Assembly: GCA_044352465.1 (NCBI GenBank)
Contig: JBILDU010000074.1
Coordinates: 1 to 15,479, forward strand
Source of the DNA: Bdellovibrionota bacterium
Lineage (GTDB): Bacteria; Bdellovibrionota_C; UBA2361
DNA length: 15,479 nucleotides
Direction of reading: 5' to 3'
Numbering within the stretch: position 1 is the first letter of the stretch; the number at the start of each line of letters is the position of its first letter. The notes beneath the pieces are model-generated. The model was not told where the DNA came from and ran no database searches. It worked only from the letters and a program-made list of their open reading frames with translations. The position numbers and the translations under genes are program-made. Positions 1-15,479 of the stretch are shown one piece after another.

Positions 1-43
1 TCCGATGGTCTCTGACGGTCGAGCCGGGCTTCCACTGGGGCAT
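1..43 (-). CDS. Possible 5' end of a divergent gene leaving the window (MPQWKPGSTVRDHR...)
   Basis: Minus-strand ATG at 43-41 is preceded by GAGGTG (+ strand cacctc, 50-55) at 6-nt spacing, and the frame is open to the window edge. Too short to assign a function. Confidence 0.3.
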   Translation of the reverse strand, partial: MPQWKPGSTVRDHR

Positions 44-104
44 TTGCGTCACCTCTGTCTCTCGACCCTCTTTAGTCGCTGCAGCTTGCGTTCCCTTTGC
101 TGAG

Positions 105-2636
105 ATGCCTGAGATTATTGAACTCAAGGGGACCCTCACGACTACCAATGGTGAGCCGATTCGGATTACGCCAGCTCACCTCTATAATCAGATCGTGGGG
201 TCCTATGACTTCGCCGCTGTTGATACCTCGAGCTGGTGGCTGACAAGCTCACGGCCTCGGATCGCTTTCACTGTTTTAGCGGGGTCACAGCGGGGTGGTG
301 GAACATTGCAGCTTTATCGTTATGCCAACTGGCTCGTCGATCTCGGATTTTCGGTTACTATTTATTCGAATGATCCGATTTATCCGGACTGGGCTGATTT
401 AAAAGCGCGCTATCTCTACACTCTCGACGGGTATGAGCGATATCGCTCGATTAGTGAAGAGATCGTTATTGTCTACTCGATCCTCGAGTTGCCCGAAATT
501 TTGCAGTCGCGCAACCGCTCGTCTCAGAAGATTCTTCATTTTTGTCAGGGTCTGGAGGAATTCCATTTTGGCCGATCGTTTCGTGAAGTAATGGCGCCGA
601 AGCCCGTCTTCCATCTTCTCAACTCTCTCCCAGTAGGGCGCATCGTCATTTCCCCGGCTCTAGAGGATTATTTTAAGAGCCACTATAAGCAAAAATGTTT
701 CTATATTCCGAACGGGCTCGACCCGGTCTTTTCTACAAAACCAGAGCAGTCCTCCATAAAGAGCCCACTGGGGGAGGGGCACCGTCCAATCAAGATCGTT
801 CAGGTGTGTGATCCGGGGCAGCCTCTCAAGGGGGCGCGAGTCTTATTTGATGCCGTTTGTCTTCTTGTAAGGCGATATCGTGATCGAGGATTTAATTTCC
901 ATATCGATTTCTTGTCGGGGCCGAGTCCAACTGACACCTTGTTGCTGGCTCCGGCTCCAACCGGGGTGTCGTATGCGATTAAATCAGGCCTTACCCCATC
1001 CTCTATGCGTGAAGCTTACGAAGCCGCTGATGTGGTCGTCAACGCATCGTTCCACGAGGGTCTAGGTCTTTCCTCTCTTGAAGCGCTCGCCAGTGGTGTG
1101 TTTCTTATTCAAGCCGACAACTTCGGACTCGATGGAATTCTCGAGGATGGTGTCAACTCGATTACCGTTCCGCGTGATAATGTCACCGCACTGGCTTCCG
1201 CGTTAGCTACCCTTATCGAGATCCCAGAGTTTCGACGAATCGAATCACGTTTCGCTCAGCAGATAGCTCACCGTTTTTCGATAGAGAAGCAGTTTGAATC
1301 GTTTTGCGGAGTATTCGAGCGTATTACCGAGGTATCAGGACTGCGTGAGCGGTCCATCGCGGAAGGAAAATGTAACGTCAAGTCCGCCGACAATGGCATG
1401 CGAGTCGAGGTCCACGAGCTGCCGCGATTCTCTGTTCTTGTTCCGGTATATAATCACGCTCATTTTCTTCCTGAGACCCTTGATACCTTGAAGTCGCAGA
1501 CCTACCCGCACTGGGAGGCGGTCATTGTTAACGACGGCTCGACCGATGACACGCCCGCGGTCATGAGACGGTATGCGGCGGATGATGACCGATTTAAACT
1601 CGTTCACCGTGAGAATGGTGGAACTGCGGCAGCTCTGAACACTGCATTTTCAAACGCCCGCAACGACTGGATCTGCTGGCTGTCCTCAGATGACTTCTTT
1701 AAGCGCGAGAAACTTGAGATTCATGCCCGCTATATTGGGGCATTGCCAGACGTGAAGTTTTTTCACTCTCTTTTCTCAGTCTTCGACGAGGCCTCCAAGG
1801 AGGAGCGATGCGATATCCCATCTTCGCATGCCTGGTTTGCAAACCCGGCTTTCAAAGCACTCGACATGTGTCGGTGGAATTCGGTGCACGGTAATACCGT
1901 GGCGATTCATCGAGATATCTTTCAACGTGTCGGAGGATTTCGCTCGGAGTTCCCTAGTGCTCAGGATTACGATATGTGGCTTCGGATGAGCCTGGTAACG
2001 CCGGCATTTCTGATTAATAAAGTGACGTGCACAACCAGGCTCCACGATGCCTCAGGAAGCGTGAATTTCCCCTATGCGGGAATATTTGATTCCTATCGGT
2101 CCTTGATCGACGTTCTGAACAGTCACAAATTTCCCGAGATTCTGCCATTTCTGAACCTCCGTAGGCAACGGGAACTCTCTGACGCGGTAATACAATGTGG
2201 CCTCGTGAGTGGAGAGGCGGAGAGTTTCCTGTATGTTGGCACGGCCTATCGCCGCAGTCCAATTTTAGAAAGGCTCCTCGAGTTCTACGGAGATCCGGAG
2301 CTCGCGGCGACAGATCGTCAACTTGTCCTCGAATCACTCCAGGTAGCCCGTAATGTTCTATCGACGTTGCCGAACAAGTACCCCTTTTTGGATCGGCACT
2401 TTGAGAGGTTTAAATCGGCGGAGGCCCTTGGGTACGAATATCGTCCGATTGATCCGTTCGCGGAGATGGTCGCTCGATACGAGCAGTTCCTGCGAACGCG
2501 GGACGCCTCTAAGATCGCGCTTTACCGGCGTTACTTCACGAAGCTCGCACTGAATAAAGTTCCCGGAGTGCCTGAGCTTGATGATATCTTTGGCCGCCCT
2601 GAGCTTCATAATGTCGATCTGTCGCTTGCTCAGTGA
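105..2636 (+). CDS. Two-domain glycosyltransferase: N-terminal GT-B (GT4-like), GT-A (GT2) and an uncharacterised C-terminal region
   Basis: 843-aa ORF. GT4 features: RGGG loop, YIPNG, EX7E motif EGLGLSSLEALASG. GT2 features: FSVLVPVYN, VIVNDGSTD, WLSSDD, QDYDMWLR. Confidence 0.9.
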   Translation: MPEIIELKGTLTTTNGEPIRITPAHLYNQIVGSYDFAAVDTSSWWLTSSRPRIAFTVLAGSQRGGGTLQLYRYANWLVDLGFSVTIYSNDPIYPDWADLKARYLYTLDGYERYRSISEEIVIVYSILELPEILQSRNRSSQKILHFCQGLEEFHFGRSFREVMAPKPVFHLLNSLPVGRIVISPALEDYFKSHYKQKCFYIPNGLDPVFSTKPEQSSIKSPLGEGHRPIKIVQVCDPGQPLKGARVLFDAVCLLVRRYRDRGFNFHIDFLSGPSPTDTLLLAPAPTGVSYAIKSGLTPSSMREAYEAADVVVNASFHEGLGLSSLEALASGVFLIQADNFGLDGILEDGVNSITVPRDNVTALASALATLIEIPEFRRIESRFAQQIAHRFSIEKQFESFCGVFERITEVSGLRERSIAEGKCNVKSADNGMRVEVHELPRFSVLVPVYNHAHFLPETLDTLKSQTYPHWEAVIVNDGSTDDTPAVMRRYAADDDRFKLVHRENGGTAAALNTAFSNARNDWICWLSSDDFFKREKLEIHARYIGALPDVKFFHSLFSVFDEASKEERCDIPSSHAWFANPAFKALDMCRWNSVHGNTVAIHRDIFQRVGGFRSEFPSAQDYDMWLRMSLVTPAFLINKVTCTTRLHDASGSVNFPYAGIFDSYRSLIDVLNSHKFPEILPFLNLRRQRELSDAVIQCGLVSGEAESFLYVGTAYRRSPILERLLEFYGDPELAATDRQLVLESLQVARNVLSTLPNKYPFLDRHFERFKSAEALGYEYRPIDPFAEMVARYEQFLRTRDASKIALYRRYFTKLALNKVPGVPELDDIFGRPELHNVDLSLAQ

Positions 2637-2752
2637 GTTGCGCGGTTTGGGAGAGCCTGAACCTCTGCATTTAAACGGTGACCCCGCGGGATCCAGAGCG
2701 TCAAAGACGGCTGGTGGGACCGCTACAGGGAGCATTACGGAGTTTGCGATTC

Positions 2753-3328
2753 ATGGTGACGGTCCTAGGTATTAACGGTAGTCCCCATGGGGATTCCGGT
2801 AACTGCGCCAAGCTCGCTGATGTCGTGCGGCGTATCTTGGGTGCCCGAGCTCGATTCGAGACGATCCACCTGGCCGATGAGATCCCATTTTGGGAGGTAT
2901 CTGAAAGCATTGGGCGTGCGGACGGTTTTGTTTTCCTAACCGGCACGTATTGGGATAGCTGGGGGAGTCCGTTGCAGCGGTTTTTGGAGGAGGCAACTGT
3001 GACTGAGGGAACAGACCTCTGGCTGGGGAAGCCGTGTGTCGTGGGGGTTTTGATGCACTCCGTCGGCGGGAAGGGGGTGCTATCCCGTCTTCAGGGTGTT
3101 CTCAATACCTATGGGTTGTTTATCCCACCGATGAGTGGATTTTTGTACTCCGTGGTCAACCAATTAGCCCTCAAGGGTGAGGAGTCGCCACTGAGCGAGG
3201 ACCTGTGGCGGATCGATGATCTCGAGGTGGTATGTCATAATCTCCTGGAGGCGTGCCGATATCCCGGCGATTGGCGAGGCTGGCCAGTCAATCGCACAGG
3301 CTTTGACAAGGTTTGGCTTGAAGGGTAA
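2753..3328 (+). CDS. Flavodoxin-fold NAD(P)H-dependent FMN reductase family protein
   Basis: VLGINGSP phosphate-binding start, ADGFVFLTGTYW (cf. family TPxYW) and GKP motif. Start moved to ATG 2753, which follows GGAG at 2739-2742 and sits just before the first beta strand. Confidence 0.8.
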   Translation: MVTVLGINGSPHGDSGNCAKLADVVRRILGARARFETIHLADEIPFWEVSESIGRADGFVFLTGTYWDSWGSPLQRFLEEATVTEGTDLWLGKPCVVGVLMHSVGGKGVLSRLQGVLNTYGLFIPPMSGFLYSVVNQLALKGEESPLSEDLWRIDDLEVVCHNLLEACRYPGDWRGWPVNRTGFDKVWLEG

Positions 3329-3364
3329 TCATCGAGTGATTCTATGTTTGTATAGGTCCTCGCT

Positions 3365-3988
3365 ATGGGGGTTGTTTCTGCACCCGATGCGCTTGAGCGG
3401 TTACGGGAAGGTAATCGTCGTTTCGCCAACGGCTTAATTAGCCGGGATACCCTGTTAAGTCACGGACGACGCACTGAGCTTACCAAAGGCCAAAATCCAA
3501 CGGCGATAATACTGGGGTGCGCCGATTCGCGGGTGCCGGCAGAGATCGTGTTTGATCAGGGTCTCGGAGATCTCTTCGTTATTCGTGTCGCAGGAAATAT
3601 CGTGGCGCCCTCCCAGGTCGGCAGTGTGGAGTTTGCGGCGGCACGCTTTGGTGTTCGCCTGGTAGTGGTTTTGGGTCATTCGCAGTGTGGCGTCATCCGC
3701 GCAACGATCGAAGACCTCTTGAGCCCGAGTTCGGGCCAGTCGTCAAATATCCGCTCGATCGTTGATCGGGTGCGACCCGCCATCGAACCGCTCATGGAGA
3801 GCGATCTGAGAAACAGCCCGGAAGCACTTATGACCGCATCGGTCCGAGCGAATGTACGAGTAGCAACGAATCATCTTCGTCACGGCTCGGCTATTTTGGA
3901 GAACCTCATTCAGCACGAGGGTTTGAGGATAGTGGGAGCGGAATACAATATAGAGAGCGGCGCGGTCGAATTCTTTGACGGCATGTGA
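3365..3988 (+). CDS. can: Beta-class carbonic anhydrase
   Basis: ALERLREGNRRF N-terminus, zinc-ligand motifs GCADSRVP and GHSQCG, and GDLFVIRVAGN. Confidence 0.95.
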   Translation: MGVVSAPDALERLREGNRRFANGLISRDTLLSHGRRTELTKGQNPTAIILGCADSRVPAEIVFDQGLGDLFVIRVAGNIVAPSQVGSVEFAAARFGVRLVVVLGHSQCGVIRATIEDLLSPSSGQSSNIRSIVDRVRPAIEPLMESDLRNSPEALMTASVRANVRVATNHLRHGSAILENLIQHEGLRIVGAEYNIESGAVEFFDGM

Positions 3989-4057
3989 GACCTCGCTTCT
4001 CGACCAGCGCCTGTCCATCCGAGAGAGAGTGCCTCATTAATCCGTCAGGGCGCGAAA

Positions 4058-4085
4058 TTGCAGTGCGGGTCGTGTTACATAGAAT
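4058..4085 (+). promoter_or_regulatory. Putative sigma70 promoter for nhaB
   Basis: TTGCAG (4058-4063), 16-nt spacer, TAGAAT (4080-4085). The predicted start near 4091 coincides with the 5' arm of the downstream structure. Confidence 0.55.
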
Positions 4086-4090
4086 CGGCA

Positions 4091-4299
4091 ATCCGCTCTC
4101 TATGAATTCAAGTGAGTAGTGTTTCTGCGCGGGGTCGTTCAGTAATGGGTGCCTACTCATTAGTGAAGGGCTCGTGTGGCGGGTCTTTTTTATGGTTTGT
4201 GGGTCATGATTGAGTAGAGCGGTTTGGGGAAGAGGTGACACTCGATCGCCTTGTGACGAGGCGGTCCGGTAGAAGACGCTCGGCTGTCCCCTTTTCCCC
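4091..4299 (+). promoter_or_regulatory. Structured 5' leader of nhaB (candidate cis-regulatory RNA or riboswitch)
   Basis: Stems: CCGCTCT 4093-4099/AGAGCGG 4216-4222; TTCA-AGTGAGTAG 4107-4119/CTACTCATT..TGAA 4153-4167; GGGGAAGAGGTGACA 4226-4240/TGTCCCCTTTTCCCC 4285-4299; GATCGCCT 4244-4251/AGGCGGTC 4259-4266. G-U pairs favour the + strand. Confidence 0.45.
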
Positions 4300-4325
4300 T
4301 CCCTTTCCCCCTCTCGAAATCAACC

Positions 4326-5828
4326 ATGACTCATTCTGACGGAGCCGTGCATGCTCCGAGCTCCCATTCGGGGAGCGATGCACCGCGCTGGTATATCGGC
4401 GCGCTCGGGTTCGCGATGGCGATGATCTTCCTCGTGAAGAACTCATTCGGACCGGCAGCTGCTGGGTGGCTGCTCATCCTCGGTGTGGTGGCAACGTTCA
4501 CCACGGCCCACAAGGTGTTTCCCCTGGCGGGAGCCGGTGTGCTCACGATCTGGGGGCTCCTCTTGGGGCTCACGACGGTTCAGGCGTGGGAGCACGAGAT
4601 CGAGGCGAACGTCAAAGTTCTCCTTTTGATCGCGTGCATGGTGCCAGCGATTCATTTCTTCAAAGATCTCCTCGAGGCTAGCTTCACGGCGATCCTCGTC
4701 AAGATTAAGAAGAAGGTGAATCTGGCCTTCGCGTTCTATGCCTTTGGTGCGGTGTCCTCGGCCTTTTTTGATGCACTCACCGTGGCGGCGATGGTGCTGA
4801 CCGCCCTTGGCGGGATGTACCTCACCTACGAATCGGTGCGTCACGCCGCCGAGATGAAAGCTGCAAGCGACATCGGAGATATCGAGGTTCGTAAGAAACT
4901 CGATGACTTTCGAGCGTTTCTGCGGCAACTGCTGATGGTGCTCCTCGTGGGTACGATGACGGGAGGTCTCACGACCCTTGTTGGCGAACCGCAGAACTAC
5001 CAAGTGGGACAGATGTGGGGATGGGGGTTCCAGGACTACTTCGTCCGGATGCTTCCGATCTCTGCTCCGGTTCTTCTCGGTGGTTTGGGGGTGACCTGGC
5101 TTGTCGAGGGTACTCCGGTAGGGCGCATCTTCGGATACGGCACCGAGCTTCCGGTATCGATTCGGTCGTACCTGACGCTCCAGTCAACCGAGCAGGCACT
5201 TCGGCGGACCCCCACCGAGCTCCTGCACCTCAAGGTGCAAGCTGTAGCGGGTCTTCTGCTTGTCGTCGCGCTTGGTTTGCAGCTCGCGTCGATCGGGCTT
5301 CTGGGGCTGATAACGATGATCATCGTGTCAACTGCGATGGGGAGGGTTGCGGAGACACGGTATGTGCCGGCGTATCACGCCGCTATGCCGTTCTTCGCTC
5401 TCCTGCTCGTCTTCTTCGGTGCGGTCAGCATTATCCACGAGCAGCACCTCTTTGAGGGGCTGATGCGGTGGATTGTGAGTCTGCCCGAAGGGACGCGGTT
5501 GCTCGCGATGTTTGTCGAGACGGGAATGGTAAGCTCCGTTTCTGACAATGTGTTCGTGGCGTGCGCGCACGCCTCGAATGTACAGAAGCTGATGACTGAT
5601 GGTACTCTTGATGCCGCGGCGGGTGATAAGCTTGCTATCGCTATCATCGCAGGTACCAACATCGTCAGCATCGCGACTCCCAACGGGCAAGCTGCGTTCC
5701 TGCTCGCCATCTGCTCCGAGACGGCCGCACATTTGCAGCTGCGCTACGTGCGTATGTTGTGGATGGCTTTCCCGTATACGGTGGTCCTCAGCATCATCGG
5801 TGGCGTCGCAGTCAGTCGCTGGATCTAA
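4326..5828 (+). CDS. nhaB: NhaB-family Na+/H+ antiporter (divergent)
   Basis: 500-aa polytopic membrane protein with NhaB motifs SAFFDALTV, GGLTTLVGEPQN, FGYGTELP, SSVSDNVFV, GTN..ATPNGQAAFL and YVRMLWMAFPYT. Confidence 0.9.
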   Translation: MTHSDGAVHAPSSHSGSDAPRWYIGALGFAMAMIFLVKNSFGPAAAGWLLILGVVATFTTAHKVFPLAGAGVLTIWGLLLGLTTVQAWEHEIEANVKVLLLIACMVPAIHFFKDLLEASFTAILVKIKKKVNLAFAFYAFGAVSSAFFDALTVAAMVLTALGGMYLTYESVRHAAEMKAASDIGDIEVRKKLDDFRAFLRQLLMVLLVGTMTGGLTTLVGEPQNYQVGQMWGWGFQDYFVRMLPISAPVLLGGLGVTWLVEGTPVGRIFGYGTELPVSIRSYLTLQSTEQALRRTPTELLHLKVQAVAGLLLVVALGLQLASIGLLGLITMIIVSTAMGRVAETRYVPAYHAAMPFFALLLVFFGAVSIIHEQHLFEGLMRWIVSLPEGTRLLAMFVETGMVSSVSDNVFVACAHASNVQKLMTDGTLDAAAGDKLAIAIIAGTNIVSIATPNGQAAFLLAICSETAAHLQLRYVRMLWMAFPYTVVLSIIGGVAVSRWI

Positions 5829-5846
5829 CAACCACGCCGACGGGAG

Positions 5847-6016
5847 AAATCCCTGAAAGCGTTCGGTTCCGCTGTGACATGCTCCAGGAGCTCACAGCGG
5901 GATCAGATGGGTTCTTTGAAAGGTTTGATGCGCAAGCATCCAAGAGACCTGCCATAAGCCCATCTATTTTTGCGGAGTACGATGCCAAGGTTCGCCTGCG
6001 CAGTCGGGGATTTTTT
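5847..6016 (+). ncRNA. Putative structured RNA of unknown class (multi-branched, ~170 nt)
   Basis: Closing stem AAATCCCTGA 5847-5856/TCGGGGATTT 6004-6013; 13-bp stem 5865-5877/5892-5904; stem 5905-5913/5957-5965 capped by GATGC-GCAA-GCATC; AGG-TTCG-CCT 5988-5997; ends in T6. Several G-U pairs work only on the + strand. Confidence 0.5.
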
Positions 6017-6127
6017 GTTGCAAGCTCTGTTCGACTGAGCTCGACTAGGCTGACCTCGCCGAAGTCATCGCCGAAAGCTACCCACCGGTACATACGCTCC
6101 AAGCTGCGGAGATCCGGAAACCCGGCC

Positions 6128-6173
6128 GGGCGCACTCACCGTGCGGGGCGCGACGGAGCGCCTTTCTTTGTTT
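6128..6173 (+). terminator. Possible intrinsic terminator (imperfect hairpin plus T-rich tail)
   Basis: GGGCGC 6128-6133/GCGCCT 6158-6163 with inner CCGT/ACGG, followed by TTTCTTTGTTT. The stem is bulged. Confidence 0.3.
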
Positions 6174-7176
6174 GATTAGGCCTTCGTTTTCGCTCAGGAA
6201 AATGAATGAATTTCAATCGACTGGCGCGCTTGGGTGGCGCGAGGTACGGGCTGTTTGCCTAACCTGTTCTCTCGGCCTAAAGTCTGAGGGTATGTTCTCG
6301 AGTCGCTCCGAAAAGTCGCTCCAATCGTGCGCTGCTGGTCGTCCGGCCGTCGATGCGCTGGTGTTTTCAGTACGATCGAAACAAGAGCTGCGTGAGCAGG
6401 TCGACTCTTTCTACAGGATCGCTGAGCTACGCGAGCGGCTTCAGTTGGCATACCCGTGGTGGCAGCCCACTGAGGCGCATCGATTTTTGGTCGGGGCCGT
6501 GCGTGATATCGGGGCGAGGCTTCATCCGCAAACAGAGGTGGAGTATCAGAGCGATGGGGTTCAAGGAGCGCCCCAGGTGGACCAGCCGTTGGTGGTATCG
6601 CCAGATAGGCGCGGTGTTTTGGCAACGGTGGGGGGCAGGGTCGCGGTTTTTTTCGATTTTCGGCGGAAAGCCGGGGGAACGGAAGCGAAAAATGTTTCGC
6701 TCACCACGACGGGAGCGCGCGTTTTAGGCCTTTCGGCTGAGTGCGTAGTTCTCTCGGAGCGAGCCAACATTATCGTCGAGCGAAGTCTAAAGAATGTTGC
6801 GCGGTATCTGCGGGATCAGCCGGTGGAGATTACGATCGATGGAGAGCTCGCGACCTCCCTGTGTGAGGGGCGGGGCAAAGAGTACCACGCCGAGTTTGTG
6901 GGAGCGCTCTGGGCACTCAAAGCAGCCCTATATTCTTTTCGAGATAATGAGCCGTTGCTCCGGGAGACTTTTGGAGTGATGCGGCGCAATCTGCCTGATA
7001 TGCTTACAATCTTTGCCGACGAGAACGCGTATAACCAGGTGATGTCGGGCTTTTTGATGGTCGCGCAGCGTTCGAGTACGTTTAGAAAGATCCTCCTTGA
7101 GCAGTCTTGGCTCGGATTAAAGGCCTCCGATGTGCCCCGCGGGAGGAGTGATGATGCGCCGTTCTCGAAGACATGA
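6172..7176 (+). CDS. Hypothetical protein (start uncertain: TTG 6172, ATG 6202 or ATG 6292)
   Basis: The only long ORF (up to 334 aa) filling the gap, with globular-looking composition and a stop converging on the ABC permease. No motif recognised. Confidence 0.65.
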   Translation: MIRPSFSLRKMNEFQSTGALGWREVRAVCLTCSLGLKSEGMFSSRSEKSLQSCAAGRPAVDALVFSVRSKQELREQVDSFYRIAELRERLQLAYPWWQPTEAHRFLVGAVRDIGARLHPQTEVEYQSDGVQGAPQVDQPLVVSPDRRGVLATVGGRVAVFFDFRRKAGGTEAKNVSLTTTGARVLGLSAECVVLSERANIIVERSLKNVARYLRDQPVEITIDGELATSLCEGRGKEYHAEFVGALWALKAALYSFRDNEPLLRETFGVMRRNLPDMLTIFADENAYNQVMSGFLMVAQRSSTFRKILLEQSWLGLKASDVPRGRSDDAPFSKT

Positions 7177-7258
7177 AGAGTGCTGCCCAAGCGGCTTCTC
7201 GTGCCGCGATGTGCCGACGAGTAGTGAGCAAACGAATGCTTACGAGGGGTCGCGTTAG

Positions 7259-8467
7259 CTACTCGTAGCGCAGCGCCTCGAGGATCTCCGTCCGAGAGGC
7301 TTTGCGTGCAGGCCAGACGCCGAAAACAACGCCGACGATGAGCGACATAAAGAACGCTGGCGGGAGAATCCAGAGTGGTGCGCGTAGGTCAAAACTCGGC
7401 ACAAAAAGAAAGATTGTGTAGGTGAGCCCGACTGAGAGGATTATCCCGGTCATGCCACCGATGAGAGACAAGGTTACTGCTTCGGCTAGAAATTGCTTTA
7501 AGATATCGCTCTGACGCGCTCCGACGGCGCGACGTATCCCGATCTCGGGGGTTCTCTCGGCGACGCTCACGAGCATGATATTCATAATTCCGATGCCGCC
7601 GACGAGCATCGAGATACAAGCGATCGCTCCAAGAACATAGGTAAGCATATTGAGGATCGTCGCCATGCTCTCCATCATCGCTACCTGCGTGAGGACTGTG
7701 AAGTCCTCCTCCCCGTCCCGGCGTTCACGCAATATCTCTGTAATCTCGGCGACCGCGTCGTCGATGCTGGCACGGGAGCGTGCTTTGGCGCGGATCCCGA
7801 AAAGTTTATCGTCGTTAAAGAGCCTGAGAGCCGCTGTCGTGGGTATGAAAACAAATTCATCGATGTTGAAGCCGAGTTTACTTCCCAGCGGAGCCATAAC
7901 GCCGATGATACGAAACTCGGTCTCGTTCATTCGAATCGAACGGCCGAGGGGATTGTCATCTCCGAACAGGCTCTTTCGAACGGCATCGCCGAGTACGGCG
8001 ACCCGACGGCCATAATCATCCTCCTCCCGGGAAAAGAAATTCCCCTCGTGGACCCGTAGATTTAAAATTCGGATAAAATCGTCGTTTGAGCCGAAGACGC
8101 TGACGTTGCTGGTGCTCTCTTCGAATTTCACCGTGGCTGAGCCAAAGACGAGTCCGGTGACCGCTTCGAGAGAAAGCGCTTTCTTCTCGAGCGCATTCAC
8201 ATCGGCGCTGGTCATTTTTCGTTGGGCCGCACCCATCGGAGGGCCCATATGGGTTTTTTTATCGGTCTTCCCCGGTTGCACGATGATGAGGTTTGTTCCG
8301 AGTCCCTCGAACTCGGCCAGGATATAATTCTTGGCACCGTTGCCGATGGAGACGAGGAGGATAACGGCAGCGACACCGATCACCATGCCGAGCATGGTGA
8401 GCGCCGTCCGAAATTTATTCGCCCGGAGCGCTTCGAGGGAGAGGCGTACGATCTCACGGGGCGACAT
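7259..8467 (-). CDS. MacB/FtsX-family ABC transporter permease
   Basis: ALRANKFRTALTMLGMVIGVAAV, periplasmic domain, LVGGIGIMNIMLVSVAERTPEIGIRRAVGA and PARKAS..EALRYE. Start set at ATG 8467 (MSPRE), which overlaps the ATPase stop. Confidence 0.93.
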   Translation of the reverse strand: MSPREIVRLSLEALRANKFRTALTMLGMVIGVAAVILLVSIGNGAKNYILAEFEGLGTNLIIVQPGKTDKKTHMGPPMGAAQRKMTSADVNALEKKALSLEAVTGLVFGSATVKFEESTSNVSVFGSNDDFIRILNLRVHEGNFFSREEDDYGRRVAVLGDAVRKSLFGDDNPLGRSIRMNETEFRIIGVMAPLGSKLGFNIDEFVFIPTTAALRLFNDDKLFGIRAKARSRASIDDAVAEITEILRERRDGEEDFTVLTQVAMMESMATILNMLTYVLGAIACISMLVGGIGIMNIMLVSVAERTPEIGIRRAVGARQSDILKQFLAEAVTLSLIGGMTGIILSVGLTYTIFLFVPSFDLRAPLWILPPAFFMSLIVGVVFGVWPARKASRTEILEALRYE

Positions 8468-9152
8468 GGGTATCCTTAGCGATGCGGCCATCGAAAAATC
8501 CGATTTGGCGTTGGGCGCGCGCTGCATTCGCCATATCGTGTGTCACCATAATAATGGTAACCCCTTGTTTGTTGAGCTCGGTGAAAAGAGCCAGAATCTC
8601 CGCGCCACTTTTGGAGTCGAGATTCCCGGTCGGTTCGTCCGCCAGAATAATTGATGGTTGATTCACCAGGGCTCGCGCGATCGCGACCCGCTGGCGTTGC
8701 CCTCCGGAGAGCTCATTCGGTTGGTGGTGAAGACGATCCGACAGTCCCACACGCTCGAGAGCTTCGGTCGCAAGGCGAACTATTTCGGTGTCAGTGCGAC
8801 GGGTTTCTCGAGTCTCGTACACGAGGGGCATCGCCACGTTTCGCAGCGCAGTGGCGCGGGGAAGAAGATGAAAAGCCTGAAAGACGAAGCCGATCTTTTT
8901 GTTGCGGAGCTCCGCGCGGGCGGTGTCCGAAAGCGACTCCGTGGGATGGCCGTCGAGGCGGTAAATCCCTTTGTCCGGGGCATCGAGGAGGCCTAGAATA
9001 TAAAGAAACGTCGATTTTCCGCTCCCGGAAGGGCCCGTAATTGCGATGAACTCCCCCGTGCCGATCTCGATCGTAACGTCGTTCAGCGCCAGGATCCTCT
9101 CATCCCCGCGGATGAAGACCCGCGATAGGTTTCGAACCTCGATTAAGGCCAT
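8454..9152 (-). CDS. ABC transporter ATP-binding protein (MacB/LolD-type)
   Basis: Walker A GPSGSGKST, IGFVFQAFHLL, signature LSGGQRQRV, Walker B IILADEPTGNLD and H-loop VTHD. Confidence 0.95.
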   Translation of the reverse strand: MALIEVRNLSRVFIRGDERILALNDVTIEIGTGEFIAITGPSGSGKSTFLYILGLLDAPDKGIYRLDGHPTESLSDTARAELRNKKIGFVFQAFHLLPRATALRNVAMPLVYETRETRRTDTEIVRLATEALERVGLSDRLHHQPNELSGGQRQRVAIARALVNQPSIILADEPTGNLDSKSGAEILALFTELNKQGVTIIMVTHDMANAARAQRQIGFFDGRIAKDTHVAP

Positions 9153-10135
9153 GTTTGCCGGGTCTCTTTCACTATGGCGCCTTCGATAAGCTCCGCCGAT
9201 TCCCGTGGAGTGAGAACCACGTCGCCGATGGAGAGGCCGCTTTTGATCTCGGTACGGTCGTAATTTGAGAGCCCGATAGTGACCGGTGTCTTCGCGGCCT
9301 TTGTCCCCGCAAGTTTAAAGACGTATCGGCTAGCACCTCGGCCAAAAACAGCCCGAGAGGGGACCGCGAGGACGTCGTCGCGCGATTCCGTAAGTATCTC
9401 CACGTCGGCCGATGCGCCGACTGGTAGCAGGACGCCTTCATCTGCGATCGTCAGTTCGATTTGCGATGTGCGATCTTGCTCGCGGGTGGCGTTGACGAAG
9501 GGGACAACCTTTCGCACCGTTGCGTTGAAGGGGTCGCGACGGACTGCGAGGATCTTTACCCGGGCAGGGAGACCGAGGGTTACTTTGGGGAGATCGACTT
9601 CATCGATTTCGGCTTCGACAAAGCGGGGCTCGAGATCAACGAGCCTGATGAGCGCTCGAGGGATGACTGCGGTGATCTGCGAGAGCTGTCCAACTTCGAG
9701 ATTTATTTCGGCGACAACGCCATCAAACGGGGCCCGGATGAGGCTCTTCTCGTAGTTCGCATGGGCGAGCTCTTGGGCCTTGAGAGCCTCTTCCGACTCG
9801 GTGGAGGCGAGCACCTTGGATTGCCACAAGGTTTTCGCTCGAGCGAGGTCGCTATTGGCCTTCGTAAGGGTCTGTTTGAGGTCCAGGTTTTCAAGTTCCG
9901 CGAGTATATCGCCCCGTTTGACCCGTGAGCCGAGTTTCACATTGAGGACACTCACCCGTCCGACCGCGCCAAAAGCGAGCTCGACTTCGTGCTCTGCATC
10001 GACGCTCCCCGAAGTGACGCTTGATACGGTGGACTCTACCCGCGTTTTGACGGCAGCAACGCCGTTGACCTCGACAGGCTTCGAACAACCAAGAAGACCA
10101 GTCGAGAGGAGCAAAAAGATGGCGAGCTGACGCAT
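9143..10135 (-). CDS. MacA-like periplasmic adaptor (membrane fusion protein), predicted lipoprotein
   Basis: From ATG 10135: signal peptide with lipobox LLGC (Cys17), lipoyl halves (VKLGSRVKRGDILAEL and IRAPFDGVV), EIDEVD and VLAVPSRAV. The stop overlaps the ATPase start. Confidence 0.9.
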   Translation of the reverse strand: MRQLAIFLLLSTGLLGCSKPVEVNGVAAVKTRVESTVSSVTSGSVDAEHEVELAFGAVGRVSVLNVKLGSRVKRGDILAELENLDLKQTLTKANSDLARAKTLWQSKVLASTESEEALKAQELAHANYEKSLIRAPFDGVVAEINLEVGQLSQITAVIPRALIRLVDLEPRFVEAEIDEVDLPKVTLGLPARVKILAVRRDPFNATVRKVVPFVNATREQDRTSQIELTIADEGVLLPVGASADVEILTESRDDVLAVPSRAVFGRGASRYVFKLAGTKAAKTPVTIGLSNYDRTEIKSGLSIGDVVLTPRESAELIEGAIVKETRQTWP

Positions 10136-10202
10136 AGGGAGACGATACCGTAGGCATTTTGGAAGGGAAAGAAGGGGGATTGGAGTGGGCATAACACTCG
10201 CC

Positions 10203-10260
10203 CGCCGAGGCCCCTTCGGCCTCGGCGCGGTCCAGCCTCACTGTGGCTCAGTGCACGCTG
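10203..10260. repeat. Two adjacent intergenic hairpins between speB and the ABC exporter operon
   Basis: Perfect 10-bp inverted repeat CGCCGAGGCC 10203-10212/GGCCTCGGCG 10218-10227, and a second hairpin CCAGC..CACTG/CAGTG..GCTGG 10231-10260. No clear U-tract. Confidence 0.5.
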
Positions 10261-10289
10261 GCGTGCCGAGGAGCTTCAAGGACAGCTTT

Positions 10290-11168
10290 CTACACCGCAC
10301 TTTCCCGCAGCGCTTCCCGATAGCTGAGGAGCTTGTAGACTACCTTCGCCGCCATGAAGTCGGGGGCAGGGTTTGCTTCATTTGGAGCGAGCTCTACGAT
10401 GTCAAAGCCAACGACGTTCTTATGCTCAATGACAGCCCGGAGGAGGGTAATGACGTCGTACCAACCGAGTCCCCCCGGCTCAGGGGTTCCCGTAGAAGGC
10501 ATGATGCCGATGTCGAAGACGTCGACATCGAGGGTGATATAGACTTCATCGGTGAGCTGGGCGAGGACGTTTTCGATCCAGTTCGGCGTGAGCCTCAAAT
10601 GCTCGGCGAAGAATATCCGCTGCGAGTCGACGTTGACGAGCTCCGAGCGATCCATCGCCCGAATGCCTACCGCGACGACTCGGTCAACCATCTCCTTTGC
10701 CCGCGCCATGATGCAGGCGTGGCTGTAAGGATTGCCTTCGTATGAGTCGCGAAGATCGGTATGGGCATCGAGCTGAAGGACGCTCATCTTTGGGTACTTC
10801 TCGGCGTGGGCTTTAATCGGTCCATAAGAAACCGAGTGCTCACCACCCACTGAGATGACGAACTTACCGTCTTTAAGGAGCTCTTTTGTGCGCTCGTAAG
10901 CCGCTTTGTTGAGAGCTTGCCCGTCCTCCGCCTCAACCGGTTCCGCGGTAAAGATACCGCGGCGGTAGGCTTCGGTCTGAGTTTCGATATCGTAGAGTTC
11001 AAGGTTCTTTGACGCCTCGATCAGTCCTTGGGGGCCTCGACTGGTGCCCGCGAGCCAGGAGCAGGTCTTGTCGAAGGGGAGGGGAAGAATCACCGTCTCT
11101 GAATTCCGGTATGAAGAGAATTCAGCGGGGATTCCTAAAAAATTGTCGGGCCGTTTGTCCGTCGTCAT
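10290..11168 (-). CDS. speB: Agmatinase (ureohydrolase family)
   Basis: Mn-binding motifs GGEHS, DAHTD and DVDVFD, plus STGTPEPGG and FDIVEL. Start set at ATG 11168 (MTTDK). Confidence 0.92.
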   Translation of the reverse strand: MTTDKRPDNFLGIPAEFSSYRNSETVILPLPFDKTCSWLAGTSRGPQGLIEASKNLELYDIETQTEAYRRGIFTAEPVEAEDGQALNKAAYERTKELLKDGKFVISVGGEHSVSYGPIKAHAEKYPKMSVLQLDAHTDLRDSYEGNPYSHACIMARAKEMVDRVVAVGIRAMDRSELVNVDSQRIFFAEHLRLTPNWIENVLAQLTDEVYITLDVDVFDIGIMPSTGTPEPGGLGWYDVITLLRAVIEHKNVVGFDIVELAPNEANPAPDFMAAKVVYKLLSYREALRESAV

Positions 11169-11290
11169 ACTCGCTCTTCTCTGAAGGGGACTCTCCACGA
11201 GCCCAAAAAATCGGAGTTTTGCGGTCTTTCCCCGGCGTAGACTCCGCTTTGCGGGGCCAGGCGGAGAGAGCTCCGTCGCGGGCCTTTCGA

Positions 11291-11338
11291 TTGACAGGCC
11301 CGCCGTTGGAGATTATACCGAGACCTTAGTCTCATCAA
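11291..11338. promoter_or_regulatory. Overlapping divergent sigma70 promoters for speB and the DHS-like gene, with a palindrome
   Basis: + strand: TTGACA 11291-11296, 17 nt, TATACC 11314-11319. - strand: TATAAT (attata 11312-11317) with TTGATG (catcaa 11333-11338) 15 nt upstream. Inverted repeat GAGAC-CTTA-GTCTC at 11320-11333. Confidence 0.55.
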
Positions 11339-11359
11339 CGTAAAAGGACTCCAAAAACG

Positions 11360-12328
11360 ATGAAAATCTCCGATTTCATGAAGCTTCACTACCGCCACTT
11401 CAACGCCGCCGTGACGGTCGATGCGTCGGAGGCGTGGATCAAGCACCTCGAGAAGGGGGGCAAGATGTTTCTGACGATGGCGGGGGCGATGAGCACCGCG
11501 GAGCTGGGGATCTCACTCGCGGAGATGATACGAGCGAATAAGGTTCATGCGATCTGCTGTACCGGAGCCAATCTGGAAGAGGATATCTTCAATCTGGTGG
11601 CCCACAGTCACTATGAACGGATCCCTGATTATCGCTCGCTGAAGGCGGAGGAAGAGGTTGCGCTTCGTGAGCGTGGAATGAATCGGGTTACCGACACGTG
11701 CATCCCTGAGCACGAGGCGGTTCGGCGGATTGAGGGTGAGGTGCTCAAGCTTTGGCAGAAGGCCGATCGGGAGAAGAAGAGCTACTTCCCGTATGAGTTC
11801 ATGTACCAGCTTCTCGAAACTGGGGAGCTCAAGAAATACTACGAGATCGATCCGAAGCACTCGTGGCTCCTCGCCGCGTGCGAGAAGAAGCTCCCCATTT
11901 GGACCCCGGGTTGGGAGGATTCAACGCTCGGGAACATCTTTGTAGCGAACGTGATGTGCGGAAACGTGAGTCGCTTCAATGTGTACAAGAGCGGATTGGA
12001 GCAGATGGCGGAGCTCGCCGGTTGGTACCGCGAGACGGCGCCGAAGTCCCCGATCGGATTTTTCCAGATCGGCGGGGGTATCGCTGGGGATTTTCCGATT
12101 TGTGTCGTGCCGATGCTCATCCAGGACCTGCAGGAAAAAGATACTCCGCTCTGGAGCTATTTCTGTCAGATCAGCGACAGTACCACCTCGTTTGGCTCTT
12201 ACAGCGGCGCGGTGCCGAATGAGAAAATTAGTTGGGGCAAGCTCGCGGGAGATACGCCGAAATTTGTGATTGAGTCGGATGCTTCGATCGTAGCTCCGCT
12301 GGTCTTCAGCTACGTCTTGGGGCAGTAA
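11360..12328 (+). CDS. Deoxyhypusine synthase-like protein (probable homospermidine-forming enzyme)
   Basis: FLTMAGAMSTAELG, CTGANLEEDIFN, NRVTDTCIPE, WEDSTLG, IGGGIAGDF, SYSGAVPNEKISWGK (catalytic-Lys motif) and ESDASIVAPL. AAAGGA RBS upstream. Confidence 0.92.
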   Translation: MKISDFMKLHYRHFNAAVTVDASEAWIKHLEKGGKMFLTMAGAMSTAELGISLAEMIRANKVHAICCTGANLEEDIFNLVAHSHYERIPDYRSLKAEEEVALRERGMNRVTDTCIPEHEAVRRIEGEVLKLWQKADREKKSYFPYEFMYQLLETGELKKYYEIDPKHSWLLAACEKKLPIWTPGWEDSTLGNIFVANVMCGNVSRFNVYKSGLEQMAELAGWYRETAPKSPIGFFQIGGGIAGDFPICVVPMLIQDLQEKDTPLWSYFCQISDSTTSFGSYSGAVPNEKISWGKLAGDTPKFVIESDASIVAPLVFSYVLGQ

Positions 12329-12361
12329 TCGCGGGCCTCAGTCATTTTTGATCGCGGAGCG

Positions 12362-14353
12362 CTATTTTGCCGCCGCACTCGCATCCAAAAAACGTGCGAG
12401 GACGTATATTTTTTCGGCGGTGCCGATGACGACGATCTCATCGTCGGGAAGGAGCACCTCGTCACCAGGGGGATGAGGCAGGGTCTCTTGACCCCGCCTG
12501 ATCGCAAGAAGCGTAGCCTCGTAGCGGCGCCGAAAATCGCTTTGGGTAATGCCGGCTTCGCCGAGGGGCGAGCCGTGGGGGATTTTAAAAGTGGCGACCT
12601 CGAATTCAGGAATATGGATTTTCAGATCGGAAACCGAGGGCGAGGGGGTCCGAAACATTTTGTATCCATCGGCGCGAAGCTCGGTGACGAATCGGTCGAT
12701 GTGGCTGACGGGAACCAGATACTTCGAGAGGACACGTACGAATATCTCAACTGAGGTTTCAAACTCCTCCGGAATCACTTCATTGGCTCCCTGAGCATAG
12801 AGCGGTTCGGTGTCCTCGACGAGTCGGGTACGAGCGATGATATAGAGCGCGGGATTAAGTCTTCGGGCGAGCGAGACGATTCGCCGGGTACCAGCTGAGT
12901 CCGATATTGCGACGACGAGAACTCGAGCTGTCTCGATGCTTTGGCCGAGCAGGGTGTGCTCTTTAGAGGCATCGCCGTAGTGAATCGGATGGCCGAGCAG
13001 GCGTTCGCTGCGCACAGTTTCTGGGTTTGTCTCGAGGACAAGGTAGGGGATATGAGCGGTTTGCGCAGCGCGGGCAACGTTACGGCCGTTGACGCCGAAT
13101 CCGACGATGATGAGGTGATCGTGGAGACCGGTTCCGCGGGTGATCTCCCCAGGCGACGCCATCCACCCGTTCTTGATCACCTGTGGCAGCGGAAGTCGGT
13201 CAAGGGCTTCGGTGATGGCGGGCGCGAAGCGGAGCATCACGGGGACGAGGACGATCGAGATTAGGGAGACCGAAAGGAATAGCTGATAGGAGGAGTCGGA
13301 TAGCACGTTCAGTCCGAGGGCTACCTTAGCGATGACGAAGGAGAATTCCCCCACTTGGGCAAGGGCCAGTCCAGCAAAGGCACATGTCTTCAGCGGCAAT
13401 CCGACGGCGTAGACTGCGACAGCGGCGACGATGGCCTTGAGGACGATCACGACCACACAGGCGCACGTAACGAGGGCCCAGTTATCGACGAGGAAGGAGG
13501 CGTCGAGGAGCATACCCACTGAAACGAAGAAGATAGAGGTGAAGATATCTCGAAACGGGAAGATGTTACTTAACGCCTCGTGGCTGTATTCAGAGTCGGC
13601 GATAAGAAGGCCCGCGAGAAACGCGCCGAGGGCGAGGGAAAGGCCGATCGAATGGGTGAAGAGCGCGACGGCGAAGCAGAGAACGACGACGGCGAGTGAG
13701 AAGAGCTCGCGACTCCGGACGCGCGCTACCTCGTGCAGGAGGGGGGGGATGAGTTTCGCTGAAGCAACTATGACGACGACCACTAGCAGCGCGGCACGGA
13801 GAAGGGTCCAGGTCAGCGAGTCCCCAGCACCCCCCTGCCCAGCGATTAAAGGCAGGGCCAGCATCATCGGGACTGCGGCGATATCTTGAAAGATCAGGAC
13901 TCCGAGGGCGGCTTTGCCATAGGGGGCCTCCACCTCTCGTCGTTCCTGGAGAAGTTTGAGGAGTACGGCCGTACTACTGAGAGAAATAAGTAGGCCGATG
14001 ACGATACTTTCGGAACCGCTATGCCCCATGACGTGCGTCAGTCCGCTTATCGTGGCGACGGTGATAACCACTTGGAGCAGGCCGCCGACGAGGACGAATC
14101 GACGGATCCGGTTGAGCTCTCGTAACGAAAGTTCGAGGCCGATTGAGAATAGAAGAAGTACCACACCGATTTCGGCGAGGAGTTCAACCGGCTCGACCGA
14201 AGTCACTATACCGAGGCCGTGCGGCCCGGTGAGTGCCCCGGTAAAAAGGAAGCCGATAATCGAGGGGACACGAAGCCTATGACAAAGGAGAATTACTCCT
14301 ACGGCGAGGGTGAAGACAACAACGAGTTGATTAAGGAGTTCGAGTCCGTGCAT
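12362..14353 (-). CDS. CPA2-family monovalent cation:proton antiporter (Kef/YbaL-like) with RCK_N (TrkA-N) and RCK_C domains
   Basis: LAEIGVVLLLFSIGLE, SSTAV, LIFQDIA, ALGAFLAGL, FFVSVG, LAQVGEFSF, Rossmann motif IIVGFGVNG, YGDAS and a C-terminal TrkA-C-like LLAIRRG..PPGD..L.PDD. Confidence 0.93.
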   Translation of the reverse strand: MHGLELLNQLVVVFTLAVGVILLCHRLRVPSIIGFLFTGALTGPHGLGIVTSVEPVELLAEIGVVLLLFSIGLELSLRELNRIRRFVLVGGLLQVVITVATISGLTHVMGHSGSESIVIGLLISLSSTAVLLKLLQERREVEAPYGKAALGVLIFQDIAAVPMMLALPLIAGQGGAGDSLTWTLLRAALLVVVVIVASAKLIPPLLHEVARVRSRELFSLAVVVLCFAVALFTHSIGLSLALGAFLAGLLIADSEYSHEALSNIFPFRDIFTSIFFVSVGMLLDASFLVDNWALVTCACVVVIVLKAIVAAVAVYAVGLPLKTCAFAGLALAQVGEFSFVIAKVALGLNVLSDSSYQLFLSVSLISIVLVPVMLRFAPAITEALDRLPLPQVIKNGWMASPGEITRGTGLHDHLIIVGFGVNGRNVARAAQTAHIPYLVLETNPETVRSERLLGHPIHYGDASKEHTLLGQSIETARVLVVAISDSAGTRRIVSLARRLNPALYIIARTRLVEDTEPLYAQGANEVIPEEFETSVEIFVRVLSKYLVPVSHIDRFVTELRADGYKMFRTPSPSVSDLKIHIPEFEVATFKIPHGSPLGEAGITQSDFRRRYEATLLAIRRGQETLPHPPGDEVLLPDDEIVVIGTAEKIYVLARFLDASAAAK

Positions 14354-14503
14354 AGCGACTGTGGAATATGGAGCGTAGTCACCATGATCAAATCAGATTG
14401 CGGGGGTGTAGGCAATTTTTCTTACTTGAGATGCTTTTTCCCCCTTTTTGAGTCGGCGGATTTGGTCCTATGCTCCGGATTGTCGGGTAGTTGAGCGCAA
14501 AGA

Positions 14504-15112
14504 ATGAGAATGGACGGAACGATCGTCCCCATTCCGGGGGAGCTACATCAAACCGAGTTAGAGGCGTTATGCGACCTCTGTGGGCGAGCACGCTCGCTGG
14601 AAGAGCTCCTTCTTTGGGTTGATGAGCGAAAGCGGATTACGGTGAACGCCCATGGGCGCGGAGCTCGTCGGGTAATTGAGTTCTCCTTTTCGATCGATGA
14701 TGACGTGGTCGCGGTCCTTTCCGTCTCTGCTGCGGGTGTGGTGAGTAGGATTCCTGATTTCGAGCCGCTGTGTGAGCAGGCCCGCACTTTTGACGACCAA
14801 CCGGGGTATCGCCCAGACGATTCATGGTTTGATGCCCGCAACAACCGTCTGGGGCTCTACGATAACCACCGCCATCAAATGAACTTTGCACCACCCCAAG
14901 CGGTTCTTGAACTGGTGTGCAGTTATGCCCTCTCAAGCTCGGGCTTTGCGGAGATAAGCAACCTTCAGCTTCAAGAGGGGGAGGGGGAAGCCCGCGCCAT
15001 CAAGATAGCGCTGATGTTCACGGCTCCGACCGATACCCACGGATGGTATGAGACTGCGGCGGTTTACAAGTCGGAGCTGCACACCCATTTGGCCGACCGC
15101 TTCTGGAACTAA
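14504..15112 (+). CDS. Hypothetical protein
   Basis: 202-aa ORF divergent from the CPA2 gene and flanked by AT-richer intergenic DNA. Acidic, with one CxxC (CDLC). No family recognised. Confidence 0.7.
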   Translation: MRMDGTIVPIPGELHQTELEALCDLCGRARSLEELLLWVDERKRITVNAHGRGARRVIEFSFSIDDDVVAVLSVSAAGVVSRIPDFEPLCEQARTFDDQPGYRPDDSWFDARNNRLGLYDNHRHQMNFAPPQAVLELVCSYALSSSGFAEISNLQLQEGEGEARAIKIALMFTAPTDTHGWYETAAVYKSELHTHLADRFWN

Positions 15113-15279
15113 GATCTTATATTCATTATCTTTTTGCGCGTGGCTGAATCGCTCGGCTTGGCTGATTGTCTTTTGAGATAAAAATAGCGCCCGAATCGAC
15201 AGTTAAGAGCGGTTTACACCGAGCTTCTCCTATGAAAGTTCCGGCAAGGAAGTCGGAGCTCGTTGTACAAGGAGTGCGT

Positions 15280-15432
15280 ATGTCAGTTCAAAGCCGTCCA
15301 GTTGCTAGTCTCCCGAACCTCTCCCTCGATATCAAGTTAGCGAAGCTCGCTCGACCGAACGAGTCGTGCGAGCCGACGAAATGCAGCTCCTGGGAGAAGC
15401 CCTACAAAGAACCTGAGGCCAAGACACTGTAA
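15280..15432 (+). CDS. Small protein or peptide, 50 aa (MSVQSRPVASLPNLSLDIKLAKLARPNESCEPTKCSSWEKPYKEPEAKTL)
   Basis: ATG 15280 is preceded by a strong AAGGAG (15269-15274) at 5-nt spacing. It is in frame with the 15166-15432 track ORF, whose TTG start lacks an RBS. Confidence 0.55.
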   Translation: MSVQSRPVASLPNLSLDIKLAKLARPNESCEPTKCSSWEKPYKEPEAKTL

Positions 15433-15479
15433 TTTTACCCCCTGACCGCCCGCTTGCGTGGAGAGGTGGTTCGGCGAGG

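Follow-up and report, generated by a model that had tools for sequence, protein, structure and literature searches.

What occupies the long gap in front of nhaB in an uncultured, freshwater member of the Bdellovibrionota, and might it encode a regulator of this Na+/H+ antiporter gene? The question is raised by a 15,479-nt stretch of DNA (referred to below, at its full length, as the window), taken from a metagenome-assembled genome of 3.13 Mb in 170 contigs. The gene itself, at positions 4326 to 5828 of the forward strand, encodes a 500-aa protein that is indeed NhaB (Pfam PF06450; E value, 7.6e-113), as an earlier interpretation made without database searches (the sequence-only reading) had it. 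The start of nhaB is conserved in both genomes used for comparison: G001, which belongs to the same genus as the window (83% identity at the NhaB level), and G036 (63% NhaB identity). Upstream lies a beta-carbonic anhydrase gene (3365 to 3988), leaving an intergenic gap of 337 nt. The window sequence is present in public lake-water metagenome runs, and no RNA data set was found among the public sequencing runs that contain it.

NhaB is a rare protein in this group, found in 3 of 41 relatives of the window's genome. Any nhaB at all is carried by only 4 of 124 species genomes of the phylum, 3 of which fall into the NhaB clade of the window; the fourth (G066; 33% NhaB identity) has an unrelated, AT-rich leader. 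Among 5.8 billion proteins, the close relatives of this NhaB form only five clusters (96, 84, 81, 69, and 70% identity), with the next proteins being at most 45% identical, and the whole clade amounts to about half a dozen sequence clusters. Two gene models deserve a comment. First, the NhaB of G036 (locus L003, 194 to 1579, reverse strand) measures 461 aa, some 40 residues (query positions 312 to 351) being missing relative to the otherwise near-identical 500-aa protein P0004, which may reflect either a deletion or an assembly fault. Second, in a 96%-identical relative (P0001), NhaB was called 30 codons further upstream, through the C/U-rich tract described below; this is probably an annotation artifact of an open frame in front of the true ATG.

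Three other regions of the window were noted in passing. A second cation/proton exchanger gene, of the Kef type (12362 to 14353, reverse strand; Na_H_Exchanger, TrkA-N, and TrkA-C domains), is located 6.5 kb from nhaB, and the model of the conserved core introduced below found no copy upstream of it. Between 10290 and 12328, an arginase/agmatinase-family gene (reverse strand) is divergent from a deoxyhypusine-synthase-like gene (forward strand), a pair that suggests polyamine (homospermidine-type) metabolism. Finally, positions 105 to 2636 (forward strand) encode an 843-aa fusion of a GT4-type (Glycos_transf_1) domain and a GT2-type glycosyltransferase domain.

Features read from the window alone

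The sequence-only reading had described the region in front of nhaB as a long, structured, switch-like leader, with a transcription start near 4091 and held together by a closing stem, within which one heptamer could pair with either of two perfect partners. When the sequence was reread, every motif that it had named was found in place:

4058 to 4063 and 4080 to 4085, forward strand: TTGCAG and TAGAAT, separated by a 16-nt spacer, a promoter-like pair read from the sequence
4093 to 4099, forward strand: CCGCTCT, complementary to AGAGCGG at 4216 to 4222, the closing stem of the sequence-only reading
4153 to 4159, forward strand: CTACTCA, with its partners TGAGTAG at 4113 to 4119 and at 4211 to 4217, read from the sequence

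That the leader is structured was borne out, since positions 4091 to 4330 fold at -90.1 kcal/mol, compared to -77.6 ± 4.5 kcal/mol for shuffled sequences (z score of -2.78; 1 of 200 shuffles as good). The proposed promoter fared less well: the hexamer pair is present, but a consensus scan returned no sites, against an expectation of 0.3, and TTGCAG has 3 of 6 matches to the consensus. If used, the pair would place the transcription start near 4092, just 5' of a block, CGCUCUCU, that the window has in common with G001. In G001, -10-like hexamers were seen by eye a few bases ahead of the corresponding block, CGCTCTCT. The short, low-depth contigs obtained from four lake-water or freshwater runs showed no indels or joints and contain one variant of the C/U-rich tract, as well as a G>A change at 4060, the one variant in the -35-like hexamer, which was seen in a low-depth contig.

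The heptamer TGAGTAG occurs four times in the window (0.94 expected), with three of these occurrences located in the leader. Because this motif was picked after looking, we turned to a count in random segments of the genome, which allows for any 7-mer: of 20,000 such segments of 234 nt, 1,272 (6.4%) contained some 7-mer three times at a spacing of at least 20 nt, and 774 (3.9%) contained such a triple in both orientations. For the region of the 3' TGAGTAG, pairing with CTACTCA yields -18.9 kcal/mol in the window, a value that none of 300 shuffles reached, and -12.0 kcal/mol in G001 (reached by 107 of 300), and pairing with the region of the 5' TGAGTAG yields -14.0 kcal/mol (16 of 300) and -11.3 kcal/mol (110 of 300), respectively. 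The closing stem reaches -16.5 kcal/mol in the window (16 of 300) and -7.1 kcal/mol in G001 (200 of 300). The switch as originally drawn, with its closing stem and a choice between two TGAGTAG partners, is thus specific to the window, being at shuffle level in G001 and lacking its 3' partner in G036, where the stretch expected to carry it is absent. A leader peptide was also considered, in the form of a five-codon open reading frame at 4102 to 4119 (ATG...TAG, overlapping the first TGAGTAG), and was rejected, with no counterpart being seen by eye in G001 or G036.

A conserved core of two hairpins that share an arm

Upstream of nhaB in all three readable genomes of the NhaB clade (the window, G001, and G036), we identified a conserved core of approximately 60 nt (4135 to 4191), consisting of a first hairpin (P1-P2) followed by a second one (hairpin 2). 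The core and the segment preceding it are made up of the following elements:

4093 to 4134, forward strand: 5' leader segment, with the CGCUCUCU block (common to G001) and the first TGAGTAG (4113 to 4119)
4135 to 4141 with 4164 to 4170, forward strand: P1, with UUCA/UGAA invariant and an internal mismatch at 4137/4168
4142 and 4163, forward strand: invariant G.G mismatch between P1 and P2, flanked by invariant pairs
4143 to 4150 with 4155 to 4162, forward strand: P2, with its loop at 4151 to 4154; the sequence varies and the self-complementarity stays
4165 to 4175 with 4179 to 4189, forward strand: hairpin 2, the loop of which holds an invariant GUGG (4176 to 4179)
4186 to 4191, forward strand: U-run at the end of hairpin 2

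Across the three genomes, the blocks UUCAGU, UAGUGAA-R-GG-Y-UC, GUGG, and part of the U-run are invariant. CTACTCA, the heptamer singled out in the sequence-only reading, corresponds to the loop and 3' arm of P2. In the 5' leader segment, AAUUCA-AGUG and GUAG could be recognized by eye in all three leaders, and G001 does not preserve the pairing between this segment and CTACTCA.

Core identity amounts to 72% between the window and G001 and to 61% between the window and G036, at distances at which the fourfold-degenerate sites of nhaB are saturated (45% and 26% identical, respectively). Furthermore, the gene upstream of the leader is different in each of the three genomes (beta-carbonic anhydrase, an unknown protein, and TerC), indicating that the leader moves with nhaB. 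Plain local alignment of the leaders gave a weak signal for the window and G036 (reached by 15 of 500 shuffles) and a nonsignificant one for G001 and G036 (226 of 500). A covariance model built on all three loci (R1) scored 78 to 87 bits on these training loci and no more than 23.6 bits anywhere else in the 124 genomes of the phylum; its next-best matches, at 23.6 and 22.1 bits, read like coding DNA by eye and were discarded. Circularity is avoided with a second model (R2), built on the window and G001 only and thus leaving out G036, the top match of which in the 2.4-Mb G036 genome lies immediately ahead of nhaB (25.7 bits; E value, 1.5e-4). In two congeners without nhaB, R2 found nothing better than an E value of 1.6.

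Outside the clade, the regions upstream of distant NhaB loci (L007, L008, and L009; 33 to 45% identity) are unrelated to this leader. A metagenome scan with an NhaB alignment gave 290 pattern matches and no relative, and one with the core pattern gave 93 stretches, the best model score among 80 of these 93 being 24.1 bits. That best stretch appears to be unrelated and probably eukaryotic DNA, and none of the 80 stretches encodes NhaB, as judged by tblastn at an E value of ≤0.01; we treated the core-pattern matches in metagenomes as chance. Within the 124 genomes, the core is, in summary, restricted to nhaB, and the claim of an extended leader that is conserved, structured, and associated with this gene stands.

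Both hairpins retain their pairing in spite of sequence change. In P1-P2, 88% of alignment cells are paired, compared to 31 to 50% with the partners slid, with two compensatory pairs and 6 of 14 pairs invariant. In hairpin 2, these values are 92% and 38 to 75%, with three compensatory pairs. Of the conservation and covariation that had been named as a check on the leader, the former was found, in that the core is kept in three leaders, and the latter remained within reach of chance, the observed covariation being matched by 57 of 500 shuffles for P1-P2 and by 39 of 500 for hairpin 2 (with three sequences, two of which are from one genus). The folding is strand specific: in the three genomes, the sense strand of the core folds at -22.6, -23.1, and -16.5 kcal/mol, compared to -5.8, -12.8, and -11.9 kcal/mol for the opposite strand, and both hairpins contain G-U pairs and compensatory changes. 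That the sense strand folds far better argues for an RNA rather than for a DNA palindrome. Over its full length, the leader of G036 is not more stable than shuffled sequences (z score of -0.44; 65 of 200 as good).

The two hairpins have one strand in common. GAAGG(G), at 4165 to 4170, is part of both the 3' arm of P1 and the 5' arm of hairpin 2, and because of this shared arm, P1-P2 and hairpin 2 exclude each other. The idea of mutually exclusive folds put forward in the sequence-only reading therefore survives in altered form: two exclusive hairpins exist, one of which is terminator-like, but they are not the pair that it had drawn. P1-P2, whose energy is between -14 and -18 kcal/mol in each species, is part of the minimum free energy structure of all three leaders, while the stem energy of hairpin 2 is -10 to -11.5 kcal/mol. 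A terminator scan called hairpin 2 at 4165 to 4189 of the window and at the equivalent position of G036; it did not call it in G001, where the U-run sits 5 to 6 nt past the hairpin. When the full P1 is weighed against the full hairpin 2, the two states are only 1.4 to 1.9 kcal/mol apart in all three species. In equilibrium folds of nascent transcripts, P1 stays closed in all three, and in the window, it becomes part of a long hairpin, which in turn borders on the U-run.

The near-equal energies of the two states, the terminator-like hairpin 2, and the little room available for a downstream promoter (the spacer between hairpin 2 and the ATG of G036 is C/U rich and only about 50 nt long) led us to read the core as an attenuator. 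We consider it somewhat probable that an RNA switch not catalogued so far acts in cis from the nhaB leader, as an attenuator built on two competing hairpins; since three loci form the evidence base, our confidence in this is moderate. We speculate that closure of the lower part of P1 would occupy the 5' arm of hairpin 2 and transcription, or the mRNA, would continue into nhaB, while opening of lower P1 would allow hairpin 2 to form beside the U-run, such that the transcript would end or otherwise be silenced. Hairpin 2 would then act as the terminator of a transcript that presumably starts upstream of the core. The signal may be linked to Na+ or pH homeostasis and may act by stabilizing P1, being read either via a trans-acting factor or, which we regard as rather doubtful, by the RNA itself. 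Like generic terminator/antiterminator platforms, the leader has exclusive hairpins that share a strand, a U-run after the second hairpin, and a presumed promoter upstream; as in attenuators, a structure that would exclude the putative terminator is present, through the shared GAAGG(G) and with the two states within 1.4 to 1.9 kcal/mol of each other in three species. Unlike generic attenuators, it has no conserved leader peptide, and the U-run is offset in G001.

The C/U-rich tract, a genus-level module, and possible control in trans

Downstream of the core, a second module is present in the window and in G001 and is absent in G036. Its elements, together with the C/U-rich tract that precedes the start codon, are as follows:

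4203 to 4213, forward strand: anti-start segment, just past the U-run and overlapping the second TGAGTAG (4211 to 4217)
4320 to 4330, forward strand: start-codon region (ATG at 4326 to 4328), pairing with 4203 to 4213
4226 to 4299, forward strand: P4, a long hairpin (inverted repeat I1) with a purine-rich 5' arm, GGGGAAGAGG...
4287 to 4315, forward strand: C/U-rich, almost G-free tract right before the start codon

The anti-start segment and the start-codon region form an inverted repeat of 11 nt (I4; 91% complementary), and the resulting helix is kept in G001, with an A-U pair changed to G-U. The duplex has an energy of -18.4 kcal/mol in the window, unmatched by any of 300 shuffles, and of -14.2 kcal/mol in G001, matched by 15 of 300. 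In P4, the 5' arm is base paired to the first half of the tract, and the RNAalifold consensus of the window and G001 has 29 predicted pairs, 4 of which are compensatory, all 4 of them within the P4 domain by alignment columns. In this genus, the module might provide a second layer of control, with 4203 to 4213 pairing with the start-codon region and P4 tying up part of the C/U-rich tract.

The tract itself is more widely kept. With a length of 30 to 45 nt, it precedes the ATG of nhaB in all three genomes (in L002 at approximately 2985 to 3025 and in L003 at approximately 1585 to 1625, both on the reverse strand) and in a strain variant (run X8). Among the 1,517 long ATG open reading frames of the genome, nhaB is the only one with at least 30 pyrimidines in the 35 positions from -40 to -6. 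We dismissed pyrimidine tracts as a general start signal, with 51 tracts being found genome-wide and having no evident tie to start codons. A GGAG, GAGG, or AGGA core at -20 to -4 was found for 32% of long ATG open reading frames, compared to 15% of random 17-mers. In the window, with its 12 large open reading frames, hardly any gene is preceded by a Shine-Dalgarno sequence, and a search with a conserved 16-mer did not find the 3' end of the 16S rRNA in the assembly.

Ribosomal protein S1, Rho, and the purine-rich seed of an sRNA would all be plausible partners of a C/U-rich, G-poor tract, and the one in front of nhaB might serve to load Rho, to receive S1, or to be targeted by an sRNA. This brings up control in trans, in which an RNA-binding protein or sRNA would recognize the UUCAGU/UAGUGAA hairpin or the tract and thereby set termination, Rho loading, or translation. 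The pairs of upper P1 and the first pairs of P2 never vary, which fits sequence-specific recognition, and the occurrence of the tract before nhaB only, among all long open reading frames, is in line with it as well. There is also a precedent, since the Hfq-dependent trans-acting sRNA CpxQ represses nhaB in enterobacteria, according to a review (PMC9438474), and thereby exerts posttranscriptional control over the nhaB mRNA. CpxQ, however, is a trans-acting sRNA from a distant group, whereas the element described here is cis encoded and structured. Moreover, no neighboring gene is conserved and no candidate factor was found, and the core is present once per genome, whereas trans-acting factors usually have several targets. 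On balance, we deem control in trans improbable.

Relation to known RNA classes and remaining alternatives

If the RNA itself were the sensor, the core might be expected to resemble a known riboswitch, and the sequence-only reading had indeed suggested a variant of the nhaA-I, nhaA-II, or DUF1646 (Na+) classes. This was not supported for the two models searched, nhaA-I and Na+, neither of which matches at an E value of ≤10 in any of the three leaders. At gathering thresholds, no Rfam 15 family was found in the window, and at E values of ≤10, the three leaders gave, far below the cutoffs, only stray miRNA, snoRNA, lncRNA, flg-Rhizobiales, and DUF805b matches. For the Sodium family (RF03071; cutoff, 40.5 bits), the regions searched at E values of ≤10 without a match were 3950 to 4400, 4092 to 4205, and the leaders of G001 and G036; genome-wide, it had no matches at E values of ≤1, and in none of the 124 genomes of the phylum did a match exceed the cutoff. 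The nhaA-I model (RF03057; cutoff, 37 bits) likewise had no match at an E value of ≤10 in the leader and none at ≤1 genome-wide. As judged by these sequence and model comparisons, the core belongs to no catalogued RNA class.

There are nevertheless resemblances. The Na+-I riboswitch (DUF1646 motif, RF03071) is, according to its description (PMC9337991), a cis-regulatory leader of cation transport genes in which a terminator competes with the aptamer stem, read as an ON switch. Like the nhaB core, it is about 55 to 60 nt long and consists of two hairpins, the first of which has conserved letters at its 3' foot and the second in its loop (PMC9337991; model consensus). The conserved letters themselves differ: by eye, UUCAGU, UAGUGAARGG, and GUGG in the nhaB core stand against GGUUGGGC, CUUUCAAGA, and GGGGUG in the Na+-I consensus. 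The nhaB core also has no linker between its hairpins, unlike Na+-I, and the competing arm is shared by the hairpins themselves. The main text of the Na+-I paper contains no occurrence of nhaB (PMC9337991). The Li+-I and Li+-II classes (nhaA-I, RF03057, and nhaA-II) resemble the present case in being expression-activating leaders of Na+/H+ antiporter genes, and rare variants have intrinsic terminators (PMC9646797). According to that paper, they occur with nhaA and never with nhaB, whereas the gene here encodes NhaB. In the literature on nhaB and riboswitches, seen in part and including PMC9646797, we found no description of a cis-acting nhaB leader.

These comparisons bear on the explanation by a true riboswitch, in which the core would bind an alkali cation (Na+ or Li+) or sense pH directly and turn nhaB on. 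Several observations are consistent with this: the gene encodes a Na+/H+ antiporter, no regulator gene is conserved nearby, the two states are nearly isoenergetic, and there are invariant odd or unpaired positions, namely, the G.G at 4142/4163 and the GUGG loop of hairpin 2. In addition, the layout is loosely like that of Na+-I (PMC9337991). Against it stand the Na+, nhaA-I, and other Rfam models, which have no match at an E value of ≤10 beyond strays, and the conserved letters, which are unlike the Na+-I consensus. The motif is also very small, with no evident ligand pocket, although three sequences cannot reveal one. We therefore consider a direct ion or pH sensor unlikely, and we hold with the same reserve the corresponding proposal, in which the ~60-nt core would serve as both aptamer and expression platform and represent a new riboswitch class next to Na+-I and Li+-I/II, very small in size, dedicated to nhaB, and responsive to Na+, another alkali cation, or pH.

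Could the leader have no regulatory role at all? It might be a constitutively structured leader, serving, for example, mRNA stability, or reflect leftover similarity of a transferred nhaB cassette, with the window-specific helices being due to chance. The small number of sequences, the weak shuffle statistics, the unexceptional stability of the G036 leader, and the ease with which 7-mer triples and 7-bp stems arise by chance all speak in favor of this. Set against these, the core is kept while synonymous sites are saturated, model R2 recovers the G036 core independently, and the overlapping arms and balanced energies recur in three species that differ in G+C content; together, they make this a very unlikely explanation. 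Finally, the two invariant blocks do form an imperfect inverted repeat, TTCAGT...TAGTGAA, with a fixed spacing of 17 to 18 nt, but its reading as an operator or promoter element for a transcription factor has little to commend it, given that the spacer changes in sequence yet stays self-complementary, that G-U pairs strongly favor the sense-strand fold over that of the opposite strand, that a second covarying hairpin and a U-run come after it, and that a spacing of ~30 bp exceeds what is usual for dimer sites.

In summary, we favor an attenuator of two hairpins competing for a shared arm; the observation made in the sequence-only reading is partly confirmed and its interpretation partly supported. 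The validated classes of alkali cation riboswitches respond to Na+ and Li+, and none is linked to nhaB in the available parts of their descriptions (PMC9646797 and PMC9337991). If this reading is true, the second main family of Na+/H+ antiporters would gain a regulator in the form of a self-contained RNA switch upstream of nhaB, from an uncultured, freshwater lineage, and if the core were to bind an ion directly, it would be among the smallest of such sensors, although the rarity of the NhaB clade limits the case. The C/U-rich tract stands out in a genome in which only about a third of long open reading frames have a Shine-Dalgarno-like core, and it provides a lead on translation start, or the control thereof, in this organism.

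Follow-up and report, generated by a model that had tools for sequence, protein, structure and literature searches.

According to PMC7821165, hairpins in bacterial 3' untranslated regions (3' UTRs) protect from PNPase-type exonucleases, and the stem-loop in the acnB 3' UTR is bound by apo-AcnB. The same review gives CpxQ, which comes from cpxP, and SdhX, which comes from sdhCDAB-sucABCD, as sRNAs derived from 3' UTRs, a well-known kind (PMC7821165, PMC9438474), and nhaB itself figures there among the targets of CpxQ and not as a gene that gives rise to a 3' element (PMC7821165).

The element described here lies at 5847-6016 on the forward strand of contig JBILDU010000074.1, directly behind an nhaB gene (the window, that is, the whole stretch of DNA analyzed, is 15,479 nt long). 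Its host is an uncultured freshwater bacterium of the phylum Bdellovibrionota, whose genome (GenBank assembly GCA_044352465.1, hereafter G000) is a 3.13-Mb assembly of 170 contigs that is 94.9% complete. Like the cis-acting 3' UTR elements of the acnB type, the nhaB element stands just past a stop codon, on the sense strand, as a stable structure that travels with its gene, and the likeness would extend, we infer, to an effect on the stability or processing of the mRNA. Unlike those single hairpins, it spans ~170 nt as a closed junction from which two long conserved arms extend, and it is restricted to one uncultured genus. With CpxQ and SdhX it has in common a position at an mRNA 3' end, and in G000 its helix followed by a run of U residues could serve as a shared terminator; it differs from them in that it has no conserved U run and no conserved unpaired seed that we could see. 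The reading that we favor, and to which we would give about an even chance, makes the element a structured domain, specific to the genus, in the 3' UTR of the nhaB mRNA, where it would act in cis to influence how stable the 3' end is or how it is processed.

The nhaB Locus

The gene for the Na+/H+ antiporter B, nhaB, occupies 4326-5828 (+) and encodes a protein of 500 aa that matches the Pfam family PF06450 (NhaB; E 7.6e-113) and has 83% amino acid identity to the copy in G001, the only other member of the genus in our genome collection. The element starts 19 nt 3' of the stop codon, within a 373-nt spacer between nhaB and the next credible gene, which begins at 6202. A post-stop motif, TAACAACCACG at 5826-5836 (+), is common to both genomes (in G001 it reads TAACAACCCCG), a marginal similarity, since 3 of 300 shuffles reached at least its local alignment score. 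A promoter scan of 5600-6400 produced no sigma-70-like site, and a consensus scan for terminators called a canonical hairpin with a U-rich tail at 6145-6174 (+; hairpin 6145-6164), just before the next gene, which may be the true end of the nhaB transcript. As a canonical intrinsic terminator, taken to be a short G+C-rich hairpin with a loop of 3-8 nt and a U tract directly behind it, the end of the element at 6004-6016 was rejected: the scan called 6145-6164 instead, the helix before the U tract encloses 147 nt, and the tract itself is not conserved.

In the consensus of an integron attC site, an RYYYAAC core at the gene end pairs with a distal core, GTTRRRY. The sequence ATCTAAC overlaps the nhaB stop codon, but the + strand holds no GTTRRRY in 5829-6300, and an attC site was set aside. 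So was readthrough or recoding at the stop codon, the extended frames, with the sequences read by eye, being unconserved between G000 and G001.

On the other side of the gene, the 337-nt region 5' of nhaB (3989-4325) contains blocks that are conserved with G001 despite different upstream genes. One of them, the 19-mer CTCAYTAGTGAAGGGCTCG at 4156-4174, is invariant between G000 and G001 save at one Y position, and inside it is a near-palindrome whose perfect form, TCACTAGTGA, occurs in G001. The conserved block may serve nhaB as an operator or leader element. A pairing of the nhaB 5' leader with the 3' element was also considered and rejected, the RNAduplex energies lying inside the range of shuffles in both genomes, G000 and G001.

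Downstream, the element is adjoined by a copy of a dispersed repeat (6015-6131, +) that is not part of it and belongs to a family of ~100 nt. The nhmmer profile of this family, made from five copies, gave 23 hits at E<=0.01 in G000, the five training copies included, and had no match in L016 of G001; the other copies have pairing ends, GGGCTCCG ... CGGAGAGCCC. An earlier note on this DNA, made from the letters of the stretch and its open reading frames, had allowed that 5847-6016 might itself be a small repeat or MITE. It does resemble REP/BIME and MITE-like repeats in being intergenic, rich in hairpins and beside a gene end. Unlike them, it is single copy, and the repeat reading belongs to the neighbor at 6015-6131 instead. 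The genomic BLASTN search that the note had proposed returned only the element's own locus, and no second copy in G000 was found by BLAST, by R1 (a covariance model built from the G000 element alone) or by nhmmer at E<=10, whether the whole element, hairpin A or hairpin B was used.

Beyond the repeat lies an ORF of 324 aa (6202-7176, +) without a Pfam family, whose homologue (47% identity) was found, among 31 genomes including G000, in G001 only, on a different contig from nhaB. The element lies upstream of this ORF and on its strand, and the helix and U run that finish it in G000 would suit a role as 5' leader, riboswitch or attenuator for the gene. However, the DNA upstream of the G001 homologue has no similarity to the element, which stays with nhaB; a repeat copy and the terminator-like site come between the element and the ORF; and Rfam provides no match to a cis-regulator. 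We consider such a leader very improbable.

Predicted Fold of the Element

Folded as + strand RNA, 5847-6016 reached a minimum free energy (MFE) of -75.1 kcal/mol with a z-score of -5.67, and none of 200 shuffles was as good; the opposite strand gave -58.5 kcal/mol and a z-score of -3.22. The earlier note had argued for structure beyond chance with a bias to the + strand, and these values bear it out. The + strand folds better than the - strand because of its G-U pairs, which make up 8 of 59 pairs on the + strand and 3 of 55 on the other. The fold was the same when 355 nt were folded.

The architecture, in both MFE and centroid structures, is a multi-branch junction. It is closed by a helix of 10 bp (5847-5856/6004-6013) and an inner helix of 4 bp (5859-5862/5998-6001), the 5' halves of which occupy 5847-5862 (+) in the MFE and centroid folds alike, while the 3' halves (5998-6001 and 6004-6013) and a run of six U residues (U6, 6011-6016) make up the end of the element at 5998-6016 (+) in the MFE fold. 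Within the junction, hairpin A (5865-5904, +) has a 13-bp stem (5865-5877/5892-5904), a 3-nt bulge and a 4-bp apical stem (5881-5884/5888-5891) with a 3-nt loop, and hairpin B (5905-5965, +), a long and interrupted arm, is capped by a GCAA tetraloop (5932-5935). The remainder (5966-5997, +) is a variable third arm and linker, AUUUUU and then a weak hairpin (5972-5976/5991-5995) that is missing from the centroid. The 10-bp closing helix, which is evident in the sequence as well as in the MFE, the 13-bp stem, the interrupted arm with its GCAA loop and the terminal U6 had each been picked out in the earlier note and are all present. Its UUCG hairpin was not confirmed: neither UUCG makes a tetraloop in the MFE fold, and the third arm (5972-5995) is weak.

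The nhaB flank was also compared with 170-nt stretches at an equal offset behind 1,935 long ORFs of G000, among which it took 49th place by raw energy and, once the energies had been regressed on G+C, 4th place (residual z -3.5). Among the ORF 3' flanks of this genome that fold more stably, per 170 nt, than that of nhaB are those of C168:60397-61261 (-; -93.2 kcal/mol), C80:2123-3125 (+; -84.2 kcal/mol) and C117:22901-24638 (-; -96.3 kcal/mol).

Conservation within the Genus

In a collection of 124 species genomes of the phylum, nhaB is present in 4 and the element, by covariance model, in 2, G000 and G001. The evidence for its conservation consists of three sequences, these two and a variant from a metagenome run (X18). 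The 4-kb contig of G001 that carries nhaB has nothing but that gene in common with the whole G000 genome (tblastx, E<1e-5), and the genes on both sides of nhaB differ between the two. Yet the blocks in the leader and hairpins A and B are kept, from which it follows that the element travels with nhaB and not with the neighbors. In the alignment of hairpins A and B between G000 and G001, none of 300 shuffles scored as high, whereas the region downstream of hairpin B was not significant (62 of 300). R1 found the syntenic site as its best match in the G001 genome, at 18.2 bits and an E-value of 0.03 per genome.

When the G001 region was folded by itself, the arms and the helix that closes around them came out again (z -4.1, -4.9 and -6.4 in three sequence frames). 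The G001 helix reads UCUGA-G-CGU ... GCG-A-UCAGA as against CUGA-AA-GCGU ... GCGC-AG-UCGG in G000, and in the G001 MFE and centroid folds it is made with the same core letters, CUGA..GCGU / GCG..UCAG. The junction in G001 has four arms, an extra 5' hairpin, hairpin A, hairpin B and a short GNRA hairpin, and no U run comes after the closing helix. Hairpin B has kept its basal stem nearly unchanged, and its middle and apex differ in letters yet stay paired. In hairpin A three pairs are changed on both sides in a model-fitted alignment, and in an unfitted MAFFT/RNAalifold alignment of the two genomes 6 of 29 predicted pairs are changed on both sides and still paired. Compensatory counts for helix 1 were disregarded because its alignment was forced, R1 not having chosen the G001 closing helix that is seen in the folds. 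The earlier note had listed a 3' UTR element and a new sRNA among its possible explanations, and both gained support from the structure being kept directly 3' of nhaB in G001 and from the overlapping ORFs being non-coding (see below).

A scan for NhaB found four loci in the genome collection (83, 58, 35 and 45% identity) and two in metagenomes (38-40% identity), and at these loci R1 made no credible match apart from G001. At the locus with 58% identity (L022), 199 nt are available 3' of the gene and seem to differ from the element. In an order-level relative (G036:C140:203-1573; L017/L018), the nhaB homologue is in two pieces, matching query residues 3-311 and 352-497 and 6 nt apart, and may be a frameshifted or rearranged gene. 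Another observation concerns G001 itself, in which ~1 kb downstream of nhaB, on the far side of a convergent ORF of 260 aa, a short hairpin (L016 384-412, -) carries the sequences of the two halves of the G000 closing helix, TCCCTGAA and GTCGGGGATTT. Taken singly, neither match exceeds chance (E 0.27 and 17), and, as the two sides of one hairpin, they are not independent of each other.

The third variant, X18, comes from a lake metagenome, in which a 35.9-kb contig can be aligned to 5703-6300; the alignment has 82 substitutions and 15 gaps. Positional counts for it are counts among the differences listed, whose substitutions reach 6124; a further 42 differences presumably lie beyond that point. 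Among the differences listed, the last 126 nt of nhaB have 5 changes, the element has 17 substitutions and 1 insertion in 170 nt, and the DNA behind it (6017-6124) has 17 substitutions and 7 indels in 108 nt, or about 22% changed positions. The third arm and linker (5966-5997), where X18 varies most, take 7 of the 17 listed substitutions in the element, while the 40 nt of hairpin A have, among the differences listed, a single change, in the apical loop at 5885. Eight substitutions among those listed fall on paired positions, and of these 5 keep the pairing and 3 break it. One compensatory pair, 5847 A>G with 6013 T>C, turns A-U into G-C, and three A>G changes give G-U pairs that are valid on the + strand only. 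Two of these A>G changes lie in hairpin B, in which one other change breaks a pair. The X18 variant lends weak support to the pairing. The U6 run is lost in X18 through changes at 6012, 6013 and 6016, and since it is conserved neither there nor in G001, termination at 6016 cannot be the conserved function.

These comparisons bear on the reading in which the structure has no conserved function, being a decaying remnant (e.g., of an old insertion) or a palindrome that matters at the DNA level, such as a protein-binding site. Its restriction to one genus (2 of 124 genomes), the dispersed repeat directly adjoining it and the rapid evolution of its third arm and U run would all be in keeping with this. 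Nonetheless, hairpin A has kept its pairs through two-sided changes, the middle of hairpin B is paired despite wholly different letters, the fold owes its + strand specificity to G-U pairs, and neither a second copy nor a match to the motif in a collection of viral contigs was found. A functionless structure is, in our estimation, unlikely, but somewhat less so than the leader discussed above.

The same data are relevant to a trans-acting sRNA, which would arise by cleavage of the nhaB 3' UTR or by transcription from a promoter of its own inside the end of nhaB, and which in G000 would end in the closing helix and U6. A discrete closed domain of ~170 nt with such an end in G000, present in single copy and conserved in the genus, is what one might expect of an sRNA, and 3' UTRs are, in the sources introduced at the outset, an established origin for them. 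The points against it are that U6 is lost in X18 and missing in G001, that 5600-6400 has no promoter-like site, and that no conserved single-stranded seed stands out, the most conserved letters being in stems. In G001, moreover, the nhaB stop codon falls in the 5' half of the closing helix, which fits a part of the mRNA better than a separate gene. We rate the sRNA as a tentative alternative, with perhaps one chance in four.

Comparison with Described RNA Families and Coding Sequences

The element belongs to no RNA family described in Rfam 15. The Rfam check proposed in the earlier note yielded no family at gathering score, and at E<=10 there were only three matches, all at chance level and all on the - strand, the best of them to Proteo-phage-1 at 22.2 bits (cut-off 42). 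ARAGORN found nothing. A search of the viral contig collection with the motif pattern produced 0 matches and gave no indication of phage origin, and a 30-nt BLAST match in another genome (G054, E 0.002) falls in an unrelated intergenic region and was treated as chance.

The 6S RNA is rod-like, with a closing stem, a large central bubble and an apical stem, and it binds the RNA polymerase holoenzyme and templates pRNA. The earlier note had seen a loose likeness to it. There are grounds for the comparison in the length (~170 nt, as against ~170-190 nt) and in the closing helix that pairs the 5' and 3' ends, and the lineage has no 6S RNA detectable with the Rfam model RF00013, which matched in none of 41 genomes of this order (G000 and 40 relatives). 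Because the model is blind across all 41, it cannot alone decide the question, and its silence here, with no match at E<=10 in 5750-6250 and none genome-wide in G000 at E<=1, has to be read in that light. What speaks against a divergent 6S RNA is that the element is branched, a multi-branch junction and not a rod with a central bubble, that it has no RF00013 signal even at E<=10, that it occurs in a single genus and goes with a rare gene (nhaB being in 4 of the 124 phylum genomes), and that its helix in G001 overlaps the nhaB stop codon. The 6S likeness was therefore not upheld, and we regard a divergent 6S RNA as the least probable of the readings considered.

The earlier note had also recognized that either of two ORFs overlapping the element, 5759-6175 (+) and 5812-6135 (-), might be a conserved protein-coding gene. 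Neither has a Pfam family or a conserved frame, and tblastx against G001 found nothing beyond nhaB. Eleven single-base indels in the X18 variant between 5940 and 6135 also argue against coding. Small ORFs that start from an AUG at the base of hairpin B were rejected as well; they have 16 codons in G000 as against 9 in G001 and are unalike, and in X18 a base is inserted behind 5940, inside the G000 frame.

A Proposed Structured Domain at the nhaB mRNA 3' End

In the reading that we favor, nhaB and the element would be transcribed together from the + strand, and the RNA would fold into a junction closed by one helix, with the conserved arms A and B and a variable third arm. The domain would then act in cis, possibly as a barrier to 3'-to-5' exonucleases or, in an alternative cis role, as a site at which an RNA-binding protein or a double-strand-specific RNase docks or processes the RNA. 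Some termination may be added in G000 by the closing helix with U6, a part that is not conserved. What runs counter to this reading is the complexity of the fold, since protection alone would call for a simple hairpin and not for a closed junction with three or four arms.

In a further, and rather improbable, version the domain would be a sensor, one that responds to an ion, pH, a metabolite or the ribosomes that terminate at the stop codon, and that would switch the nhaB 3' end between a protected and a degradable state. The placing of the G001 stop codon inside the closing helix is relevant to the version of this reading that involves terminating ribosomes. If a sensing domain were indeed present, it would amount to a 3'-UTR riboswitch-like stability switch on the mRNA of an ion transporter.

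To our knowledge, the structured 3' UTRs of bacterial mRNAs are poorly catalogued, and RNA regulation in uncultured Bdellovibrionota is almost unstudied. The reach of the present finding is narrow, one genus and three sequences, and it will be no surprise for the field: the feature is real and undescribed, and its general kind is already known. It would be of use in a catalogue of RNA motifs, and it is a clear candidate, single copy, strand specific and co-inherited with one transporter gene while the neighbors of that gene change.
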